Notes under the pieces: generated by a model
What the model saw: only the letters and a program-made list of their open reading frames with translations
The model's database searches: none
What the model was told of the DNA's origin: nothing
In this document: in pieces, positions 1 through 64,000 of the stretch
How positions within the stretch are numbered: the stretch's first letter is position 1
Layout: each line of letters starts with the position of its first letter
Position numbers and translations under genes: made by a program
IMG/VR virus record: IMGVR_UViG_3300035694_000001
Location: 31,771 to 95,770 of that record
Length of the DNA: 64,000 nt
From: a virus
Direction: 5' to 3' (one strand)

Positions 1-300
1 GTACCGCCGCACTCAGACTGATCATGATCACTTGGTGCGTCTGCATATGCATCAAGATCTTCTTGATCAGTTTTCCCAAATAACCCTCCGAACATTTTAT
101 ACCGCCTCCTTTCTAGGAAATATTTTTGTTTACTGCCATTTCTCGTTTTTCGATTCGGTCGCACGTAGCGCACATTCGCACTTTATCCGCGCCGAGGTTG
201 CATGGCCACCAATCTCCCATATTGTCATGAAGGCACCAGTGTCCGTGCGTCATCAGATAACGCAGGGCCCGCATCATATTCTCAATTGCTAATCTGACTG

Positions 301-621
301 TCATTTAGGGTTCTTCTCTCCTGGTGGTCGTAATTGGTTACTTACCTCGGATAAAATGTGCCGCGCGGTCTGCCGTCCCTCGGCAGTGAGTTGGTAGTAC
401 GAGCGAACGGGGCGCCCGGCTGTGGCCGGATCGATAGCTTCTCGCTCACAAACTACCCAACCGTTTTCTTCGAGCCTTCGCAACAAGGGGTAGAGAACCC
501 CAGTGTGTTGACCGACAGTTCGCATTAACTCAAATCCGTACCGTGGCGCACAGTCGTTGTCCAGCAGAGCCCGCAGCACTTTGAGGGTCTGCAGGCTCAG
601 CCGGGCATCTTTGTCGATCAT
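301..621 (-). CDS. PadR-family winged-HTH transcriptional regulator
   Basis: YGFELMRTVG..GVLYPLLRRLEENGWV..GRPVRSYYQLTAEG matches the PadR pattern. Confidence 0.85.
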   Translation of the reverse strand: MIDKDARLSLQTLKVLRALLDNDCAPRYGFELMRTVGQHTGVLYPLLRRLEENGWVVCEREAIDPATAGRPVRSYYQLTAEGRQTARHILSEVSNQLRPPGEKNPK

Positions 622-1139
622 GAGGCTAGCTGCTTCAACGCACGGCGCTCAGCCTCGGTCGTGCCTCCGGCGATCCCGGATGTGAGACCCGTGCTGCAGG
701 CCCAGCTCAGGCACTCGGCCTTCACAGGGCACCGCCGGCAGATAGCTTTAGCCCGCTGCAGCTGTCCTGCCTCGGCCGCAGTGAACACGTCGCCTAGCGG
801 GAAGAAGATCTCAGGGTCTGCGTCACGGCACGCGGCGCGGTGCCGCCAATCCTTCGTTACCATCGTGTTCACCTTCTTTCGGGCTCGACATATTGGACAG
901 TTCTTGGCTTTCCCTCGCTGCTTGAAGGCCCGTTCCCGATAGCGGTCACCCTCCCAGGTTCGAGCGAGCTTCCACGTGATGCCCTCGGCCGCCACCACTT
1001 CCAGCAGCCTGGCCCCTCGACCCTTCGCGTGTGCGGCTAGCCGGGCTTCGAGATTTGTAGTAAATCCGAGATAATGCTTGGCATGCTTGTAAGGTTTACT
1101 AAAATGCAATAAATAAATGATGCCGGTTAAATTACGCAT
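618..1139 (-). CDS. GIY-YIG-like nuclease fused in frame to a WhiB-family Fe-S regulator
   Basis: N-term IYLLHF..HYLGFT..RLAAH; C-term WRHRAAC..PEIFFP..AKAICRRCPVKAEC..GIAGG; possible internal ATG at 863 with AAGGTG upstream. Confidence 0.8.
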   Translation of the reverse strand: MRNLTGIIYLLHFSKPYKHAKHYLGFTTNLEARLAAHAKGRGARLLEVVAAEGITWKLARTWEGDRYRERAFKQRGKAKNCPICRARKKVNTMVTKDWRHRAACRDADPEIFFPLGDVFTAAEAGQLQRAKAICRRCPVKAECLSWACSTGLTSGIAGGTTEAERRALKQLAS

Positions 1140-1141
1140 TT

Positions 1142-1606
1142 CTAAACCCCATTTATCCGCGCGAATGGCCCCCATGTAGCTAAAACAAACACATCATAGG
1201 CTCTCGCCGCTATTACAGGATCTTTGAACACCCCAATGTGAACATTTTTACCGTTCACTTTAGCTTGAGACTTCCAACCCATGCGGAACGGATATACACC
1301 ACGATATGTGTTTGTATGGTTACGGTTGACACTATTTTGACTTCGCGAAGCACATCTAAGATTATGCCGCTGGTTATTTAAGCCGTCGCCATCTTCATGG
1401 TCTACTTCTTCTGGTGGTTCGCCCATTAACTGTCGGTGCATGTAGAGTGTTTTACGACGCCCGTCTTCTTGAGTTATCCATCGTGCGGCATACGCGCCGT
1501 GTCCGCAGCTGCGTGGTACGTACGTCCAACGGTGCCGGGATAGTTCAGGTAAATCTTCTTCGTCTACCTGCACCACATGACCTGCTGATATGGCTAATTC
1601 AGTCAT
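1142..1606 (-). CDS. HNH endonuclease with C-terminal AP2 domain
   Basis: YMHRQLM..VDHEDGDGLNNQRHNLR..SQN followed by YRGV..W..HIGVF..AARAYD. Confidence 0.9.
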   Translation of the reverse strand: MTELAISAGHVVQVDEEDLPELSRHRWTYVPRSCGHGAYAARWITQEDGRRKTLYMHRQLMGEPPEEVDHEDGDGLNNQRHNLRCASRSQNSVNRNHTNTYRGVYPFRMGWKSQAKVNGKNVHIGVFKDPVIAARAYDVFVLATWGPFARINGV

Positions 1607-1634
1607 AATCACTCGTCCTCGATTCCATGCCACT

Positions 1635-1663
1635 AGACTATCTAGGTTCCTAGCATCCGTCAA
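1635..1663 (-). promoter_or_regulatory. sigma70-type promoter TTGACG-17-TAGTCT
   Basis: Read on the minus strand upstream of the HNH-AP2 operon. Confidence 0.55.
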
Positions 1664-1681
1664 CCCTTTTAAGGAGGCCCA

Positions 1682-2695
1682 GTGCCTGCGACCCCCCGCC
1701 GTCACGTGGAAAATCTGATTGTGCCGGGTATGCGCCTCGGCCGCCGGCCGCATGACCCTGACCGGCCAACCTTGAAGTTATCTCGGCTCTTGACCGGTGT
1801 GACGCCGGCACACCCAGCCACGGTGGATCACTTCAGCCTCGTACCAGTGCAGAGCTGGGGTGTGTTGGGTAATGATCAGTACGGAGATTGCGGGCCCGCT
1901 GATGTCGTGCACGATCGGATGCTAGTTTCCAAGTACTTGGGGAACGTCAGTTCTACCCTTGGCACGGCTGACGCCCTCGACCTCTACAAGCGGTCCGGCA
2001 ACCCGAATTTTCCCGTCGATGATAACGGCGTGGTCATGGCCGACATGCTCAGCGAGGTCCACACAACCGGCGTCGGACCCCCTGATGCGAACAAGAACCG
2101 CACGCGGTGCGTCGCCTACGCCTCGGTCAACGTGGCTGACCTCGATGAGGTCAGAGCCGCTATCGCTATCTTCGGCTCAGTCTCCACGGGCGCCGACCTC
2201 TCCCAGGCTCAGCAGGCTCAGACCACGGCCGGCGGCCCCTGGGACTATGACGGCAGCTCCCCTGATTGGGGCGGCCATGCCTTCCTCTCGGGCTTCTACA
2301 CGGGCGACACGACGGCTGGCCGCCCGGACGTCGGAGGTTTGACGTGGGGATTCCCCATCGGCATCACTGACAAATTCTGGGCACAGCAGGCTCAGGAAGC
2401 TTGGGTAGTGATCTGGCCAGAGCATCTGGCAAATAAGTCTTTCCTCACCGGAGTTGACCAGACTTTCCTGGCCGCCGACTACAAAGACCTCACCGGCCGA
2501 GAGCTGCCCGTGAGCCCGATCCCTCTGCCTACTCCTGGCCCGGCGCCTGCTGCCGCCGTGGTCACCTCGGCTGAGCTAGCAGCCAACCAGCAGCTCGCCA
2601 CCATGGCACATGCCTTCATCCGGTACGCACACAGCGGCCTCGCCGGGCAGATGGCTGATGAGCTGGCTCGGTGGCTTGGCGCCTGGGGGCTGTGA
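1682..2695 (+). CDS. papain-like cysteine peptidase, candidate endolysin
   Basis: LGNDQYGDC (catalytic Cys), WGGHA (His), TWG; AAGGAGG RBS; lies upstream of a holin. Confidence 0.65.
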   Translation: MPATPRRHVENLIVPGMRLGRRPHDPDRPTLKLSRLLTGVTPAHPATVDHFSLVPVQSWGVLGNDQYGDCGPADVVHDRMLVSKYLGNVSSTLGTADALDLYKRSGNPNFPVDDNGVVMADMLSEVHTTGVGPPDANKNRTRCVAYASVNVADLDEVRAAIAIFGSVSTGADLSQAQQAQTTAGGPWDYDGSSPDWGGHAFLSGFYTGDTTAGRPDVGGLTWGFPIGITDKFWAQQAQEAWVVIWPEHLANKSFLTGVDQTFLAADYKDLTGRELPVSPIPLPTPGPAPAAAVVTSAELAANQQLATMAHAFIRYAHSGLAGQMADELARWLGAWGL

Positions 2696-3051
2696 TGACC
2701 GAGCCCAGGGCGATTTCCCTCGGATCACTGCTCAGTGACTTGGCAAACGTTCCCGCAAATGTCTCGGAAGTACTCCGAGATGTCAGAAAAATCCTACGAA
2801 ATCAGGAGATACAAATGGCTCTTGCTGATGACCAGCGTGCGGCCCTTGACGACCTCAAGGCCGAGGATGGCGTGATCGTGACGGCTCTGGATGACTTGGC
2901 CACCAAGGCATCGCAGACCGGCTCCGTCTCGGATGCTGACGTTCAGGCCGCGATTGATGGTATCCGGGGCGAGATCAACCGCGTGCACGCAGCCGTAGTC
3001 AAGGATGATCCGGGCGCTGTCCCCGCGCCGCCAGCTCCGGCAGGGCCGTAG
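2695..3051 (+). CDS. helical lysis-region protein with possible internal start (MALADD)
   Basis: TGATG coupling to the peptidase; internal AGGAG-N6-ATG. Confidence 0.6.
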   Translation: MTEPRAISLGSLLSDLANVPANVSEVLRDVRKILRNQEIQMALADDQRAALDDLKAEDGVIVTALDDLATKASQTGSVSDADVQAAIDGIRGEINRVHAAVVKDDPGAVPAPPAPAGP

Positions 3052-3057
3052 GCAAAA

Positions 3058-3095
3058 TCCGGGGGCTGAGCCAACGCGAAAGCCCAGCCCCCGGA
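3058..3095. terminator. GC-rich hairpin between convergent units (copy 1)
   Basis: TCCGGGGGCTG..CAGCCCCCGGA inverted repeat. Confidence 0.7.
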
Positions 3096-3099
3096 CTCC

Positions 3100-3270
3100 T
3101 TACCGCTCAGGGTCTCCTTCCTGCCACGATGACAGCACTGTGATCTGCCTACCATGGCCTTTCAGGCTATGTGATCGCAAAGGTCGGCCATCGAACGCTG
3201 ATCGGCCGTGTGGTGCGTCGTCCTCTCCGTTGTCATCTTTCTTGTCGGGAAGCAGCCCAAAGCACGCCAT
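3100..3270 (-). CDS. 56-aa hypothetical protein (not in ORF track)
   Basis: AGGAGG RBS, ATG at 3270, open to TAA at 3100. Confidence 0.55.
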   Translation of the reverse strand: MACFGLLPDKKDDNGEDDAPHGRSAFDGRPLRSHSLKGHGRQITVLSSWQEGDPER

Positions 3271-3297
3271 ACAACCTCCTAGTTGTCGAATAAAACG

Positions 3298-3358
3298 TAG
3301 GCCGCCTGGGACTCGAACCCAGAAAAGGCGGATGCTCTACCAATTGAGCTAACGGCCC
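3298..3358 (-). ncRNA. 61-nt tRNA-like RNA lacking most of the anticodon arm (tRNA-Lys(UUU)-like remnant)
   Basis: GGGCCGT/GCGGCCT acceptor, TAGCTCAATTGGTAGAGC D-arm, CTGGGTTCGAGTCCCAG T-arm; only ATCCGCCTTTT between D and T arms; no encoded CCA. Confidence 0.8.
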
Positions 3359-3363
3359 TACTC

Positions 3364-4520
3364 TCAGCAGTGAACTTGCCAGTCGGATAGTTCTGCCCCT
3401 TCCGGCGAGATATCACCTCCTCCATCCGGGTCTTGCGCGATGAGTTCCATGAGCTTGGCTAGCTCAGCCACATCGCGAGTGTCTGCGTCTACAGGCACCT
3501 CAAAATCGTGATACGAGATCCACGTAGCGGTGACTCTGATCTTCTTGGTTTCTGGCACTTAGCCTCCCTGCATGATGTTAACCACAATGGTCAAGCCGAG
3601 GGTGATAACGATAGCAGCTCCTAGCGTGATGAACGCGGTCACGGCACCTGTAGTAATCACACCTCCTACTGTGACCGCAACGATTGCGGCCAGTAGAGTG
3701 AAGATGACAGGCATTGAAAGCTCCTAATTATCGCTGTACGTACCGACTGGAAGGTGGGTACCTGTGGCGCGTTCGACCAAGTCGGCGAACGCAGATTCTC
3801 GTGAGCTAAACTCATAGTGCCCACTCATTAAATCCCAGTTAAGTACGCCAATCGGTGAATCGTCGCAACAGATTACGCAATGTGTGGAAAACCTGTCGGT
3901 GTTCATGTCTGCGCTGTGCTGTGTGATAGCGAACGCGCATGCGTATACACCTGAGCCGCCCGGCCTAAAGCTGATGACTTCAAGCACCTGAAAGTTATTG
4001 ATCAGCGCGGGCACGCTAGTTCGGAACTGCGTCTCACTGCGTCGGTTGAAGCGCACCACGTCTGACATCGGAGCCTCCTCGATTTTTGGTAGCCGGGGGC
4101 TGTGGTATCTAATACACCAGTCCTCAGCTTCTACATCTCCGCCTGGGTGTGGCCGCTCGCAGTACATTTGCTGACCCATGATGGCTTCTTTCAAAGAATA
4201 GGTTGGGGAGGTTGAGTGCCTCCCCAGACGACTTATTTGGGGCAAGGCAAATCAGGGTCGGGCACCTGATTGCCGGGCACTACCGAACGGCCGCAGCGGA
4301 AACAAGTTGCCTCCGGCTCAGCGTTGATAGCCTCTAGCGCACTTTCCAGAGTGGAGAACGGTGATCCGGGCACAGCCCCAGTGGGCATGCCGTCAGTGAC
4401 CCGCTCGACCACGTACAAACCCCAAACCTCAACGAGTTTGCAGCTACGGATGAAGGCGAACCGTGAACTACCGCCAACGCTCTTGTTCCACTTGATGGCG
4501 TTGCGAGTCTTGGCAGACAT
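3364..4520 (-). other. leftward cassette 1: hypothetical ORFs 3364-3558, 3559-3714 (hydrophobic, 51 aa), 3724-4179, 4233-4520
   Basis: Closely spaced minus-strand ORFs with RBSs downstream of promoter 4576-4605. Confidence 0.65.
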
Positions 4521-4575
4521 GGTGACCTCCCGGTCTGGGGAAGCCCCGGCGGGGCCTCTGTAACTGGTATATCGG

Positions 4576-4605
4576 ATCCTAGCATCCTAGTGTTACACCT
4601 GACAA
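4576..4605 (-). promoter_or_regulatory. promoter TTGTCA-18-TAGGAT (extended -10)
   Basis: Motif GGATGCTAGGATCCGATATACC shared with the promoter at 5028-5057. Confidence 0.7.
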
Positions 4606-4618
4606 GCAGGAGGCCTAG

Positions 4619-4696
4619 ATGTCTGAGCACGGCCAGCACGAGAAGCTAGAAGCAGTCGTGTCCGCACCAGCACCGCCAGCTCCGGCAGGGCCGTAG
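4619..4696 (+). pseudogene. chimeric mini-ORF: holin N-terminus joined to the C-terminus of ORF 2695-3051
   Basis: MSEHGQHEKLE resembles holin MTDHGQHEKVE; ends PAPPAPAGP* like ORF 2695-3051. Confidence 0.75.
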
Positions 4697-4703
4697 GCAA
4701 AAT

Positions 4704-4739
4704 CCGGGGGCTGGGCTTTCGCGTTGGCCCAGCCCCCGG
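4704..4739. terminator. hairpin copy 2 (interior inverted relative to copy 1)
   Basis: CCGGGGGCTGGGCTTTCGCGTTGGCCCAGCCCCCGG followed by a T-rich run. Confidence 0.7.
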
Positions 4740-4749
4740 GCTTTCTTAC

Positions 4750-4974
4750 CTAGTTCCCAGAATCTGTTACTGCTCCACGGGTGCCGTGAATTACTAGCGG
4801 GTCGCGTGCATCAATCTCGCTACCTGAGATAACTCGCCAGTCGAGCCAAGGCTGTGCGTTAGCTAGCTCTCGGACAGCCTCAAACGCGCTATCTCGATTA
4901 ACAGTACCTCGAATGCGTCGCTCCCAGGGCGTACATACATTCGGGTTACGTGACTGCACGTAGTACCTGGCCAT
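4750..4974 (-). CDS. hypothetical protein (cassette 2)
   Basis: AGGAGAG RBS and its own promoter at 5028-5057. Confidence 0.65.
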   Translation of the reverse strand: MARYYVQSRNPNVCTPWERRIRGTVNRDSAFEAVRELANAQPWLDWRVISGSEIDARDPLVIHGTRGAVTDSGN

Positions 4975-5027
4975 AACGCTCTCCTAGATTCTGATGGTCT
5001 GTGCTGCTCTCGTACCCGGTATATCGG

Positions 5028-5057
5028 ATCCTAGCATCCAAACGTTACACACGTCAA
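5028..5057 (-). promoter_or_regulatory. promoter TTGACG-18-TAGGAT
   Basis: Near-duplicate of the promoter at 4576-4605. Confidence 0.7.
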
Positions 5058-5067
5058 GGAGACCTCG

Positions 5068-5355
5068 GTGACCGATCATGGCCAGCATGAGAAGGTAGAG
5101 GTTTCTGGGTCGCCGGCAGCTGGAGGTAACCCATACACCAAGGCTTGGGCCATCGGCACCGCTGACCGCGCGTTGAAGAGCTTTGCCGCCACGCTGATAG
5201 TCCTGCTCGGAGGGGGTACAACGGCCCTCAACATCGACTGGCAGGCTGCCCTGGGCTCGGCGGCAGGGGCTACGCTGCTTTCCCTCCTCTTTTCGGCTGC
5301 TTCGGCGCCGCTCGGCGAGTCAGGCACCACGTCTTTGCTGCCTGGTGGCCGGTAA
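5068..5355 (+). CDS. holin, r1t-like family
   Basis: W...ADRALKSFA..IDWQAALG.A..ATLLSLLFS pattern, two hydrophobic segments. Confidence 0.85.
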   Translation: MTDHGQHEKVEVSGSPAAGGNPYTKAWAIGTADRALKSFAATLIVLLGGGTTALNIDWQAALGSAAGATLLSLLFSAASAPLGESGTTSLLPGGR

Positions 5356-5378
5356 GCGCCACATGCTAGAATCCGAGC

Positions 5379-5681
5379 ATGACGAAACCCTTACTTACGC
5401 ACACGAGCGCCGAGGTGGCGCGGGTGTTTATCCAAGCACCTGATAAAGAATACTATGGCGTGGAGATTTGCCACTGCTCTGGCATCGCCCCCGGCACGGT
5501 GTACCCCATGCTTGACGAGTGGGGTTCGCGCGGTTGGCTGACCAACCGGCAGGAATCCCAGGCCGACGCGCGCCAACGCAAGGCCCAGGGACCGCTGCGC
5601 CGATACTGGAAACTCACCCCAGAAGGGCGTACCGAGTTAACCAACTACGTGCATCGTTGGGATTCCCGTGCAGCTCGGTAA
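5379..5681 (+). CDS. second PadR-family regulator (probably leaderless)
   Basis: YYGVEI..GTVYPML..GWL..RRYWKLTPEG; TAGAAT ends 6 nt before the ATG. Confidence 0.8.
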   Translation: MTKPLLTHTSAEVARVFIQAPDKEYYGVEICHCSGIAPGTVYPMLDEWGSRGWLTNRQESQADARQRKAQGPLRRYWKLTPEGRTELTNYVHRWDSRAAR

Positions 5682-6237
5682 AGCTCTGGGGTTTGCTCTC
5701 GTTGTCACGCTCACTGCGTGCGGCTCAGCCCATCCCCACTCCCCGATAACTTTGCCCCTGGCCTCGACATCGGTTTCTGATAAACCATGTCACGCCCGGC
5801 ATGTCAACGAAGCCGATCCGCAAGCCTGGCTGCCTGATGCCTCGTGCACACCGGGGGCCACCAATCCGGCCGTCACCCTCGGCCAGCTGTGCCCTGTGGC
5901 GCACACGAAGCAGTGGCGACCGCCGGCCCGCTACACAAGCAAGCTCAAAGCCGCCCAGCTGGCTACCAAGTATGACTACGTGGACAGCACGGGAACACAC
6001 CCCATGACCGCAGTTGGCACTGAAGAAGACCATCTCATTTCGCTAGAATTGGGCGGCTCCCCGACTTCAGTTTTGAATCTATGGCCAGAACCGCACGCAT
6101 CTCTGAATGAGAAAGACAAGGTGGAGAGCGCCGCGCACGCGGCCATCTGCACAGGCCGGCTCACCCTCCCCCAGGCTCAGCAGGGCATAGCCGCTAACTG
6201 GATCGAGTTAGGCAAACGCCTCAACGTGAAATACTGA
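5668..6237 (+). CDS. lipoprotein with HNH-like nuclease motif
   Basis: Signal peptide with lipobox LTAC; EEDHLISLELGG..NLWPEP. Confidence 0.7.
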   Translation: MQLGKALGFALVVTLTACGSAHPHSPITLPLASTSVSDKPCHARHVNEADPQAWLPDASCTPGATNPAVTLGQLCPVAHTKQWRPPARYTSKLKAAQLATKYDYVDSTGTHPMTAVGTEEDHLISLELGGSPTSVLNLWPEPHASLNEKDKVESAAHAAICTGRLTLPQAQQGIAANWIELGKRLNVKY

Positions 6238-6360
6238 GCACTCAGTGTAACTAGCTCTGTGACAACGGGTGAGTAGATCTTCCCTTATGGATGACAGCTC
6301 TAAAAACCCGTGGCACACTAAATCCATGATGCACGTGCATATGGGCGTTGAGATCGGATG

Positions 6361-6967
6361 ATGGCACTCGTGCTGCAGCTCACCGACACGCAGGGCTGGG
6401 AGCATGTAGTGACTGACGAAACGATGCAGCTCGGCCGGCACACCGGCCACTACGTCACCCTCTGCGGAGCCACCGTGGAAGCGGCGAGCATGGCGGCCCC
6501 GCCAGGGCGACCATGCTCCGCGTGCCGGGCGTCTCCGCTGCGGTAACATGAAGAAGTGCTGCGCGGCTACGCAGCACAGTTCCTCTCTCGGCCAGCTAAG
6601 CCGGCTCAGCACCTTCGGGTGTTGGGCCGGCTTTTCGTGCGTCTGGGATACTCTCTGGCCGATGAAGCACCGTACCTACCGGCGCCGAGGGTGGCTGGTC
6701 TGCCCCTCCCTCGGCATGCCCACCACAGGCCTCAGCAACGTACGTGAGTGCGAGAACTGCGGGGCGCAGGTCTTGACCGCTGTAGGCAGCTGCACGGCCC
6801 TGGTGGATGCCGGCACGCTCGATCCGCAGTGCCTCGACTGCTGGCTTGACGCTGGAGGCAAACCACTGGGCATGCACCCGAATGTAGAGGCCGAGCTTGA
6901 TGCCCTCGGCCTCTTAGCCCAAGGCAGGCAGCGCCTTAGTGAGATCAACACGAAACTAGAAGAGTAG
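6361..6967 (+). other. two small Cys/His (Zn-binding-like) proteins, 6361-6546 and 6662-6967
   Basis: H..LCG..CSAC; CENC..CLDC. Confidence 0.55.
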
Positions 6968-7257
6968 CTAGGGCAGCACTCGGGTATCAGTGCGATCAAT
7001 ACCATACTCCCACGCATCCGACCAGTCATCAGGGCAGTGCCTGCAGGCGGGGTTGCTGCATACCCAGCCGTCCGCAGTGCGTTCCCAAGTTGCAGAAGCG
7101 CCGTGGAAGTACTTAGTGCCGATTGGCGGCTCAGGCGGAAGAGTAGTGTAATCACGATGCCAAGCTTTATTGGCAATTTCTAAAAGAAGGTTTTTCAGCC
7201 GCTGGGCCTCTTTAGCCCAGTACTCGGCTTCTTCTCGGTAAAAATCTTCGTTGCTTG

Positions 7258-7716
7258 TCATAGCACCACCATCACGATAGTAGTTACGAAAATCCAAAAC
7301 CAGTGCCACGATTGATCGAGCGCGTAGGCGCCCGTGCCAAGGGTAGAGTTATCGTCTTTGTTAAGGCGAGGTTGACCGAGGTGGTAGAACTTGTCTTTAC
7401 CTAGGCGCTCACAAAATCTCGCCAATGTGAAACGTCTGTCAGCCCAGTAATGACTAGCGGCGGATACCAGCAGGCCGAGGGCGATACCCTCAGGGTTGAG
7501 CGGTAGCCGGAAGATGAACATCAAAGCGAGAACAAATACAAGCAACGTAGCTGTGTAGCTCGCTACGTGAGCCGCACATGCTCGCCGGCCTGGCCAGCCC
7601 GGTAGGCCCTTGTTGCGTGCCTGAGCGTCTGTCTGCACCCAGTGGTCAGCAACGGTGTGCGCAACCAGCAGACCAAATCCTAGAAGCCCGGCAGCTTCGA
7701 TAACGTCGGTTGCCAT
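7258..7716 (-). CDS. DUF3307-like membrane protein
   Basis: AHTVADHWVQT..AAHV..SHYWADRR..DQSWH. Confidence 0.8.
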   Translation of the reverse strand: MATDVIEAAGLLGFGLLVAHTVADHWVQTDAQARNKGLPGWPGRRACAAHVASYTATLLVFVLALMFIFRLPLNPEGIALGLLVSAASHYWADRRFTLARFCERLGKDKFYHLGQPRLNKDDNSTLGTGAYALDQSWHWFWIFVTTIVMVVL

Positions 7717-8353
7717 GGTGCTCCTCTCACCTCCTTAATCCAGCCAAGTAAAACCCGGCTCAGCTCGGTTTGCCAAACTTCTGGGAGATCTTCGATTGAA
7801 GTGTCGCCGGCAAGTATGTCCAAGTACTGGTCATCTGCGTTGATGTTGGATAAGTTCGTCATACTCTCGTATCGTCTACAGGCTCCCCAGCGTTACGCAT
7901 AATCTCTTCCAACCCCCGGATAGCTCGACTACAAGCAGCTGCCTGAGCTTCCGCCACGCCCTTGCTTATTGAGCCGCTTGCTGCCCGATGAAAACAATCA
8001 CGATTGCTTCGTAGTGTCGTCAAAATTCCACGCCACACACCAAGGTCTGCTGTAGTAGCTAGACGTTGTTTGTAGGGCTCTTCCGATGTTTCGCCACGGT
8101 AGACAGTAGCCGCGTCAAGCACCACTTCAGCAATCTCTGCGTACTCGGTGCCTTGCCGCGCGAATCGTGGTCTATCTGAGCCATCTCCGTCATTCCAGCT
8201 TTGGAGTCGTGCGGCAGCTACCTTAACCACTTCTGGCGTGCCAGCCATCACCTCGGCCAGCAAATCAACGAAACGATCGGCGTTGAAAAACTCGTTTTCA
8301 ACGAGATAAGTAAGAAGTTTCTTCGCTTCGATTCGGCGTACCGGGTTTAGCAT

Positions 8354-8719
8354 CTAGTCTTCTCCGTCTCCTTTGTGTCCCTTGCACATGTCTTTGCACT
8401 CCCCGCACTCGGGGCATGGGCCTGGGCACTCCTTGACGCACCGGCCGCACTGGTTGCAGGTGCGGTGTCCTTGATCCCAGCAGATGCCGCAGATCCGACA
8501 CCACCCAGGGCAGCACGGTGCGCCGTCTTGGTGGCTGGCCGGCACGCGGTCTTGACCCTCGGCCGTGGCGCGCCTGCAGCGGCCGTGCAGGGCCCCAGGA
8601 GGTACCCGGTGCCAGCAGCCCCGGCACTTCGGCCACTCGTTGATCCGGCCGCTCTTGCCGCCGAGCTGTCCGGTCGGCGCGCCGCCAATTGGCGGGGGCT
8701 TACGACGGAAGGGCCACAT
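8354..8719 (-). CDS. cysteine-rich small protein
   Basis: Dense CxxC/CC arrays in the C-terminal half; abuts neighbouring minus-strand genes. Confidence 0.6.
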   Translation of the reverse strand: MWPFRRKPPPIGGAPTGQLGGKSGRINEWPKCRGCWHRVPPGALHGRCRRATAEGQDRVPASHQDGAPCCPGWCRICGICWDQGHRTCNQCGRCVKECPGPCPECGECKDMCKGHKGDGED

Positions 8720-10714
8720 GACTAACCTTCGTCAAATTCGACAATAACAGCCCTATTGTCATCATCAAACTTGACATAATCCAGTTCTTCGTCATCGATG
8801 CTCTTTACCGGGTGGTCACCGTACTTCGTTACAAGCTCAGACAGTTGGTTGATTACCTCGGAAGCGTACATGATCAGACCCCGGCATTCCTCGGCTGCGA
8901 CTGTGGCGACAATGAGCTCACAGTCTCCCAAACCTCTTTGACCCGCACCGGGTGTCCGGTGTCGCGCACATGCTCATCACATTCACTGAAATCTTTAGGT
9001 GCCCAATCGCACCCCTCGGTGAGACATTTAGCGGTAGTGAGCGTACGGTTCTTTGTTTTATTGACGATGATGTGCTTTTCCATGTTTTAGTCCTCATATC
9101 TTTTGTTAGTGATGTGTACCCCGTGTCTACTTCATCCACACTATTTCCCCCACTTGTTGATAATTACTGCTGCGATGATTGCGGCGAGACCAGCCCAGCC
9201 TACTGCAATGAACATAAACTCAATGAAGCGAGCATTGATCACTCAGCCCACAACCATTCGGACACCACAGCAACGATTCGCTCAACCTCCTCTGGCAGTG
9301 GCTTGGCCCATCCACCAGGGGTCGAGATCACATCAGCATCTAGCAGTTTGCCGCGCAGAATCAAACGAGCTTTGGCTCGTGCTTCCTCAACGGAACCAGC
9401 TGTCTCGCTGCTCATAGCCTGTGGCTCATACGGAATCCAAAGGGTCCGGGCAGACTGAGATAGCAACGGTGCAGGAACGAGCGGTGCCGGGTAGACCGGC
9501 GATAGCGGTGCCCTGAGAAGAGCAGGTGCACCAAGAAATAGATGATACCGAGGATGATCAGCATGTGGAGCATGGCAGCTTAGACCTTTCTCTCTCAAAA
9601 TCGGATGCGTGAGCACTGCATAAAGGAACATCGTAGATGATTTCGCCTGCCTCGATTGGCCGGGTAGTAACAGCCAGATCGAGGCATCGGCCCATACCGC
9701 GCCAGCGATGGGCGCATTGCCCGTTAACCAGAGACTGCATCAATTCCTGCTTCCTGGCCTCCACCAACAGCCCGGCACCGCGTCTACCTGCGTGTCATTC
9801 CGGTCAAGATGATCCTGTGACACTGGCGCCTCAGTCACCCCCCGATCGTTAAACTCATCTTTCTTTTCCCAATCACGGGTCTCTCCGAATCCAAACATTA
9901 TTGCAGTCCTTTCTAGGCTCTATCAGAGCCAACCAAACCTATCGGTTTTAGGGTCATAGTGCTCTGTGTCTGGCTCATCTACAGGCCAGCTGGACTTACC
10001 TTCTATGCCAGTAACGCTGCAGTGCTCTTCTCCATCTGGGATGTTTGTGGCGCTCACTTCGGCGTAGTGCTGAGTGCAGAGGTAGATGGGTCGGCTGTTG
10101 GAATGCGGGTTGTAAAGTTTGGTGCCCGGCTGGTCACAGGGTAAAGCGCACGGGCCGAAGATCGTAAACAGCAACCAAGCCCACATGATAGCTCCCTTCA
10201 GGAGTTGCGGATGGCGTCGGCGAGGTCAAGCATGGCATGTGCCTTAGCCGCTTCAACACGCAAATGGTAAGATGTGCCATGGCTGAATAAACCCATACTG
10301 GCGAGTAGCTCTTGAGCTTTCAGCCCATCGGCCGAGGGCGGCGCCAGCTCGTTGGCCGAGGAATCTACGATTGGCATGTCAGGCATTGCATGTCTCCTTA
10401 ATCCCAGCCCGGCATGCCGGGCTCTGCGTAGTGATGCGGGCCTGAGCACAGCAACCCAGACATCCCGTGCTCACAAGTTGGGTACAACAGATCAAAAGTA
10501 ACCGGGTGGCGCTCAGGGTCAACGGTGGGCTGCTTTTCGCTCCAATCCCACATAGCGCAGTAAGTCTTGCGCTCCCAGAAAGCAGCGGCGTTCGCATCGA
10601 TCTCAGCATCGGTGCCTGTGAAGACTGCTTTGTAGGACCGACGTTGATCGCAAATATGAACTTCGAGCACTACCCGCTGCGCCTTCACGGCTACTCCTTG
10701 TCTAGTCATAATTG

Positions 10715-10910
10715 GGGCCGCGTCGGTGGCACTGCTTACCAGTCCTGCCAGTTCCTTTTAATTCCGATATTTATTTCGCGCGGCCCACTGTTTAGTTTTG
10801 GTTTGGGGTGTCGCGTCGGTGGCCTGCTATGCCAGCCTGTGTTCCGGGTTATCCGATATTCCCGGCTGAGTGTCGGTTATTCGCGCGACTCAACTATTTA
10901 GTTTTGGTTT
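10715..10910 (-). ncRNA. tandem pair of structured RNA motifs, family not recognised
   Basis: Two ~90-105 nt units with conserved blocks and a compensatory change in the closing stem; strand assumed from flanking genes. Confidence 0.65.
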
Positions 10911-11222
10911 ACACAGGGGTGTAGGCCCTGTCGTTAACTATGGTGACGCCGTGCTCATCGCACTTTGTGCAGATGTCTGGATCACTATAGGCTAGCGTCG
11001 TATCACAGCCGAGGCAGGCCTTGCGAGCTACACGCCCAGTATGGGAGTCGTAAGGTGTTCCACAATTCCGACAAAACCACGGGCCGTAGAGAGCCGAGTC
11101 AGGAGGGCGGTGCAATCCCGCCGCGCAGCACGGTGACTCTTGATCGGAGTATTCTGGCATTTCGATCAACATCTTTGACGCTCCCTCGGTAGCTCTTGTG
11201 CTGCTGTCGACCTGTATATAGG

Positions 11223-11252
11223 AATCTAGCATCCTAGCGTTACAGCTGTCAA
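11223..11252 (-). promoter_or_regulatory. promoter TTGACA-18-TAGATT
   Basis: Same TGTAAC..GGATGC spacer family as the promoters at 4576 and 5028. Confidence 0.7.
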
Positions 11253-11670
11253 GCCCGGCAGGCTAGATTTTTTACAGCCTTACGAGCGGAGTGTGCAGCG
11301 AACGGTTGCGGCACCGCCCGCATTTCAGGACGAGCCCGGCGTCCGTCGAGGACTGCACGTGCTGGCCGGTCCGATCATTGCAACGCCGGCAGGTGGCGGC
11401 TACATACTGCCCGATTTTGTAAGTACCTGAGTCAAAAAATCTAGGGGTGCCGGGCACAGTATTTTCAGTGATAATGATTTCTGGCATTTCTCAGCCCTCC
11501 TTGGCGAGGATCTCGGCGCACTCCGGTTGTTCGATCAGCTTGCGGGCCCATGTGGCAGCTTCTTTGTCCTTGCCGCAATTTTTGAAGGCGATTGCCTTGG
11601 CGAGCGAGCGGTTGATCTCCTGCCGGTCCATGTGGGGCCTCCTGGCCTCGGCGACTGCTTGCTATATAGG

Positions 11671-11708
11671 AACCTAGCAACCTTCGGCCAACCTGTCAAG
11701 CTCGACAG
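11671..11708 (-). promoter_or_regulatory. promoter TTGACA-17-TAGGTT with CTGTC-N6-GACAG palindrome over the -35
   Basis: Read directly from the sequence. Confidence 0.7.
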
Positions 11709-11773
11709 TCTCAGAACATGGAAGAGGGCGGCACCCCCGCGTCTGGGCACCGCCCTCTAGGCCTCCGAGCTAC

Positions 11774-12175
11774 TTACGCGGCGAGGTGGGCCAGCAGCTC
11801 AGGATTCTGCATCCGCCACGCCGAGATGGCTACCTCAGGTAGCCGACCGCGCTTGGCCAGCGCGTGGCCGTTCGCCTCGGCGTAGGCCCGGACTTCCTGT
11901 CGCTGCTCCTTCGTCAGACCTGAGCCGCCAGCCTCAACGGCAGCCGGGGCACTGGCGGGCTTGTTAGCCGAGCCCTTCGGCCGGCCGCGCTTGACCGCCC
12001 CAGCCGCCTTCCGGCCCTTCTCGAAGTAGACGCCGAGAGCGTCTCGCAGCTCACCATGCTCAGCCTCGGTGAGGTCGATCTCGATAGCCGAGCCATCGAA
12101 GCTCAGCGTCACGCCGTGTGCGTCGGGGGCATCGCTTAGGTCACTCAGGATGTCTACGGTTACCTTCTGCGCCAT
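11774..12175 (-). CDS. lsr2: Lsr2 nucleoid-associated protein
   Basis: MAQKVTVDILSDL..FDG..EIDLT; C-term EVRAYAEANG..KRGRLP AT-hook; AGGAG RBS. Confidence 0.93.
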   Translation of the reverse strand: MAQKVTVDILSDLSDAPDAHGVTLSFDGSAIEIDLTEAEHGELRDALGVYFEKGRKAAGAVKRGRPKGSANKPASAPAAVEAGGSGLTKEQRQEVRAYAEANGHALAKRGRLPEVAISAWRMQNPELLAHLAA

Positions 12176-12468
12176 GGGTGTTTGTCTCCTTTGTGAGTCG
12201 GATTTTTCTGATAAAGCCGTTGATACACCTAATAATATATTCTTGTCAACTCGCAAGGCGGCCCGCGCGGTGTCTAGTTTCTTGCTCGGCCTCTGGGTTT
12301 CCTTAGCCGCTATCGCGTTTCTGCTGGCAGGGACCTTGACGCTAGGCTTCTTGGGCCTAGCGCTAGCCCTTGGCCTCGCTGCCGCCGGTCGGGTGATCTG
12401 GCGGCGAAGCTGGTAGCCTAGCTGTACCGATCCCTACGAGGCCGGTGCGGTGCCTGACAACACCAGAC

Positions 12469-12510
12469 AGAGCAGGGCCCCTAGGTACTCCGACCTGGGG
12501 GCCCTGCTCT
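12469..12510. terminator. hairpin terminator
   Basis: AGAGCAGGGCCCC..GGGGCCCTGCTCT. Confidence 0.65.
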
Positions 12511-12518
12511 TTGCTGTC

Positions 12519-12824
12519 TTACTCTCTCTCAGGCAGAGCTACCGGTCCTTCCTCAGGCAGGTGCGCCTTGCGCCATGCCTGATTTTTCGTCTTGCCGACC
12601 GCTGCGCCGACGCGCGCCCAGACATCTGAATTTTGTGGTCGGTACTCCTGGTAGAGCCCGTGGTAAAGAGCCCTCAGCAGATACGGTGCTCGGGCTACAA
12701 GCTCTTCCAGGTTCGTCACAGCTTTGATCAAATCAGTTTCTCGATCATCACCTAACTCCCCTAGCACCTCACGCAGTGCATCGCTCTCCACGACGCCGTA
12801 CGACACCACGTCTGGTCTGTCCAC
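12519..12824 (-). CDS. small HTH-type regulator divergent from the transfer operon
   Basis: VWARVGAAVGKTKNQAWRK HTH-like motif. Confidence 0.55.
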   Translation of the reverse strand: MDRPDVVSYGVVESDALREVLGELGDDRETDLIKAVTNLEELVARAPYLLRALYHGLYQEYRPQNSDVWARVGAAVGKTKNQAWRKAHLPEEGPVALPERE

Positions 12825-13046
12825 TCGGTGCTTCTCCTATCTCCTGCAGGTTTGCATGGTCAGGGGCCCCAGTATGGCCTATCTAGTTGCAATTTCGCAA
12901 CCGAAACTCTAGGCTGTCGAGCACGGCGCCCTAGGGGGTGCCCGGCCAGTCGTCGGCCACGACAGGCCAGCCGCCTGGGATGTGCTCAGTCCCCGACCAT
13001 CCCAGGCGGCGCCACCACAGGGGACAGGTAGGCAGGGCTGGTCTGG

Positions 13047-13937
13047 ATGACCACCGATCTCACGGCGTTGCAGCTCACCCGGCAAAAGGTCAATACCGGC
13101 ATCTGGATTTGTGCTGCCCTAACCATGACTGCTTCGGCGATTTCGGGCGTTACGGCTTTTGTCTACCTGCAAAAAGACGGCTGGGGCATTGCTTCTGGGG
13201 CCATGACTGCCCTTGCGGTTGATGTCGCGCTGTGGGTGGCCTTGACCGGTGACCGGTTGATGGAAGCTATCGGCATCCCTTCTGGCCCCTGGGCTCGGGT
13301 AGTGCGCTGGGGCACGGCCGCGATGTCGGTCACCCTCAACATCACAGCGGCGGCCGTGGCCAACATCCCGGTTACGCTCAAAGTCCCACTGATCATCCTG
13401 CACGCCTTCGTACCGCTGATCATGGTGTCGCTGGCCGAGCTGCGCGGCGAGTATGCACAGCAGCTGGCGCCCGTCGAACGCGCGGCTCTCGCAGAGATAG
13501 AGGCCCAGGAGCGAGCTGCTGATACCCCGATCGTTGCGCCATCCGAGCGAATCTCGGCTACTAGCGACCAGCTCGAAGCTCTGGGGCCGGCACTCGAAAG
13601 ATCACAACGTCCGTTGGATCTAGGGCCCGCAGTTCCAACGGTAACGCCGTTTGCTTATAGGTCTGAGCACGTCGACAACCAATTTGCTCGCCCACGCTCT
13701 GACCAGCGGAAACACACTCGATCTTCTCGAGGACAACGCCCTGACCTGCGGGTTTCCACGCCGACTGGCCAGCCGGCTGTGCGCCGCTCGAACGTGCGAG
13801 ATGCCGCGTTCGCCTGGCTCGACGCTCACCACAGCCCCGACACCACCGCACGGAAGCTCGCCGAGGCCCTCAACGGATCCGAACACACCTGCAAAAAGTT
13901 GCTCGGCGAATGGCGCCGGCAGAAGGCGGCATCATGA
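13047..13937 (+). CDS. multi-pass membrane protein with C-terminal HTH (Spd/DUF2637-like plasmid spread protein)
   Basis: Four hydrophobic N-terminal segments with LAVD and HAFVP motifs, C-term ARKLAEALNGSEHTCK; stop overlaps the traB start. Confidence 0.65.
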   Translation: MTTDLTALQLTRQKVNTGIWICAALTMTASAISGVTAFVYLQKDGWGIASGAMTALAVDVALWVALTGDRLMEAIGIPSGPWARVVRWGTAAMSVTLNITAAAVANIPVTLKVPLIILHAFVPLIMVSLAELRGEYAQQLAPVERAALAEIEAQERAADTPIVAPSERISATSDQLEALGPALERSQRPLDLGPAVPTVTPFAYRSEHVDNQFARPRSDQRKHTRSSRGQRPDLRVSTPTGQPAVRRSNVRDAAFAWLDAHHSPDTTARKLAEALNGSEHTCKKLLGEWRRQKAAS

Positions 13938-16030
13938 CAATCACAGATATTCGACAGTTTCCTGAGGATCGTGCCCCCTGGTGGCGACGGTGGTTTGACC
14001 GCCAGCAGCCAGAAGCTCAGTACGGCGACGTAGTGAGCACTGAGGTAATCAAATGGGAAGGCTCGCCGGAGGAAGAGCCGAAGGGTTGGGCCTGGGTAGA
14101 AAAGCACGCGGTAAGCCTGCCGGACAAGCGGGCGGTCAAAGCCAAGCTCAAGCACGCGGCATCCAAAATGCCTGGCATCCTCGCCAAGCACATACTCGTT
14201 ACGATTCCTAGAGGTATGTGGGCTGAGGTGGTTCAACCCACCTGGCGCGGCGCCGGCAAGTGCATGACGGCATATCACCACTGGGTTACCGCGATCCATC
14301 TCGATGAAGCGCAGAAAGTAGCTGAAGGACCCCTCAAAGCTCGCACGTTGAAAGATCGACACAGCAGCCATGGGTACCGCATCTGGGCCTCGATCATCGC
14401 TGTGCTGTCGGCTGCCGGCGGCATGACGTACCTCTACTACACCCAGCTCAACTACTTCTTTGCTGTCCTTATTGCCCTGGTTTGCATCCTCGATCTGATC
14501 GGCCGAGCCGGGCAGGAGAAGAAAGAAGAGTTTGTGCCGATCTACCGGGAGCCTCTCCGAGAGGGGATGCCCTACAAGCAGCTCACCGCGTCGATACAAA
14601 GCGCCTTCAACGAAATCATCGGGGTAGACGGCAACGGACACCCGTTGGTGCGAGTGGATGGCATCTGCTCATATGACTTCGATCGTGAAGAGTGGCGGCA
14701 GAATCTCTCCACTTTCCAAGAGATCAAAGAAGAGCATGTGCGGACACTGGAGCGGTCTATTGGCGCGGCACTTCGCTCGGTTCGCATCCTTGAAGTACCA
14801 GCCGTTGCCACTCGGCGGATTTTGAGCATCAAAAATGGGGATCCGTTCGTTGATGTTCCTGTGGCGCCTTGGCTACCAACCAAGTCGCAGAATATCGCAG
14901 ATGGGCTTCTCCTTGGTAAGTCCCAGACTCCGATGCCGTACCGGGTGCATTTCGCCGGTGTGCATGTTGGTGTAGTCGGTGGCTCTGGTAGCGGTAAGAG
15001 CGAGGGCACTATTAGTGCGATTATCGAAGGAATACTCTCTTGCTATAATGCTGTGCCGGTTGGTATTGACCTTACTGAGGGGCCAATTTTCCCGATTTAT
15101 GGTGACTGCATTCAGCGAGTCGCTTACACCCCGGAAGATGCGGACACACTTCTTGACTGGCTGCTTGCCGAGATCAAAGAACGTGCCAAGATTCTGGGCG
15201 ATATCGCGCGCAGCAGTGACCCTAACGATAAGGGCCGCGAATGGAATGTTCACCTTGCTGCGAAGTACAACAAGCCCAGTGTCCATCTCATTGTGGACGA
15301 ATCCCCACAGGCGATGAAATTTAATGGGCAGCCGAAGGGTACCATCAACCTTGCCGCTAAGCTGGAAGTAATCGCACGTACGGGCAGCAAGCATTGGGTG
15401 ACCTTGGTTCTCGCCTCCCAGAAGACCGGCAAGTCCGATGCCGGCAGCACTGGTATTTCTTCACAGATCATGACTTGGCTCGTCGGCCCTTGCACCCAAG
15501 ATGATGCTAATGAGATCTTCTCACCAGAGTTGCGGCGGGCCGGTTGGGCGCCGAACCTGCTTAAACCCGCCGTTCGGAACATCTCGAAGAATGATGCCGG
15601 GCGTGTTTATGTGAGCGCCGCTGGCTTTGGCCCTGACATTTGCATTAGCTGGACGCCTATGCCAGAACCAGAAATCAAACGTCGGCGAGACCAGCGGCTG
15701 ATTGATGGGTTGCCTCGCATTACCAGCGGGGTTGGTTTCCCTGGGGACAGCAATACCGTAGAAGGCAAAGTAGTGCCGAATACCCTTTCAGCCTTGGCCG
15801 CCGCGCTCGATGATATTGAGCCCCCGGACGGCAAGCTGCCCAGCGCCATGGCTGCTGAATGGATCACTGAGCACAGCAATCAGGAAGTCGACGCCACGGA
15901 GCTGGCCAAGCAGCTGCGCGCCGAGCTGGGTGACCTCGCGCCGAGGGCCAAGAGCATGCGCAACAAGCTGCGAGGCAACTGCTCTTGCTACCTCGCAACC
16001 GACATCAACGACGCCATGGAGGCGCTATGA
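13934..16030 (+). CDS. TraB-like FtsK/SpoIIIE-family DNA translocase
   Basis: Two TM helices, Walker A GGSGSGKS, Walker B LIVDE, LVLASQK motif, C-terminal helical domain. Confidence 0.85.
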   Translation: MTITDIRQFPEDRAPWWRRWFDRQQPEAQYGDVVSTEVIKWEGSPEEEPKGWAWVEKHAVSLPDKRAVKAKLKHAASKMPGILAKHILVTIPRGMWAEVVQPTWRGAGKCMTAYHHWVTAIHLDEAQKVAEGPLKARTLKDRHSSHGYRIWASIIAVLSAAGGMTYLYYTQLNYFFAVLIALVCILDLIGRAGQEKKEEFVPIYREPLREGMPYKQLTASIQSAFNEIIGVDGNGHPLVRVDGICSYDFDREEWRQNLSTFQEIKEEHVRTLERSIGAALRSVRILEVPAVATRRILSIKNGDPFVDVPVAPWLPTKSQNIADGLLLGKSQTPMPYRVHFAGVHVGVVGGSGSGKSEGTISAIIEGILSCYNAVPVGIDLTEGPIFPIYGDCIQRVAYTPEDADTLLDWLLAEIKERAKILGDIARSSDPNDKGREWNVHLAAKYNKPSVHLIVDESPQAMKFNGQPKGTINLAAKLEVIARTGSKHWVTLVLASQKTGKSDAGSTGISSQIMTWLVGPCTQDDANEIFSPELRRAGWAPNLLKPAVRNISKNDAGRVYVSAAGFGPDICISWTPMPEPEIKRRRDQRLIDGLPRITSGVGFPGDSNTVEGKVVPNTLSALAAALDDIEPPDGKLPSAMAAEWITEHSNQEVDATELAKQLRAELGDLAPRAKSMRNKLRGNCSCYLATDINDAMEAL

Positions 16031-16127
16031 GAACCACAACGTCCGGCTCAACGGACGAACCCCTAGGGCTCAACCTTCAACGCTTGTTGAACCCCCCTGT
16101 TGAAGGCCTGGCGGGCTCTAAGACTCC

Positions 16128-16257
16128 TGGGGTTGTCCGGGTATCCGTGCAGGGGTCGAGGGGCCCCAGGGGTCATCAGCAGGGGTACTCAGCAGGAGGG
16201 GTCAAGGGGTCATGCACGTCTGGGTAGGGGTCTTGCTGTTCTTGGGGGCATGGGGTC
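16128..16257. repeat. clt-like cluster of AGGGGTC direct repeats
   Basis: AGGGGTC at 16151, 16168, 16197, 16205, 16226; variants at 16128, 16159, 16181, 16251. Confidence 0.65.
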
Positions 16258-16418
16258 TTCACATCTGGAACAAACCCTATGTGACCTGCTCACACTGTGG
16301 AGGGTCAAAGCGTGAGTACGCCGCAGACGGGGTGCACTTCAGCGAGGAGGAGTGCTTCTGGTGCTACGAGAACGGCTACCGCTACCGCTGGGAGTTGAGG
16401 TGGTTGACCCTCTTCTAA
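16212..16418 (+). CDS. small TM + CxxC zinc-finger protein of the transfer module
   Basis: Hydrophobic N-term, PYVTCSHCGG..CFWC. Confidence 0.6.
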   Translation: MHVWVGVLLFLGAWGLHIWNKPYVTCSHCGGSKREYAADGVHFSEEECFWCYENGYRYRWELRWLTLF

Positions 16419-16426
16419 ATGACCCC

Positions 16427-16465
16427 CTGTCGAGCTTGACAGGTGCCTAGGTGTCCGGCTACGTT
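16427..16465 (+). promoter_or_regulatory. promoter TTGACA-18-TACGTT with CTGTC-N6-GACAG palindrome
   Basis: 16427-16444 is the exact reverse complement of 11691-11708. Confidence 0.65.
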
Positions 16466-18038
16466 GTTACTAGGTTCCTAGTATGTTGAAGATCGGAGAA
16501 GCCATGAAGCTCAGAATGCCCGTTATCGCCTATGCGGTAGCTCGTACCGGGGCGCGTCGAGTGATCACTGCCTTGGGGGCCTTGGGCCTCAACGTCCGGG
16601 ATAGCTTCGTGGGCCTCGGCAGCAACGTCCGGCCCTGGAAGCGCGCGGCCATGTGGATCTGCCTTGCCCTGAACTTGGTGCTTGCTTTTGCGCTCGCAAC
16701 GCGCGGCAACGTCGTGAGCTTCATGGCCTTGCTCGGCTGCTGCACCGCTCTTAACTACCTCGACAGCACGATGCCCAGAAAGGTTAGGCCATGACAACCA
16801 TCGTCGATGCCCGCTACCACGAGGTGCACTGGTCGGGCGCCCTGGGTGATGCTCCTATCACCACTAAGCTCTATGGCAGCGCCCAGTTCCGCCCTTTCAA
16901 AATCAATGTCCGATACCGTGCGACTGCGGGTAAATGGGAGGCTGAGTGCGCCGAGGTGGCGGGGCCTCAGGTGAAGAAAGATGGAACCCAAGGCAAGAAT
17001 TGGATCACCTCTGAGTACTGGTTTGACCTTTCTGAGGATGTCCCTCAGTGGATAACTGATATCGCAGCTACTTACCTTCCTAGGATTAAACCATGAGCAG
17101 AATCGTCCGAGTGATCGTGCACCATGTACTAGAGGTCGATGTTGACCGCCTGATTGATGATTGCGAGATAGGCGAGAATCTCGACGTCGACACTGACACA
17201 CTAAGCGACGGCCTAGCAGCGGATCACGTTGCCGGATTCTTCGACCCAGACTGCTGCATTCCCCGATGGGCGCGTGATGGTGTGCGTGTGATGACCAGCG
17301 ATGCCCAGGAGGTAGAAGATGTCTGACAAGGTTCGCAGCATCATGCAGGTAGTCAATTCCCGCGACCAGCAAGCTGTGATTGTTGTGGAGCGTGATCTCG
17401 CTTCAGGAATTATTACGCTAACTTCTACCGAAGTGTCAGATATGCGGGTGTACACGGAAATATCCACGCTGTCTGAGACGAATTACGAAGAGACGCGTAG
17501 CCCATGGGTAACTGACTTCAACGAGGCGAAGGTGCCAAGTGATGTCTGACGCCATCACGTACCCAGCCCCTGAAAAGGACGAGACCGGCGCCGAGTACTG
17601 GGAGCGGGTACGGCAGCTTGGCCTTCCTTTCCCTTGGGAAGCCGATCGATCACTGCCGCCGGGCGAAGTTAAGGTAATTGAGGAGTGGGCTAACAAAGAT
17701 TCTTCTACCGGCAACTATTGGCCCTGCGACGAAGCAGCAGTAAAGCGCACTGCCGCCAAGGTGGCGAGCTGCACAGTCATGCGGCGGATTCGTTGGGAAT
17801 CGGCTGGTCCTTGGGAAGAGGTGAGCTGAGCCATGGGATTTTGGACTGGCGATTATGGACGAGCAGATCAGTACGTTAATGGAGCCGCTGCACAGAATGG
17901 GCACTATAGCGTAGATACGCACGTTGCTCGGCAATGCCAAGACAGTGATAATAAGAATCAACGAAAGGATCGTGTCACATCAGCAGTGCACGACGCGGTA
18001 CAGAAAACTTCAGGGCTTTTAGACTGGTTGAGTAAATA

Positions 18039-19019
18039 ATGATGGGTCACGGGCACGGCTCCTTCGGCCTCTTCGCTGGCCTCGCTGTCGGAGATGCTCT
18101 GTCCTTGCCGCCGGCTGCCGTGATAACCCTTGGCCTTGCTAGCGCAGGAGCCGGGTTGCTGCCCGATATCGACTGCAAGGGGTCCACGGCCGCTACCGCT
18201 TTCGGCCCGTTCTCTCAGTTTGCGCACTACGGTGCCATCGAGCTGCACAATGTCGTCTCAGCCTCGATCAGCACTGACCGGCATGAGCACGGCGCGCACC
18301 GGGGCTTAACCCACTGGTGGCCTTTCTGGGTGGTGTGCGGTGGCGCTGTGTGGGCTCTGTGCACGATCAACCAGTGGGTTGTGATGGCGGTGCTGGCCCT
18401 GCTGTTCGCGCTCGCAGCGCGGGGCCTCACTATCCCCGATCTGCCAGCCGAGACGCAGGGTCGTTTCAACAACTCTCCCCGCCACCACATGATGATGAAA
18501 CTCGCCTACGGCCTGCTCAATCTCAACCCCTTTACCTTCATCATGCGGCGCGGCCGGAAACACGTAGCCAAGACGCGGCGCCTCGGCTGGGCACGGTTGG
18601 GTTTCCGGTTTGGCGTCGGCAAGGTCTTGACCGCAGCGGCGGCCAGCGCACTGGCTTACGGACTCGTAGCGGCCGGCGTCGCAGCCACCATCGGTCCGTG
18701 GCTCGGGCTCATTGTTGGCCTGGGGATGGCGTTGCATTGGTTCGGTGATTGCCCGACGCATATGGGTGTTCCTGGTATTAAACTTCATCAAGTGTGGAAG
18801 CTTCCGTTTTGGGCTTCATTCTATGCCGGCGGTCCGTTCGAGATCATGGCCATCTGGTTCAGCCTCGGGTGGCTCAATATCGTGTTGATTCCCGGACTAC
18901 TCAGCCACGCACATGAGATGACCGTGTTGATTTGGGCAACTTCTGCACTCGCAGTACTGATAGTCCTTGCTATCATTGTTGAAGCAACTAGTGTCGTTAA
19001 ACGAAAGAGGTACGTATAA
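18039..19019 (+). CDS. YdjM-like membrane metal-dependent hydrolase
   Basis: MGHGH, LLPDID, HRGLTH and HWFGD..T..GVP motifs; multiple TM segments. Confidence 0.85.
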   Translation: MMGHGHGSFGLFAGLAVGDALSLPPAAVITLGLASAGAGLLPDIDCKGSTAATAFGPFSQFAHYGAIELHNVVSASISTDRHEHGAHRGLTHWWPFWVVCGGAVWALCTINQWVVMAVLALLFALAARGLTIPDLPAETQGRFNNSPRHHMMMKLAYGLLNLNPFTFIMRRGRKHVAKTRRLGWARLGFRFGVGKVLTAAAASALAYGLVAAGVAATIGPWLGLIVGLGMALHWFGDCPTHMGVPGIKLHQVWKLPFWASFYAGGPFEIMAIWFSLGWLNIVLIPGLLSHAHEMTVLIWATSALAVLIVLAIIVEATSVVKRKRYV

Positions 19020-19858
19020 AATGTCACACTACACAAGTAATGCTCAAGGGTTCTTCGTAGGCCTGGGTATGAGAAACACAGCCACCACATTGTGTGGCCT
19101 TGTTCTTGACGAAGTAAAAGATTACGGTTCGCCGTCCGGCGGCCAGCACGCAACATGCCCGGAATGTCGACGTCGCAATGGCGAAGACCGCACCCGGTTA
19201 TTCTAGAAGAGGAGAAAGTAATTGAACCTAGATCGGTTTAGACCGCCGCAAGACGCGGTGTCGGCTGTGCCGCTCACCATGGTGGTAAACGGTGAGCAAT
19301 ACGTGCTGGCCTCGGCGGGGCAGCAACGAAGCGGCGAGCTGTCCCCTCAGGACAATACGCTGCAACACCATGGGGTTATCGCCTATAACGGTGAGCCGCA
19401 CATCATGACGCCGAACGGGATTGCACCCTACCGGCCAGTCTCTCCCTACTCGCCCGACCCTGGGCAAGTGCCGAGGTGGATCAAACACCCGTATGGCAAG
19501 GGGCTGGGCATCTTCGCCGGCGCGGCCATCCTTGGTGTGTTTCTGCTCTGTCTCGGTATTGCCTTGTACGCGTTGGTGAACGTTGTCATCGCGCACGCTT
19601 TCGCCATCGGTCTCACCATCGTGGCGGTCTTCCTCGGCGGCCTGATGTTGCTGGGCGCACTTACGAAATCACGGCACGGCTATGCTTCGAGGAGATGATA
19701 AATAATGTGGCCATTCAGTCCAGTACGCGAAGAGCGATGCCCAGGTACCTGGGGTCATCGTACTTTATTTGGCACATGGCGTTGCGATACATGCGGCGGA
19801 ATAGTAGAACCAGAGAAATCAGAATCTGATAGCTATCCCGCTTGGAGGCTTTTTTAAC

Positions 19859-20950
19859 ATGGAACGCTTGCCTGATACCCGAGTATTTGAGAACGTCACT
19901 ATCACACCAAACGGGAAAACAGCGGCTGTGCTCGAAGGCCGTTGGGATGACATCTATATCACGTTGATCAATATCCGCGATGATGGTGTTCTCGTGCCTC
20001 ATGCGCAGCGTCCGGTCGACCTCAAAGACGGTCGGATTCGAGTGCATATAGATCTCGTGCCGGCAGTGGCTACACCATCCTCGCGCGTGATTCCGGTCAA
20101 GCCACAACGCAAAACTAAGATCCCTCTGCCTTCTCGCGCGGCCCTGCAAGCTACCGGCCTAGGCCTCGTTGCGGCTACAGGCGCAGCAGCTGTGACCGGA
20201 CTCGTCTGGGTAGCCATCACAGTCGTACCCGCTGTGATCTCGTTCATCGCCACGTGGGCCTTGCCCGCCTTGGTGCTAAGCGTCATCGCCCTTGGCCTCG
20301 GCGCGGCCATGGAGACCAGTCATCGCCGAGCGGCTGTGCACGAAGAAGAGCCGAGTATCTACCCGCCTGGGTATTCGCCGGCTGAACCTACTACTCCGAG
20401 TCGCTGGCGGTGGGGCACGAAAACGGAATCAGTCAAACACCACTGGCTCACTGGAAAACCGGTTGAAACGGAAGAAGCAGCTGCAGAAGCTAAAGCTGAG
20501 GCGAAGGACGTAGAACGGGAGCAGCGACGAATTAAGGCCGAGACAGCACCCCGGCACCATTGGTTCAGCGGTAAACCAATCGAAGATGAAGAAGCTAAGG
20601 CCGAAGCGAAGGATGTAGAACGTGAATTGCGGCATTGGTGGGGCGGATTAACCAAAGAAGGAAAGATCGCCCAGCAGCAAGAGCAGTTTGCTCGGTTAGA
20701 CCCCAGGGCTCAGCAGTGGGTGCAAGATTTGCGTGATCCGGCAAGTAAGCAGGCCAAAGGCACTTATGATGATAGCGCGGGTCGTTACTGTGCGGTAGGT
20801 CTAGAGACGCATCTGCATCGCCGAATGACTCATCAGCAGATGCGTCGAGCGTTCGGACCCAACTTTGTCTATGATGTCGAGAAATACAATGATTCCACTA
20901 ACGCGACATTTGAAGATGTCGCCGATTTCATCGTCCGGGAACTAAGCTAA
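19859..20950 (+). CDS. membrane protein with internal repeat and C-terminal domain paralogous to ORF 23725-24090
   Basis: Two TM segments; HHW..GKP..EAKAEAKDVERE twice; YCAVG..ND..TF..AD.I. Confidence 0.7.
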   Translation: MERLPDTRVFENVTITPNGKTAAVLEGRWDDIYITLINIRDDGVLVPHAQRPVDLKDGRIRVHIDLVPAVATPSSRVIPVKPQRKTKIPLPSRAALQATGLGLVAATGAAAVTGLVWVAITVVPAVISFIATWALPALVLSVIALGLGAAMETSHRRAAVHEEEPSIYPPGYSPAEPTTPSRWRWGTKTESVKHHWLTGKPVETEEAAAEAKAEAKDVEREQRRIKAETAPRHHWFSGKPIEDEEAKAEAKDVERELRHWWGGLTKEGKIAQQQEQFARLDPRAQQWVQDLRDPASKQAKGTYDDSAGRYCAVGLETHLHRRMTHQQMRRAFGPNFVYDVEKYNDSTNATFEDVADFIVRELS

Positions 20951-22568
20951 GGAGAAACGATGAAAGACATAGGACGTGCCATCTTTCTTATCATAGTGCT
21001 CTGGTTAGGGTGCCAGGCAATTGGATACATGGGCAGTCACGGCATGATCGGCCCGGCTCCAGTCCCAGCATCCGACAGCACGAGCGAGCCAAATTGTTTT
21101 GCTGTCCCAGCTGACGGCCAGTCACACCCCTGCAATATCCCAGACGCGCCGGTCACAAAATGGACCGTCACGGATCACGGTGCCTACCACGCGGACGGTA
21201 ATTGCTGGTCTCTGGGCATGACGCTGCCGCCGGCTCCCGGCATGGATGGTGGTGCGTTCACGCGCATGTGCGTGCCGAGGTCGGATTATGACGCACACCC
21301 CGTTGGGTCTACCTACATCATTGGTGGCCCAGGTACGGGTCTCTCCGGCGGCACAGCCAGCCGGATAACGGACGGTGGCTGAAATGTGGCCCTTTACACC
21401 ACTCGGCGGAGATGACTCAACATCTAGGTACTATCATCGGGCCCCCGGAAACAGCGCAACAACTTATTGCGGCATCCGCATAACTGGTGCGGTGCCGTGC
21501 GGACCGCCACCCTGGGGCACAGATGCCTGCCCTGTCTGTGAGGCGAACCGATGAGCCTCTTCGAGCCTCAGCCTGCAACTCTGAGCCCTGACCCGCGAAA
21601 AGTGGCTATCGCTGAGCTGCGAGCTTTAGCCACATACCTACGGCAGCGTGCAGCGCAGGCAGTCAGTGTGCCTACCTCTGTGGCCTTCCAAATCAGTGCT
21701 GACCGCGCTGAAGAGCGCGCCGAGGCACTAGAGCAAGGTGCCCAACTCCACATCTAGCCCTCACCCGTTCGGAGTATTGCTGTCTAGCTAGGCAGGCACT
21801 ACTGTCGAGCTAGACAGGTTGAAAGAAACAAAATCCGAGGAGTCGGAATGAACGCGCAGGACTACGACAGGCAAATGATTGAGAGGCTTCGAGAAGAGGC
21901 CGACGACAGCGGCCATTGTCAGGAATTCCGTAACCAGTGCCGGACTGAGGCTGACAAGCTCGAAGGAGAACTGCAATGACCACCACAGAGCCCCGTCGCC
22001 GGTCCCACAAGATCTGGCACTTGATCCGCAAAGATGACTACGGTTATGGCACCCACACTGAGTTTGTGATCGTTGCCGAGACTGAGCAGGCCGCGCGCTT
22101 CGCTGCGAGCGACACCGCACGGCAGTCAGACCGGCATGTGTGGCTTGACCCGCGTATCTCGCACGTCGAGCTGCTGGGCAAAACCGATGCCGGTGCCTAC
22201 GATAAGCCGACCGTGATTGTAGCGGTTTATCGTGGCGAGTGATGTGCACAGTCTTGAGCCCGGCCATTACCGAGTTCTGCATAATGGCCGGCTCATAGGC
22301 ATTATCAATGTGCAAGGGATTTGGTCGGATGGCTGCGATCTCCGAGATTTGCTTAAAAAGCGTGAAATTAAAAAGGGCGACATACTCGAATACAAGGCGG
22401 TGAAGCTGTGACTGACGCCGAGCGGCTGCGAGAAATCAATACCACAATAAGTGAAGGCCTAGCTGTCTTGTTGTCGGAGACAGAAATTATCTGGCTTATT
22501 CAGAGAGTCGAGCAGCTCGAAAAAGAAAATCAGAGCTTGCGAGACGCGCTAGATGTGTGGAGTAAAAA

Positions 22569-23147
22569 ATGACGGATGCTGGCAGCTTAGCACTGAGAGG
22601 GTGCACGGGGTGCTGCCGAAACCTTCCACTAACCGCGTTTAGTAAGCACGCTAATAAGCGAGATGGTTTGCAGCCTCGGTGCAAATCTTGTGTGAAAGAA
22701 TACTATGACACTTTCGTGCCCGCAGATGTGCTAACTAGTACTAAGAAATGCACCACATGCAAACAATATCGACCTAAAAAAGATTTTAGTCCACATAAAG
22801 GCAGGCGCGACGGGCTGCAGTCTATATGTTGCGTCTGTAGACGAGATCAAGAAAACTTGCGGCGCCGAAACGGCAAGGCTCACATAACTTGGATCAAAAC
22901 TAAATATGGACTCAGTCTGCAAGCGTATGAACTATTAGTTCAGCAGCAACAAGGAGTGTGCGCTATATGCGGGCAGCTTTGTGTTTTAGGTCGATTATGT
23001 GTTGATCATAACCACACCACGCACAAAGTTAGGGGACTTCTCTGTAATTCGTGCAACACAGGATTAGGTTATTTCAAAGATAATCCCCAACTGCTAGAAG
23101 CTGCTGCACAGTATTTACACAACTCCGCTTTGCCAGTTGGCTTTTAG
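22569..23147 (+). CDS. endonuclease VII-family (homing-type) endonuclease
   Basis: CAICG..VDHNH..VRGLLCNSCN; duplicated N-terminal CxxC modules. Confidence 0.9.
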   Translation: MTDAGSLALRGCTGCCRNLPLTAFSKHANKRDGLQPRCKSCVKEYYDTFVPADVLTSTKKCTTCKQYRPKKDFSPHKGRRDGLQSICCVCRRDQENLRRRNGKAHITWIKTKYGLSLQAYELLVQQQQGVCAICGQLCVLGRLCVDHNHTTHKVRGLLCNSCNTGLGYFKDNPQLLEAAAQYLHNSALPVGF

Positions 23148-23461
23148 GAAAGGAGATAGTGATGTGCGATCACGCGGCGCGTGGCACGGAGTTGATAGTC
23201 GCCATGGAACAAGTGACCAAGGAGTTTGAAAATGACCCGCTGGATGCCGACTACCAGTATGATTTGGAACGTGAGCGCCATGCGAATGGTTAAACGCGGA
23301 CGGCCCGATTACGCAGCCGAGCGGGATACACATGCGAGCACAGCGGTCCTGAATTTGCAAGCCGGTGATAGCTCAGCCGCTACTGCGGCGGCCTTGCTGG
23401 CTCTCGAAGCCCAGTTCGGTCGAATCGCTGATGCGCAGCTAGCGAAAGAAGATCACATCTG

Positions 23462-23728
23462 ATGCCCGAACGTCCAGCCGCTGAGTTGGCGCACCTGGCG
23501 GATATGGCTAGGAGGCTCAGCACATCGCTCGTGTACTACCAACATGCGCTGATTGCGGCCAGGCAAGCTGGGGCTACCTGGCCTCAGATGGCCGAGGTGC
23601 TTGGAACGTCCGAGGGTGGCGTGCGGTGGCGCCATAAGGCAGCTAGGGACGGTGGAGAGGTGCATCTGCGTCTCTGGCCGGCCAACGAACCTCAGATACC
23701 GGCTCCACGAAGTGAGGAGATGTCATGA
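23462..23728 (+). CDS. HTH DNA-binding protein
   Basis: ARQAGATWPQMAEVLGTSEGGVR. Confidence 0.7.
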   Translation: MPERPAAELAHLADMARRLSTSLVYYQHALIAARQAGATWPQMAEVLGTSEGGVRWRHKAARDGGEVHLRLWPANEPQIPAPRSEEMS

Positions 23729-24090
23729 ACGAGACCATCAAAGAAGAGTGGAAGAAGAATCTCAAATCTGGAAAGTTTGCCCAAGGCAGCGGGCAGCTTC
23801 GCGCATGGAGCGAAGAGGATAACTGTTGGAAGTATTGCTGCCTCGGCGTGCTGTGTGAGATGTCCGGGCTTGGTGAGTGGGTAGAAGTAGTAGTGGACGA
23901 CGAAGAGCGTTACTCTACTTATTACCTTAACAACAAATATTACTTGCCCTGTGAGGTGGCCGAGTGGGCTGGTATCGATCCCAGTAACGATGAAGACACA
24001 GACGTACAACAGCGTTTAGGAACTGCGAATGACGAAGGCAATACTTTTACCGTGATAGCCGATCAAATCGGCACGACTTGGGATTTGTGA
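23725..24090 (+). CDS. conserved phage hypothetical protein
   Basis: W..LKSG.F.QG.G.L..YCCLGVLC..ND.G.TF..IAD.I. Confidence 0.7.
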   Translation: MNETIKEEWKKNLKSGKFAQGSGQLRAWSEEDNCWKYCCLGVLCEMSGLGEWVEVVVDDEERYSTYYLNNKYYLPCEVAEWAGIDPSNDEDTDVQQRLGTANDEGNTFTVIADQIGTTWDL

Positions 24091-24758
24091 TAATATGCCT
24101 GAGTCACTGAGTGCTTGCAGCATCAAACTGTGCTTGTCGTGCGAGCTGGTGTTCAATGAAATTACGGCTGGTATCACACTTGTTTTAGCTCCACTTCCTA
24201 ATGTAGTGATGCAAGGTGCCCACAAACACCTTAAAGTGCATAAAGGAGATAATACTAATACCCCTTTCCCTCGGTGCAAACGTAATGGTCGAGGGTGGAA
24301 TGGCCCAAATTTTGTGCCCACGAAGCAACTTGTAAATTGCCGCCGTTGTTTGGTTTGTGATGACTAGCCGGCTGCTAATCACTGGCTCACGATGGTGAGC
24401 CTCAGAAGCAAGGCATCCCAGTATCACCTTTTGAGAAACGGAGTTGAAGAGCAATGACGTTAGCTGAGCTAGGTTACCGGCTGGAAGCAAGGATGCCGGG
24501 ATGGATGACTTCGGTGCGGTGTCTCACTTTTATTGTTGCGGCTATGATTCTTCTGGTGCAGGGGCTTTGAGGCATGGCAACTATGCGTGTACCCCTACAC
24601 ATCCTTGGCGCTGTGCACCCGAGGCCTGGCATTGGGTGGGAGTGGACCTGCAACTACAAAGAGTGCAACGGTCATGGATTTAGGATAGACCGAGAGAAAA
24701 GCTACGCTGCTATCAGCACGCACTGGCGAGAGCGGCACAGAGCTTTGGACGATAGGCG

Positions 24759-25229
24759 ATGATTTATGTGGATGATGTCGGCATACCGGCGAAGGTGTGG
24801 AATAAGCGTACGGGCCGTTATGTCGAATCGCGTTGGTTCCACTTGATCTCAGACCAGATCGACACAGCCGAGCTACATGCATTCGCCGCGCGCCTCGGCT
24901 TGCACCGCTCCTACTTCCAAGAAGGATCCGATCTCAGCGGTCAGGTTCTAGAACCTTGGCATGATCATTATGACGTGACGGTTGGTAAGCGCAAGCAAGC
25001 TCTTGGTCTTGGTGCCCAATCGGTCTCCTGGCACGAACTGGCCGAGATCACAACCGCTAAGGGAGAGGAATGTCACGCGCGCCATAGCGTCGATCTGAGC
25101 GGCTATCTGTGCCCCGCGTGTGTGCACCTTCTTGGAGAGCACGAGCACAGTTTTGAGCCCGCCCCTCAACCGAGTTATGAAGTTTGGGCTTGTCAACACC
25201 CGACATGCGACTGTGTGATGGAGCGATGA
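24759..25229 (+). CDS. DUF4031-domain protein
   Basis: IYVDD..WFHLISD..ELHAFAARLG..FQ..HYDVT. Confidence 0.8.
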   Translation: MIYVDDVGIPAKVWNKRTGRYVESRWFHLISDQIDTAELHAFAARLGLHRSYFQEGSDLSGQVLEPWHDHYDVTVGKRKQALGLGAQSVSWHELAEITTAKGEECHARHSVDLSGYLCPACVHLLGEHEHSFEPAPQPSYEVWACQHPTCDCVMER

Positions 25230-25486
25230 TGATGAAACAACCTATTACCGTGGGCGGTATTTACTTACACTATAAGGGTGATCGTTACATTGTCTTGTAC
25301 GCCGCGCAAGACTCGGAAAACTCGGATAACCGTGGATACCTAGTGATTTACATGTCGCTTGATGGCCCGCAAACGGGGCAAATCAATGTGAGGAGTTTAT
25401 CTGAGTTTAGAGAAGACGTCGAGATGCCCGGAGGCGGTAAAACACCTAGATTTAAATACCTACGGACAGCACCAAGGGACCGCTGA
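25226..25486 (+). CDS. DUF1653-domain protein
   Basis: GIYLHYKG..Y.V..VIY..VR...F...PRF. Confidence 0.8.
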   Translation: MMMKQPITVGGIYLHYKGDRYIVLYAAQDSENSDNRGYLVIYMSLDGPQTGQINVRSLSEFREDVEMPGGGKTPRFKYLRTAPRDR

Positions 25487-26043
25487 TGACTACGCTACAA
25501 GAAGCTCAAACTTGGCTCGGTGAGCAGTTGCGAGATAAGGGCACCACATGCCCATGTTGCGGCCAGATGGCCAAGGTTTACAAGCGCAAACTCAACGCCA
25601 ACATGGCGCGCTCGTTGCTAGTCGGCTACCGGGAGGCTGGGCTAGATTGGTTCCACGCCCCCTCGGTTGTTAAAGATCGAGGCGAGATGGCCAAGCTGCG
25701 GTACTGGAAGCTGGTAGAGGAAGAGCAGGCACTGCGGCCGGATGGTGGCCGAGCGGGCTGCTGGCGGGTCACCTCGGCTGGGCAGATGTTTGCCCTCGGT
25801 CAGACAGTGGTCCCTGCACACGCGCTGGTCTATGACAGCCGGCTAGTTCGGCTGGACGAGTCGAGCGGCAAGATCAGTATCTATGATGCCTTGGGTGCTA
25901 AATTCAACTACCAGGAGCTGATGCGTGCCAAATTGCCGGCGTTTACTGTGGGTACGTAGCTCCCAGGAAACTCCCAGCTAACGAACACAACCCCCCTCAG
26001 CGATACAGCGTCTACAGGATGCACATCAACATGAGGAGGAGTT

Positions 26044-26295
26044 TTGATCAGAACACTTGCCGCGACGCTAGCGGTTGGCGCCTTGACGCTGGCTGGCGCG
26101 GCACCGGCCTTGGCTGACACGGCCGCGACGCAGGCTAGCGCTGCGCAGCCTTACCGTGGGGATTTCTGCGACAACGAGCGCAACCAGTGGGCCCCACAGT
26201 GCCGTAGCCACGACAGCTGGCGCTGGAACAGGCAACACAACCGCTGGGACCACTGGCGCTTCAACGACCGTGACCGTCGTTGGCACCAGAGGTAA
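26044..26295 (+). CDS. small secreted Arg/Trp-rich protein
   Basis: Signal peptide ending APALA; WRWNRQHNRWDHWRFNDRDRRWHQR tail. Confidence 0.65.
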   Translation: MIRTLAATLAVGALTLAGAAPALADTAATQASAAQPYRGDFCDNERNQWAPQCRSHDSWRWNRQHNRWDHWRFNDRDRRWHQR

Positions 26296-26311
26296 GATCT
26301 TCAGCATAGAA

Positions 26312-26350
26312 AAGCGGGGCCTCTGAACTACCTACCAGGGGCCCCGCTTC
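26312..26350. terminator. bidirectional terminator
   Basis: AAGCGGGGCC..GGCCCCGCTT between convergent genes. Confidence 0.7.
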
Positions 26351-26511
26351 TTGTGTCTAGCTGCAGGCGAGGACGTCGCCGGTCTCCCGGCAGCTCGGCG
26401 GGTTGGGGCAAAAACCTGGGGTGCTGCCGCACGCGAGAGCTGGCACCTCGGCACTGAAAAGCAGCACGAGCACAAAGACGCCGGACGCAGCGGTGATCAT
26501 GGTACGTGATC

Positions 26512-27183
26512 CTACGGGGTAGAGGTCGGCGGTGGCGCGGTTTTCTTGGTCTTCCTGGGGCCTGTGGCCTTCGCCTTGGGCGCGGCGGCGCTGCCCTGAG
26601 GTTTGGCCCCTGGGTGCCGCCAGCATTTCTCTCCGGCCGTGCCTACCGGGTTGTTGCACGGGGTGCCATCATCCGTGGGAGCCCCGCACTTGTGGCCTCC
26701 GCTGCCCTTGGGAGGGTTGCCGGCGGCGCGCGGCTTCCGGGGCGTCTTCGGAGGCTTAGCTGGCGGGTTGGGGTCACCGAAGAACCACGCTGTGCCGGCG
26801 GAGATCCCCTCGGCGACGAAGAACATCTCAGCAGCCGCACTCCAGCTCGCAAACTCCACAGCAGCGGCCGTGAGCACCGTAGCCGCCACAACGACCGTGA
26901 AGAAGCCGAAGAGCATGCCTCGGCGCGGCGGCCGGCGCCGTACCCGGCGAGCTTGGGGCCTAGCCCCAACGTTGAAGACGCCAGCGCGCCGGCCTATTCG
27001 AGAAGACGGGCGGCGCGGCGGCGCTGTGTGCACAGCTACGAGCGGTCGCTTCGGCCGTGCCTGCCGGGCTGCCCGACGTGCCCGGATGTTGTCGCTGATG
27101 TGCTGGCCCAGCTTCGGCCTCGGTACTTCGCCCGTAAATCCTACGGGCGGGGGCGGTGCAGCTTGTTTCGACGCCTTAGCCAT
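26512..27183 (-). CDS. basic membrane protein with C-terminal C3H zinc-finger-like motif
   Basis: Hydrophobic segments; CGAPTDDGTPCNNPV..CWRH. Confidence 0.65.
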   Translation of the reverse strand: MAKASKQAAPPPPVGFTGEVPRPKLGQHISDNIRARRAARQARPKRPLVAVHTAPPRRPSSRIGRRAGVFNVGARPQARRVRRRPPRRGMLFGFFTVVVAATVLTAAAVEFASWSAAAEMFFVAEGISAGTAWFFGDPNPPAKPPKTPRKPRAAGNPPKGSGGHKCGAPTDDGTPCNNPVGTAGEKCWRHPGAKPQGSAAAPKAKATGPRKTKKTAPPPTSTP

Positions 27184-27374
27184 GGTTTCCGTCCTGACAC
27201 TGCGGGTTGGTGTCCGGTTACTATGGATCACCTGTGTTTGATGTGTTACACGTCTGTGAGCTGCGTAAAGGCCAGCAATAGCCGGGCCATGCTAGCCTCC
27301 CTCCACCCGGACACTGTGTAAGGTGTCAGGGTACCAGTTGCGGTTTCGCAATCACAACGGAGCAAGGGAGGATC

Positions 27375-27887
27375 GTGTCCGTAGACCCGCGTCAGCTTGT
27401 TGAGCTGCTGTGTGTCGACATGAGCGAGACCGAGCGAGCCAAACAGCTGGGAGTAGCTCGGTCCTCGTACTACGGCGCGCTAGAGCGACTCATCCGAGAT
27501 GGGATCTTGAAAAGCCGCACGATGTTGGCCGGGGGGATGACCTGCACAGGCGCGCATCCGCGATCTAAAAATTCACCCACCAGGCACGCTCCGGTGCTGC
27601 ATGTGTCGTGGCTGGCAGGACTCGGCCGCTGGTCAGTGCAAGGTGCGTTGCTCGACGCATGGGACAAGGAATCCAAAAGTGAAGCTGTGGTTATTATTCG
27701 GTGGGCAGGTAAAACATTGGACATTTATTCATTTGTTGTGGTGCCCCCGACGCGATGGTCTACGAAAGATACTAATCGATACATTGGCAGCCGCTGGTTA
27801 CTGACCAGAACAGCTCTCGAAGAATTAACGATCGCTATTGCTAGGGTGCTCGACGCTGAGGCTGTGCTTATACCGGAGGGCTGGTGA
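27375..27887 (+). CDS. HTH-containing regulator
   Basis: SETERAKQLGVARSSYYGALERL. Confidence 0.6.
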   Translation: MSVDPRQLVELLCVDMSETERAKQLGVARSSYYGALERLIRDGILKSRTMLAGGMTCTGAHPRSKNSPTRHAPVLHVSWLAGLGRWSVQGALLDAWDKESKSEAVVIIRWAGKTLDIYSFVVVPPTRWSTKDTNRYIGSRWLLTRTALEELTIAIARVLDAEAVLIPEGW

Positions 27888-28495
27888 TGTACCGGGTTTT
27901 TAAGTATTGCGTGGGGCTATCTATTGTCGCTGTTTTACTAATTGTTTTTCTCATCATTGCGGTAGGAATCTAGACTAGGAGGATTAGTATGTCCGATTCA
28001 TCGAATCTACTAGACTTCATCTCTGACGAACCGCCGGCTCAGATCGACATCATCGAGCTGGCCGTGCAAGCACTGGCCGAGGCGATGGCGTGGCGGGTAG
28101 ACCCACTGAACATCCCCGCGCCGACTGCTGACATGACCCAGCGTGCGACGGATATTGTCTCGGCGGTGACCGACCTGGGCGGCCGGAAGTTCGTTGTGCT
28201 TGTGTGCGGCTCTGAGGCAGACGCCAAGCGCCTCGCCGTGGCATGCGGTAAGAACGGTGACCACATCGGCGAGGCGCTGCGCGTGCTTGATCTGCTGGCC
28301 GAGACGGAAGAGGCCCTGCCTAACTAGCAGACAGGGCCTCTATGCAAAATAGGGGTTACTGACCGCCGGCAAGAAAATAGCCCGAATTCATGGCAAGAAA
28401 ACCAAGGGAGCCAGCAAGGAAAGTGACCAGGATAATTCTGGTGAGCAGGGGTATCGAACGCAGTCCATCTTCAAGCCACTGCAAAAAATCTTCCA

Positions 28496-28993
28496 TTACT
28501 TTACCGCCTTGGTCATGTCGGCTTCCTGGTAAGTAAGTGGCTTAAGAATTTTACCATCGGCTCGTGCGATGCATGAGCCATCTAGCAAAATTTTCGTCAT
28601 ATTCGACCGATGCACCTCTCTAAAAGCAGTATCTGTGTTTATTTCTGGTCGCGCGGCAGCTCCCACAATCACGTACATCAAATCGGCTGATTCTTTGGCC
28701 ATAGGCTTGGCATCGCCTGTGTCTACGAAATGCTGCAAGGCTTCGCACCACTCGGTATATTCTTCTTCAGCGAGCTTCCAGCGAAGCTCAGCCCACTCTT
28801 CAAGAGGTAAATGATCCCCGCCGGTTGCTTCACTCCACTCTTGTAACATCCCCGTATAGCTGGGCCGCAGAGCCTCGTAGGCGGTGAGGATCTCGGCTAG
28901 TGCAAAAGCTGCAGCCCCTGGGTGGTCGTATAATTTGCCTGCATGGCGGTCGAGGATCTCTAGTAGCTCAGCTGGTACGTCTTCAATCTTCAT
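28496..28993 (-). CDS. MazG-like nucleotide pyrophosphohydrolase
   Basis: AEEEYTE..KESADLMYV..AFREVHRSNMTK. Confidence 0.85.
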   Translation of the reverse strand: MKIEDVPAELLEILDRHAGKLYDHPGAAAFALAEILTAYEALRPSYTGMLQEWSEATGGDHLPLEEWAELRWKLAEEEYTEWCEALQHFVDTGDAKPMAKESADLMYVIVGAAARPEINTDTAFREVHRSNMTKILLDGSCIARADGKILKPLTYQEADMTKAVK

Positions 28994-29175
28994 GTCGCGA
29001 TGGTCCTTTCCGGGCACATATGCCCCTCGGTTGCTTCGATGTGATGGCAAGTTGCGCATCGGATCCACAGACCGCATTCAACACATTGCCGAAAATAGCT
29101 GGCGCCGACCATGTGGATCCACGTCATGTTTTCCGCTCGGCAATTGTAACAGTACCGTTTCTCGGAGGCTAGCAT

Positions 29176-29757
29176 TTATTCAGCTCCTAGGTGCGCGAGA
29201 GATCGAGCGAGATTTTTACGTGCCTGCTGGCCGATGGTCTTCGGAGGGTAACCGAAGTGAGCAGTCAAGGCAGCTGTGCCGAGCCCTCGGCAATACCGCA
29301 AATAAATATACTCCCGTTGCCTGTCAGTTAGCTCGGCCATTGCATGCGCTATCTCTCCGTAGTGATAAGCGGTTTCGATCCCTTCAAGATTTGTCAGCAT
29401 CTCTACCCAGATAATATCCGAGGCTTTGCCGGTAAACTCGCTTGTGTGGTCATCCGAGTAGGCTTCGATCTTTTCCCACGGGTCGCCGGATAGCTCAGTT
29501 TTCCTTGCATCTCGACACTGTGCCGTCCAGTGTCGAATCATCACACGCATACGATCTGACGCGTTGCGCAAAAGCCAATAATCTAGTGTGACACCCCTTC
29601 GGTCATCGTAGGTCTTGGTAGCCTGCCATAGCGCAATCCACGCTTCTTGTGCAAGATCATCTGATCTGTCTGGGAACTGCAGAGTCATACGAGAGGCCAT
29701 CCGGCGCAATTTGGGTCGGTACTGTAATAGTAACTCCCGTTCTTCCGTTATGTTCAT
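29176..29757 (-). CDS. sigma70/ECF-type RNA polymerase sigma factor
   Basis: DDLAQEAWIALW (region 2); LTDRQREYIYLRY (region 4). Confidence 0.85.
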   Translation of the reverse strand: MNITEERELLLQYRPKLRRMASRMTLQFPDRSDDLAQEAWIALWQATKTYDDRRGVTLDYWLLRNASDRMRVMIRHWTAQCRDARKTELSGDPWEKIEAYSDDHTSEFTGKASDIIWVEMLTNLEGIETAYHYGEIAHAMAELTDRQREYIYLRYCRGLGTAALTAHFGYPPKTIGQQARKNLARSLAHLGAE

Positions 29758-30175
29758 AACTTCTTCCTAATTGTTCGCATAGTTGTCGAGCAGGCGGGTT
29801 AATGAGATACCAAAAAATACGCAAGCCTACATCCGGGTTGTCTCGAACGCGTCTACCAAGGAACTGGTTACACTCCCCACATAGCAGTCCCCGAAGTAAG
29901 TCCGTTTTATGATCATGATCATTAGCGAGTCGTTTAGTTGCGCCGGTGGCCAGCCGACAGATCCAACACAGGCCATTTTGGAATGCGTACAATAAGTCGT
30001 AAAAATCTGTGTCCGTGTCGTACACTTTGGCGGTCATCGCCCGGTGCGCTGCTTCTTTGCGTCGCTTGACCTCAGGCCGCCAGCAGGTAGCGCAGCGCGG
30101 CCCAGGGTGTGGAGCCGGGCGTTTTTGATGTTTGATGTCTTCCCCCGCATTTTTGCAGGGCTTGAGTTTCTTCAC
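29657..30175 (-). CDS. endonuclease VII (Holliday junction resolvase-like)
   Basis: CWIC..DHDH..RGLLCGECN within the recombination operon. Confidence 0.85.
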   Translation of the reverse strand: MKKLKPCKNAGEDIKHQKRPAPHPGPRCATCWRPEVKRRKEAAHRAMTAKVYDTDTDFYDLLYAFQNGLCWICRLATGATKRLANDHDHKTDLLRGLLCGECNQFLGRRVRDNPDVGLRIFWYLINPPARQLCEQLGRSYEHNGRTGVTITVPTQIAPDGLSYDSAVPRQIR

Positions 30176-30247
30176 GGGCTAAGTCCGATCTACTCCAGTA
30201 GCGCCGAGGTCCCAGCGAGGCGACCTCGGCGCTACGCATCGGGCTAT

Positions 30248-31375
30248 CTACTGCTGCGGCTGCCAGCCTTGGGGCGGAGCACCCTGCTGGTTACCCCAGG
30301 GGTTCGCCGGATCGGGCGCAGACGGCTGGTACCCCTGCTGGGCTTGGCCGTTGGCAGCAGTCGGCGGCCCTTGTGGGGGGCCCTGCTGAGGCTGAGTCCA
30401 TGGGGCTTGGCTGGTAGGCGGTGGGCCAGCCTGCTGCGGAGGCCCTTGCTGCCAGCCCTGGGCGGCCGGTGGCGCCTGCTGAGCCCACGGGGCTTGGCCG
30501 TTAGGCAGTCCCTGGGCAGGAGGAGGCCCTTGCTGCCAGCCCTGACCCTGAGCGGCCGGCGCTTGCGCCGTCTGATACGGGTTGCCCTGCTGCGGCGGAG
30601 GGCCTTGCTGCCATGGGGTCTGGCTTTGCTGAGGCGGTGCCGTCTGTGCTGGAGGGCCCTGCTGCGGCGCTCCGTTGGTTTGCTGAGGCGGCCCTGCAAA
30701 GAAAGAATCATTGCGGCTGCCTGCAGGCGGCGGGACGTACCGGGCGGTATAGGTGAACGCCGGCATTCCTTTCTGACCATTCTGCTGAGTAGTCTGCCGA
30801 GAACCTGTGCGGGTCACCCACAGCTGGCCGCCGATCCTCAGCCGGATCTCACCTGTGTTCGCCGCACGCATAGCCTCGGTGACAGCCTTGGTGACATCCT
30901 TAGATTGAGGCAGCCAAATTGACCGCATACCGGTGTCCTCAGGGTCATTCGGCATTCGTTCATTAGTTTGCAGCGTCACGACCTTAATCATGATCGGTCG
31001 GTCACTATTCGGCCAAAACATCGGCTGCTTGGTCTTCTGATCGGTTTGCTGCCGTTCGCCGAGGCCAACGATTTCGCCGCCTCGCTCGTAGCCAATGCAA
31101 GAATCGTCACCAAACGACATGTATTTACCGCCAGTGCTGCTGGTGAAAAACTCATCATCGCCGTCTTCGTTAGCCGAGCTTGGCTGCGGCGCAGGCGGAG
31201 CTTGAGGCGTTTGCTGCCACGGCTGGCCCTGCCCCTGAGCGGGCGGCCCCGCCTGGGGCGGAGGGCCTTGCTGGGGAGGCGCTGGCTGCCAGCCCTGGTT
31301 TGGCGGTGGCCCCTGAGGCGGTCCTTGCTGCCATCCCTGAGGCGGGGCCCCTTGCTGCCACGGTGCTTGAGTCAT
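30248..31375 (-). CDS. putative ssDNA-binding protein with Gln/Pro/Gly-rich tails
   Basis: Central globular core flanked by QGPP/PWQQ repeats; follows the exonuclease gene. Confidence 0.6.
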   Translation of the reverse strand: MTQAPWQQGAPPQGWQQGPPQGPPPNQGWQPAPPQQGPPPQAGPPAQGQGQPWQQTPQAPPAPQPSSANEDGDDEFFTSSTGGKYMSFGDDSCIGYERGGEIVGLGERQQTDQKTKQPMFWPNSDRPIMIKVVTLQTNERMPNDPEDTGMRSIWLPQSKDVTKAVTEAMRAANTGEIRLRIGGQLWVTRTGSRQTTQQNGQKGMPAFTYTARYVPPPAGSRNDSFFAGPPQQTNGAPQQGPPAQTAPPQQSQTPWQQGPPPQQGNPYQTAQAPAAQGQGWQQGPPPAQGLPNGQAPWAQQAPPAAQGWQQGPPQQAGPPPTSQAPWTQPQQGPPQGPPTAANGQAQQGYQPSAPDPANPWGNQQGAPPQGWQPQQ

Positions 31376-31400
31376 TGTATTAGTTTCCCTTCTCTGTTAT

Positions 31401-33263
31401 TTAGTGAGTCGGAGTGAGTTGCTGGAAAGTGGCGAGCTTGGCATTCGCCGCATCAAGGATATGGCCGACCCAACTCTCTGGGCCGTACGTGTTCGTCCAC
31501 TGCTGATAGATCGCCCAGAGGCGGTCTTGTCCCGGAGCCTCACTGATCGCTTTCATGACCCCGTCATATGTCATATCTACGATGCCAGGCTGCTGGCCCC
31601 AAGGAGCCGGAGCGTTATTTTGCTGCGGTTGTGGGTCTTGCATTGCAGGCTGGGGCTGTGCTCCATCGCGATTACGCATCGCGTGCTGCGCCTTCACACA
31701 TTCTACGATCATTGATGCGAGAGGCTCCCGGTGCTTGCGCAGCGAGGCTTCATCAATCCCAGGGCTGATCAGCCTCAGCATTGGCTGTAGCTGCTCTTTC
31801 TTTGAGAGAGTGGCCAACTCTTCCACCATCTCTGTGTAGAACACCTCAGGATCGATACCGGCCCCGGTCCGAGCGATAAGATCTTGGATGTACTCGGCCG
31901 GCGGGGTGTTCTTGCTGGACCCCTTCGGTGCGGGGGGTTGCGGGCCTGGCGGCACGCCCTGAGGCGGGGCCTCAGCTGCCGGATACTGCGGCGGCTGAGA
32001 TGCCGGGCCGTGAGCCACCGTGCCTGGCGGGACGCCTGGAGGCAGCTGCTGGCCGACCACCGCAGCGGCTTGGGTGTTCATCTGAGCTACCTGCTCAGGG
32101 CCGATCGGTTGGCCAGACTGAATCTGCTGGTTGATGACTTCCTTGATCTGAGCTGCGTTGCCGTTTTGAGGCAATACAGCTTGCGCGGCAACCCACTCAA
32201 GCGGGGGGCAGCCCTGCTCGGCGGTGTGCATGTAGCCACATGTGGGGCACTTGGGTTGAGGCTGCCATTCGCCTGGCTGCGTAGGTGCTAAGATTCCTTG
32301 AGATCCTGTGTCGTCGCGAGTGTAGGGCTGAGGCATTACTACTTGAGCGGCAGCAGCGAAGGATTCCGCGACGCCTTGAATCCCAGGCACGACAGCCGGG
32401 GCAAGCCCAGTGCCCGGAAAGTACTCGTGAATGTTGATTTTCTGCTGGTGCCAGGCACGGTTATCCTCAGCAATCCGAGCGCCGACCCAGCCGAGGTCAA
32501 CCGGCACACGCAGAGCTTTAGCTTCGCCGGAGCCCGGACGGCACCACACCACAATAGAGAAGTCTCGCCGGACGGGCGGCATCGGCTCGTACTCGTGCGT
32601 GTCGTAATTCATGACGACCTCGGCATTGCTGTAGTAAGCCTGCTGAATGGTTTTGCCGCTGGGGTGCTCTACCGGGTCTTTTTCCGTTTTCCAGTCGATA
32701 ATTACCCAGGTGCCGTCATCCAATTCACCAATAGCATCAATCCTGCCACCCCGGTCGTAGATACGGCAATACACCACACGCTCATTGTAGCCGGGAACGA
32801 TCTTGATTTTCTTCGCGATCAACTCTGCTTCCACAGCTTTAATATCCGCATGGAAGTACTCGGCGATAGTATCTAAACTCTCTCCTTTCCCGAAATACCG
32901 ATCGAAGACGTGGTGCTGTGCAGAGCCGAGGTTGGCACCTGAACTGCCCCCGCCGGCCTCGAACGCAGCTGCTTCGATGGAATCCATGAGCTTGTCGTAC
33001 CCAGGATCGCTGGGGTCGGCGGCCCCGGCTCGTGCCATGAGGTCCGGCCGTAGGCCCATGCCTCGGATCACGGTCCGGCGGCGCCAGATAGTGAGCCCGT
33101 AGCCGCTCTCCATGGTGCCGGCCACTGTAGTTACCCGCGTGCGGCCCTTCACCTCACCGGTAGTCATGTCGGGCAGCAGGTACCGGCCTAGGCCGTCGCG
33201 CGGCACGTCAGCGTCGCGCACCTCCCCGCTGGTTACCTCGGTAAAAAATGTGTCATCAGTCAT
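31401..33263 (-). CDS. PD-(D/E)xK (Cas4/RecE-like) exonuclease with long low-complexity C-terminus
   Basis: RVTTVAG..GSAQH..E..GRIDAI..IIDWKT..QQAYY. Confidence 0.8.
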   Translation of the reverse strand: MTDDTFFTEVTSGEVRDADVPRDGLGRYLLPDMTTGEVKGRTRVTTVAGTMESGYGLTIWRRRTVIRGMGLRPDLMARAGAADPSDPGYDKLMDSIEAAAFEAGGGSSGANLGSAQHHVFDRYFGKGESLDTIAEYFHADIKAVEAELIAKKIKIVPGYNERVVYCRIYDRGGRIDAIGELDDGTWVIIDWKTEKDPVEHPSGKTIQQAYYSNAEVVMNYDTHEYEPMPPVRRDFSIVVWCRPGSGEAKALRVPVDLGWVGARIAEDNRAWHQQKINIHEYFPGTGLAPAVVPGIQGVAESFAAAAQVVMPQPYTRDDTGSQGILAPTQPGEWQPQPKCPTCGYMHTAEQGCPPLEWVAAQAVLPQNGNAAQIKEVINQQIQSGQPIGPEQVAQMNTQAAAVVGQQLPPGVPPGTVAHGPASQPPQYPAAEAPPQGVPPGPQPPAPKGSSKNTPPAEYIQDLIARTGAGIDPEVFYTEMVEELATLSKKEQLQPMLRLISPGIDEASLRKHREPLASMIVECVKAQHAMRNRDGAQPQPAMQDPQPQQNNAPAPWGQQPGIVDMTYDGVMKAISEAPGQDRLWAIYQQWTNTYGPESWVGHILDAANAKLATFQQLTPTH

Positions 33264-33490
33264 TAGCTAAACTCCTTCCTATTCATTCCATCCACAAACG
33301 CGTCCCACTCGCCTGGATCGAACCGAAGCTCAAAAGCCGGAAAATTAGAATCTCGGACAGCCACCGACCCATCGGCAAACTTGGCGACCTCGACACAATT
33401 GCAGTCTTTCGGGCGGTCAATAGTTTTCTGAGCGCGTCGCCACGTCAGTTCATTAGAACTGCGGGCATACAACTCGGTCTTGTCTTTCAT
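33263..33490 (-). CDS. DUF397-domain protein
   Basis: WRR..NCVEVA..VAVRDS..LRFDPGEWDAFV. Confidence 0.9.
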   Translation of the reverse strand: MKDKTELYARSSNELTWRRAQKTIDRPKDCNCVEVAKFADGSVAVRDSNFPAFELRFDPGEWDAFVDGMNRKEFS

Positions 33491-33904
33491 TTACTTACCT
33501 CCTGGGTATCCGAGCACAGAGCTTAGATAGTTATTAACTTGTGCTAGCTTTGCGTCTAACTGAGCCTGCATCAGCTTCTCAAGGTTCTGAGTAGCATCGC
33601 GTTGCTCTTTCGCGAAATAAAGCAGAAGCTGGCCGATGGCTTGAGTGGCCAGAGCGGTGCTTTCTGGGTATGTCATAGCTGAGCGTCTAGCATCAGCAAG
33701 CAATGCCTCTGCCCTATCGATCTCATCAATCTTGTTAGTCATTCCCTCTCCTAGGTAAATACTGCTTGACTTCTGAATCTGGATATTGCTCATTCCATAC
33801 CCAATTAAGCACAGTTCGGGCAATATCCGTGTCTGAATCCCCTGCTTCTGCATCAACAACTTCATCAAACCGATCTAGCATTCGCTGCACTTCATGTATA
33901 TCTC

Positions 33905-35638
33905 TCATACGGATACCTCCGTTCTCGCTTCTTGATAAACGCTGCGGTACACCGGGCCGAGGGTTCGGCTGGCAATTTTAATCGTGATGGCGTCGGAAGC
34001 CTGGGCCATTGTCATTCCGTCGACACTTATATTCAGCGTCTGGGCGAAGCTCTGCTGTCCCGGTGTCGCGGTCCGTCCGGTCTGCCGCCACGCAGCTTTT
34101 TTGTGGGTAATTGTAGGGTCATCATCGAGAGCCGCATCACTTCCTATCCTTGCCGCTTCCATGGGGGTAACGCCCTCGGCCAGCCAGTAGCCGCCGGCAA
34201 AAGTCTTGGTTGATCCTGTCACGCCGACGTTATACATGCCGTTGATAGGCACCATAAAAAATATCCGAGCGCGTCCGCACTTACTCTTCTCGCTGGTTGC
34301 GATGAAGGGCATGCCGAAGTCAGTTTCTAGCCATCGTGCCGACGTTCGCTCAAAGAGATCCACATGATGAACACCGGTAATTTTCTTGGCGGTCAGCTCT
34401 CGCTCTTCAGGCTCTATGTCAAGGAGCTTGAAACACTCCTGGCAAAGGTTTTGGTCAATGCGCGACACATACCGAAGCACCCGGTACTCACCGCACTCAT
34501 CACACTCTTCAAGCTCTTGGTCTACGTCCTCGCCCGGCTCAGGTGTCTTAGATAGGTCAACCGCAGCGGCCATGTCTTTCTCGTCCAGTGTGCCGACGAA
34601 ATCAAGGATCCACGCAAGCTCCTTTCCTACCCACGGACGCAGCGCGCGGCCGATCTCTTGGATGAACCGACCTGCGAACTTGGTTCGCCGAAGGCAAAAC
34701 ACTCCATCGCAGCGCGGTGAATCCCAGCCCTCGGCCAGCGCCGAGCAAGTCACCAGCACTTTAACCGCACCGGTCTCAAAACCATGGAAAGCCCACTTGC
34801 GGTCTTTTGGTTTGGTGCTGGAAAATACCTCAGCTACGGAAACACCGGACTCTTTCAACGCTTCAGCGAAGAAACGCGCACTTGCCTGGGTAGGAGCGAA
34901 TAGGGCTATGGATTTGCCAGGGGTGATTGTGTGGTATGCATTAACCACGGTGTCTCGGAGACTATCAACCATGACCTGCTCTCCGAGGTCTTTCTCGCTA
35001 TAATCACCATCCGCTGCGGTACGCACCTGAGACATGTCAAGGTCGCCGCCAAGCTGCAACGAGTAGGGCTTGACCAGGTACCCTCGGTCGACGGCCCAGC
35101 CGATCGAGCGCTTGAAAACCACCTCCTCCCATATGTCGCCTAGCCCTAGTTTGTCCGAGCGCATCCACGTGGCTGTGAAGCCGGCTAGGTAGGCTGAGCC
35201 CCCTGGCACGGCTCCGATCCATTCGTAGTGCCTCCTGTAAATGCTTGAGACTGATACATGTGCTTCGTCCACAACGGTGAGCTGTGGTTTAGGCACTGTC
35301 TCCATTCGTTTAGGATCGCGGAGTGAGTGAATAGAGATGACGCGACATCGCTTATTTATCTCATGGCGGCGTCCTTTCACCACGCCGATATCATCGGGGT
35401 CAATTCCCGCATCCAGCAGCTTCCTAATTGTTTGGTCAATTAGTGTGTCTCGATGCAACAATATGTTTACGCTGCTTGTTCGTGCGCTATTTAGAACTTT
35501 ACCCGAGATATCTGCCATGACTACTGTCTTACCCGTCCCCGTAGGCTGTTGAATGCCGAGACGGTGCAAGCCTTTGGCGTACCCGTTATGCAGGGCCGTC
35601 GCGGCTTGTTTCTGGTAATCACGTAGTTGCACGGTCAT
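33905..35638 (-). CDS. superfamily 2 DEAH-box helicase
   Basis: LRDYQ, PTGTGKT, VDEAH, FTAT, LAEGWD, QEIGRALR. Confidence 0.93.
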   Translation of the reverse strand: MTVQLRDYQKQAATALHNGYAKGLHRLGIQQPTGTGKTVVMADISGKVLNSARTSSVNILLHRDTLIDQTIRKLLDAGIDPDDIGVVKGRRHEINKRCRVISIHSLRDPKRMETVPKPQLTVVDEAHVSVSSIYRRHYEWIGAVPGGSAYLAGFTATWMRSDKLGLGDIWEEVVFKRSIGWAVDRGYLVKPYSLQLGGDLDMSQVRTAADGDYSEKDLGEQVMVDSLRDTVVNAYHTITPGKSIALFAPTQASARFFAEALKESGVSVAEVFSSTKPKDRKWAFHGFETGAVKVLVTCSALAEGWDSPRCDGVFCLRRTKFAGRFIQEIGRALRPWVGKELAWILDFVGTLDEKDMAAAVDLSKTPEPGEDVDQELEECDECGEYRVLRYVSRIDQNLCQECFKLLDIEPEERELTAKKITGVHHVDLFERTSARWLETDFGMPFIATSEKSKCGRARIFFMVPINGMYNVGVTGSTKTFAGGYWLAEGVTPMEAARIGSDAALDDDPTITHKKAAWRQTGRTATPGQQSFAQTLNISVDGMTMAQASDAITIKIASRTLGPVYRSVYQEARTEVSV

Positions 35639-36189
35639 GGCTTTACGAGAGGTTCCTCAAGTGAGATGCGCTGGTCAGCGTGGGCAAGATAGTTTCCGAT
35701 TAGCTCTTCGAGTAGTTCAGTTGCCGGCCACACTAATTGCCGGTTTTTGTGGTTTATTAACCAAGCATGTACTTCATCTCCGCGCCGCGCAACCACTCCA
35801 CTCGGATTCACAGCAACTGCCCAGACTTCGCCGCATTCCGAGCAAAACAACTCGCCCTCTGGCGCGAGGTTACGCAGCGAAAGGGGACGGTTCGCCACTG
35901 CGTGGATGTGACTGCATTTGGGGCAATCGAAGCGGCGGGTCATTTGTGAGTCTCCAAAACCTTAGCGCAGCATTCGGCGAAGTACTTACGCCCTCGGTGA
36001 CCGTAGCCATCTGATGTGCCATGGATCAACGAGCCAGGCTCGAAGTCTTCGCCGCAGCCACGGCAGCTACCAGGGAACTGGGAGGCAAACCAGCCGCGTG
36101 TGGCCAGCTCTGCACGAAACTTCTTCTCCTCGGCTTCCTGCTTCTTGGCAGCTGTCTTGCCGCACGAGTACAAAGGCAGCTCGCAGCAC

Positions 36190-37643
36190 TCACACTTCGT
36201 GGCCATGATCGCTTCCCATGAAGTACTTGCGAACGTAGGCCAGGGTGTTAAGGGCTTTCTCGCTGGCACCCCGTCTATCGCAAGCTTCGTTGCCATGTGT
36301 CGGGCACTGAGAATCACGAGCCAGGCAATCAAGCTCCCGGTTGTAAGGGCAGCTGCACTTGAAACGCAAAGCCTTAATCTCTCGGCGTAGCTCGGCTTTC
36401 TTGCCTGGCTTCAACATCGGACTATCAAATGCGTCAACTCCATGCGCGGGGCAATCGGGACTCGGCATGATTTTATCTTGGTCTACCCAGTAAGAGCAGC
36501 TGCATTGACGTTTCCGGGCGGCTAGCTCCTGCTGCAGCTCGACAATCTGACTAGTCGCGTTGTCGTTAGAGTGGGCCAACTTCTGAATCTTGTTATTAGA
36601 GGAGGCCAACTTCTGAGTCAGCTCCGCTACGTTGTTGTTAGCACGCTCTAGCGCTCGACCCAATGCCCGCACATAATCTTGTTGTCGTGTCAACTTCCTG
36701 GCTGCCTCAGCGGCCAGCGTCGCGGCCGTGTGGTCGCCCGTGACATAGTCACCAGGGCAGGGACAGTTGGGGTCTTCTTCGAGCGTGGGGGCCTTCTGGT
36801 AGCCGAGTGTTTCGGCTAGGATATCATGGATCTCGGCTAACTCGGTAAGCTCAGCACGTCGCTGATTAGATAAGTGCACAACCAGTTCGTTGAAGTCTGA
36901 TGGGTCTGCGATTACTTGGAACCAATCATCTGCCATTCTTCTCTCCTTTCAGTGCGTCAAGTTTACGAGTAACCATCTGCCCGACGCGACGCACCGATTC
37001 AGTTGCCGGATTCTTGGGGTCTATGCCTCGCAGCGCAGTGTGAAGTTTCTTGCAGTAGTCAGCCAATACCTCAAAATCAGTGATCCGAGCTGCTTGTAAT
37101 TCTGTTATATCCTGTCGGAGTATTGTGTCTCTCAGGCGTAGCCGCTCCACCTCAGCAACTAACCAACCCGTGTCGGTTTGTGGGTGCAACTTTGGGTACT
37201 TGGCTTTGATGTTTTCTAGTCGGTCAGTTGCCACCATCGCCCTCTTTCCCACGCAAAGCTTTAAGCTTATGGTTGATACTTTGCGCTAGCATGCGCAAAG
37301 CGCCATGCGCGGGGCTATTAGGATCAAAGCTTCCAAGAGCCCGGCTGCTTCGCCTAGCTTGGTCTAACAGTTGCTCTAAGTCAGTAATCCTGGCCGCACG
37401 TGGCTGCTCAGTTTGTTGCCGCAGCATAGCTACCTGACCAATAAGCCAGTCTATGTCTTTTTGTGTTGCACGATCTCGATCAACGCTGCGGGCAAAGATA
37501 GCTTCGAGATCTTCAGATAAAGATGGTAACTCGGTAATACGAGCTTCTCGCAGCCGCTCGACTTCAGCAATCAACCAATCGGCATCACGGTTGCTTACAT
37601 AATACTTGCTCTGGTTTATTTTTATCCACTCTAGATGATCCAT
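36190..37643 (-). other. three coiled-coil hypothetical proteins (36190-36936, 36926-37252, 37224-37643)
   Basis: The latter two share WL(I/V)AEVERLR and ARIT(D/E) motifs. Confidence 0.65.
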
Positions 37644-37723
37644 CCGTCCACCTCCTCGATGTCAAGGCGGCCGACGCTACACCCTGTCAGGAGTCGACGC
37701 AAGTAGACACAAGTAGTCAGAAG

Positions 37724-37752
37724 TAGACACGGCCTGGCATCCGCTGTACAGT
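37724..37752 (+). promoter_or_regulatory. leaderless promoter of polA, TAGACA-17-TACAGT
   Basis: -10 ends 7 nt before GTG 37760; no RBS. Confidence 0.6.
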
Positions 37753-37759
37753 CGCCCCG

Positions 37760-39817
37760 GTGCAGGTCATCGAGACGGAGCTAGGACTACTGAGGGTAGT
37801 CAACACCCTGGAGGACGCCTCGGCCCTCTGGGAGTGGACGCGTGAGCGCCAAGGTCGTTGGCTGGGGCTCGACGCAGAGACCAACGCGCATGACCCCTTC
37901 TCCGCCTCGTACCAGCTGCGTACCGTGCAGGTGGCCGATGAAGCATCCGGTTGGGTGATTCAGGTCCAACGACCAGACATGTCCCAGGTTGTGCGGGCCG
38001 TGGTGTCCAGTCACGACGCGTGGTGGGCGTGGTTCGCACGCAATGAGGTCAACTTCATCGAGCGGGGCGTCCCTGGGTCCGTGCGGCTGGGCCAGGCCGC
38101 TCCGCATATATACGATGGGCAGCCGCTGCTGGCATGGTACAACCCACGTACAGTTACTACGCAATCAGCGAAAGACAACATCGATCCTCGTATCTCTCAG
38201 CCGCGCGCACTGAAGCCAGCCAGCGCGTTAGATCTTGGATTTGACTACCTTCACAAAGCTGAGCAGATCTTGCACGAAAAATTCAAAGCCATATATAAAC
38301 GAGACAATGGAAGCACCCCAGCTGAGAAGATCTGGAAGCCTTATGGCTTCGAGCACATAGACGACAATGACATAGATTATTTGAGGTACGCCGGGTTAGA
38401 TGCGCTCGTTACCGCTATCTTTGTTAATAAAATGGGTCGTGAGGTGCATCAACGCAACCAATGGGATAACGGCTATGCCAAAGGTTGCTGGTGGGATCTT
38501 AGATGGCAGTGGCATGCTGACCTCAGCCAGTATCGTGGGCGGGTCATTGATGGTCCGTATGTCATGTGGCTCAGCGAGCAGCTCAAAAACATTGTCGACA
38601 GCAATAGAAGGTTGCTCGACTGGTACCATATCAATCCGAGTGCGTCAGGGGTTGGAATTGGTAACGCATTCGAGTGGCTTAGCAATCAGGGACTGATGCA
38701 GTTCAAGAATACCAAGACCAGCAAGAAAACTGGAACAACCTGCTGGGACAAATTTGTCTTAGCCGACATCATTGCCAACGAGCCCGAAAGCTATGCAGGC
38801 AAGCTAGCTACCGCGATTCAAGCTGTGCGCAAGGCAGCTAAGTTCGATGCTTCTTACCTCAAGCCCATGCGCAAAGTACTAGAATTTGACGGCCGAATCC
38901 ACCCGGATACCCGAGTCATCGGAGCTATTAGTTCGAGAAATAGTGAGTCTCGGCCGCCTTGTCAGCAGCTGCCGAAGAAAGAGAAGAAGCTCAAAGTACG
39001 TCCAGCTATTTGTGCTCCGCCCGGATGGCTCATCGTCACGGCCGACCTTAAACAAGGAGAGCCCCGAACCATGGCTGGTTTGTCCGGCGACCAGAATCTT
39101 AAACGTGATCTGCTCCATGGCGACCTATATAGCTCACTGGCTGGTCTGACTTATGGTGATAAATTCAACTCAGATCCCAGGATCTGCAAAGAAGACCCGA
39201 CTTCAGTGCATTACAAAATGCGACAAGCTGCAAAGTTCGGTAGTCTTGCAACAGACTATGGGTGCGGAGTCGGCAAATATGCTGGGCTGCTAAGCATCCA
39301 TGGTGTGCTAAGTATGTCAGTCAGCGATGCTCACGTAGCGCTGAAACGTAGAGAAGTCGCGTACCCTGACCTTACTAGATTTCGTAACCGAATGAACGCC
39401 CAGCCGGCTATAATACTGGAGTCTGGGTGGATTGCTCCGCTTTGGGACCGCTATTTCGTTGATGAAAAAGGCATTCATCTATCCACCAAACCAAGCCGAC
39501 TAGGTTTGAATTACGCGACTCAAGGAAATCAACGGTACGTGTTTTCTATCGCCGTGCATAGAATTATTGACTGGGGTTGGTCTTGGGCGCTTTATTTCTT
39601 CATGCATGATGAGTTAGGGCTGTGCGTGCCTGCGCATATGGCGGATGAGGCAGCAATTATTCTAGAAAAAGCCATGACCCTTGACTTTCATGGTGTACCG
39701 ATTGAGTGTGATGTTGACAAGCCGCCTTACAGTCCTAGATGGACTAGCTACCCAGATGAATACTTCACAGCCACAGACGTGGCGACACTTGATGACCAGG
39801 TATTGGAAGGTTGGTAG
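37760..39817 (+). CDS. family A DNA polymerase
   Basis: Exo DAET/YAGLD; motif A ADLKQGEPR, motif B RQAAK..YG, motif C MHDEL. Confidence 0.92.
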   Translation: MQVIETELGLLRVVNTLEDASALWEWTRERQGRWLGLDAETNAHDPFSASYQLRTVQVADEASGWVIQVQRPDMSQVVRAVVSSHDAWWAWFARNEVNFIERGVPGSVRLGQAAPHIYDGQPLLAWYNPRTVTTQSAKDNIDPRISQPRALKPASALDLGFDYLHKAEQILHEKFKAIYKRDNGSTPAEKIWKPYGFEHIDDNDIDYLRYAGLDALVTAIFVNKMGREVHQRNQWDNGYAKGCWWDLRWQWHADLSQYRGRVIDGPYVMWLSEQLKNIVDSNRRLLDWYHINPSASGVGIGNAFEWLSNQGLMQFKNTKTSKKTGTTCWDKFVLADIIANEPESYAGKLATAIQAVRKAAKFDASYLKPMRKVLEFDGRIHPDTRVIGAISSRNSESRPPCQQLPKKEKKLKVRPAICAPPGWLIVTADLKQGEPRTMAGLSGDQNLKRDLLHGDLYSSLAGLTYGDKFNSDPRICKEDPTSVHYKMRQAAKFGSLATDYGCGVGKYAGLLSIHGVLSMSVSDAHVALKRREVAYPDLTRFRNRMNAQPAIILESGWIAPLWDRYFVDEKGIHLSTKPSRLGLNYATQGNQRYVFSIAVHRIIDWGWSWALYFFMHDELGLCVPAHMADEAAIILEKAMTLDFHGVPIECDVDKPPYSPRWTSYPDEYFTATDVATLDDQVLEGW

Positions 39818-41371
39818 AGGACGAATGAACGAATTTGATCAGTTCCTCAAAGAGCTGCGAGAAAATTTACTCGCTGACCACGTGATTAAACAGCACGACG
39901 AGTGGGTAAAGCCGACCCCGGAAGAAGCAGATGCCATTTGCCACGCGGCTCGTGATCTCTTCATTTACAGCGGCTGGTTTGTAAAGGAGAAGGCATGATG
40001 GACTGGAAAGACCGCGTTGCACTTATTGCACTAGGTGAGATCCTGTATGACCATCTTCGTGAGCATGAAGACGTGAACGACACAAGGCTTCTACTTAGTG
40101 ATCGTTTACGTGGGGCCATTGATGCTCTTGCTCAAGGAGACCAAAAAATATGACAGCGACTGAGATCATAAAAGCCACGGATACAATCCGAGCTGGCGAA
40201 CGCCGAGAACTGCGCTCTCTGGTGCGGATGCGCGTCAAGCTACTGCGAGCTGAGGTCGCCGAGACGCACGCCGCGCAGATGGCTGAGATCGATGGCCGTG
40301 TAGCGGCGAAGTTCCAAGACGATACAGAGCGCATCGCGGCGCTACGGGCTGATCTAGATCAACTTGTGGCTGAGGCCAACCACAAGGCTGCCCAGACGTT
40401 CGCTCGGTACTCGGATGTGCTCGAAGCACAACGGTCAGAGGTCTTCAGTCGGCCGTGGTTCACGCGGCGGGAAGACCACAAGAGCAAGCTGCGCAAGGCC
40501 CTCGCTGCCGCTGTGGAGGCTTCAACTCAGAGGGCGAAGCTCCGGGTTGCCAAGCTCGAAGCCGAACTGCTGACGGCCCTCTCACTCGACGCGCTGAAGA
40601 CCGAAGCAGCGCATGAGTTCGTGGCCAACATCCCGACCGTGACCGACCTCATGCCAGCGGAGCCACTGCGAGAGATCGAAGATCAGTTCGGGGGCTCCCA
40701 TGATGAACGCTGAGCAGCTGGCCCAGTTCTTCCATGAGACCTACAACCGCCTTGCCCCTGAGTTCGGCCATCGGAAACGCCAAGCTAAAGCAAAGCCTTG
40801 GACTGAGCTGTCCGAACCGAACAAGAACCTTCTCACCGCAGTAGCGCGAGAGATGCTTTTCGTTCTAGACAGCGAATATGTTCTTAAATGGAGTACGGAG
40901 TGTGCGAGTCACCAAGCGGCTGAGCAAGCCCGTGTCTGCGCGTGCGGGCATGTGGTAAGCGATCACATACCTATGCCAGCCCCTGACGGCACACTTTTCC
41001 TCCTGTGCACTGCTATGCCGGATAATGACCACACACCAGCTTGTGGAGAGACTCAACTGCCCGGTTGGATTTTCCCTCGGTGCTCTATTCCGGCGAAGGT
41101 GGCAGGCTAATGGGCTATGCATGTTACGAGACGCCTATGGGCCTCGCCGGCTACGCGGTGGATGATGTGTGCTTTGAGGATGGCTGCTCAGCTGAGATCG
41201 ATCGGGGGCTGAGCTTTTTGTGTGGCACAGCGCCAGGCCGCGCAGATGAGAACGGCTGCGGCCACTGGTTCTGTGATGCACACCTGTGCGTACCCCCTGA
41301 GGGCATTAACGGCTATCTCTGTAACGGATGCATTCTGAAATACGACGGGGTAGACAGCGAGGATGAAGAAA

Positions 41372-41833
41372 ATGGCTAATATGCCAATTAAATACCCACC
41401 ACCTGCTGGTGAGCTGTGGGATTTCTGGAAGTGGTCGGATATCCCATCAACTGTGAATCCTGGGCAGGTCTATTTGCGTCGACTTCGAGTAATCAGCACA
41501 CCTTGGTTTGCTGTGTACCTACACAAAATCAACGAGGCCGACGCCGGTCGATATCCTCATGACCACCCATGGAACTTTTGCTCTTTGGTCTTGCGAGGCG
41601 GGTACCGGGAAGAGATATGGCCGACCGAACGGCATTTTGATTTATGCACTTGGCAGCGCTGGTCGTTTCATAAGATGGCCCTCTCGTCTGCGCATCGAAT
41701 CGTTTTGATCGAATCGGATACCGTAACTCTGGTGGTGACGGGCAAGCGCCAGCGCAGGTTCCGTTTCTGGACACCCGAGGGGAAAATCCCATGGGATAAA
41801 ATGAAACCCAGTGAGGTCAATGATGTCGACTAG
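41372..41833 (+). CDS. cupin-like phage protein
   Basis: YLH..PHDHPW.F.S.VL.GGY.E..HRI..TLV. Confidence 0.7.
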   Translation: MANMPIKYPPPAGELWDFWKWSDIPSTVNPGQVYLRRLRVISTPWFAVYLHKINEADAGRYPHDHPWNFCSLVLRGGYREEIWPTERHFDLCTWQRWSFHKMALSSAHRIVLIESDTVTLVVTGKRQRRFRFWTPEGKIPWDKMKPSEVNDVD

Positions 41834-42260
41834 TGAAGTACAGAAACAACTAGACGCAGTCACAGGTCACGCCTCTTCCGGCAACTGGCAAGGTTTCCGG
41901 TCCGTACTGCTCAACGCTGCGCATGCGCTGGGCGCCGAGGTGAACGCCGGGCGCATGACCCGAGATGAAGCCACCATGCGCCTTGGCATCGCGATCCGGG
42001 CTGCCGGTCATGTGCCTAATACTGATGACCGGCGTTGGATCGCTCAGGGTCTAGAGGACGCATGTGCGAGGCCCGCAAACCCACGAGAAGACCTCGGTAA
42101 ATTAGTGTGGGCTACGTGGAAAGAAACAGACGTACCCCTTCCCGTTGACATACGGTGGGAGTCTTTGCCTCCCAGCTATAAGCATGTTTTTGCTACCATA
42201 GGCAAAGCTCTTTATGATGCTGGATTCCAAGCCGGCGCGGATTCGGTGCATCATGTTTAG
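41823..42260 (+). CDS. stand-alone paralog of the primase internal helical domain
   Basis: LDAVT.HA..W.GFR..L..PNTDD..WI.QGL.D shared with ORF 45276-47600. Confidence 0.7.
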   Translation: MSTSEVQKQLDAVTGHASSGNWQGFRSVLLNAAHALGAEVNAGRMTRDEATMRLGIAIRAAGHVPNTDDRRWIAQGLEDACARPANPREDLGKLVWATWKETDVPLPVDIRWESLPPSYKHVFATIGKALYDAGFQAGADSVHHV

Positions 42261-43635
42261 TCCGATCCGGTACTCCACATCTCCAGCACCTTGGGTGCCA
42301 GGCGCCTTGCTGCATCGAGGTGAGTGTCTGCGGGTGCTTCGTTCGCTGCCGGACGCCTCGGTCTCCTGTGTCATCACAGACCCTCCGTACGGGCTCTCAG
42401 ACGTCTCCAGCGCGGACACGATCCAAGCGCTCACCGCGTGGGTGTCTGGTGACCGTGAGCGGGTACCAACCGGCCGAGGGTTCATGGGCAACGAGTGGGA
42501 TCGGTTCGTGCCTCCTCCGGCTGTCTGGGACGAGTGCCTACGGGTGCTCAAGCCGGGCGGCTATATGGCTGTGTTCGCGGGGGCTCGCACGGCAGATTTG
42601 ATGGGCCTGTCTATCAGGCTTGCTGGGTTCGAGATCCGCGACACCATTACTTGGATGTATGGTAATGGATTCCCAAAAAGCTTAGATGTCGGCAAGGCTA
42701 TTGATAAAGCCGCCGGGGCTGTACGGGAAGTAGTAGGTATTCATCATAGGCACGGCGGGGGCTCACCTAATTCTAGCTCAATGAGCGGGCCTCTTGGCAC
42801 AGGAAGCCAACTACCATTAACAACCCCTGCCACCAAAGAAGCCAAGAAATGGGAAGGATGGGGCACAGCTCTCAAGCCCGCAGGCGAGCCGATCATCGTT
42901 GCGCGTAAGCCTTTCGTCGGCACCATCGCGGCTAATGTACTGAAGCACGGCACTGGTGGGATGAATATCGATGGTTGTCGGGTGCCGACTTCTACAGCCG
43001 ACGCTCTAGCGATGGAACGCGCTAATACACCAGGTAGTCACCGAATGAAAAAGGGCAGCAGTCCAATCGGAACTTTTGCCCGAAGTTCATCAAGTGGTGC
43101 GCTGGATACTACTGCTGGTCGTTGGCCCGCCAACGTCGTGCTTTCGCATGGTGAAGATTGCGAGGTAGAAAGTTGTGTTGCTGGGTGTCCAGTTGCTGAG
43201 CTTGATCAGCAGAGTGGCCCAACAGGATCTTGGTCCCCTAAAGGTCGGGCCACTTACACGGATACAGGCAAAGGTTCATCATTCATGATGCCTATCACCG
43301 AGAAGACTCATTACGGAGATTACGGAGGCGGAGCATCTCGGTTCTTTAACGCTTTCCGCTACCAAGCCAAGGCACCGAAATCTGAGCGGCCGGTTGTCAA
43401 CGGGGTTGCGCACCCGACTGTCAAGCCACTGGCTCTCATGGAATGGCTCGTTACTTTATTTACTCCGCTTTACGGCGTAGTGCTCGATCCATTCACAGGG
43501 TCGGGCACTACAGGCCATGCTGCTCTGAAGCTGGGGTTTAGCTCGATTTTGATTGAAAGAGATGCCCAATACTGGCCACTGATTGACAAACGATTTGGTG
43601 ATTATTTGGGTTCGTTGAAAGCCGAGGTGGGCTGA
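42253..43635 (+). CDS. DNA amino-methyltransferase (N6A/N4C, beta class)
   Basis: TDPPY, HPTVKP, VLDPFTGSGTT. Confidence 0.93.
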   Translation: MFSPIRYSTSPAPWVPGALLHRGECLRVLRSLPDASVSCVITDPPYGLSDVSSADTIQALTAWVSGDRERVPTGRGFMGNEWDRFVPPPAVWDECLRVLKPGGYMAVFAGARTADLMGLSIRLAGFEIRDTITWMYGNGFPKSLDVGKAIDKAAGAVREVVGIHHRHGGGSPNSSSMSGPLGTGSQLPLTTPATKEAKKWEGWGTALKPAGEPIIVARKPFVGTIAANVLKHGTGGMNIDGCRVPTSTADALAMERANTPGSHRMKKGSSPIGTFARSSSSGALDTTAGRWPANVVLSHGEDCEVESCVAGCPVAELDQQSGPTGSWSPKGRATYTDTGKGSSFMMPITEKTHYGDYGGGASRFFNAFRYQAKAPKSERPVVNGVAHPTVKPLALMEWLVTLFTPLYGVVLDPFTGSGTTGHAALKLGFSSILIERDAQYWPLIDKRFGDYLGSLKAEVG

Positions 43636-44056
43636 GCGATGATACCCAGATTCCAAGGTGACCTGCAGCCACCGCCTGATGCCGACTTCATCCCGGCTGA
43701 TGAGCTGCCGTACCCGTACTTGATTCAGGTGCTGCACGCTACTGCCAGCCTAGCTCTGCATTACGGCATCAAATATGTTGTGATCGGCTGGCATAGTGAC
43801 CTCGGTAACGGAGAGAGCGGCATTCGACTGTGCTCAGATGGCTGCTTCGACGGTATACACAGCACTTACACAATTCTACCTGATATCCTTTACATAGAGG
43901 CTCAGCTTAATGACGAGATCCCGCCATACGAAACACACAGTCTCACTATCCCTCGGACCGATGGCCGCTCAGTGGTTGTGTTTCGTGGAGACGCTGAGAC
44001 TAAGAGTTTCTGGTGAGAGACATCAAGGAATACTACCTATTATTAATGGAGAAACC

Positions 44057-44557
44057 ATGGACCAGATCGAACATAGGCATAATAACCAATTCGGTGCGCG
44101 GATGGACCACGAGCATGACGGTTTGCCGTATCATGGCCATGATCTAGATAGGAACGATGGGCGGGCGCAATATTACCAGGTAGCCAGCCCTGAGCAGTCG
44201 GTCACCCTAAACCCTGCCGACCCGTTCGACGCGGCACTGATTCCTATCGTCAAGACGAATCGGGCCAAGCGCAAAGATTACGCCAAAGATGGTGACCCAT
44301 TCTCGAACTTCAAGACCACAGCAGCGATGCTGGGGCTTGATGGGTTCGGGCCGGCCGAGTCGGCTTACTTCAACGTGCTTCAAAAAGTCGCCCGGCTGCA
44401 GTCGTTACGCATGAACGGCCGCATGGCAGACACCGCTAATGAGTCGGTGCTCGACACCTACCTCGACTTGGCAGTGTACGGAGTCATCCTTTATGCCATT
44501 GTTTTGGGGCAGGCGGCGTGTGAAGTCAGAAATGAGATTTTCCATGATGCGGGCTGA
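44057..44557 (+). CDS. DUF1599 / nucleotide-modification-associated domain protein
   Basis: KRKDYA..DPFSNF..KVARL..ESVLDTYLDLAVY. Confidence 0.75.
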   Translation: MDQIEHRHNNQFGARMDHEHDGLPYHGHDLDRNDGRAQYYQVASPEQSVTLNPADPFDAALIPIVKTNRAKRKDYAKDGDPFSNFKTTAAMLGLDGFGPAESAYFNVLQKVARLQSLRMNGRMADTANESVLDTYLDLAVYGVILYAIVLGQAACEVRNEIFHDAG

Positions 44558-44745
44558 GTTGCAATTCGGGGTGTGCTACCTGTCGAGCGGCATCGTCGTG
44601 CCGACGCGCACAGACAAAATTGCTTATCGCACGGTGGACAAGCTCTTAGCCCTTAATGTCCCAGCCGAGGTGAAGTGCCGGAGGATCACTTACGGGGCCT
44701 GGGGACGGCCGCAAATAGAATTATTGAGCAGGGGGTAGTAGAGAC

Positions 44746-45279
44746 ATGGACTTTAAGTACCCGGTAATTGTGGTAGACACTGAGACTACCGGGCTCGAAC
44801 TAACCGAAGGACACTTTGCTGTTGAGGTGGCCTGGTGGAACCTTGTCACCAACGAGCGAGACTGCTTTATCCCACCGCACAGCGTGACTCTTGCGCTGCG
44901 CATCGGTGACCCTGCAGCACTAGAGATGAATAAGTATCGGGACCGGATTGCGTTGCGTATCTCTGCCCAAGACACCAGCGGCCACCAAGCGTCGAGGCTT
45001 GAAGACCAACTAAGGGATAGCACTCTCGCCGGCTCCAATCCACGGTTTGACGCCAGTTTTCTAGTACCGAGGGTTCTCCGGCCGGTCTGGCATCACAGAC
45101 TCTGGGATCTAGCCCCTTATGCGGCTGGGATCTTAGGGCTTGACTACCTGCCAGGCCTCGCTGATGTGTGCGAGCAACTGGGGGTGCAGCCGCCCGGTCA
45201 CACCGCTGAGGGCGACGTGACCGCTACCGGCCGTTGCTTGTTGATTCTGCGGGCGCGTGCGGCCATGGACCCTCGGTGA
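44746..45279 (+). CDS. DEDDh 3'-5' exonuclease (DnaQ-like)
   Basis: VDTETTGL, GSNPRFD, HTAEGDV. Confidence 0.9.
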   Translation: MDFKYPVIVVDTETTGLELTEGHFAVEVAWWNLVTNERDCFIPPHSVTLALRIGDPAALEMNKYRDRIALRISAQDTSGHQASRLEDQLRDSTLAGSNPRFDASFLVPRVLRPVWHHRLWDLAPYAAGILGLDYLPGLADVCEQLGVQPPGHTAEGDVTATGRCLLILRARAAMDPR

Positions 45280-47600
45280 GTAGCGCCGTGCAACCTCAAA
45301 GTGTGGTGTCTGTGTATGGGTCGGTGGCGCAGACCTACTACCAGCGCGGCTGGGAAGGTGTGCTGCCACTGCCACCAGGGGCCAAGACCGAACCCCCCAA
45401 GGGCTACACAGGCGACACCGGGCGGTACCCGACGCAGGCTCAGGTGGCCGGCTGGGCGAGCACCCATGCCGCCGGCAACGTCGCCTTGCGGCTGCCGGAC
45501 AATGTCCTCGGACTCGATGTCGACGCCTACGAAGGCAAGCTGGGTGGCCAGACGCTAGCGGCCTTAGAAGCCCGGCTGGGGCGCCTCCCGGCTACCTGGG
45601 TGAGCACGTCCCGCGAGGACGGCAGCGGATCCGGGATTCGCCTCTTCCGGGCACCTGGCGGCCTGGTATGGCGCAACGGCATCGGCGCGGACATCGACGT
45701 CATCCGCCGGTCCTGGCGCTACGCTGTGGTCTGGCCGAGTACGCACCCCAAAACCCGCAGCACCTACCGCTGGTACGCGCCCGGCTGGATCCCGGCGGTC
45801 GCACCGCCTGGGCCTGGGGATCTTGCTGAGTTGCCTTTTCCCTGGGTGCAGTTTTTGACCGAAGTACCGGAAGTAGGGAAACCGAGGGCAAGCAAAGGAG
45901 TAAATCGTCTTAAGTCTGATGACTTTTTTGAACCGCCGATTCCTTATAAGGAGGCTAACCGCAGAATCCGGGCACGTTTGGATGCTGTGACTGACCATGC
46001 GCGTCGAGGGTGGGCTGGCTTCCGGGATACTTTACGGGATTCTTCATATGATATTGGTGGATTTGTTGGCGGAGGGCATCTTAGCTATGAGGAAGCTCAG
46101 CAAGCTTTGACCCAAGCTATTATGTACGCAAGCACACCAGACCGTCCAGTATGGCCAAATACAGATGATTTGTTGTGGATTCAACAAGGGCTTGATGATG
46201 GAGCTTCGTTAGCGTGGAAGGTAGCTAAGCCTAGGCCGGTGACACCTGACCCAAAAGTAATAACGGAAGGACGTAGTGACAGCGAAGAAGTAAAGAAGGG
46301 TGATGGTAAAAGGGGGCGCAAGCTTCCTCTTATCCCTGACCATGTGTGGGAAAAAAGGAGCTGGTTGCAGGCAATCCGAGATAGGTCGCGAGGCACATCC
46401 GATAGCCCGGATGGTGTGCTTGGCGCTGTGCTAGGCATTTACGCTGCTAGCGTCCCACACAATGTCAAGATTTCGACAGGTATCCGGCGGCCGATCGGCT
46501 TTTCGCTCCTTGTTGGGCTCGTGAGTAAATCAGGTCGGGGCAAGTCCAGCGCCTGGGGGATGGCGTGCGATGAGTTTGCCCCTGATGATGCAGCACCTAT
46601 CTACCCCGTGCCTACTGGGGAAGGGCTCACCGAAAAACTAATGGGGAAGGTGATCACGATCGATCCTTTTACAGGCAAGGAGGTAAGCGATAAGAAGCAA
46701 GTTCGGTATAACGCGATATTCCATATCGATGAGGGCGCAGCACTTAACGCGGGGATGCTTCGGGATGGGGCCTCGGTCGGCGCCGTCATGCGGGCTATGT
46801 TCTCAGACCAGCAACTTGGTAACGCTAACGCTGATGTAGACCGAGCGCGCAACATCCCACGCGGGATGTACTCTCTTTCTCTGATCGTGGGCTATCAGCC
46901 GTCAACAGCTATGCGGATAGTTAAAGACACCTCTACAGGGATGGCTCAGCGGTTCCTGTGGTTCTCTGCCCGCCGGCGGCCGACGATGGAGCCCGGCATC
47001 CCTGAAGTGCCGAGGTTTGTGCTGCCCCACATCACGACTCTGCCTGCAGCGAATACATCGAGCGGGGCGGCACAGCATCTCGTGCACGTGGCGCCGGACG
47101 TGGCGGCTCTGATTCAGCACGAGAGCGATGCACGGGACGCTGCGGATGAAGACGACGCGGAAGACGACCTCGACTCGCAGCGGCCTGTTGTGGTGGCCAA
47201 GGTGGCGGGGCTGGCCTGCTTGATCGAAGGCCGGACACAGATCACCATGGACGACTGGCAGCTGGCCAGCGAGCTGTACGCGGCTAGTTGCGCCGTGCGT
47301 GACGAACTGATCGAGCTGGACGAAGAGCGGTCCGTTGTCGAGCGCCGGACCCAGGCGGCCCAGCAAGGCGAGGCTGATCAGGTGCGGAAGATGTACGGGG
47401 TCGAGGTGGTCAACGTCGCCGGCACGATCGTGCGACGGCTGCAGAAACTTGCTCGCTCTGTGCCGCACCGGGATTTGGTGCATGCAGTTGCCTCAAAACA
47501 TCGCGTTTACTTACGTAAATCCATAGAGTTAGCTCTAGAACAGAGCTGGATTGTCGAGGTAGATGGAAAATTTTTGATCGGCGATGTGCCGTTTGAGTAA
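45276..47600 (+). CDS. bifunctional primase-polymerase with C-terminal helicase-like domain
   Basis: VLPLPPGAK..NVAL..LGLDVD..YAVVWPSTH; P-loop SKSGRGKS, IDE. Confidence 0.88.
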   Translation: MSSAVQPQSVVSVYGSVAQTYYQRGWEGVLPLPPGAKTEPPKGYTGDTGRYPTQAQVAGWASTHAAGNVALRLPDNVLGLDVDAYEGKLGGQTLAALEARLGRLPATWVSTSREDGSGSGIRLFRAPGGLVWRNGIGADIDVIRRSWRYAVVWPSTHPKTRSTYRWYAPGWIPAVAPPGPGDLAELPFPWVQFLTEVPEVGKPRASKGVNRLKSDDFFEPPIPYKEANRRIRARLDAVTDHARRGWAGFRDTLRDSSYDIGGFVGGGHLSYEEAQQALTQAIMYASTPDRPVWPNTDDLLWIQQGLDDGASLAWKVAKPRPVTPDPKVITEGRSDSEEVKKGDGKRGRKLPLIPDHVWEKRSWLQAIRDRSRGTSDSPDGVLGAVLGIYAASVPHNVKISTGIRRPIGFSLLVGLVSKSGRGKSSAWGMACDEFAPDDAAPIYPVPTGEGLTEKLMGKVITIDPFTGKEVSDKKQVRYNAIFHIDEGAALNAGMLRDGASVGAVMRAMFSDQQLGNANADVDRARNIPRGMYSLSLIVGYQPSTAMRIVKDTSTGMAQRFLWFSARRRPTMEPGIPEVPRFVLPHITTLPAANTSSGAAQHLVHVAPDVAALIQHESDARDAADEDDAEDDLDSQRPVVVAKVAGLACLIEGRTQITMDDWQLASELYAASCAVRDELIELDEERSVVERRTQAAQQGEADQVRKMYGVEVVNVAGTIVRRLQKLARSVPHRDLVHAVASKHRVYLRKSIELALEQSWIVEVDGKFLIGDVPFE

Positions 47601-47619
47601 TACGTAAAATAAAATCTGG

Positions 47620-48170
47620 TCACTCTCTGTAATAGGGGGTGGCCATTTTTTTATTCCCGGAAAAATTTTGGTGGAATCTTCATGCCCGATTTAGGCAACC
47701 TGAGTGTCCGTTTTGGGTAAATCAAGTTCCAACGTTGGAAGGGGCGGTGGAACACATCGTCGCAGCTCAGAGCACGTTGGAATCGTTGGAACCGTTCCAC
47801 CACCCTCCCGAGCCCCTAGGCAATATTTTGTAATATTACAGATTACCGAGGGTAATTATTTCCTCTGTATTTAATGTATCGTAACAGTGTTATAAAACTA
47901 CTTATACATCACGTAAGGAAAATATTATTTATTCACAAATATTTACCCCGTCGGGTGTGGAGGGTGTTGGAATCGTTGGAACCGTTCCAACGTGCCCTGA
48001 CCTGCGACGATACGTTCCACCACTGTTCCACCGCCCCCAGAGCTAGCAGCGTTTGCCCAGGTCAGAGGCTTTCCACCGTTGGAACGCTAGGGCGTTTGCC
48101 CAGGTCAGAGCGCTGGCTTCTTGATAGATTAGTCATCGTTGCAGGTCAGGGCACTAGCCTTGCGGAAAAC
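47620..48170. repeat. putative replication origin: AT-rich core flanked by TTGGAA/TTCCAA iterons
   Basis: 24-bp direct repeat at 47776 and 47966; ~37-bp inverted repeat 47747-47782 / 47985-48021; directly after the primase. Confidence 0.75.
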
Positions 48171-48196
48171 TAGCTCTTGTGTGATACGATCACGTC

Positions 48197-48367
48197 ATGA
48201 CTGATCACGAAACGGAAGAGTGCCTAGTGGCGCCGATCCAAACCATGTACGCCCCCTCGGACCGAGAACGGATCCGAGCGGCTGCGCGGCGCAAGCATCT
48301 GGCACCCTCGGTCCTTCAGCGCGTTGTGGTGCTTGAATGGCTGGATGCCCAGGAGCGTGGAGTATGA
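48197..48367 (+). CDS. small ribbon-helix-helix-like protein (not in ORF track)
   Basis: IQTMYAPSDRERIRAAARRKHLAPSVLQRVVVLEWL; TACGAT ends 6 nt before the ATG. Confidence 0.55.
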   Translation: MTDHETEECLVAPIQTMYAPSDRERIRAAARRKHLAPSVLQRVVVLEWLDAQERGV

Positions 48368-48870
48368 TGCGCTGCGCTCTTTACCGACATTTTGATGTTG
48401 ATGATGTGCTTCTCTATGTTGGTATCAGTGAACGACCAGGCGCTCGATCTAGCGGACACGCCGCTGATAGTGTGTGGGTTCAATTTGCTGTACGTGAGGA
48501 GGCTGTGTGGTTGGACAGTCGTGAAGAAGCGTTAGCAGCTGAGCGCATCACGATCCAATCTGAAAAACCTTTGTTTAACCGGCAACACGTCAATTACGAT
48601 AAACAGCCTACGATTGATTATCTCGCTCGCCAACTCAAGTGCATTCAAGAGCATACAGTTTGCAATTCTATGCATGGAATTGCTTCCGCTTCAATAGAAC
48701 GGGCGGTTTATCGGTGGCTTGATACAGCGACGTTCGCGGACGGACAGATTCTCAATGATTTTAGTGAGCCTGTGGAGCGAGCTGTCAGAGATTGGCTAGA
48801 AAAGAAACAACCTCCGCTTATTGTCGCGCCGTGGTCTGCTCAGAATGGAGCCCAGAATGCCAGCATGTAA
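48364..48870 (+). CDS. GIY-YIG nuclease-domain protein
   Basis: LYRHFD..LLYVGIS..R..H..ALAAE..I..EKPLFN. Confidence 0.8.
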   Translation: MMRCALYRHFDVDDVLLYVGISERPGARSSGHAADSVWVQFAVREEAVWLDSREEALAAERITIQSEKPLFNRQHVNYDKQPTIDYLARQLKCIQEHTVCNSMHGIASASIERAVYRWLDTATFADGQILNDFSEPVERAVRDWLEKKQPPLIVAPWSAQNGAQNASM

Positions 48871-51244
48871 GCAGCTGCGCCAGCACGACACCCTCAGCAT
48901 CGCGGCCGGCGCACAAGTTAAGATTCTGGAATGTGGAGATGAAGCGACGGAGACGGTCGCCCTCGGTGGCGAGGTGTACGAGATGTGCCAGCGGTGCGCG
49001 ACGGATGCGGTCAACCAGTTCAGCGCTGTTGAAATCAAGGCGGCCCAGGAGCGGGACGCAGCCCGGCTCCGGCAGTACTCGGAGATCATGGCGACCGGCG
49101 CGGAGGTCTGGGTGTCTTATCCCGAGATCGCTGGGTGGTTCGGTGCGTGTGCCGTGCAGCTAGAGGCCATGGCGGTTGATGTCTTGGAAGGGAAGTTGTG
49201 AGCCAGTTTTTTGACCCTGGCGCTGAGCTGCCCCCGGACCTTGAGCGCATCGCCGAGGCGCTGCAGGGTATCCGCAAGGAGCTGGGCTTGATCCGGCACT
49301 CACTGGAGGCGATAGCCAAAATCCAGCTGCTGTGACCACCACCACGGCGCCCAGATGCCCCGCCAGGGCTTCGCTCACGCCGCTAGGGCCGGCTCGCCCG
49401 TGTCCCTGGTAGGCCCAGATGCTCTACGAGGCCCTCAGGCTGTGTTTTCATGATCGATAAGTAAAGAAGGGACAAACCAGACATGACCACGGCGTTTCCA
49501 GTGCTCGACATGGCCAAGCAAGGCCCCCGGCTGGCGCACAACTCCCGAGCCGTGATGGCCCAGGTGGGCTGGCTGGGACACTCTGGGTCGGTCTACGCAC
49601 TCGATGACGAACCGCACGACCAGCGAGAACGAGGCGGCTACAGCCCGCTCTACATCCAAATTGGCCGCTGGGAGCATCTTGGCGACGGCAAGTACGGGAT
49701 CAAAGACTAGGAGGGTTGATGGGTATTCATTTGGGCGGCGTAGGGCTTGGCGCAGCCGGCGGCGGAGGAGGCACATGGGGTGAGAATCTATGGCCACTTG
49801 ATACGGCGTTGCATAGCTGGCCGAGTGCGAAAGACGAGGACCGATAATGTCAATCGAAGAAGACCGACAGCGGTACCTGGCTGCCGCGCATGCTGTGCAG
49901 ACATCGATAGCCTTTACTATGGGCCGCGATACTGAACCTAAGCATCTCCGTACTGGAATTGATCTCACGAAAAGTGATCAAGGCGCGCTGGCGACTTTGC
50001 TGATCGAGAAAGGGGTTATCACAGAAGCGGAGTACTTTAAGGCACTCGCCGATGGTATGGAGCGCGAGAAAGAAATGCGAGAGGCTGAGATGGGGGTTAA
50101 GTTAAAATAATGGGATCTTCACCCTCGGCTGAACTGTACTGGGGTTTCAACCTCGGCGAGATGGTAGACGAAGACTGGGAACCTACTGGCCCTTCATGGC
50201 TTGTGCACGAAGAGAATTTTGATGGCGGTGATCGGGACTGGCGGGAAGAGTTGGCTACGCGGCTGGGCTGGGAGGAGGTACCGTTCCCGGAAGATCTGTG
50301 CCCGGCACGACCGAAGTACACATCTGACCCGCGCAAAAACCGGCAACTTGGACAAGAGTATGGGGAGAAAGAAAAAGCTTTTTATCTCACGCCGGAGTAT
50401 TTAGCATACTCGGCTAGTCGAGATCGTATGCGTGAGTTGGTGAAAGACTGCCCAGTTGAGTTGCACATCTGGAATTCTTCGGAAGACTCCGAGTACTGCG
50501 TGCGAATTTTGGCGTCTGTGCAGTGTGCTGATGATTGGGGCTCAATTGAGTTGCAGCCGCTTGAGGTTGATCCGGCATGGCATGATCAGCTTCTTCAGTT
50601 CATGACCGTATTGGAGTTGCCCGTGCCAGAAGATAAGCAGCCGGGCTGGCACATGTGCTGTGCTTATGGGTGAGGGGTTTTCTATGGACGACAAGATGCC
50701 CTGTGGTGCGCCAATTGGTGTTATGTGTTTATGCCACGACTATGTGAAGCCGGCAAACTGGGACCTTACTGGCAGTTTGCCGGCGGCCGAAGTGTGGGTG
50801 CCTCGGTCAAAACGGTCGGTCGAGGTACCGAATCTTAGCGTCTCCGGCGACGGACCGGCCTAGCTCGTCAGTGGCCACATACCAGATGTAAACGAACGGG
50901 TCGCCGACGTAGGGGGCAAGACCGGCGGCCTTTTCTTTGATGAGAATGTGTGTGCTTATGGCGGGCTCGTGGGCCGAGCTGCCGGTGAGCGTGAGGTTTA
51001 GTCGTTGCGTGAATGGCACCTGTACGCGGTCTGGCGGGTACCTAGGGGATCCATTGAGCCAGTCTCGTAACCAGGACATCATGTCTTGGTAAGCCGGGTG
51101 GCACTCGCCAGGCGGCGGGGGCTCTCGCATGCCCGGATCATAGCACCTCGGCAACGTAACGCTATCCGTTGCAATTCTGCAACTGATCATGAACTTTCGG
51201 TACTACTCGTCAGAAGTAGACACACGGTGGTAGCATCCCGAGAC

Positions 51245-51445
51245 ATGGCGACGGACGGACAGTTAACCAGGGGTGCAGCAGCGTGCATACTTGGTATTAG
51301 CGTTCGTCAATTAGATCGATACGGTGACGAAGGCATATTAACCAAGTACTCCAATGGGTCCAACCGCGTTCGGTACTGCCGGCAGCAGGTGGAGACCCTC
51401 CGGCGTCGCCGTGACCAGTTCGTGCCTGCCCGCGAGGCCTGCTGA
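51245..51445 (+). CDS. MerR/excisionase-like HTH protein
   Basis: LTRGAAACILGISVRQLDRY..RVRY. Confidence 0.75.
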   Translation: MATDGQLTRGAAACILGISVRQLDRYGDEGILTKYSNGSNRVRYCRQQVETLRRRRDQFVPAREAC

Positions 51446-52915
51446 CGCTAGGTGCCCCCTGTTGCGGGCTGTTGACCCTGCTTGACCTGCGATGTTGTGC
51501 CCTGTTGACCCCTGGCTAGCTTTGCGGTAACGTTGTTGAGCAGACCAACAAACTGAGGGTGTCAAACCCAACGGAGGGGAACTATGCATGAACGAAGCGC
51601 GGTAGATGGTGACGAGCTGGTAACCATCGAGCCGGCCGCAGAGCCCCGGCAGTACCTCACGCGGGTAGATGAGTTCGAGGTGTGGAGCATCCAGACTGCA
51701 GCCGAGATTGCCCAGGACTACGAGTACAGCCACTACAGCGGGTGTGGTCGCCCGGACGTCATCATGCTGTTGTCGCTCGATGGCACCGCACCGGAGTGGG
51801 TAACTGCCGTGATCATGGCTCACTTGGCCGACGAAGACGATTACCTCTACACCACCTATGAACTACGGGATGCATCAGGCAACACACATGACCGGTTTAC
51901 GGTCAAAATTGATGGGAGAGCGTGATGACTGTTTGGGGTTTTCTTACAGGAGACCATAGCAAAACTAGCCTTCAAAGTAGCCGAGAGCCTGAGCAAGATG
52001 CGGATTGCACGTGCTACAAAAATATGTTCGGGAGCTGGGTGCTCGACCCTCGCTGTCCATCTTCCATCCGACGCAAGGCCGCCCAGTGAGATGAGTAAGC
52101 AGCGATGTGCCCGCTGCGGACATACAACGCCCTATTGCGAGCGGTGCAAGCGCAGCGACCCGTTCCTTGGTGGTCGAGTCAATAATCAGTATTTCTGCCA
52201 CACATACAGCTCTGAGTATCCGACGTGTTATATGCGCGAAACCCAGGAAGGTTCCAAATCATGAATACCACAATGACAATCCAAGATGCCAACGTAATTC
52301 GGCTGCGTGAGATCAATCCTGAGCGGGTCTATGCTGAGGCAGTAGGCATCGAAGCCCGGCAGGCCTGTGACACTGATTTTCTACACGGCAAGGCCGTGGT
52401 GTCGATCTGGCCGGAAGGCCACCCATACCTCGATGCGGTGTGCATGGCGTGCGCGGTGCCGGTTATCGAAGGATGGCTCACCTTGGATGTCTGCGATTAC
52501 GTTACGGTTCGGGTGCTGGCATGACTTACCAAGCGCCAGTCGAGTTGCTCTCCGCTGCAGAAAGTGTTTTCGATGGTTGGTATGCGGAGTCTTCTCGTAT
52601 TGATTGGGAAGATTTTATTGACCGGCTAGAGACGTACGCGGGTGTTGACATGGGCAGTGACATGACGTCGCCAGCCATCCAAGCTGTACAACGACATATA
52701 CGGACTTACCGGAAGCTAGAGAGTTAAATTATGGCGGCCCTATTACAAGTTCTTAATGACCTAGCCCAGACGGGCTGGGACGGGCTGAGCCCAATCTTCG
52801 CAGCGGTTTGGAGCAAGGGTGTGCTCGCCACGCTGGCGGCCGTGGCGTTCGTGCTCTGGGCATGGAAAGCCTCGTGAGCTGTAACACTGTTGAGCTGAAC
52901 AACGACATACTGAGT

Positions 52916-53557
52916 ATGGAAGACAGCAACGTAGTCGCCAAGGCTCTAGCCACCAACCTTCTCATTGCTCTGCTGAAGGCTGGCGCCGGTTGGGTGACAG
53001 GCTCTGCCTCGTTGCTCTCTGAGGCTGCGCACAGCGTGGTCGATAGCTCTACGGAGGTCATCCTCCTTGGCGGCAGTTGGCACGCTCAGCGGTGGAATAA
53101 TGCCCGGTATTTTTGGGGCCTAGTGGCCAGCATCAACATGTTTGCCATCGGCGGTCTTTACGCCATCTATGAGGGCTACCAGGCTGCCACAGAGCCGGCC
53201 AAGGCCGGCACGGCACTTTGGATGGGACTTATCGTGCTGACCGTCTCCTTCGGGTTGGAGTGCACGTCTTGGGTGCGCGCGGTCCGCACGCTGGCGGCTG
53301 AGCGCGGGGGACAGAGTTGGTACCGGCTGTTGCGCACAACTTGCAGCACAGACATCAAGGCTGTGCTGGTCGAGGACTCTGCGGACTTGACGGGATGTGT
53401 GCTGGCTGGCTTGGGGCTCAGCCTCCGAGGGCTGACCGGCTCCGCTGTTTGGGACGGCATAGCTTCCATCCTGATCGGCTGCATGCTCATCGGAATGGCT
53501 TACGAGCTAGGCGCCCAAAATTTCAAGCTGTTAGTTACCAAGGAGGTGACAGCATGA
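52916..53557 (+). CDS. cation diffusion facilitator (CDF) transporter lacking the cytosolic C-terminal domain
   Basis: NLLIALLK..TGSASLLSEAAHSVVD..EDSAD..WDGIASILIG. Confidence 0.85.
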   Translation: MEDSNVVAKALATNLLIALLKAGAGWVTGSASLLSEAAHSVVDSSTEVILLGGSWHAQRWNNARYFWGLVASINMFAIGGLYAIYEGYQAATEPAKAGTALWMGLIVLTVSFGLECTSWVRAVRTLAAERGGQSWYRLLRTTCSTDIKAVLVEDSADLTGCVLAGLGLSLRGLTGSAVWDGIASILIGCMLIGMAYELGAQNFKLLVTKEVTA

Positions 53558-53902
53558 GGGTTGAAGCAGAGATCACGGCAATGCATGATCGATTGATGCG
53601 AGACAGCATGATGTTTACAGGTAATCATAATCACCCAGCTATTGTCGCCCTGGGCTGGGTGTGTGATCGGCTAGTACCCGATGCGGAGATCCTTGCCGCT
53701 GCTGACTTGGCCGACGATGACGAGTACGAAATCCGCGCGGAAGATGTTGCTGAGCGTCTCGTTGAGCTAGCTGAAGATGACGTGTCGGCACTGAAAGAGT
53801 ACTTTAGTCGGACGGTTAATGTGCGTCTTGTCGAGATAGCCGCAGCTGCGCGTAAAGTTGATCGGCTGTGCAAGGCTGAAATGAAGAGAAGAAAGGATAG
53901 TA

Positions 53903-54928
53903 ATGGCTAGGATTGAGTATCAAAGCTGGAAGCCCGGCAGCGAGGCGCGAGAAGCCATCGCACAAGCGAACGCTATTTGCCGGGAGTACCAGCTGGCTGG
54001 GTACGACTTGACTCTGCGGCAGCTTTTCTACCAGTTCGTCTCGCGCGACTTAATCCCCAACTCCCAGCAGAGCTACAAGCGCCTCGGCGATATTATCAAC
54101 AAAGCGCGATTGTCCGGGCTTATGGATTGGAATTACATAATCGATCGCACACGTAACCTGCAGTCGCTCTCTCACTGGTCGACTCCCGGTGAGATCATCC
54201 GCTCGGCCGCACAGTCGTTTGCCTTGGACAAGTGGCGCAACCAGCCGACTCGCGTAGAAGTGTGGGTAGAGAAGGAGGCCCTTGCTGGCATCGTCTCACA
54301 GGCCGCTGATCGATACGACTGTGCGTGGTTCTCGTGCCGGGGTTATGTGAGCCAGAGCGAGCTTTGGGGTGCCGCTCAGCGTCACCTGAGGTACCTCAAA
54401 CAAGGGCAGCGTGTTGTGGTGGTGCACCTCGGCGACCATGACCCATCCGGTATCGACATGACCCGCGACATCACAGACCGGCTGATGATGTTCATCACTC
54501 AGGACTGGCTTAATCAAATGATGCCGCCTGGTGAGGAGTCAGTGCGGGTATCTGAGATTATTAAACACATGATCTATAATATCGATAATGTTGGTATGCT
54601 TTCGGGTGACCACGCAGGCCGAGATCCTATTACGGTTAACCGAATCGCGCTCAATATGCACCAAGTAGAAGAGTACGATCCTCCACCAAACCCAGCGAAG
54701 CTGACCGATTCCCGGGCGCCTGATTATGTGGAGCTTTATGGTGACGACAGCTGGGAGCTTGACGCTTTATCACCAGAAGTGTTAGACAACTTGATCAGTG
54801 AGGCTATTAGGAAGCAGTTAAACCAGGAGTTGTTTGAGGACATGGCAAGCGATGAAGAAAACCACCGTGAGGTTCTCACCGCTGCATCTGCCCGGTGGTC
54901 CGAGGTGCAAGATTTCTTGGAGGCATAG
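53903..54928 (+). CDS. Toprim protein resembling the Topo VI-A/Spo11 family
   Basis: TLRQLFY, WVEKEA, CRGY, GDHDPSG, ELDAL. Confidence 0.8.
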   Translation: MARIEYQSWKPGSEAREAIAQANAICREYQLAGYDLTLRQLFYQFVSRDLIPNSQQSYKRLGDIINKARLSGLMDWNYIIDRTRNLQSLSHWSTPGEIIRSAAQSFALDKWRNQPTRVEVWVEKEALAGIVSQAADRYDCAWFSCRGYVSQSELWGAAQRHLRYLKQGQRVVVVHLGDHDPSGIDMTRDITDRLMMFITQDWLNQMMPPGEESVRVSEIIKHMIYNIDNVGMLSGDHAGRDPITVNRIALNMHQVEEYDPPPNPAKLTDSRAPDYVELYGDDSWELDALSPEVLDNLISEAIRKQLNQELFEDMASDEENHREVLTAASARWSEVQDFLEA

Positions 54929-55387
54929 TGATAAAAGACGTGATGGACACACCAGCGGTGGCCGCTTACCTCGGTTATGCAAATCTTAATGGCGTCAGTG
55001 TGTGGGCGAAACGGCGTGGAATTAAACCGCTGTATAAGCAACCAGGGCACAAGGGTTTCAATGTGTATGCACGAAAGGATGTTGTCGAGGGCAAGGAGAA
55101 TATGCCGGGACAGGGCAGGAGGTCAACGAAGTAGCGTAGCTGACTACTGCGTGTCGTGCTTTCGCTAGCCCTCGGTAACTTAGCAGCATCCTGGGCACCT
55201 AGGCTCTCGACGGCAACCGTCGCCCGTCCGGGGCGTCTATCTGGGCACTACCAGTAGAGGGAGCCGTGTATATGAAGGGTCTGCGGGTTACGCAGCTGCT
55301 TGAAGCCTGGTGGGGTCACCACCGCACGCCGCGCGGCCGGCACAGGTTGGGACGGCTGCACTCCTCCGGCGGTCGCCACCTCGCCGC

Positions 55388-55891
55388 GTGAGCCCGGTAC
55401 CGGTGCTCTACCTCGATCTTGATGGCACTGTGCGTCACGGTCTTGACGAGCTGGGCAGGTTCGTGACCAGCCCTGATGATGTGGTGATCTTCCCTGAAGC
55501 GGTAGAGATGATGCGGCGCTGGAAGGTGGCCGGCGGCCGGATTGTTGGTGTGTCTAATCAAGGCGGCATCGCCCTCGGCCATCTAACCATGCATAGTTGC
55601 GCAGAAACGATGATGCGCACTCATGAACTAACTAGTCAGCTGTTCGATAAAATTTTGTGGTGTCGTCACCACCCACAAGCTGAAGATCCGCTGCAAGCTC
55701 GTTGTTGGTGTAGGAAGCCCGCTCCTGGTCTCTTGATTGAGGGGGCCTTGTATATGGCTTTGGATCATAAAACAGAAATTTACCCTCTCTCCATGGCTTT
55801 GATGGTGGGAGATCGACCAGAAGACAAAGAGTGTGCTCGATCAGCAAGCATTGATTTTCAGTGGGCTCACGAATGGAGGGCTCAAACATGA
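55388..55891 (+). CDS. HAD IIIA phosphatase (GmhB/HisB-like)
   Basis: DLDGT, SNQGGI, CWCRKP, MVGDR. Confidence 0.88.
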   Translation: MSPVPVLYLDLDGTVRHGLDELGRFVTSPDDVVIFPEAVEMMRRWKVAGGRIVGVSNQGGIALGHLTMHSCAETMMRTHELTSQLFDKILWCRHHPQAEDPLQARCWCRKPAPGLLIEGALYMALDHKTEIYPLSMALMVGDRPEDKECARSASIDFQWAHEWRAQT

Positions 55892-57134
55892 CTGATCATC
55901 GTTGCGCACGAGGTAGCCGGTGCGCACGCACGGAGACCGTCTCCTATGATCACTGCGCTGGGGAGTGCCAGTGTCACCTGGGCCCTCACTACCTCTGTTC
56001 AGTGCCAGGAGGCTGCGGGCATCTGCACAAGGCCACCTCAGCTGATGTAGGGGCCATGATCGAGCATCAGCGTGGTTTGTGTTCGCTCTGTGAGCTGGTT
56101 GTGGCCGATGCGCTTGCTGATTTGCCTCAGGACTACGTCTCGCTGCGTGCGGCGCAGCATCGGGGCGTGTCGCCGGCTACTGGGGAGCTGGTCATGGCCA
56201 CTAAAGATCTCCCCGTGCCGATTTCGCTTACACTCACCACGCTGGCTGACCAGATCGAAATCGAAACAACGGCATTCGCTGAGCCCGTTGCGGAGAAGCT
56301 GCACATAGACTGGGACAGAGCCACAACCCCACGGGCGGTAAGTCGATACGGCGTGCCACCACGTTACAGTGGTTCAGTGATACTGAATAAAGCGGCAAAC
56401 TTGCTGCGCAATTCTGTTTATACTTTGCTGAACTTACCTACTTGGGAGTATCGATTATGGGGTGAGGACGGCTGGGTTGAAGTGGCGGTGGATGGGGTTG
56501 GTGCTGCACTCACGCTTCTCGCATTGCACCACGCTGCCCGATCTACGCTAGGTCTTACTCGGGCAGTAATGACTATGCAGGCGCGATGCCCCTGGTGCAG
56601 GGCGCAATCTATTGTGCAAATATCAGGCAGAGCCCACAAAGAATGTCAACTGTGTCTCGTTAAATTCACGGAACGTGAATACGAGCAGCTAACGATTATT
56701 ACCATCAACGATCATCCGAAGCCTCCGAAAAAACCACAGCGTTTCGGACCTCAGCTTTCTAGCTCAGTTGAGGGCTCAGTAGGCAGGCCAATGCCAGGGT
56801 GAGCCGGCCATGGCCGTGGAAAGAGACCCCGCTCAAGCAACGAGAACGGGTAGCCCTGAGCTATCGGGCTCTAGTGGAGAAACTCAATCCAGAAGCGTGC
56901 GCTCAGCTTGATGCCGAGATGCTGGAATTTGGCGTGCGCTGGGTTGTGCCGCAAGTTGTGACTTACATAGACACGGATTTACTTGATGCAGTGATGGCCG
57001 CTAACTACTGTCAAGTCAATGTTAAGACGATGTATGTTTGGCGGTCCCGAGGGCTTGCCTCGGTCGACACACCGGACGGCATCCGGTTCCGGTTCGCTGA
57101 CTTGCAGCGGTGGGTAGCTGGTAGTCGAGGCTGA
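55888..57134 (+). other. Zn-finger protein 55888-56802 and HTH protein 56799-57134, candidate late regulators
   Basis: CxxC pairs; AANYCQVNVKTMYVWRSRG HTH. Confidence 0.55.
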
Positions 57135-57143
57135 TACGCTGCG

Positions 57144-57297
57144 TGATCGCTAGTGGTGTAAAGGAGGCAGGGGTGCCCTGGCCAGCGTGGCGGCAACGGC
57201 AGACCTGCTCATGACAGGCAGCGTCAGTTCCGCGTGGCTTCAAGCACGCCGGCCGAGGGGCCGGTAATGCTGGGTTCGAGTCCCAGCCTAGCGATCA
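57144..57297 (+). ncRNA. ~154-nt tRNA-like RNA with a greatly expanded anticodon domain
   Basis: TGATCGCTAG/CTAGCGATCA closing stem, D-like arm, canonical GGTTCGAGTCC T-arm, long stem ending in loop CTCATGA. Confidence 0.7.
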
Positions 57298-57433
57298 GTG
57301 CTTGGTTGCAAAAATGCAATCACCTCTCTGACCTGCGAAGTTTGCACATAAGCTGTCGCTTGACTACCGTCTTTCGACAGGACGACGTGTGCCTGCAGCA
57401 CAGCGCCGCAAGTTCCCCTGCGTGGGGAAGCCA

Positions 57434-57483
57434 CGAACCGACCGAGGCGAAGCAACCCCCGACTCCCCGCCTCGGTCGGTTCG
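57434..57483. other. 16-bp perfect hairpin with C-rich loop
   Basis: CGAACCGACCGAGGCG / CGCCTCGGTCGGTTCG. Confidence 0.65.
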
Positions 57484-57501
57484 CACACATTTGGGGATAA
57501 T

Positions 57502-57678
57502 ATGCTTCTCACCCTGGCCTACATCTGCATCGTTATTGGGGTGATTTTGATCATCCTTGGAGCCCTCGGTGTGACTGCCGGGCTGACTCCCTACGGGACG
57601 CACGGCGGTGTGACGCTCTTGGTTATCGGAGTCATTCTCTACGTGGTTTTACTTTTGCTACCAGCTGCACCTGCGTAG
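57502..57678 (+). CDS. small two-TM membrane protein (not in ORF track)
   Basis: MLLTLAYICIVIGVILIILG..LLVIGVILYVVLLLL. Confidence 0.6.
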   Translation: MLLTLAYICIVIGVILIILGALGVTAGLTPYGTHGGVTLLVIGVILYVVLLLLPAAPA

Positions 57679-57980
57679 ACTGAGAGTTCATGAGCAGCAA
57701 TACGGCGACAGGCCCGGATGACCGGTCAATAGGTGAAAATACACTAGTTGACCGTGAAAATACACGACATAATATAGCAAACTGGGTAAGACGGAACTAT
57801 CCGCAGCAATGGGATGTTTCGTGCGAAGAGCTGGCTGAGCTGATAGACATTCTAGGGCTTTGGCCCAGGTATGACCCACCAGCTGGCACTACCCCGACGC
57901 AACGCACGAAGATCACAGACTGCGGACCGGTGCTCCTGAGCAAGGCGTAACCCAGGGCAGCACACGTCGTTACTGAGGGC

Positions 57981-58430
57981 ATGCGCTCACCTAAGCTGGC
58001 TGTAGTCGGGGCCGTAGCCACGGTAACCGCGTCCGTCGCCCTTGGCCTGCTGCTGGCGTTGCCAGCGTTTGCTGGGCCCACTGACTGCCCTGAGGGCTCT
58101 CTGACGAACTGCGTCATCCCCAGCTGCCCAGGTGGGGTCACTCAGCCCTCCCCCGGTGTGGTTCAGTGCGATCTGGGTTCGCTCGTGCTGGCGCGCGCCA
58201 GGGCTGAGGTCTTGACCCCTGATCAGGTGGTCAACCTCTGTGTTGATGCGAAGATTCGCAACGCTGCGCGCATCCGTATCGTGATCCGGCGGCCCGAGCT
58301 GATTGTGATCGATGGCAAGACCTGTGACGTTGTTGTGCCAACAACGAACACCCCAGCTCCTGTAGTGCCTTCCGCCACGGAAGCCCCCGCGCCACCCGTT
58401 GTTACGGCTAGCCTGCCTGTGACTCACTAA
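57981..58430 (+). CDS. secreted Cys-containing protein
   Basis: Signal peptide ending PAFA; Pro/Thr tail ending LPVTH. Confidence 0.65.
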   Translation: MRSPKLAVVGAVATVTASVALGLLLALPAFAGPTDCPEGSLTNCVIPSCPGGVTQPSPGVVQCDLGSLVLARARAEVLTPDQVVNLCVDAKIRNAARIRIVIRRPELIVIDGKTCDVVVPTTNTPAPVVPSATEAPAPPVVTASLPVTH

Positions 58431-58758
58431 TGGGAATTATCGTAGCGCTGCTGGTTTTGTGGCTGGTCTGCATTGTGGTCGGCTTCTTAGTGAAGACCGT
58501 TCTATGGCTAGCCATATTCGGAGTTGTGGCGTTCATTGTGACAGTAGGCGCTGGGGTTATTCATGCGGTGCGTCGCTAATCAATGGGCGCATCAAGCTCC
58601 CCGTGCGCGTATTCGTCGTGCTCAGTGTCGAGCAGTGCTGTGATTTCTTCGTCAGTGACCATGTGACCTCCCTGGTGTGTTTTTCGGCTTTGAATTATAC
58701 CGCAGCTAACCGCTCACCGCAGAGAATCAACCGTTCACCGCTAGATGGGTTTACTTAG

Positions 58759-59415
<657 letters not shown>

Positions 59416-59714
59416 TGACTTGGTGGGGCTGGTTGCTGGCCGGCCTTGCTGCCGTGGTTGCGGTGTGGACGGTGCTTCGCTAGCCAGTATGCGGCGCGCT
59501 CGGCCAGTGTAGGTCTTGCCCGTAGTCGGTGCCGGGGATCACGCGGCCGGCGGTAGTTGGACACAACAACCAGGATGCTGCGCTCCATGGTGGGCCTGCT
59601 TTCGTTAAGGAACGGCCCGTACTTACTGCTGCCCAGCAGTCGTGCCTGGGATGGTAACGCGTAATTGAAGATCTAGTTACGCGATCCACCTGAATGGATT
59701 AAATGAGGTGCTTC

Positions 59715-59984
59715 ATGGTCGCTGGCAAAGAAGTCACACCTAAAGACGCTGAAAGTACCGAGCGCTTGATGCGCTACTGGTCAGAAGGCGAAGGCGCGAC
59801 TAAGTTGCAGTGGGGTGTGACCGGAGATTTTAACCGTTGTCGAGTTGAGTTAAGTAAGTATGTGGGGCCAAGCACTGTGGATGGTTTGTGTGCGAACCTA
59901 CATAAAAGGGCTACTGGTTTTTGGCCAGGTCACGCCCCGACTGAACAAACGCCGGGCGCCAGCAAAGACAAGGGCAAAAAATGA
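59715..59984 (+). CDS. conserved actinophage hypothetical protein
   Basis: RYW..GEG..W...GDF.RC..L.KY..GLCANLH..TG.WPG. Confidence 0.65.
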   Translation: MVAGKEVTPKDAESTERLMRYWSEGEGATKLQWGVTGDFNRCRVELSKYVGPSTVDGLCANLHKRATGFWPGHAPTEQTPGASKDKGKK

Positions 59985-60670
59985 TGGCCGACCTGCTGAT
60001 GATTGTGCCGTCACGAGGTCGCCCTCAAAATGCCCGGGATCTGTACACTTCGTGGATGGCTACAGCGACCGGAAACTCACAGTTGCTTTTCGTTGTTGAC
60101 GACGATGATCCCCAACTCGGCACATATGAAAATCAGATGGCGTGGATGCTTAATGCCCAGCTGCTTGTAGGGCCGAGGCTGCGCATGGTGGGTTCGCTCA
60201 ACGCGGCCGCCACGAGCCAAGGGCGGCAATACAAGTATGTGGGTTTCATGGGCGATGACCACCGGCCCCGCACGGTTGATTGGGATAACCGCCTCATGGA
60301 TGTGCTGGCTCAATCGCCGGCCAGCATCGCGTACGGTAATGATTTGCTGCAGGGTGAGAAAATGGCTACGGCCGTTGTGATGACCTCGGATATCGTTGCG
60401 GCCCTCGGCTACATGGCGCCGCCCTGCTTGGTGCACCTTTGTGTTGATTTGTGTTGGAACCTGTGGGGTGAGCGCCTCGGCACGTTGACGTACCTGGATA
60501 ATGTCGTTATTGAGCACATGCACCCAGCTAACGGCAAAGCGATGAATGATGCTGGTTACCAGGATGCAAATAGCACAGAGCGCATCGCCTCAGATTCCGC
60601 CGCGTTCTACGAATACCGAGACGGTGGTCAGCTAGACGCTGATGTCGACAAGTTGCGTACCTTGTTGTAG
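59984..60670 (+). CDS. GT-A (family 2-like) glycosyltransferase
   Basis: IVPSRGR, VVDDDD, FMGDD, EHMH. Confidence 0.82.
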   Translation: MADLLMIVPSRGRPQNARDLYTSWMATATGNSQLLFVVDDDDPQLGTYENQMAWMLNAQLLVGPRLRMVGSLNAAATSQGRQYKYVGFMGDDHRPRTVDWDNRLMDVLAQSPASIAYGNDLLQGEKMATAVVMTSDIVAALGYMAPPCLVHLCVDLCWNLWGERLGTLTYLDNVVIEHMHPANGKAMNDAGYQDANSTERIASDSAAFYEYRDGGQLDADVDKLRTLL

Positions 60671-60745
60671 ACTACACAGAGTAAGGACCCCAGCGAGTGC
60701 GGGAACACTCCTGGGGCCGTGGCTAACCTGAGAGAGCAGGCTCGC

Positions 60746-61348
60746 ATGAAGTATGATACACGTCCATGCATAATTTGCAATGTACCTTATAATCCTGTGC
60801 GGGTCGATTCACGTGCATGCGGTAAGAGGTGCCGGAATATACTAACTCGTCGTGAATCTGATGCGCGTAAGCGTGGGGAATTCGTGCCGTTACGACGTCC
60901 TAGAATTGTAACCAGTACTTCAAAAATGTGCACTCTGTGTGAGAAAATCAAAAAATTCACAGAGTTTGGCAACAAAGCGGCAAGTCCAGACGGCTTTAAC
61001 ACTTGGTGCCGTGCTTGCGCAAATGATCGAAGTCGTGTGTGGTATTGTGACAATACCGAACGTGCTAACACTAATACTCGCGCGTGGCGCCTTCGACAAC
61101 GTGGTTTTACTGCGTATGAACTAGCTTATCGCATGAATGAACAAGATAACAAATGTGTTGTGTGTCTTAGTCGGTTTCATTCTTCTGGTAAGCGCACTCC
61201 TGTCATTGATCACGACCATGCCACAGGCCATACTCGCGGAATTATTTGTACATTGTGCAACACAGCTATAGGTCAACTCGGCGACAATGAGACGGGATTG
61301 CAACGGGCGCTTGAGTATGTACGTCGAGGGAGTCTGGTGAGTGCATGA
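60746..61348 (+). CDS. endonuclease VII-family homing endonuclease inserted in the glycosylation cluster
   Basis: CVVC..IDHDH..RGIICTLCN. Confidence 0.88.
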   Translation: MKYDTRPCIICNVPYNPVRVDSRACGKRCRNILTRRESDARKRGEFVPLRRPRIVTSTSKMCTLCEKIKKFTEFGNKAASPDGFNTWCRACANDRSRVWYCDNTERANTNTRAWRLRQRGFTAYELAYRMNEQDNKCVVCLSRFHSSGKRTPVIDHDHATGHTRGIICTLCNTAIGQLGDNETGLQRALEYVRRGSLVSA

Positions 61349-61962
61349 CCCTGGTTGTTGTGCCGTGGCGCGACGACGGCCACCGCGTCTTGACCTGCAC
61401 GGCTGTCTGTATCGCCCTCAGGCACATGCTGCCGAGGTCGCCCATGGTCTTGGCCGACTCTGGCCATGAGCCCTTCAACCGCTCGGCCTCACGCAACCTC
61501 GGCGTCCGCTCCGCAGATCCTGGGGAGCTTGTAGTGGTGTGCGACGCGGACACGCTTCCAGATCCTCAGGGTCTCGCCACGGCCATCCGACGCGCCTATG
61601 ATGGCCGGCTGCACTACCCCTTCGCTGTCGTCAACTACCTCTCTGAGGCTGGCACGCTGAGCGTGCTGCAGGGTAATCAGCCAAGCCGGGAGCACATCGA
61701 GCGTTCAATACCCAGCGCGCAGGGCGGCATCATGGTCATGCGCGCCAGTGCGTGGCTCGAAGCCGGCGGCATGGATGAACGATTCATAGGCTGGGGCTAT
61801 GAGGATAATGCGTGGTACGCCAAAGTAGCGAAGACTATCGGGCCGCCAATTCATCATGCAGGTGTGGCTTGGCATCTCTGGCACCCAGCGCTGCGGTATC
61901 AAGGTACTACCGAAGAGACCAATAACTTTTTGATGGCCCGGAAAGCGATTGATGAACGGTAA
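61345..61962 (+). CDS. GT-A glycosyltransferase (galactosyltransferase-like)
   Basis: VVPWR, FNRSASRN, DAD, GGMDERFIGWGYED, HLWH. Confidence 0.88.
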   Translation: MTLVVVPWRDDGHRVLTCTAVCIALRHMLPRSPMVLADSGHEPFNRSASRNLGVRSADPGELVVVCDADTLPDPQGLATAIRRAYDGRLHYPFAVVNYLSEAGTLSVLQGNQPSREHIERSIPSAQGGIMVMRASAWLEAGGMDERFIGWGYEDNAWYAKVAKTIGPPIHHAGVAWHLWHPALRYQGTTEETNNFLMARKAIDER

Positions 61963-62540
61963 TGGCTGAGTATCGCTTCTTCCCTGAGGGCACTGTCCCT
62001 TACGTTTCTACCGAGCAATTCCATCATGGTCGAGATCGCGCGCCGCACCTAGAACAACAAGCACACCGTACCCGGCTCTTTCGAGTCGCTCATATTGTGA
62101 GATCACTGCATCCCGATTCCGTTGTTGACCTTGGCTGCGGAGATGGCGGATTGCTGTCTTTGCTCAAAAATGTGGATTCATGGGGTTATGATTTTCAGCC
62201 GTCGAATGTTGAGGGCTGGGAAGAACGCGGTGTGACAGCGGAAACCAAAGATGTGTTGTACCCAGGCGCGGGTGTTCGTTGGGCTGAGGTTGCTGTGATG
62301 ACCGAGGTACTCGAACACATTGCCGACCCTCACGGCGTTGTGGCTTGGGTAGCGAAACACTGCAAATACCTCGTGGCATCTTCACCCCATAGCGAGACAC
62401 CTGAGTGGCATGCTGAAGAGCATGCTTGGGGTTGGGATATGTTGGGATACGCGGCTTTGTTCTCGGAGCACTGCGAAATCGTGCAGCATGAGTACATAGA
62501 CTGGTGCCAGATTCTCGTAGGTCGGAGCAGATACGTATGA
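61962..62540 (+). CDS. class I SAM-dependent methyltransferase
   Basis: VDLGCGDG, EVLEHI.DP. Confidence 0.88.
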   Translation: MAEYRFFPEGTVPYVSTEQFHHGRDRAPHLEQQAHRTRLFRVAHIVRSLHPDSVVDLGCGDGGLLSLLKNVDSWGYDFQPSNVEGWEERGVTAETKDVLYPGAGVRWAEVAVMTEVLEHIADPHGVVAWVAKHCKYLVASSPHSETPEWHAEEHAWGWDMLGYAALFSEHCEIVQHEYIDWCQILVGRSRYV

Positions 62541-63424
62541 ACAAAAAAGCTCTAGTGACCGGTTCGGCCGGGCTGATCGGCCGTTATTTTGTAGAGCACT
62601 TGCTTAGCGGTAGCTGGGATGTCACAACAATTGATATAAAGTATCGTCATCGAGATGCGCGCGAATACTTCCGTCAGATTGACACACCTAAATTTGACCT
62701 GGTCGTGCACTGCGCCGCGCACGTAGGCGGTCGGCTGGATATTGAGGGCAAGGCTGCTTTTATCGGGGCTTATAACGTTCAGCTTGATGGTGCGATGTTT
62801 GAGTGGGCTTTGCGCACTCGGCCAGCGCATGTTGTGTACTGGTCTAGCTCTGCTGCGTATCCTGTGTGTATGCAAAAAAGTGACCATTACGAGAGGCTTT
62901 GTGAGCCTGATATTAACGTGAATTTTCCGGCTCCTGCAGACTTTACTTACGGCTGGGCCAAGCTCGTGGGCGAGCGGCTTGCTCAAGAAGTTCAGGCTGA
63001 GGGAATCAAGGTGCATGTATTTCGCCCATTTTCGGGATGGGCCGATGACCAGGATACCTCATACCCGATGGGTGCCTTCTTAGACCGAGCCCGCCGCAAG
63101 GCAGATCCGTTTGACGTCTGGGGTGACGGCAATCAGGTACGTGATTTCATCCACATGAGCGACATCATCGGCGCGACCATGGCCGCGATAGACCAGGACT
63201 ACCCCGGACCGCTCAACTTCTGCACAGGCGTGCCTACGAGCTTCAACGAGCTGGCCGAGTTGGTCACCTCGGCGGCTGGCTACCGTCCAGCGCTGAAACA
63301 CCACTCAGACAAGCCTCAGGGTGTCCGTTACCGAGTTGGTGACCCTACCGAGCTGCACAAGGTCTGGACGCCTCGCGTGAGCCTTGAGGAGGGCATCACA
63401 CGAGCGTTAGCAGGTAGAGCGTGA
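62537..63424 (+). CDS. NAD-dependent sugar epimerase/dehydratase
   Basis: VTGSAGLIG, SSSAAY, YGWAK, GDGNQVRDFIH. Confidence 0.92.
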   Translation: MNKKALVTGSAGLIGRYFVEHLLSGSWDVTTIDIKYRHRDAREYFRQIDTPKFDLVVHCAAHVGGRLDIEGKAAFIGAYNVQLDGAMFEWALRTRPAHVVYWSSSAAYPVCMQKSDHYERLCEPDINVNFPAPADFTYGWAKLVGERLAQEVQAEGIKVHVFRPFSGWADDQDTSYPMGAFLDRARRKADPFDVWGDGNQVRDFIHMSDIIGATMAAIDQDYPGPLNFCTGVPTSFNELAELVTSAAGYRPALKHHSDKPQGVRYRVGDPTELHKVWTPRVSLEEGITRALAGRA

Positions 63425-63568
63425 TGCCGGCCAAGAGCACTAGCGCGCACAGGCCAATCTGGGAACCTAGGTAGTCGAGCTGCACGCGGCGGATGTTGCG
63501 GGCCTGGGCGATTCTGCTTGCGTTCATACTCTTAATATCGGAGCTGGGTGGCCGAACGTTACACACGA

Positions 63569-63592
63569 AAAAGCCCCGCCGTAGCGGGGCCT
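63569..63592. terminator. terminator of the leftward terminal gene
   Basis: AAAAGCCCCGC CGTA GCGGGGC. Confidence 0.65.
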
Positions 63593-63597
63593 AGTCG

Positions 63598-63999
63598 TCA
63601 CAGCTTCTCCGCTTGCTTCGGCCGCTTGTAGATGGCGAAACTCGCGTCTCCGCCCTTGCTCGCTACTACCTCGGCGACGAAGCGCACGCGCTGGCCCTTG
63701 AGGCGGTCATAGCAGCCAGCGGTAATGATGTTACCGATTAGGGAGCTAGGAACACTGCCCCAGACACGGTAGCCGTCGCACTCAACAGTCATTTTCCAGT
63801 CGACGGTGTTGTAGGCGTAGCCGGGCTGGTCTTTGACGCTGATGATAGTGCCCTCGATTACGATGTTCTTGCCCAACGGAGCGGCGGTCTTGGTGGCCTC
63901 ATATGCCGCTTTCCTGGCCGCGCGATCAGCTTCTTCATTCATGATCCGCCGGACAACCTCGGCCTGACGCTCGCTGAGTGGCTTCTGAGACCTGACCAC
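63598..63999 (-). CDS. hypothetical protein with OB-fold-like C-terminus, probably truncated by the window edge
   Basis: IEGTIISVK..VWGSVP..GQRVRF..YKRP. Confidence 0.55.
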   Translation of the reverse strand: MVRSQKPLSERQAEVVRRIMNEEADRAARKAAYEATKTAAPLGKNIVIEGTIISVKDQPGYAYNTVDWKMTVECDGYRVWGSVPSSLIGNIITAGCYDRLKGQRVRFVAEVVASKGGDASFAIYKRPKQAEKL

Positions 64000-64000
64000 A

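Follow-up and report, generated by a model that had tools for sequence, protein, structure and literature searches.

Tandem copies of a candidate structured RNA in an uncultured phage, with relatives in soil phages

Two consecutive units on the minus strand of an uncultured phage genome are, as judged by comparison with their homologues, members of a new, previously undescribed structured-RNA family in uncultured soil phages. Positions are those of the window, the whole 64-kb stretch of DNA analysed, which corresponds to bases 31771-95770 of an IMG/VR phage record that is 95.8 kb long and has direct terminal repeats; the units lie within positions 10713-10893, or 10713-10910 if the leader of the first is counted. 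As to function, we tentatively favour the reading that the motif is the gene of an accessory small stable RNA acting through an invariant core, and not a gene-specific leader.

The tandem units and their locus

The window phage has a GC content of ~56% and a polymerase ~25% identical to those of cultured actinophages. Its host is likely an actinobacterium, because homologues of the 96-aa gene that follows the motif occur in Streptomyces phages (Muntaha gp212, Wakanda, Ankus) and in Micromonospora coerulea; the same family, which corresponds to no Pfam family, has one further carrier each among Arthrobacter and Mycobacterium phages. The features of the locus are given below in the order of transcription.

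11223-11252, minus strand: sigma-70-type early promoter, TTGACA-18 nt-TAGATT with TG (10/12 matches)
10909-11172, minus strand: upstream gene, 87-aa protein with CxxC pairs (weak double zinc ribbon)
10897-10910, minus strand: leader 1, a G-free 14-nt A/C-rich tract 5' of unit 1
10809-10890, minus strand: unit 1 (covariance model score 38.7 bits, E=5e-7)
10884-10889 with 10810-10815, minus strand: P1 of unit 1
10877-10883 (first part) and 10857-10861 (second part), minus strand: J1/2 of unit 1
10862-10876, minus strand: inserted hairpin P1a of unit 1
10853-10856 with 10816-10819, minus strand: P2 of unit 1
10831-10834 with 10820-10823, minus strand: P3 of unit 1
10791-10804, minus strand: leader 2, the identical 14-nt tract 5' of unit 2
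10715-10786, minus strand: unit 2 (covariance model score 64.6 bits, E=1.7e-13)
10779-10786 with 10715-10722, minus strand: P1 of unit 2
10768-10778, minus strand: J1/2 of unit 2, an 11-nt bulge
10764-10767 with 10723-10726, minus strand: P2 of unit 2
10746-10750 with 10727-10731, minus strand: P3 of unit 2, with an inner CUG/CAG extension at 10732-10742
10398-10688, minus strand: downstream gene, 96 aa (GTG start 10686-10688, AAGGAG at 10694-10699)

The two units lie head to tail, each 3' of the same leader, between the zinc-ribbon gene, whose TAA stop overlaps leader 1, and the 96-aa gene. An initial annotation of the window had singled them out here, and their letters, the co-directional genes on both sides (each on the minus strand) and a strong promoter about 300 nt upstream are as it described them, the promoter (11252-11223, minus strand) lying ~305 nt before unit 1. 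This promoter should drive an operon that includes both units, and early, strong expression of the units would be expected. The promoter and its flanks are themselves repeated 447 nt apart (11215-11264 and 11663-11711; direct repeat families D2 and D4), with a CTGTC..GACAG palindrome over the -35 that is probably a shared operator. Elsewhere in the window, Rfam calls a 61-nt tRNA at 3298-3358 on the minus strand (39.4 bits) and ARAGORN finds no tRNA at all; the element may be a truncated or arm-less tRNA-like sequence.

The 64-kb window contains exactly two copies of the 14-nt leader, where ~0.21 matches would be expected by chance. It also precedes the single unit of a GC-rich relative (L044) and is missing from AT-rich members of the family; as a sole search key it proved too unspecific, returning at least 119 unrelated contigs. 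Units 1 and 2 are 77% identical in alignment, with indels of 16 and 4 nt, and their closing stems (6 bp in unit 1, 8 bp in unit 2) differ by the compensatory change noticed initially, from U-A to C-G. The inner UCGG/CCGA pair is likewise present in both units; as for the CTG/CAG pair that had been proposed beside it, this stands as the inner extension of P3 in unit 2, the conserved third helix being UGG(n)/(n)CCA instead. Single-sequence folding energies are mildly better than those of shuffled sequences (z = -1.7 and -2.3), so the support for a structure comes from comparison with homologues and not from thermodynamics.

The most mundane explanation for such a pair would be a chance or decayed local duplication, or a piece of a protein-coding gene on the opposite strand, and a 144-aa plus-strand open reading frame (10467-10901) does span the unit region, running antisense through both units into the downstream gene. 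This frame is very likely spurious, because a 1-nt deletion breaks it in natural strain variants. Against either form of this explanation stand the 25 homologous copies in 22 other contigs, which covary in stems and not in codons, and the two inter-unit indels, neither of them divisible by three. We regard it as already refuted by the sequence comparison, and its residual probability as negligible; decayed duplication had been named at the outset as one finding that would undo the claim.

Family members and distribution

To collect members, IMG/VR, JGI metagenomes and GTDB genomes were scanned with patterns, and the hits were checked by eye and with a covariance model, R1, built from alignment A3. 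The 25 copies in 22 other contigs all come from uncultured soil-type samples (phage or metagenome) at 32-57% GC, and the members of these contigs score 37-71 bits.

GC-rich member: L044, a 57% GC relative with the same leader
AT-rich members (32-48% GC): L121-L125, L133-L137, L139, L140, L142-L145, L163, L168, L170, L186 and L231

The family is thus mostly single-copy and mostly found in AT-rich phages. Complete genomes carry one copy each, except the window phage and G004 (L125), which have two adjacent copies; in the latter (L125 6833-6930 and 7129-7219; G004 8406-8792) the copies lie 200 nt apart and flank a 59-aa open reading frame. Of these L125 copies, the upstream one is of the P1a-bearing type known from the window phage and the downstream one is canonical; a single AT-rich phage thus holds both subtypes. 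Only one unit is present in a diverged soil relative of the window phage (joint 10805 to 10903), and the motif has been doubled twice independently. The GC-rich clade rests on the window phage, L044 and soil strain variants.

The scans employed patterns that fixed parts of the core, with each block left free in at least one scan, and the apparent invariance of the core is therefore inflated. The scans with a free block yielded variants, namely altered J1/2 sequences, GCACCGA, CCGU and P1a inserts. With this reservation, that invariance is partly built in by the search patterns, the core letters are identical among phages of 32-57% GC. Patterns with GC-rich anchors mostly picked up chance matches in GC-rich contigs (L126-L131, most of L146-L193 and of L216-L230), which were discarded for want of P1 and the bulge.

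No pattern match was found in 185,579 prokaryote species genomes. By blastn, the 1.1-kb unit region has no match in GenBank phages, and a canonical member gives only short AT-rich chance matches against phages and plasmids. A covariance-model search of actinophage genomes had been suggested in the initial annotation; the model found no motif in four cultured actinophage genomes that share the downstream 96-aa gene. It found none in eight other Sak4-type phage loci either.

Architecture and covariation

The module is 70-125 nt long and consists of three helices, P1, P2 and P3, stacked on one unbroken 3' strand, an 11-nt A-rich bulge that may hold the optional hairpin P1a, and a variable insert. 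P1 (~7 bp) has a fixed CGC/GCG flanked by covarying positions, three pairs on the outer side and one innermost; 97% of its cells are paired and four of the seven pairs are changed on both sides. Its covariation score is 0.350, compared with 0.067 in shuffles (0/500 reach the observed value), and collapses once the partners are slid against each other. P2, UCGG/CCGA, abuts P1 on the 3' strand and is invariant save in the second L125 copy, where ACGG/CCGU amounts to one compensatory event. P1 and P2 are both predicted independently by RNAalifold.

P3 is a hairpin, UGG(n)/(n)CCA, extended by one to three covarying pairs, with the CCA of its 3' arm directly 5' of CCGA; in L144 it changes from UGG/CCA to UGC/GCA. 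The covariation score of P3 is 0.200 versus 0.076 in shuffles (0/500), in a test that is somewhat favourable because the fragments were picked by a script seeking the best stem. The bulge J1/2, on the 5' strand between P1 and P2, reads CGAAUAA + AAUA, and P1a is inserted exactly between these halves in unit 1, L044, L125b and L231. A strain variant of unit 1 in three soil runs converts P1a from CCGAC/GCCGG to CCAGC/GCUGG, that is, by one G-C to A-U exchange and the repair of an A.C mismatch; the variant also has a 1-nt loop deletion. P2 and P3 are separated by a conserved A and, after it, 17-75 variable letters, which often form one or two hairpins and usually include an AAAAG-like tract. Such an arrangement would amount to a long stack with two A-rich strands that may be free for minor-groove contacts.

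The covariation of P1 and P3 across the 22 other contigs, together with the compensatory strain variants, supports selection on RNA structure, as the initial annotation had proposed from two units. It also bears on the notion that the element acts as DNA, as a single-strand origin or hairpin or as a protein binding site in a replication module. Its position between SSB-like and DNA polymerase genes in most AT-rich carriers would suit such a role; however, a simple duplex binding site is incompatible with covarying stems, G.U pairs occur on the transcribed strand, and the context differs in the window phage and in tRNA arrays. A DNA-level role is accordingly very improbable. The bulge was also considered as a promoter on account of a -10-like hexamer, a candidate that we rejected since in four members P1a interrupts the hexamer, which counts equally against an element read as DNA.

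Genomic context and tRNA company

In most AT-rich carriers the gene order is a Sak4-like ATPase, a ~130-aa SSB-like protein, the motif and a small acidic open reading frame, followed by a ParB/N6-N4 methyltransferase and/or a UDG-fused family A DNA polymerase. The motif is always intergenic, starting 0-15 nt past the upstream stop codon, and always co-directional with transcription, upstream of further genes or tRNAs. It is optional, as shown by a close relative, L207 (its Sak4 40% identical to that of L123), in which the acidic frame starts 9 nt after the SSB-like gene and the covariance model finds no motif at this junction. A search for partner proteins across carriers returned a DNA methyltransferase and an HNH/AP2 homing endonuclease as the only proteins common to the window phage and the AT-rich carriers. 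The endonucleases (HNH_3/AP2, 35-38% identity) lie at 1142-1753 on the minus strand of the window, at 9008-9445 in L044 and at 748-1251 in L142, three contigs that carry the motif at very different GC, and in L133 an HNH gene precedes the tRNA array; this sharing may be mere mobile-gene traffic among soil phages.

In four contigs the next gene is a tRNA on the same strand.

L133, same strand: tRNA start 3 nt after the motif, inside a six-tRNA array
L170, same strand: tRNA start 22 nt after the motif, in an array with a tmRNA and at least 10 tRNAs
L124, same strand: tRNA-Leu(UAA) start 40 nt after the motif, the only tRNA of the locus
L168, same strand: tRNA-Leu(UAA) start 105 nt after the motif, the only tRNA of the locus

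Where a locus has a single tRNA in 11-15 kb, the probability that it would fall in such a place by chance is well below 1%. L124 and L168 could represent a single lineage, which leaves three and not four independent associations, and the motif is found far more often without a nearby tRNA than with one. The L170 array (3045-8777 of a soil phage contig of 38% GC) has all its genes on one strand, with a tmRNA tag of GNAKTVAI and at least 10 tRNA genes, and the motif sits between tRNA-Phe and tRNA-Lys(CUU). In L133, the 60-nt spacer between tRNA-Pro and the motif, which has two small hairpins of its own, contains a weak wcaG-RNA-like match (962-1031, minus strand; 27 bits against a gathering score of 42).

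These surroundings weigh on the idea of a riboswitch, a ligand-sensing leader of the downstream gene whose response would be sharpened by tandem copies, as is known for some riboswitch classes. The core has the size and conservation of an aptamer, its junction and helices are compatible with one, and the gene that follows several members encodes a ParB/methyltransferase or a DNA polymerase. Yet no terminator is predicted after P1 (the terminator scans were uninformative) and no platform sequestering a ribosome-binding site is seen; the distance from P1 to the next start codon varies from 8 to ~45 nt; and downstream genes differ among carriers, being tRNAs in the four contigs above and unrelated small frames elsewhere. 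The motif is, moreover, absent by pattern from the prokaryote genomes scanned and optional in relatives. A ligand sensor for the downstream gene, one of the roles first suggested, is thus disfavoured by the lack of an expression platform, the inconsistent downstream genes, the optional status and the placement directly before tRNAs, and we consider it improbable.

Known RNA classes and candidate functions

The initial annotation recognised no known family in the units, and this was borne out by Rfam 15, which gave no match to the units at gathering thresholds in the window and none at E<=10 in the 801 nt around them. Six canonical members likewise gave no match at E<=10, and at gathering thresholds the only hits in the 22 loci of carriers and relatives are tRNAs and tmRNA away from the motif. 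A search of the literature for its sequence words returned nothing relevant.

Several classes were considered individually and set aside. A tRNA or tRNA-like element is excluded in that ARAGORN calls none on the motif, CCGA separates P3 from P1, and there is no anticodon arm. Antisense RNAs of the c4/CI type do not fit, the longest complement on the own contig being no longer than in shuffles for 15 of 16 variable regions. Type III antitoxin repeats (ToxI-like) are tandem repeats of ~34-45 nt each, directly before an endoribonuclease toxin gene; the units here are 93-106 nt, mostly single, and followed by unrelated genes without a Pfam family. Lastly, the SRP-like words of units 1 and 2 (AGCAG..GCCA) do not occur outside the GC-rich clade.

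A more serious contender is a new class of self-cleaving ribozyme, or an RNase entry site, that would punctuate polycistronic transcripts and tRNA-array precursors by cleavage in or beside the invariant A-rich bulge. Junction letters that do not vary among unrelated phages, alongside optional, variable hairpins and patchy occurrence, are what small ribozymes typically show; the motif lies between genes immediately past an upstream stop and before tRNAs, tandem copies would release a unit-length RNA, and tRNA-adjacent small ribozymes are known in phages (PMC10879173). On the other hand, no Rfam ribozyme matches even at E<=10; the hammerhead core letters CUGANGA + GAAA are absent from all members; and an HDV-like (theta) ribozyme is rejected, as complementarity of the upstream flank to the strand after UCG reaches 4.39/6 pairs versus 4.40/6 in shuffles, leaving no HDV-type P1, and the motif stands 5' of tRNAs. 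Neither a ribozyme nor a riboswitch known to Rfam is found nearby in the 22 loci. Furthermore, the motif cannot itself make mature tRNA ends, because its distance to tRNA 5' ends varies from 3 to 105 nt. Weighing these points, we give a ribozyme or processing site roughly one chance in four.

The element could alternatively be a put-like, RNA-only processive antiterminator, which in nascent form would bind RNA polymerase and let it pass terminators or untranslated, Rho-sensitive regions, tRNA arrays among them. It is always co-directional and upstream of further genes or tRNAs, it follows a strong early promoter by ~305 nt in the window, and no protein partner is common to the carriers; a target as conserved as RNA polymerase would also explain an identical core at very different host GC. 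Adjacency to tRNAs, for its part, fits a processing element or an antiterminator equally well. Against antitermination, the motif is mid-operon in AT-rich phages, several kb from the operon start, no consistent downstream terminator is predicted, it is dispensable in a close relative, and each genome has a single site, not one for every early operon. On balance this seems unlikely, though it belongs among the possible functions.

Slightly less probable again is a platform-less RNA aptamer or decoy, made early and in quantity, that would sequester a target common to all hosts, such as a conserved protein of the host or a universal metabolite, immune signalling nucleotides included; phages would then have an RNA counterpart of the protein 'sponges' that they use against bacterial defence. 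A decoy would explain the identical core letters at 32-57% GC, the restriction to phages, the optional status, the tandem dose, the missing expression platform and the placement among highly expressed stable RNA genes.

We return to the accessory small stable RNA as our preferred reading. It fits better than a gene-specific leader because the motif is optional, its downstream genes are inconsistent and it has no expression platform, and also because it adjoins tRNA and tmRNA genes and has been doubled on two occasions. The RNA would be transcribed inside early or replication-module operons or tRNA arrays, and its release would probably fall to the tRNA-maturation enzymes. That the core letters stay fixed in phages whose hosts differ widely suggests a catalytic core or else a target or ligand that is universal; in the model favoured here, the invariant core would act on something identical in these hosts, be it a small molecule of universal occurrence or a conserved protein or RNA of the host, and two tandem copies would simply raise the dose. 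Of the functions listed in the initial annotation, a ribozyme or processing site and a decoy or stable RNA would be the leading options, with put-like antitermination possible; sequence alone cannot separate the stable RNA, ribozyme or processing site, and put-like antiterminator readings.

Significance

Small RNA motifs this invariant across unrelated hosts have so far mostly proved to be ribozymes, riboswitch aptamers or binders of core machines. The present motif has an unusual combination of properties, being confined to phages, absent from the scanned prokaryote genomes, optional and tied to tRNA arrays. Whatever its function, it adds a well-supported member to the very few structured-RNA families specific to phages. 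Soil viromes can be annotated with covariance model R1 (alignment A3), and at ~75 nt (unit 2 or the L134 member) the motif is short enough to be assayed directly in vitro for cleavage and for binding of ligands or polymerase.

Relation to known phage RNAs

The HK022 put RNA mediates processive antitermination. Like the motif, it is a cis-transcribed, protein-independent phage RNA downstream of an early promoter, with stem-loops that carry conserved bulges; compared by description, the motif differs in being mid-operon in most carriers, present at one site per genome and dispensable in relatives. In phages P1/P7 and P4, small antisense RNAs (c4 and CI, respectively; Rfam C4) are processed from a longer transcript, and the motif departs from them in having no Rfam C4 match and no excess loop complementarity to its own genome.

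A set of 10,006 anonymous candidate structured RNAs predicted from IMG/VR (PMC10690425) shares with the motif its data source and the kind of object, and the motif family may be listed anonymously among them. That paper mentions candidates upstream of N6-adenine methyltransferase genes, a position that some members of the motif family also occupy; compared by description only, it contains no account fitting the motif's architecture, tRNA link or tandem copies. The HDV-like theta ribozymes, tRNA-adjacent small ribozymes of gut phages (PMC10879173), resemble the motif in being small, phage-borne, patchily distributed and beside tRNA genes. Theta ribozymes, however, lie 3' of tRNAs and form a nested double pseudoknot, whereas the motif lies 5' of tRNAs and is without an HDV-type P1.

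Small stable RNAs in phage tRNA clusters include the species 1 and 2 RNAs of phage T4 (rnaC/rnaD) and phage tmRNA. The T4 species 1 and 2 RNAs are, like the motif, non-tRNA RNAs among same-strand phage tRNA genes, in both cases presumably excised from a tRNA precursor and with a function that is unknown or accessory. The two have no relation in sequence or structure and, unlike the T4 RNAs, the motif has a core conserved across phages of very different hosts.

Follow-up and report, generated by a model that had tools for sequence, protein, structure and literature searches.

Setting of the locus

Does a phage that encodes its own virions also carry a double-stranded DNA (dsDNA) pump of the type found on Streptomyces plasmids? 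The question is raised by a two-gene operon and the repeats behind it in the 64,000-nucleotide window analyzed here (positions 31,771 to 95,770 of IMG/VR record IMGVR_UViG_3300035694_000001; the coordinates below are those of the window). The initial annotation had seen an apparently intact conjugation system at this place. That description was too strong; the data amount to a TraB-like pump and a candidate repeat site in a phage. Many actinophages have genes annotated as FtsK-like translocases, to which no role has been assigned; the one studied case, pZL12, is a temperate plasmid-phage.

The window belongs to the complete genome of a 96-kb (95.8-kb) siphovirus, in which the terminase, portal, capsid, tape measure, and endolysin are encoded to the left of the window. 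The check for capsid and terminase genes outside the window that had been proposed for the locus thus revealed a full virion, which sets the element apart from a mere plasmid or ICE. No integrase and no ParB or other partition gene was found in the genome, and the phage looks lytic. The nearest relatives were represented by Streptomyces phage Samy (63% for TerL and 41% for the portal protein); the phage is probably that of an actinomycete, and a mycelial lifestyle of the host is assumed from these relatives. The lineage has no cultured member.

Four related phages share the module as a syntenic, conserved piece of their early/middle region, and both the operon and the repeat site are kept in three related phage contigs (L004, L011, and L005). 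Its conserved left neighbor, syntenic in L005 and L011, encodes an Lsr2-like nucleoid-associated protein (11774–12256, minus strand; Pfam Lsr2, 5.6e-13; Lsr2_DNA-bd; PHROG 1223). A small divergent gene (12519–12824, minus strand) encodes 101 aa with no assigned function and has homologs at the matching place in L011 (67%) and L005 (33%). It had been described as an HTH gene; the search for an HTH and for Pfam, PHROG, or NCBIfam matches was negative, and a GntR kil-kor regulator of the TraR/KorA type was absent, the divergent gene having no GntR match either. The divergent intergenic region (12825–13046) contains a perfect 13-bp inverted repeat (12970–12982 and 12998–13010), a candidate operator or leader hairpin, and no sigma-70-type promoter was called there.

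Architecture of the ATPase

The second gene of the operon (13934–16030, plus strand) encodes a membrane-anchored FtsK/TraB-type dsDNA translocase, as assigned from AF2 modeling, Foldseek, NCBIfam, and the phylogenetic trees. The open reading frame spans 13910–16030 (706 aa, to which the residue numbers below refer), and the conserved start is Met9. The ATG at 13934 gives the length of 698 aa originally proposed, and the coupling to the upstream gene was also borne out, the stop codon of that gene overlapping the ATPase start as ATGA. A transmembrane (TM) hairpin at about residues 158–200 is followed by an alpha/beta motor at about 220–600 and a winged helix at 624–705, the arrangement known from TraB. 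TM helices had been noted in the N-terminal part, and hydropathy and modeling agree on two, although not at the extreme N-terminus. The Walker A residue K363 and the Walker B residue E464 were invariant and D463 was nearly invariant (at least 90%) in the 116 sequences of alignment A2, while all three were invariant in alignment A4.

The AF2 model (pLDDT 89.5) showed the helical TM hairpin and an FtsK alpha/beta motor, and in the full model the C-terminal domain had a winged-helix topology (H-S-H-H-S-S) at a pLDDT above 95. The best solved structures retrieved by Foldseek were the FtsK motor (4e-16) and TcpA, a coupling protein of conjugation (1e-14). The isolated winged helix retrieved almost only winged-helix DNA binders, weakly (E ≥ 0.17), and did not specifically retrieve FtsK-gamma. 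The Pfam profile FtsK_SpoIIIE scored 18.3 bits, under its gathering cut-off of 24, and a PDB sequence search gave a marginal HerA match only.

Two further roles for such a motor were considered and rejected. A packaging ATPase is not indicated, given the membrane anchor of the protein and the large terminase that the phage itself encodes; assistance in DNA injection is unlikely because the gene lies mid-genome (46–48 kb of 95.8 kb).

Phylogenetic position of the ATPase

The best curated match to the ATPase was NCBIfam plasmid_TraB (NF041214), with 27.9 bits (E 8e-7) against a cut-off of 800 bits. The same profile was the best curated match for 30 of 69 relatives, none of which came near the cut-off. 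In tblastn searches with the ATPase, plasmid matches came solely from Streptomyces and Kitasatospora and phage matches solely from Streptomyces phages; the 88 cultured-phage records matched at E ≤ 1 were all from Streptomyces and of cluster-BE type. At E ≤ 1e-5, tblastn and blastn retrieved nothing from cultured phages for the ATPase or for the 5-kb region. No cellular relatives were found in the genome contigs scanned with the family alignment, and viral contigs scanned with two mid-distance family members gave no match.

In two trees, the window clade (about 78 rows) was sister, with support of 93 and 95, to a clade of plasmid TraB-like proteins and gp111 of phage Jay2Jay. E. coli FtsK, the sole chromosomal FtsK included, was far from the window clade, and the experimentally studied proteins pIJ101 Tra and pZL12.71c fell outside the clade. 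On the family motor profile, pZL12.71c scored 74 bits, equal to E. coli FtsK, and the sister clade scored 250–340 bits. Annotation of the sister-clade plasmid proteins goes no further than "hypothetical" or "FtsK." The profile search and phylogeny that had been suggested for verifying a TraB-type ATPase thus gave a divided answer: a plasmid TraB-like sister clade was recovered, with E. coli FtsK distant, whereas pIJ101 Tra was placed outside and the curated TraB threshold was not reached.

The membrane partner

The first gene of the overlapping operon, which lies in the region 13047–16430, encodes an integral membrane protein of 296 aa with about four TM segments (13047–13937, plus strand), as judged from hydropathy and the family alignment. 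Its hydrophobic segments lie at about residues 21–39, 47–66, and 99–134, and the alignment showed an N-terminal membrane block and a C-terminal block of about 50 aa, both conserved. The protein had been described as a 4-TM/HTH protein; hydropathy agreed with about four TM segments, but the HTH was weak, a KfrA_N-type match in the C-terminal block lying below threshold (E 0.017–0.13 in three of four members). A match to PHROG 25954 (4.6e-9) carries no assigned function.

The designation "Spd-like" applies to the membrane architecture alone. Like Spd proteins, the partner has about four TM segments and shares an operon with a translocase, but homology to SpdB or DUF2637 was not detected: Pfam DUF2637 gave no match at E ≤ 5, and comparisons with pIJ101 SpdB and with two plasmid proteins in the DUF2637 position were negative by BLASTP, hmmsearch, and the profile–profile method hhalign. 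The ESM-Atlas neighbors of the partner included DUF2637 clusters at 0.89–0.90, which serves as a lead only.

The repeat array and parallel change in the winged helix

An array of eight to nine co-oriented AGGGGTC-type repeats was located by repeat search at 16127–16257 (plus strand). Five exact and three one-mismatch copies, all on the plus strand, occupy about 110 bp at 16151–16257, the first of them 120 bp past the ATPase stop codon. The cluster noticed right after the ATPase was thereby confirmed, with nine matches (at most one mismatch) within 141 bp, where 0.38 would be expected at the window-wide rate of AGGGGTC-type matches. It is unique, as elsewhere in the 95.8-kb genome there are at most two GGGGTC per 150 bp. 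Outside the array, this word occurs 21 times on the plus strand and 19 times on the minus strand; the lack of genome-wide skew argues for a single-locus site and not a KOPS-like one.

The next gene (16212–16418, plus strand) has its ribosome-binding site and first codons overlapped by the array, and two copies lie inside these codons. The translation is a zinc-ribbon protein (CxxC...CxxC) of 68 aa whose N-terminus is hydrophobic, and the gene is kept in L004 (79%), L011 (70%), and L005 (57%). An inverted copy of the repeat (16421–16427, minus strand) is located just past this gene and has matching inverted copies in the relatives (ATACCCC in L011).

By sequence and position, the array is a candidate clt-like loading site for the translocase. 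The clt of pWTY27 consists of 16 bp inside traA and 159 bp after it and contains four 7-bp direct repeats (PMC3583192). The direct repeats described here are found at the matching place and are conserved in three relatives, in agreement with the clt-like repeats proposed at the outset.

The repeat word drifts among the related loci (GGGGTC, GGGGTAC, and GAGTACTC), and its changes parallel those of the winged helix of the pump at the four loci compared (n = 4). In L004, which has the same word, the winged helix is 84% identical versus 79% for the motor. Where the word is changed, the winged helix is 57% identical versus 76% for the motor (L011) and 49% versus 61% (L005). The copies in the zinc-ribbon gene track the word of each lineage through silent codon substitutions (Val GTC to GTA, Leu TTG to CTC, and Gly GGG to GGA). 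The HTH-like block of the partner hardly varies among lineages with different repeat words and is therefore poorly suited to reading them.

The overlap with the start of 16212–16418 and the inverted copy after that gene would also suit a transcriptional or translational control element, for instance operators for a different phage DNA-binding protein or a leader of the zinc-ribbon gene. The ATPase would then be a host-takeover factor acting on host DNA or division; PHROGs class such genes as "moron / host takeover," and the more distant relative L006 and the cluster-BE homologs, including that of phage Jay2Jay, carry the ATPase without the array. We consider this reading unlikely. The spacer after the ATPase contains no promoter, terminator, or Rfam family, it is the ATPase winged helix and not the HTH-like block of the partner that changes with the word, and the gene-then-array layout is also found on plasmids.

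Proposed function

The reading that we favor, if tentatively, rests on the comparative analysis: a TraB-like dsDNA pump may load at the array and move phage DNA to neighboring cells without virions. The operon would supply a membrane-anchored, presumably hexameric, FtsK/TraB-type pump together with its integral-membrane partner, whose contribution is likewise presumed. In the manner of plasmid TraB/TraA at clt, the winged helix of the pump would recognize the AGGGGTC array directly on the 3′ side of the pump gene, and the pump, once loaded on replicated phage DNA, could move it through a pore in the membrane or septum. Infection might in this way pass from a hyphal compartment or cell to its neighbor without a virion, either within the mycelium or on contact. 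Since the phage looks lytic, "conjugation" would amount to infecting the neighbor, and the benefit of this is conjectural. It is possible, though doubtful, that a virulent phage has here a second, receptor-independent route, with dsDNA pumped via septa or contacts from a site that co-evolves with the winged helix.

The same machine might instead act at division or sporulation septa, where it would move the genome into daughter or prespore compartments and have it carried in spores as a carrier state. Relatives of FtsK/SpoIIIE work at septa, actinophage reviews list phage ftsK among the possible development-manipulating genes (PMC10117723), and the architecture and sequence-specific site would fit directional transport of one DNA equally well. 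However, the closest non-phage relatives of the ATPase are plasmid transfer-type proteins and not chromosomal segregation FtsK, and we regard a septal role as quite unlikely.

Intergenic arrays of short direct repeats are a typical feature of iterons, and the pWTY27 iteron likewise consists of 7–8-bp direct repeats (PMC3583192); the array could thus be a replication origin or another cis site of DNA metabolism that adjoins the ATPase gene by chance. This is improbable, given that the exonuclease, helicase, PolA, and primase-polymerase genes lie 15–30 kb from the array, no initiator gene adjoins it, and the position directly 3′ of a translocase is common to the sister-clade plasmids. Least probable of all is superinfection exclusion or defense, in which a membrane translocase would expel or block incoming DNA and the repeats would mark self or have another function: membrane FtsK/HerA-type ATPases are known in defense systems, but the HerA matches here were marginal (E 0.0076–0.64), well short of the structural matches to FtsK and TcpA, the searches outside PADLOC indicated no defense family, and the module is syntenic in the four related phages.

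A lytic-looking lineage here pairs such a pump with a candidate site whose sequence changes along with the DNA-binding domain of the pump. If particle-free crossing of septa or contacts does occur, plaque dynamics, receptor-set host range, and the containment of mycelial phages would need rethinking, and the pump–site pairs would be potential orthogonal DNA-transfer tools in actinomycetes.

Comparison with known systems

The TraB, Tra, and TraA systems of the Streptomyces plasmids pSVH1, pWTY27, pJV1, and pIJ101 likewise rely on a single FtsK-like ATPase of about 650–770 aa with two TM helices and a winged helix; pWTY27 TraA, for example, has 688 aa and two TM helices (PMC3583192). Their cis site consists of several 7–9-bp direct repeats at or just past the 3′ end of the gene (PMC3583192, PMC4447253), and a gene for a membrane partner precedes the ATPase gene, its stop codon overlapping the ATPase start. 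The locus described here shares the FtsK-type motor with Walker A and B motifs, the two-TM anchor, and the short direct repeats past the gene. Unlike those plasmids, its carrier is not a conjugative plasmid or AICE but a virion-encoding, apparently lytic phage, with no Rep or Int and no GntR regulator such as TraR/KorA.

Three large plasmids of Streptomycetaceae (NZ_CP129916, NZ_CP115453, and NZ_CP107912) carry TraB-like proteins of the sister clade, with 31% identity over 272 aa of the motor, and have a short-repeat array directly downstream (shuffle p = 0.007, 0.007, and 0.07); in contrast to the phage operon, the gene follows an operon of GntR, small genes, and DUF2637. Jay2Jay gp111 ("FtsK-like DNA translocase," cluster-BE-type) is phage-borne, membrane-anchored, and a member of the sister clade, and it comes from a lytic Streptomyces phage, but its identity is about 25%, and it has neither a 4-TM partner upstream nor an array downstream.

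Among solved structures, those of chromosomal FtsK/SpoIIIE proteins match the motor best, and their C-terminal winged helix reads short words. They differ in that the array word is clustered at one locus without skew, in the N-terminus, and in their distance in the trees (E. coli FtsK); the ATPase has no match to Pfam FtsK_gamma, and its word is not a genome-wide polar one.

The partial precedent of plasmid-phages that the initial annotation had invoked is real: in pZL12/phage ZL12 (genes 71c–73c), the FtsK/SpoIIIE-like 71c has a membrane-protein neighbor. No repeat array was seen after 71c, and pZL12, unlike the present phage, is a temperate plasmid-prophage with ParAB (PMC4487206). The precedents for the module are partial ones, namely pZL12, the homologs in actinophages of SpdB2 (described in PMC4447253), and the annotated FtsK-like genes of lytic Streptomyces phages.

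Phage genome and predicted host

The virus record comprises 95,770 bp, of which the window covers bases 31771–95770, and is rated 100% complete in IMG/VR. An exact 127-bp repeat was found at both genome ends, outside the window (1–127 and 95644–95770). Since 127 is a common assembler k-mer length, the repeat is probably a mark of circular assembly and not of physical genome ends. The initial annotation had described the genome as phage-like, and the 31.8 kb to the left of the window bore this out: the region encodes an HNH endonuclease, large terminase, portal, maturation protease, and major capsid protein, together with tail and lysis genes (a 1299-aa tape measure, Dit-like and minor tail proteins, and an endolysin). 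The window itself contains genes for an exonuclease, helicase, family-A DNA polymerase, primase-polymerase, DNA methyltransferase, and topoisomerase-like protein. Searches of the phage genome for tyrosine and serine integrases and for ParB were all negative. The genome belongs to a real siphovirus that looks lytic. Both the terminase (63%) and the portal (41%) were closest to those of Streptomyces phage Samy, followed by 90-kb Gordonia phages for the terminase and by Streptomyces phage VWB and Arthrobacter phages for the portal. The phage also encodes Lsr2, which confirms an actinobacterial host.

Organization of the ATPase operon

The 4-TM gene (13047–13937) encodes a 296-aa product with hydrophobic segments at approximately 21–39, 47–66, and 99–134. 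Its stop codon and the conserved start codon of the ATPase gene (13934–16030) overlap in the sequence ATGA, the ATPase ATG being at 13934. Met9 of the longer ATPase ORF was invariant among 14 homologues; therefore, the length of the protein was taken as 698 aa, and the coupled two-gene operon was confirmed as initially annotated. The designation of the membrane partner as “Spd-like” held only in part: it is a membrane protein sharing an operon with the ATPase, but no homology with SpdB or DUF2637 proteins could be demonstrated. Its ESM-Atlas neighbours include DUF2637 clusters at 0.89–0.90, which is a lead only. Between the window and three related phage contigs, L004, L011, and L005, the HTH-like block at the C-terminus of the 4-TM protein hardly varies, in contrast to the winged helix of the ATPase.

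The divergent gene (12519–12824) had been proposed to encode an HTH protein; family searches gave zero matches, so the HTH is unconfirmed. The divergent promoter region 5′ of the 4-TM gene contains a perfect inverted repeat of 13 bp, GCCGCCTGGGATG N15 CATCCCAGGCGGC (12970–13010), which may act on the operon as an operator or a leader hairpin. Another inverted repeat (18 bp, 94% complementary) separates the small divergent gene from the Lsr2 gene (12469–12510) and is a candidate bidirectional terminator.

Sequence and predicted structure of the ATPase

The ATPase contains a Walker A motif, GGSGSGKS (K363), and a Walker B motif, DE (463–464); all of 116 relatives share K363 and E464, and nearly all share D463. 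The Pfam FtsK_SpoIIIE match was below the cut-off (18.3 bits), and the PHROG “FtsK/SpoIIIE-like” family was matched at 2e-9. The best curated family was NCBIfam plasmid_TraB, in line with the proposed TraB identity, but the score of 27.9 bits is far below the 800-bit equivalog cut-off.

A confident AlphaFold model (pLDDT 89.5) was built on the 116 relatives. In it, long helices (73–200), the last of which form a TM hairpin, precede an alpha/beta motor of the FtsK type; a linker then leads to a C-terminal winged helix of H-S-H-H-S-S order (624–705). Among solved structures, Foldseek ranked FtsK motor domains first (4e-16), followed by the conjugation coupling protein TcpA and then by EssC/EccC and HerA. 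When the C-terminal domain was folded alone, nearly all matches were winged-helix DNA binders, all of them weak (E ≥ 0.17), and FtsK-gamma was not specifically retrieved. Taken together, the ATPase is very probably a membrane dsDNA translocase.

Relatives and phylogeny of the ATPase

All 14 close homologues (45–88% identity) originated from metagenomes, and a profile search retrieved 1088 proteins at E ≤ 1e-3. Four of these matches (P0114, P0118, P0161, and P0164) are giant proteins of 2300–2900 aa with four to six tandem motor-domain copies. A tblastn search against plasmids gave seven matches, exclusively in Streptomyces or Kitasatospora, including one on a plasmid of S. olivoreticuli whose 701-aa protein is 31% identical over 272 aa. 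At E ≤ 1, 88 cultured phages were matched, every one a Streptomyces cluster-BE-type phage, where the homologues are annotated as “FtsK-like DNA translocase.” The motor-domain profile scored 341 bits with gp111 of one such phage, Jay2Jay, 251–314 bits with three plasmid proteins, 94 bits with pIJ101 Tra, and 74 bits with both E. coli FtsK and pZL12.71c. Two trees were constructed (FastTree, 156 rows; IQ-TREE, 61 rows), with chromosomal FtsK represented by E. coli alone and EccC not included. In both, the window clade was sister to a clade of putative plasmid TraB-like proteins and Jay2Jay gp111 (support 93 and 95), and pZL12.71c, pIJ101 Tra, and E. coli FtsK fell outside the two clades.

The repeat array and its covariation with the winged helix

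The dense AGGGGTC cluster noted initially directly after the ATPase gene was recovered. A 181-bp spacer follows the ATPase stop at 16030, and eight co-oriented copies (five exact and three with one mismatch) are located at 16151–16257, with an inverted AGGGGTC-type copy at 16421. The array holds nine matches (≤1 mismatch) in 141 bp versus 0.38 expected, and elsewhere in the genome GGGGTC never exceeds two copies in 150 bp. GGGGTC showed no strand skew in the rest of the genome. The array may alternatively be a replication origin. It may also be regulatory, with a host-directed pump; no promoter, terminator, or Rfam family accounting for the spacer was found.

The three related phage contigs share the gene order Lsr2 (−), small gene (−), 4-TM gene, ATPase, spacer, zinc-ribbon gene, and later a YdjM-like membrane protein (the L004 locus ends before the two leftward genes). 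The ATPases of L004, L011, and L005 are 73, 61, and 51% identical to that of the window, and all three contigs carry the spacer array. The repeat word differs by lineage: GGGGTC in L004, GGGGTAC/GGGGTAT in L011, and G(A/G)GTACTC in L005. The inverted copy 3′ of the zinc-ribbon gene shifts along with the word (ATACCCC in L011). In the copy within the zinc-ribbon gene (16212–16418), the codons change to the lineage word (GTC to GTA, TTG to CTC, GGG to GGA) while the residues V-G-V-L are kept, which indicates that the DNA word itself is under selection.

Divergence of the ATPase winged helix accompanies the change of word. With the same word as in the window, L004 has 84% identity in the winged helix and 79% in the motor; with changed words, the respective values are 57 and 76% in L011 and 49 and 61% in L005. 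In the GAGTACTC lineage (L005, 8050–8166), a 9-residue insertion in the ATPase wing coincides with the changed, palindromic word. No array follows the ATPase gene in Jay2Jay or in the more distant relative L006 (35% identical). We lean, by a modest degree, towards the array being the predicted loading site of the ATPase.

A hairpin, CCTGTC-GAGCTT-GACAGG, directly 3′ of the zinc-ribbon gene (16425–16470) is kept in L004, L011, and L005. Its 3′ arm overlaps a promoter-like TTGACA-N17-TACGTT, on which a consensus promoter scanner made no call; the next transcription unit, from 16483 onward, likely starts at this element. Further downstream, a 326-aa YdjM-like membrane-bound metal-dependent hydrolase (18039–19019) is syntenic with the module (79, 62, and 58% in L004, L011, and L005) and had zero matches in cultured phages at E ≤ 1e-5.

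Comparison with known systems

Conjugative plasmids of Streptomyces require one FtsK-like protein that binds clt direct repeats (PMC3583192; PMC4447253). TraA of pWTY27 has 688 aa and two TM helices; the clt of this plasmid spans 16 bp within traA and the following 159 bp and contains four direct repeats of 7 bp (PMC3583192). pJV1 has nine copies of a 9-bp repeat, and in pSVH1, helix alpha-3 of the TraB C-terminal winged helix reads 8-bp repeats (PMC3583192; PMC4447253). Sister-clade plasmids also have short-repeat arrays within ~200 bp directly 3′ of the TraB-like gene. In three Streptomycetaceae plasmids, these arrays are unannotated and are candidate clt loci: L008 (6129–6334; CTGTTCC/CCGGAAC, with four CTGTTCC; shuffle p 0.007), L014 (5114–5318; four CCGGAAC; p 0.007), and L007 (6150–6338; three CCGTCCG; p 0.07).

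As for purpose, Thoma et al. (PMC4447253) proposed that SpdB2 homologues of actinophages phiC31 and VWB might aid phage DNA spread, and FtsK-like genes of lytic Streptomyces phages were discussed as possible developmental manipulators (PMC10117723). Virion-free spread of phage DNA is the leading but tentative reading of the pump's purpose, and on its own is less likely than not. The pump may instead serve spore loading, or it may be an exclusion or defence device. The plasmid-phage pZL12 is a temperate ParAB plasmid-prophage (PMC4487206); its tra protein is of a lineage distant from the phage ATPase, and no repeat array was seen 3′ of the gene.

The initially proposed TraB-type conjugation system was retained in architecture and gene-array layout, in which the phage module matches the plasmid TraB-clt parts list. 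However, the phage ATPase is below the curated sequence threshold, the module lacks a GntR kil-kor regulator, the membrane partner has no demonstrable SpdB/DUF2637 homology, and the carrier is a phage rather than a plasmid or AICE. By analogy, the module would resemble the TraB-clt pair in its working without being a strict-sense member of the TraB family. To these precedents the present genome adds an uncultured lineage of lytic-looking phages in which the pump has retained a candidate recognition site that is plasmid-style and co-varies with it.

What the first reader, a model, noticed from the sequence alone, without database searches (positions are those of the whole stretch)
57144..57297. 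tRNA mimic with a ~100-nt extended anticodon arm ending in a CAU loop
The acceptor-like stem, D-like arm and T-arm are tRNA-like. The anticodon arm is replaced by a long interrupted helix (GGCCAGCGTG/CACGCCGGCC, GCGG/CCGC, AAC/GTT) capped by CCTG-CTCATGA-CAGG, a 7-nt anticodon-type loop with CAT at 57210-57212. It is too short for tmRNA or a group I intron and is not permuted like YrlA. Inference: a decoy for anticodon nucleases or synthetases, a spliced/processed tRNA-Met, or a new ncRNA class placed at the early/late boundary.
Basis: partly seen in the sequence, partly recalled or inferred. Interest (0 to 1): 0.75.

Follow-up and report, generated by a model that had tools for sequence, protein, structure and literature searches.

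The report
Self-pairing tRNA-Gln look-alike phage RNA
This actinophage carries a conserved ~150-base RNA gene derived from a glutamine tRNA that cannot decode, because its anticodon loop is degenerate and its D loop has grown a long arm tipped by a self-complementary six-base loop, which suggests the RNA pairs with a second copy of itself; it matches no described RNA family.

Summary

**Relatives.** I found related copies in three other uncultured actinophage contigs and in one Pseudonocardiales MAG, which also appears as a near-identical metagenome contig. That makes five lineages.

**Fold.** On the six-sequence alignment the fold has 95% of cells paired and 11 pairs with compensatory changes; 0 of 500 shuffles did as well.
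- 7-bp acceptor stem, U8, and a 4-bp D stem with an AAAGG...A D loop identical to actinobacterial tRNA-Gln(UUG).
- A 5-bp anticodon-type stem closed by a 5-7-nt loop that varies and cannot decode.
- A 6-bp T stem.
- An ~83-nt two-hairpin domain inserted in the D loop. It does not replace the anticodon arm.

**What fails.** The 'CAU anticodon' is not conserved.

**New observation.** The 7-8-nt loop holding CAU is one free base followed by a 6-nt palindrome in every lineage: UCAUGA, UCGCGA, GAUAUC, GUGCAC (the last in two lineages, in one of them followed by a further C). The chance estimate is about 2e-7. This points to loop-loop homodimers.

**Context.** Three phage lineages have a TANNNT hexamer at -12 to -7. 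One temperate relative has the gene beside its integrase.

**Verdict.** A new, rare, non-decoding tRNA-derived phage RNA of untested function. It is not a tRNA-Met, tmRNA or Y RNA. This scan has noted tRNA look-alikes with self-pairing loops in other phages before.

The parts
57135..57140 (+). -10-like hexamer TACGCT, 6 nt upstream of position 1 of the RNA
   Evidence: A TANNNT hexamer is the only one within 45 nt upstream and sits at exactly -12..-7 in the window, L002 (TAGGTT) and L003 (TAAACT). The consensus sigma-70 scan found nothing. Its reading as a promoter is inference from the actinobacterial -10 consensus.
57147..57153 (+). Acceptor stem, 5' strand (UCGCUAG). In this phage the helix runs on to 57144.
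   Evidence: It pairs with 57288-57294. helix 1: 97.6% paired, and one pair switches U-A to C-G.
57154..57155 (+). U8 G9 linker
   Evidence: Invariant in all six sequences.
57156..57159 (+). D stem, 5' strand (GUGU)
   Evidence: It pairs with 57244-57247. helix 2: 100% paired, with G-C to A-U and U.G to C-G changes. It is identical to the D stem of the tRNA-Gln(UUG) of genome G001.
57160..57164 (+). Start of the D loop, AAAGG (A14, A15, A16, G18, G19 equivalents)
   Evidence: Invariant and the same as the D loop of actinobacterial tRNA-Gln.
57166..57183 (+). Hairpin H1 of the D-loop insert (GG-CAGGG-GUG-CCCUG-G-CC)
   Evidence: helix 3: three pairs with compensatory changes. Loop length varies from 3 to 8 nt among lineages.
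57184..57239 (+). Long arm of the insert. It comprises P3 AGC/GCU, a symmetric 3x3 loop GNG/GNG, P4 GCGG/CCGC, weak P5 AAC/GUU, an asymmetric internal loop (GGCAGA / CAGCGUCA), and P6.
   Evidence: P3 and P4 are invariant, so they are compatible with the fold but untested. P5 is weak (4 of 6 sequences unpaired at one pair). helices 4-5.
57204..57218 (+). P6 hairpin CCUG / CUCAUGA / CAGG at the tip of the long arm
   Evidence: helix 6: 100% paired, with U-A to C-G in four sequences.
57209..57214 (+). Self-complementary hexamer UCAUGA filling loop positions 2-7; candidate kissing-loop dimerisation site
   Evidence: The same register holds a different palindrome in each lineage: UCGCGA, GAUAUC and GUGCAC, the last in two lineages. 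Chance estimate about 2e-7.
57240..57243 (+). Junction UCAA, ending in the A21 equivalent
   Evidence: It is part of the invariant block GGCUUCAAGCA.
57244..57247 (+). D stem, 3' strand (GCAC)
   Evidence: helix 2.
57248..57265 (+). Anticodon-arm analogue: G26-like base, CCGGC stem, loop CGAGGG (or a 7-bp stem with a GAGG tetraloop), GCCGG, U44-like base
   Evidence: helix 7: G-C to A-U in three sequences. The stem is identical to the anticodon stem of a tRNA-Gln(UUG). The loop is 5-7 nt, variable, and lacks U33.
57266..57268 (+). Variable-loop remainder AAU
   Evidence: The AU before the T stem is invariant and is compatible with an A15-U48 pair.
57269..57287 (+). T arm, with a 6-bp stem GCUGGG/CCCAGC and loop UUCGAGU
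   Evidence: helix 8: three pairs with compensatory changes. The sixth pair G-C is A.C in two lineages.
57288..57294 (+). Acceptor stem, 3' strand (CUAGCGA), followed by UCA. No CCA is encoded here.
   Evidence: helix 1. L002 and L156 read GCGACCA at this place.
57304..57321 (+). Small hairpin GGUUGCA-AAAA-UGCAAUC directly 3' of the RNA; possible end of the transcription unit
   Evidence: Read. A stronger hairpin of related sequence (UUAGUUGCA...UGCAACUAA) closes the three-RNA cluster of the relative L002. Its role is inference.

Best explanation
The locus is a stand-alone gene for a ~150-nt non-coding RNA that descends from an actinobacterial tRNA-Gln(UUG).

**Shown by comparison**
- It keeps the tRNA four-way junction and the nucleotides that build the L-shaped core.
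- Its anticodon loop has decayed to a variable 5-7-nt cap.
- Its T stem has a sixth pair.
- Its D loop, between the GG and A21, carries an ~83-nt three-way-junction domain.
- The long arm of that domain ends in a loop made of one free base plus a 6-nt palindrome.

**Inferred**
- In the phages that lack an adjacent integrase, the RNA is transcribed from its own -10 element, starting at or one base before position 1.
- It is trimmed and kept stable like a tRNA.
- Two molecules join through the palindromic loops (a kissing complex, as at the HIV-1 dimerisation site). This gives a two-fold symmetric particle with two anticodon-less tRNA bodies.
- It then acts as a non-decoding tRNA mimic that binds, and so titrates or recruits, a host protein that reads the acceptor/T-arm/elbow of tRNA rather than the anticodon.
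- In temperate relatives the same gene lies at the attP position next to the integrase and may also serve as the attachment site.
For: **Conservation and structure**
- Six sequences from five lineages were found.
- Covariance model R1 scores them at 133-169 bits.
- 95.1% of cells are paired and 11 pairs have compensatory changes, with 0/500 shuffles as good.

**tRNA-Gln ancestry**
- Five of the six truncated ~75-nt matches to the model in sampled actinobacterial genomes are tRNA-Gln(UUG) genes; the sixth is a tRNA-Pro.
- With the insert removed, the body aligns best to tRNA-Gln among the tRNAs that ARAGORN found in the 30 fetched tRNA loci of G001. The D arm GUGU-AAAGG..A-GCAC is identical.

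**Not decoding**
- The anticodon-position loops are CGAGGG, CAGAGGG, AGCAG and CGUGGG.
- ARAGORN and Rfam do not call it.

**Palindrome rule**
- UCAUGA, UCGCGA, GAUAUC and GUGCAC (the last in two lineages) all occupy loop positions 2-7.
- All three symmetric pairs differ between UCAUGA (this window) and GUGCAC (the syntenic relative L002).
- The chance estimate is about 2e-7.
- Of the other three loop types, only one H1 loop is itself a palindrome (UUAA in L002), and most T loops hold the tetramer UCGA within the conserved UUCGAGY; neither changes sequence while staying palindromic.
- The palindrome axis is offset from the stem axis, so the hairpin is not a simple DNA inverted repeat.

**Selection within phages**
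- The window and L002 are syntenic relatives (neighbouring proteins 72-74% identical). Their RNAs differ by many compensatory changes.

**Own promoter**
- TANNNT sits at -12..-7 in three phage lineages.
- In L003 the gene is antisense to both neighbours.

**attP link**
- In L156 a tyrosine integrase ends 22 nt upstream of the RNA.
- Distant relatives of that integrase sit next to ordinary tRNA genes.
Against: - There are no expression data.
- Dimerisation is inferred from sequence alone, and only four distinct palindromes exist.
- P3 and P4 never vary, so they are untested. P5 is weak.
- Single-sequence minimum-free-energy folds of the insert differ from the consensus, and in two sequences they partly bury the palindrome.
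- A shorter copy in a second bacterial genome (unpublished genome G360) lacks H1 and the palindromic loop. The two near-identical bacterial sequences differ at conserved positions. So chromosomal copies may be decaying, or the arm may be dispensable.
- No partner protein is conserved beside the gene.
- The family is tiny: it was found in 1 of 185,579 species genomes by pattern search and in 2 of about 450 sampled genomes by model search.
Confidence: 0.5

Rival explanations
1. Integration-site relic. The sequence is a copy of a host small-RNA or tRNA-type gene carried for site-specific integration (attP). In this integrase-less phage it is a leftover with no RNA function of its own. The structural conservation reflects the host gene.
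For: - In L156 the element sits between the lysis genes and a tyrosine integrase, the usual attP place.
- That integrase's distant relatives flank tRNA genes.
- The window copy lies just after an excisionase-type HTH_17 gene.
- Chromosomal copies exist in a Pseudonocardiales MAG and in one unpublished genome.
Against: - The phage has no tyrosine integrase, yet it keeps the whole 150-nt fold.
- The window and its syntenic relative L002 differ by compensatory changes in five helices and in the palindrome. That requires selection on RNA pairing within the phage lineage.
- An attP normally needs only the 3' part of the gene.
- A -10-like hexamer is kept at a fixed distance.
- The host gene is almost never found, and the bacterial copies look less well kept than the phage ones.
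Confidence: 0.15
2. RNA-processing punctuation. This would be a tRNA-shaped module at the 3' end of the upstream operon that recruits RNase P/RNase Z to cut and stabilise the mRNA, as with mascRNA or mitochondrial tRNA punctuation. It would have no function as a free RNA.
For: - It starts 13 nt after the stop codon of the co-directional HTH gene. In L156 it starts 22 nt after the integrase gene.
- The same genome has a 61-nt anticodon-less tRNA-like element elsewhere.
- L002 has two more tRNA-like modules in a row.
Against: - A processing signal needs only the acceptor/T-arm. It does not explain the invariant junction sequences or the covarying palindrome of the 83-nt insert.
- In L003 the element is antisense to its neighbours.
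- In bacteria it stands alone between unrelated genes.
- It has its own -10-like hexamer.
Confidence: 0.1
3. A decoding tRNA interrupted by an intron: the first reader's tRNA-Met, or ARAGORN's low-threshold call of tRNA-Lys(CUU) with a 58-nt intron and a long variable arm.
For: - With introns allowed and the score threshold lowered to 90%, ARAGORN draws a class-II tRNA with anticodon CUU.
- CAU sits in a 7-nt loop in this one phage.
Against: - ARAGORN's D stem (GUGU/GCAG) and anticodon stem (GUGCC/..GCAC) cannot form in L003 or L002. The rival D stem covaries.
- CAU is absent from the loop in every other lineage.
- No self-splicing intron family matches.
- Removing the insert leaves a 5-7-nt loop without U33.
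Confidence: 0.02

Closest known systems
Actinobacterial tRNA-Gln(UUG) (canonical tRNA, Rfam RF00005)
   Same: - U1-A72-type first pair, U8, and the D arm GUGU-AAAGG-(C)A-GCAC.
- CCGGC/GCCGG anticodon stem, 4-nt variable loop, and UUCGAGU T loop.
- This is the likely ancestor.
   Different: - ~83-nt insert between G19 and A21.
- Anticodon loop of 5-7 nt with no U33 and no conserved triplet.
- T stem of 6 bp, giving a 13-bp acceptor/T stack, or 6+6 if processing starts one base in.
- Below the Rfam and ARAGORN thresholds.
Bacterial Y RNA YrlA (tRNA-like module bound by Ro60/Rsr; PMC4201824)
   Same: - A non-decoding RNA with T-arm, D-arm and acceptor mimicry.
- Also found in actinobacteria and their phages.
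- D. radiodurans Yrn1 likewise has a 5-bp 'anticodon' stem with a 6-nt loop.
   Different: - In YrlA the 5'/3' ends form the Ro-binding stem and the tRNA module is permuted. Here the ends form the acceptor stem.
- No Ro60 (TROVE) gene is in this genome.
- No Rfam hit.
HIV-1 dimerisation initiation site (kissing-loop hairpin; PMC5874298)
   Same: A hairpin loop that carries a 6-nt palindrome which varies between lineages while staying self-complementary. GUGCAC is used in both.
   Different: - The retroviral loop is 9 nt with flanking purines and lies in a genomic 5' UTR.
- Here the loop is 7 nt on a small tRNA-derived RNA of a DNA phage.
- Two of the four palindromes here are AU-rich. Dimerisation is untested.
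Phage T4 RNA C and RNA D (species 1 and 2 RNAs)
   Same: Small stable phage RNAs whose function is still unknown (PMC9697503). That they are made alongside tRNAs and have tRNA-like ends is from my own knowledge, not checked here.
   Different: There is no sequence or fold relation. The T4 RNAs lie in a tRNA cluster, whereas this phage has no canonical tRNA at all.
GOLLD / ROOL / OLE ornate RNAs (PMC12286853)
   Same: Bacterial and phage-associated non-coding RNAs that form homo-oligomers (abstract of PMC12286853). That the contacts are loop-loop and that the genes often lie next to tRNA genes is my own recollection, not read in that paper.
   Different: Those RNAs are 400-800 nt and form large multimers. 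This one is 150 nt, is built on a tRNA body, and has one palindromic loop, which predicts a dimer.
tmRNA tRNA-like domain
   Same: The acceptor stem plus T arm are formed by the two ends of a longer RNA, and a long helix leaves the D-loop side.
   Different: - No tag reading frame or pseudoknots.
- G3-C70 instead of G3.U70.
- It keeps a D stem and an anticodon-arm analogue.
- ARAGORN finds no tmRNA.

Membership tests
Canonical decoding tRNA (RF00005) | Reaches the Rfam gathering score or is detected by a tRNA finder | tested here: not met
   There is no RF00005 hit at this place even at E<=10. ARAGORN at default settings finds none.
Canonical decoding tRNA (RF00005) | 7-nt anticodon loop with U33 and a conserved anticodon | tested here: not met
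   The loops at the anticodon position are 5-7 nt: CGAGGG, CAGAGGG, AGCAG, CGUGGG.
Canonical decoding tRNA (RF00005) | Four-way junction with U8, A14, G18G19, A21, T-loop UUC..A and a 7+5 bp acceptor/T stack | tested here: inconclusive
   The core nucleotides are invariant and the four helices covary. However, the T stem is 6 bp and the D loop holds 83 extra nt.
Intron-containing tRNA (tRNA-Met or ARAGORN's tRNA-Lys) | Exons that give the same cloverleaf and anticodon in relatives | tested here: not met
   ARAGORN's stems are broken in L002 and L003. CAU and CUU are not kept in a loop.
tmRNA | Tag-peptide frame, pseudoknots, G3.U70 | tested here: not met
   ARAGORN's tmRNA search finds none, even at 80% threshold. 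Pair 3-70 is G-C in all sequences.
Y RNA / YrlA | Encoded near a Ro60 (TROVE) gene | tested here: not met
   PF05731 is absent from the complete 95.8-kb genome.
Y RNA / YrlA | 5' and 3' ends form the Ro-binding stem, and the tRNA-like module is internal | tested here: not met
   The ends form the acceptor stem.
Kissing-loop dimerisation hairpin (HIV-1 DIS type) | Apical loop with a self-complementary hexamer kept through sequence change | tested here: met
   Four different palindromes occupy the same register in five lineages.
Kissing-loop dimerisation hairpin (HIV-1 DIS type) | The RNA forms dimers through that loop | not testable with these tools
   This needs native gels or SEC of the transcript and of loop mutants.
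Phage attP overlapping a tRNA-type gene | Integrase gene adjacent to the element | tested here: not met
   It is met in the relative L156. It is not met in this genome, which has no PF00589 match.

The most novel reading that the evidence does not exclude
A new class of phage RNA: an anticodon-less tRNA-Gln body that must dimerise through a palindromic loop on a D-loop arm. The symmetric dimer would trap or bridge a host factor that recognises the tRNA acceptor end. One example is an abortive-infection toxin of the MenT/AbiEii nucleotidyltransferase type, common in Actinobacteria, and the RNA would then work as an anti-defence decoy.
Probability: 0.12. Interest if true: 0.85.

Novelty: new variant of a known kind. 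Interest (0 to 1): 0.62.

Why it matters
Phage tRNA genes are usually explained by codon supply or by replacing tRNAs that host defences cut. This RNA cannot decode, yet phages that carry no ordinary tRNA keep it under clear structural selection. It is therefore a clean case of a tRNA body put to another use.

The covarying palindromic loop gives a concrete hypothesis that is cheap to test: RNA homodimerisation. If confirmed, it would be the first small tRNA-derived RNA known to self-associate in this way. It would also add a dimer-sized member to the recently recognised group of phage-associated self-assembling RNAs.

The work also shows that insertions in the D loop hide such genes from tRNA finders and from Rfam.

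Tried and rejected
**Database and finder searches with no match**
- ARAGORN default, and Rfam at the gathering score and at E<=10: no call at the locus. The same permissive Rfam scan on four homologous loci gave no family in common.
- megablast and blastn against 50,697 GenBank phages: no homologue. blastn against PLSDB plasmids: only an ordinary tRNA on a Streptomyces plasmid.

**Pattern scans**
- Viral, metagenome and genome collections gave many chance or coding matches, which were filtered out by regular expression and by the model.
- A string quoted in an earlier scan note, which may describe a relative, found nothing related.

**Alternative pairings rejected on the alignment**
- ARAGORN's D and anticodon stems.
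- A GCGUG/CACGC stem that would present CUUCAAG as a UCA anticodon loop. It is broken in L003.
- The CGUG/CGUG register.
- Pairing of the 3' trailer GUGCUUG with CAAGCAC, which is seen only in this phage.

**Partner hunt**
- No TROVE/Ro60 gene and no tyrosine integrase.
- The HAD gene at 55310-55891 is the only protein gene shared with the otherwise unrelated L003. It is a GmhB-like HAD-IIIA sugar-phosphate phosphatase, not a polynucleotide 3'-phosphatase. Three near-complete phages with this gene lack the RNA.

**Host gene hunt**
- Model searches of about 450 genomes of the order, class and family of the one MAG that has it gave only ordinary tRNA-length matches, mostly tRNA-Gln, and one short copy.
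- No att-like repeat of the RNA's 3' end lies next to the chromosomal copy. No second copy is in that MAG.

The 16 homologues of the upstream HTH protein could therefore not be used to fetch more copies.
Full report
**Where the window lies.** The window is the right-hand 64 kb of a complete 95,770-bp IMG/VR virus with direct terminal repeats. A secreted Rpf-type transglycosylase with a LysM domain at 58786-59415 marks it as a phage of Actinobacteria. The whole genome has no canonical tRNA or tmRNA. It has no tyrosine integrase and no Ro60/TROVE gene.

**Checking the observation.**
- The two ends pair over 10 bp.
- A good T arm (GCUGGG-UUCGAGU-CCCAGC) precedes the 3' strand.
- CCUG-CUCAUGA-CAGG lies at 57204-57218, with CAT at 57210-57212.
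- The strand folds better than shuffles (z = -2.6).
- ARAGORN and Rfam find nothing here, even at E<=10.
- With introns allowed and a lowered threshold, ARAGORN draws a class-II 'tRNA-Lys(CUU)' with a 58-nt intron. That drawing does not survive comparison (see below).

**Relatives.** A neighbour-protein search and DNA-pattern scans, filtered by regular expression and by a covariance model, gave six sequences in five lineages.
- The window itself.
- L002: a syntenic phage contig whose neighbouring proteins are 72-74% identical.
- L003: a phage contig that shares only one protein gene with the window.
- L156: a temperate-phage contig.
- L033 and L192: a metagenome contig and a Pseudonocardiales MAG with almost the same sequence, in a plainly chromosomal setting. 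The flanking genes are an S9 peptidase and a GNAT on one side, and catalase and Fur on the other.

Nothing similar is in 50,697 GenBank phages or in PLSDB plasmids.

**The fold.** I built the structure by hand from compensatory changes, made model R1 and counted pairs on the model-based alignment A6.
- 95.1% of cells are paired.
- 11 of 45 pairs have changes on both sides.
- 0 of 500 shuffles do as well.
- Only 31-43% of cells are paired when partners are slid by 1-3 columns.

The helices are as follows.
- Acceptor stem: 57147-57153 with 57288-57294.
- D stem: 57156-57159 with 57244-57247. It shows G-C to A-U and U.G to C-G changes.
- Hairpin H1: 57166-57183.
- A long arm made of P3 (AGC/GCU), a 3x3 loop (GNG/GNG), P4 (GCGG/CCGC), a weak P5, an asymmetric loop and P6 (57204-57218).
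- A hairpin at 57248-57265.
- A 6-bp T stem within 57269-57287.

It is 68% paired, has no compensatory change, and six of its ten pairs are broken somewhere. Its 3' strand is really the D-stem strand plus the 5' half of the 57248-57265 hairpin.

So the long arm is not a replaced anticodon arm. It is an ~83-nt three-way-junction domain inserted in the D loop, between the invariant AAAGG and the A before the D-stem 3' strand. The anticodon arm is still present as a 5-bp stem, but with a 5-7-nt variable loop (CGAGGG, CAGAGGG, AGCAG, CGUGGG) that cannot decode.

**Ancestry.** The model's weak, ~75-nt matches in sampled actinobacterial genomes are tRNA-Gln(UUG) genes in five of six cases; the sixth is a tRNA-Pro. 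With the insert cut out, the body aligns best to tRNA-Gln among the tRNAs that ARAGORN found in the 30 fetched tRNA loci of the MAG. Those tRNAs share the D arm GUGU-AAAGG-(C)A-GCAC. Another tRNA-Gln shares the CCGGC/GCCGG anticodon stem. U8, A14, GG, A21, the T-loop UUC..A and an A..U pair at the 15-48 places are invariant, so an L-shaped core is likely.

One extra pair at the base of the T stem is G-C in three lineages and A.C in two. It gives a 13-bp acceptor/T stack. If maturation starts one base in, the stack is 6+6. In that case the 3' ends of L002 and L156 read ...GCG-A-CCA. I could not decide between the two registers.

**The loop with 'CAU'.** CAU is not conserved. What is conserved is the loop's form: one free base followed by a 6-nt palindrome that begins at loop position 2 in every lineage and in four of the five runs to the 3' end of the loop.

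| Lineage | Loop | Note |
|---|---|---|
| Window | C-UCAUGA | |
| L156 | A-UCGCGA | |
| L003 | U-GAUAUC | |
| L033 / L192 | A-GUGCAC | |
| L002 | G-GUGCAC-C | the whole 8-mer is a palindrome |

- All three symmetric pairs differ between UCAUGA (this window) and GUGCAC (the syntenic relative L002).
- With the base composition of these RNAs, a hexamer is a palindrome with P = 0.021. Four different palindromes in a fixed register give about 2e-7.
- The other loops do not follow this rule. One H1 loop (UUAA in L002) is itself a palindrome and most T loops hold the tetramer UCGA within the conserved UUCGAGY, but none changes sequence while staying palindromic.
- The palindrome's axis is half a base off the stem's axis, so the hairpin is not one long DNA inverted repeat. 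A dimeric DNA-binding protein is therefore a poor explanation.
- A palindrome in a loop can pair only with the same loop of another molecule. This is the logic of the HIV-1 dimerisation initiation site, where GCGCGC, GUGCAC and GUGCGC prevail (PMC5874298).

I therefore read the tip as a kissing-loop homodimerisation site. This is inference. Predicted hexamer duplexes are -4.2 to -7.9 kcal/mol. Single-sequence folds leave the hexamer 17-76% unpaired.

**Is it a gene of its own?**
- In the window, L002 and L003, the only TANNNT hexamer within 45 nt upstream lies at exactly -12..-7 from position 1: TACGCT, TAGGTT and TAAACT. This matches the actinobacterial -10 consensus (my own knowledge) and places the transcription start at about -1/+1.
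- The simple sigma-70 scan finds nothing.
- In L003 the RNA is antisense to both neighbours.
- A small hairpin follows at 57304-57321. In L002 a stronger hairpin of related sequence closes a cluster that holds two more tRNA-like RNAs.
- Indels between homologues are not multiples of three and fall in loops, so the overlapping mechanical ORFs are not credible.

**Link to integration.**
- In L156 the RNA lies 22 nt after a tyrosine integrase gene, between the lysis genes and a cI-like repressor. This is the usual attP place.
- Distant relatives of that integrase (33% identity) sit beside ordinary tRNA-Met or tRNA-Arg genes.
- In the window the upstream gene is an excisionase-type HTH_17 protein, but there is no integrase. 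An integration module may have been lost.

The pure 'attP relic' reading is weakened by three points.
- Full-length structural conservation, with compensatory changes, between the window and its syntenic relative.
- The fixed -10 hexamer.
- The rarity of a host counterpart.

On the last point, the strict pattern found the RNA in 1 of 185,579 species genomes. Model searches of about 450 genomes of that MAG's order, class and family found it only in the MAG itself and, as a shorter copy, in one more genome. That second genome (G360) is unpublished, so I give no detail beyond this: the copy keeps the 3' two-thirds but lacks H1 and the palindromic loop, and it has a weakened 5' part. This single claim rests on G360. 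The two near-identical bacterial sequences also differ from each other at otherwise invariant or paired positions. Chromosomal copies thus look less well kept than phage copies. Assembly error cannot be excluded.

**Partners.**
- No protein gene accompanies the RNA in all lineages.
- The HAD gene at 55310-55891 is the only gene that L003 shares with the window, and there it is the divergent neighbour of the RNA.
- It is a GmhB-like HAD-IIIA phosphatase with the Cys/His zinc loop, not a polynucleotide phosphatase.
- Three near-complete phages with this gene have no copy of the RNA.
- I treat the link as weak.

**Mechanism.**
- Shown: a conserved, non-decoding, tRNA-Gln-derived fold with a D-loop insert and a covarying palindromic loop.
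- Inferred: its own transcription; tRNA-like maturation and stability; dimer formation; and action as a mimic that engages a protein reading the tRNA body or acceptor end.

Anticodon nucleases are unlikely targets because no anticodon loop is kept. Enzymes or toxins acting on the acceptor end remain possible; one example (my own knowledge) is the MenT/AbiEii nucleotidyltransferases of Actinobacteria. Nothing here tests that.

**Comparison with known RNAs.**
- It is not a tRNA by any operational test.
- It is not a tmRNA: no tag frame, and G3-C70.
- It is not a Y RNA: no Ro60 gene, and the ends form the acceptor stem (PMC4201824).
- In kind it resembles the T4 RNAs C and D, which are stable phage RNAs still without a function (PMC9697503).
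- In its self-association logic it resembles the retroviral dimerisation site and the self-assembling GOLLD/ROOL/OLE RNAs (PMC12286853).
- Earlier notes of this scan describe tRNA look-alikes with self-pairing loops in unrelated phages. I did not test those. They suggest a wider theme, and here the self-pairing loop sits on a D-loop arm rather than at the anticodon position.

**Limits.**
The 16 homologues of the upstream HTH protein could therefore not be used to enlarge the family.
- Five lineages are few.
- P3 and P4 are invariant and therefore unproven.

Noticed in passing
window 3298-3358 (-): A 61-nt tRNA-like element passes the Rfam tRNA threshold (39.4 bits) but has only about 6 nt where the anticodon arm should be. 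Its T arm is the same as that of the main RNA. It lies in the lysis-gene region. In the temperate relative L156, homologous lysis genes border the integrase and the RNA, so this may mark a former attP.
   Followed up: partly
L203 1189-1292 (-) and L203 1317-1362 (-) (same contig as L002, about 140-310 nt downstream of its copy of the RNA): The relative carries two more tRNA-like RNAs in a row. One is a 46-nt acceptor-plus-T-arm minihelix. The other is a 104-nt element that passes the Rfam tRNA threshold (43.5 bits) but has a 41-nt insertion in the anticodon arm, including the 12-nt palindrome GUCGGCGCCGAC. A strong hairpin closes the cluster.
   Followed up: partly
window 55310-55891 (+): A GmhB-like HAD-IIIA phosphatase with a Cys/His zinc loop. 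It is the only protein gene shared between this phage and the otherwise unrelated contig L003, where it is the divergent neighbour of the RNA. Three other phages have the gene without the RNA.
   Followed up: yes
window 52808-53557 (+): A cation-efflux (CDF, PF01545) membrane protein is encoded in the phage's accessory region. This is an unusual cargo gene.
   Followed up: no
window 57409-57486 (+): A long GC-rich hairpin (GAACCGACCGAGGCG...CGCCUCGGUCGGUUC) lies just before the next gene. It has a weak, sub-threshold resemblance to Streptomyces sRNA Scr3202 (20.7 bits against a threshold of 52). It is probably a terminator. L002's locus has a similar sub-threshold hit.
   Followed up: no
L210 2857-2941 (+): An 85-nt tRNA-shaped sequence with a good acceptor stem and T arm that ARAGORN does not call, in another phage that carries the HAD gene.
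   Followed up: no
whole genome G000: This 95.8-kb phage has no canonical tRNA or tmRNA gene, yet it has two anticodon-less tRNA-like elements.
   Followed up: yes
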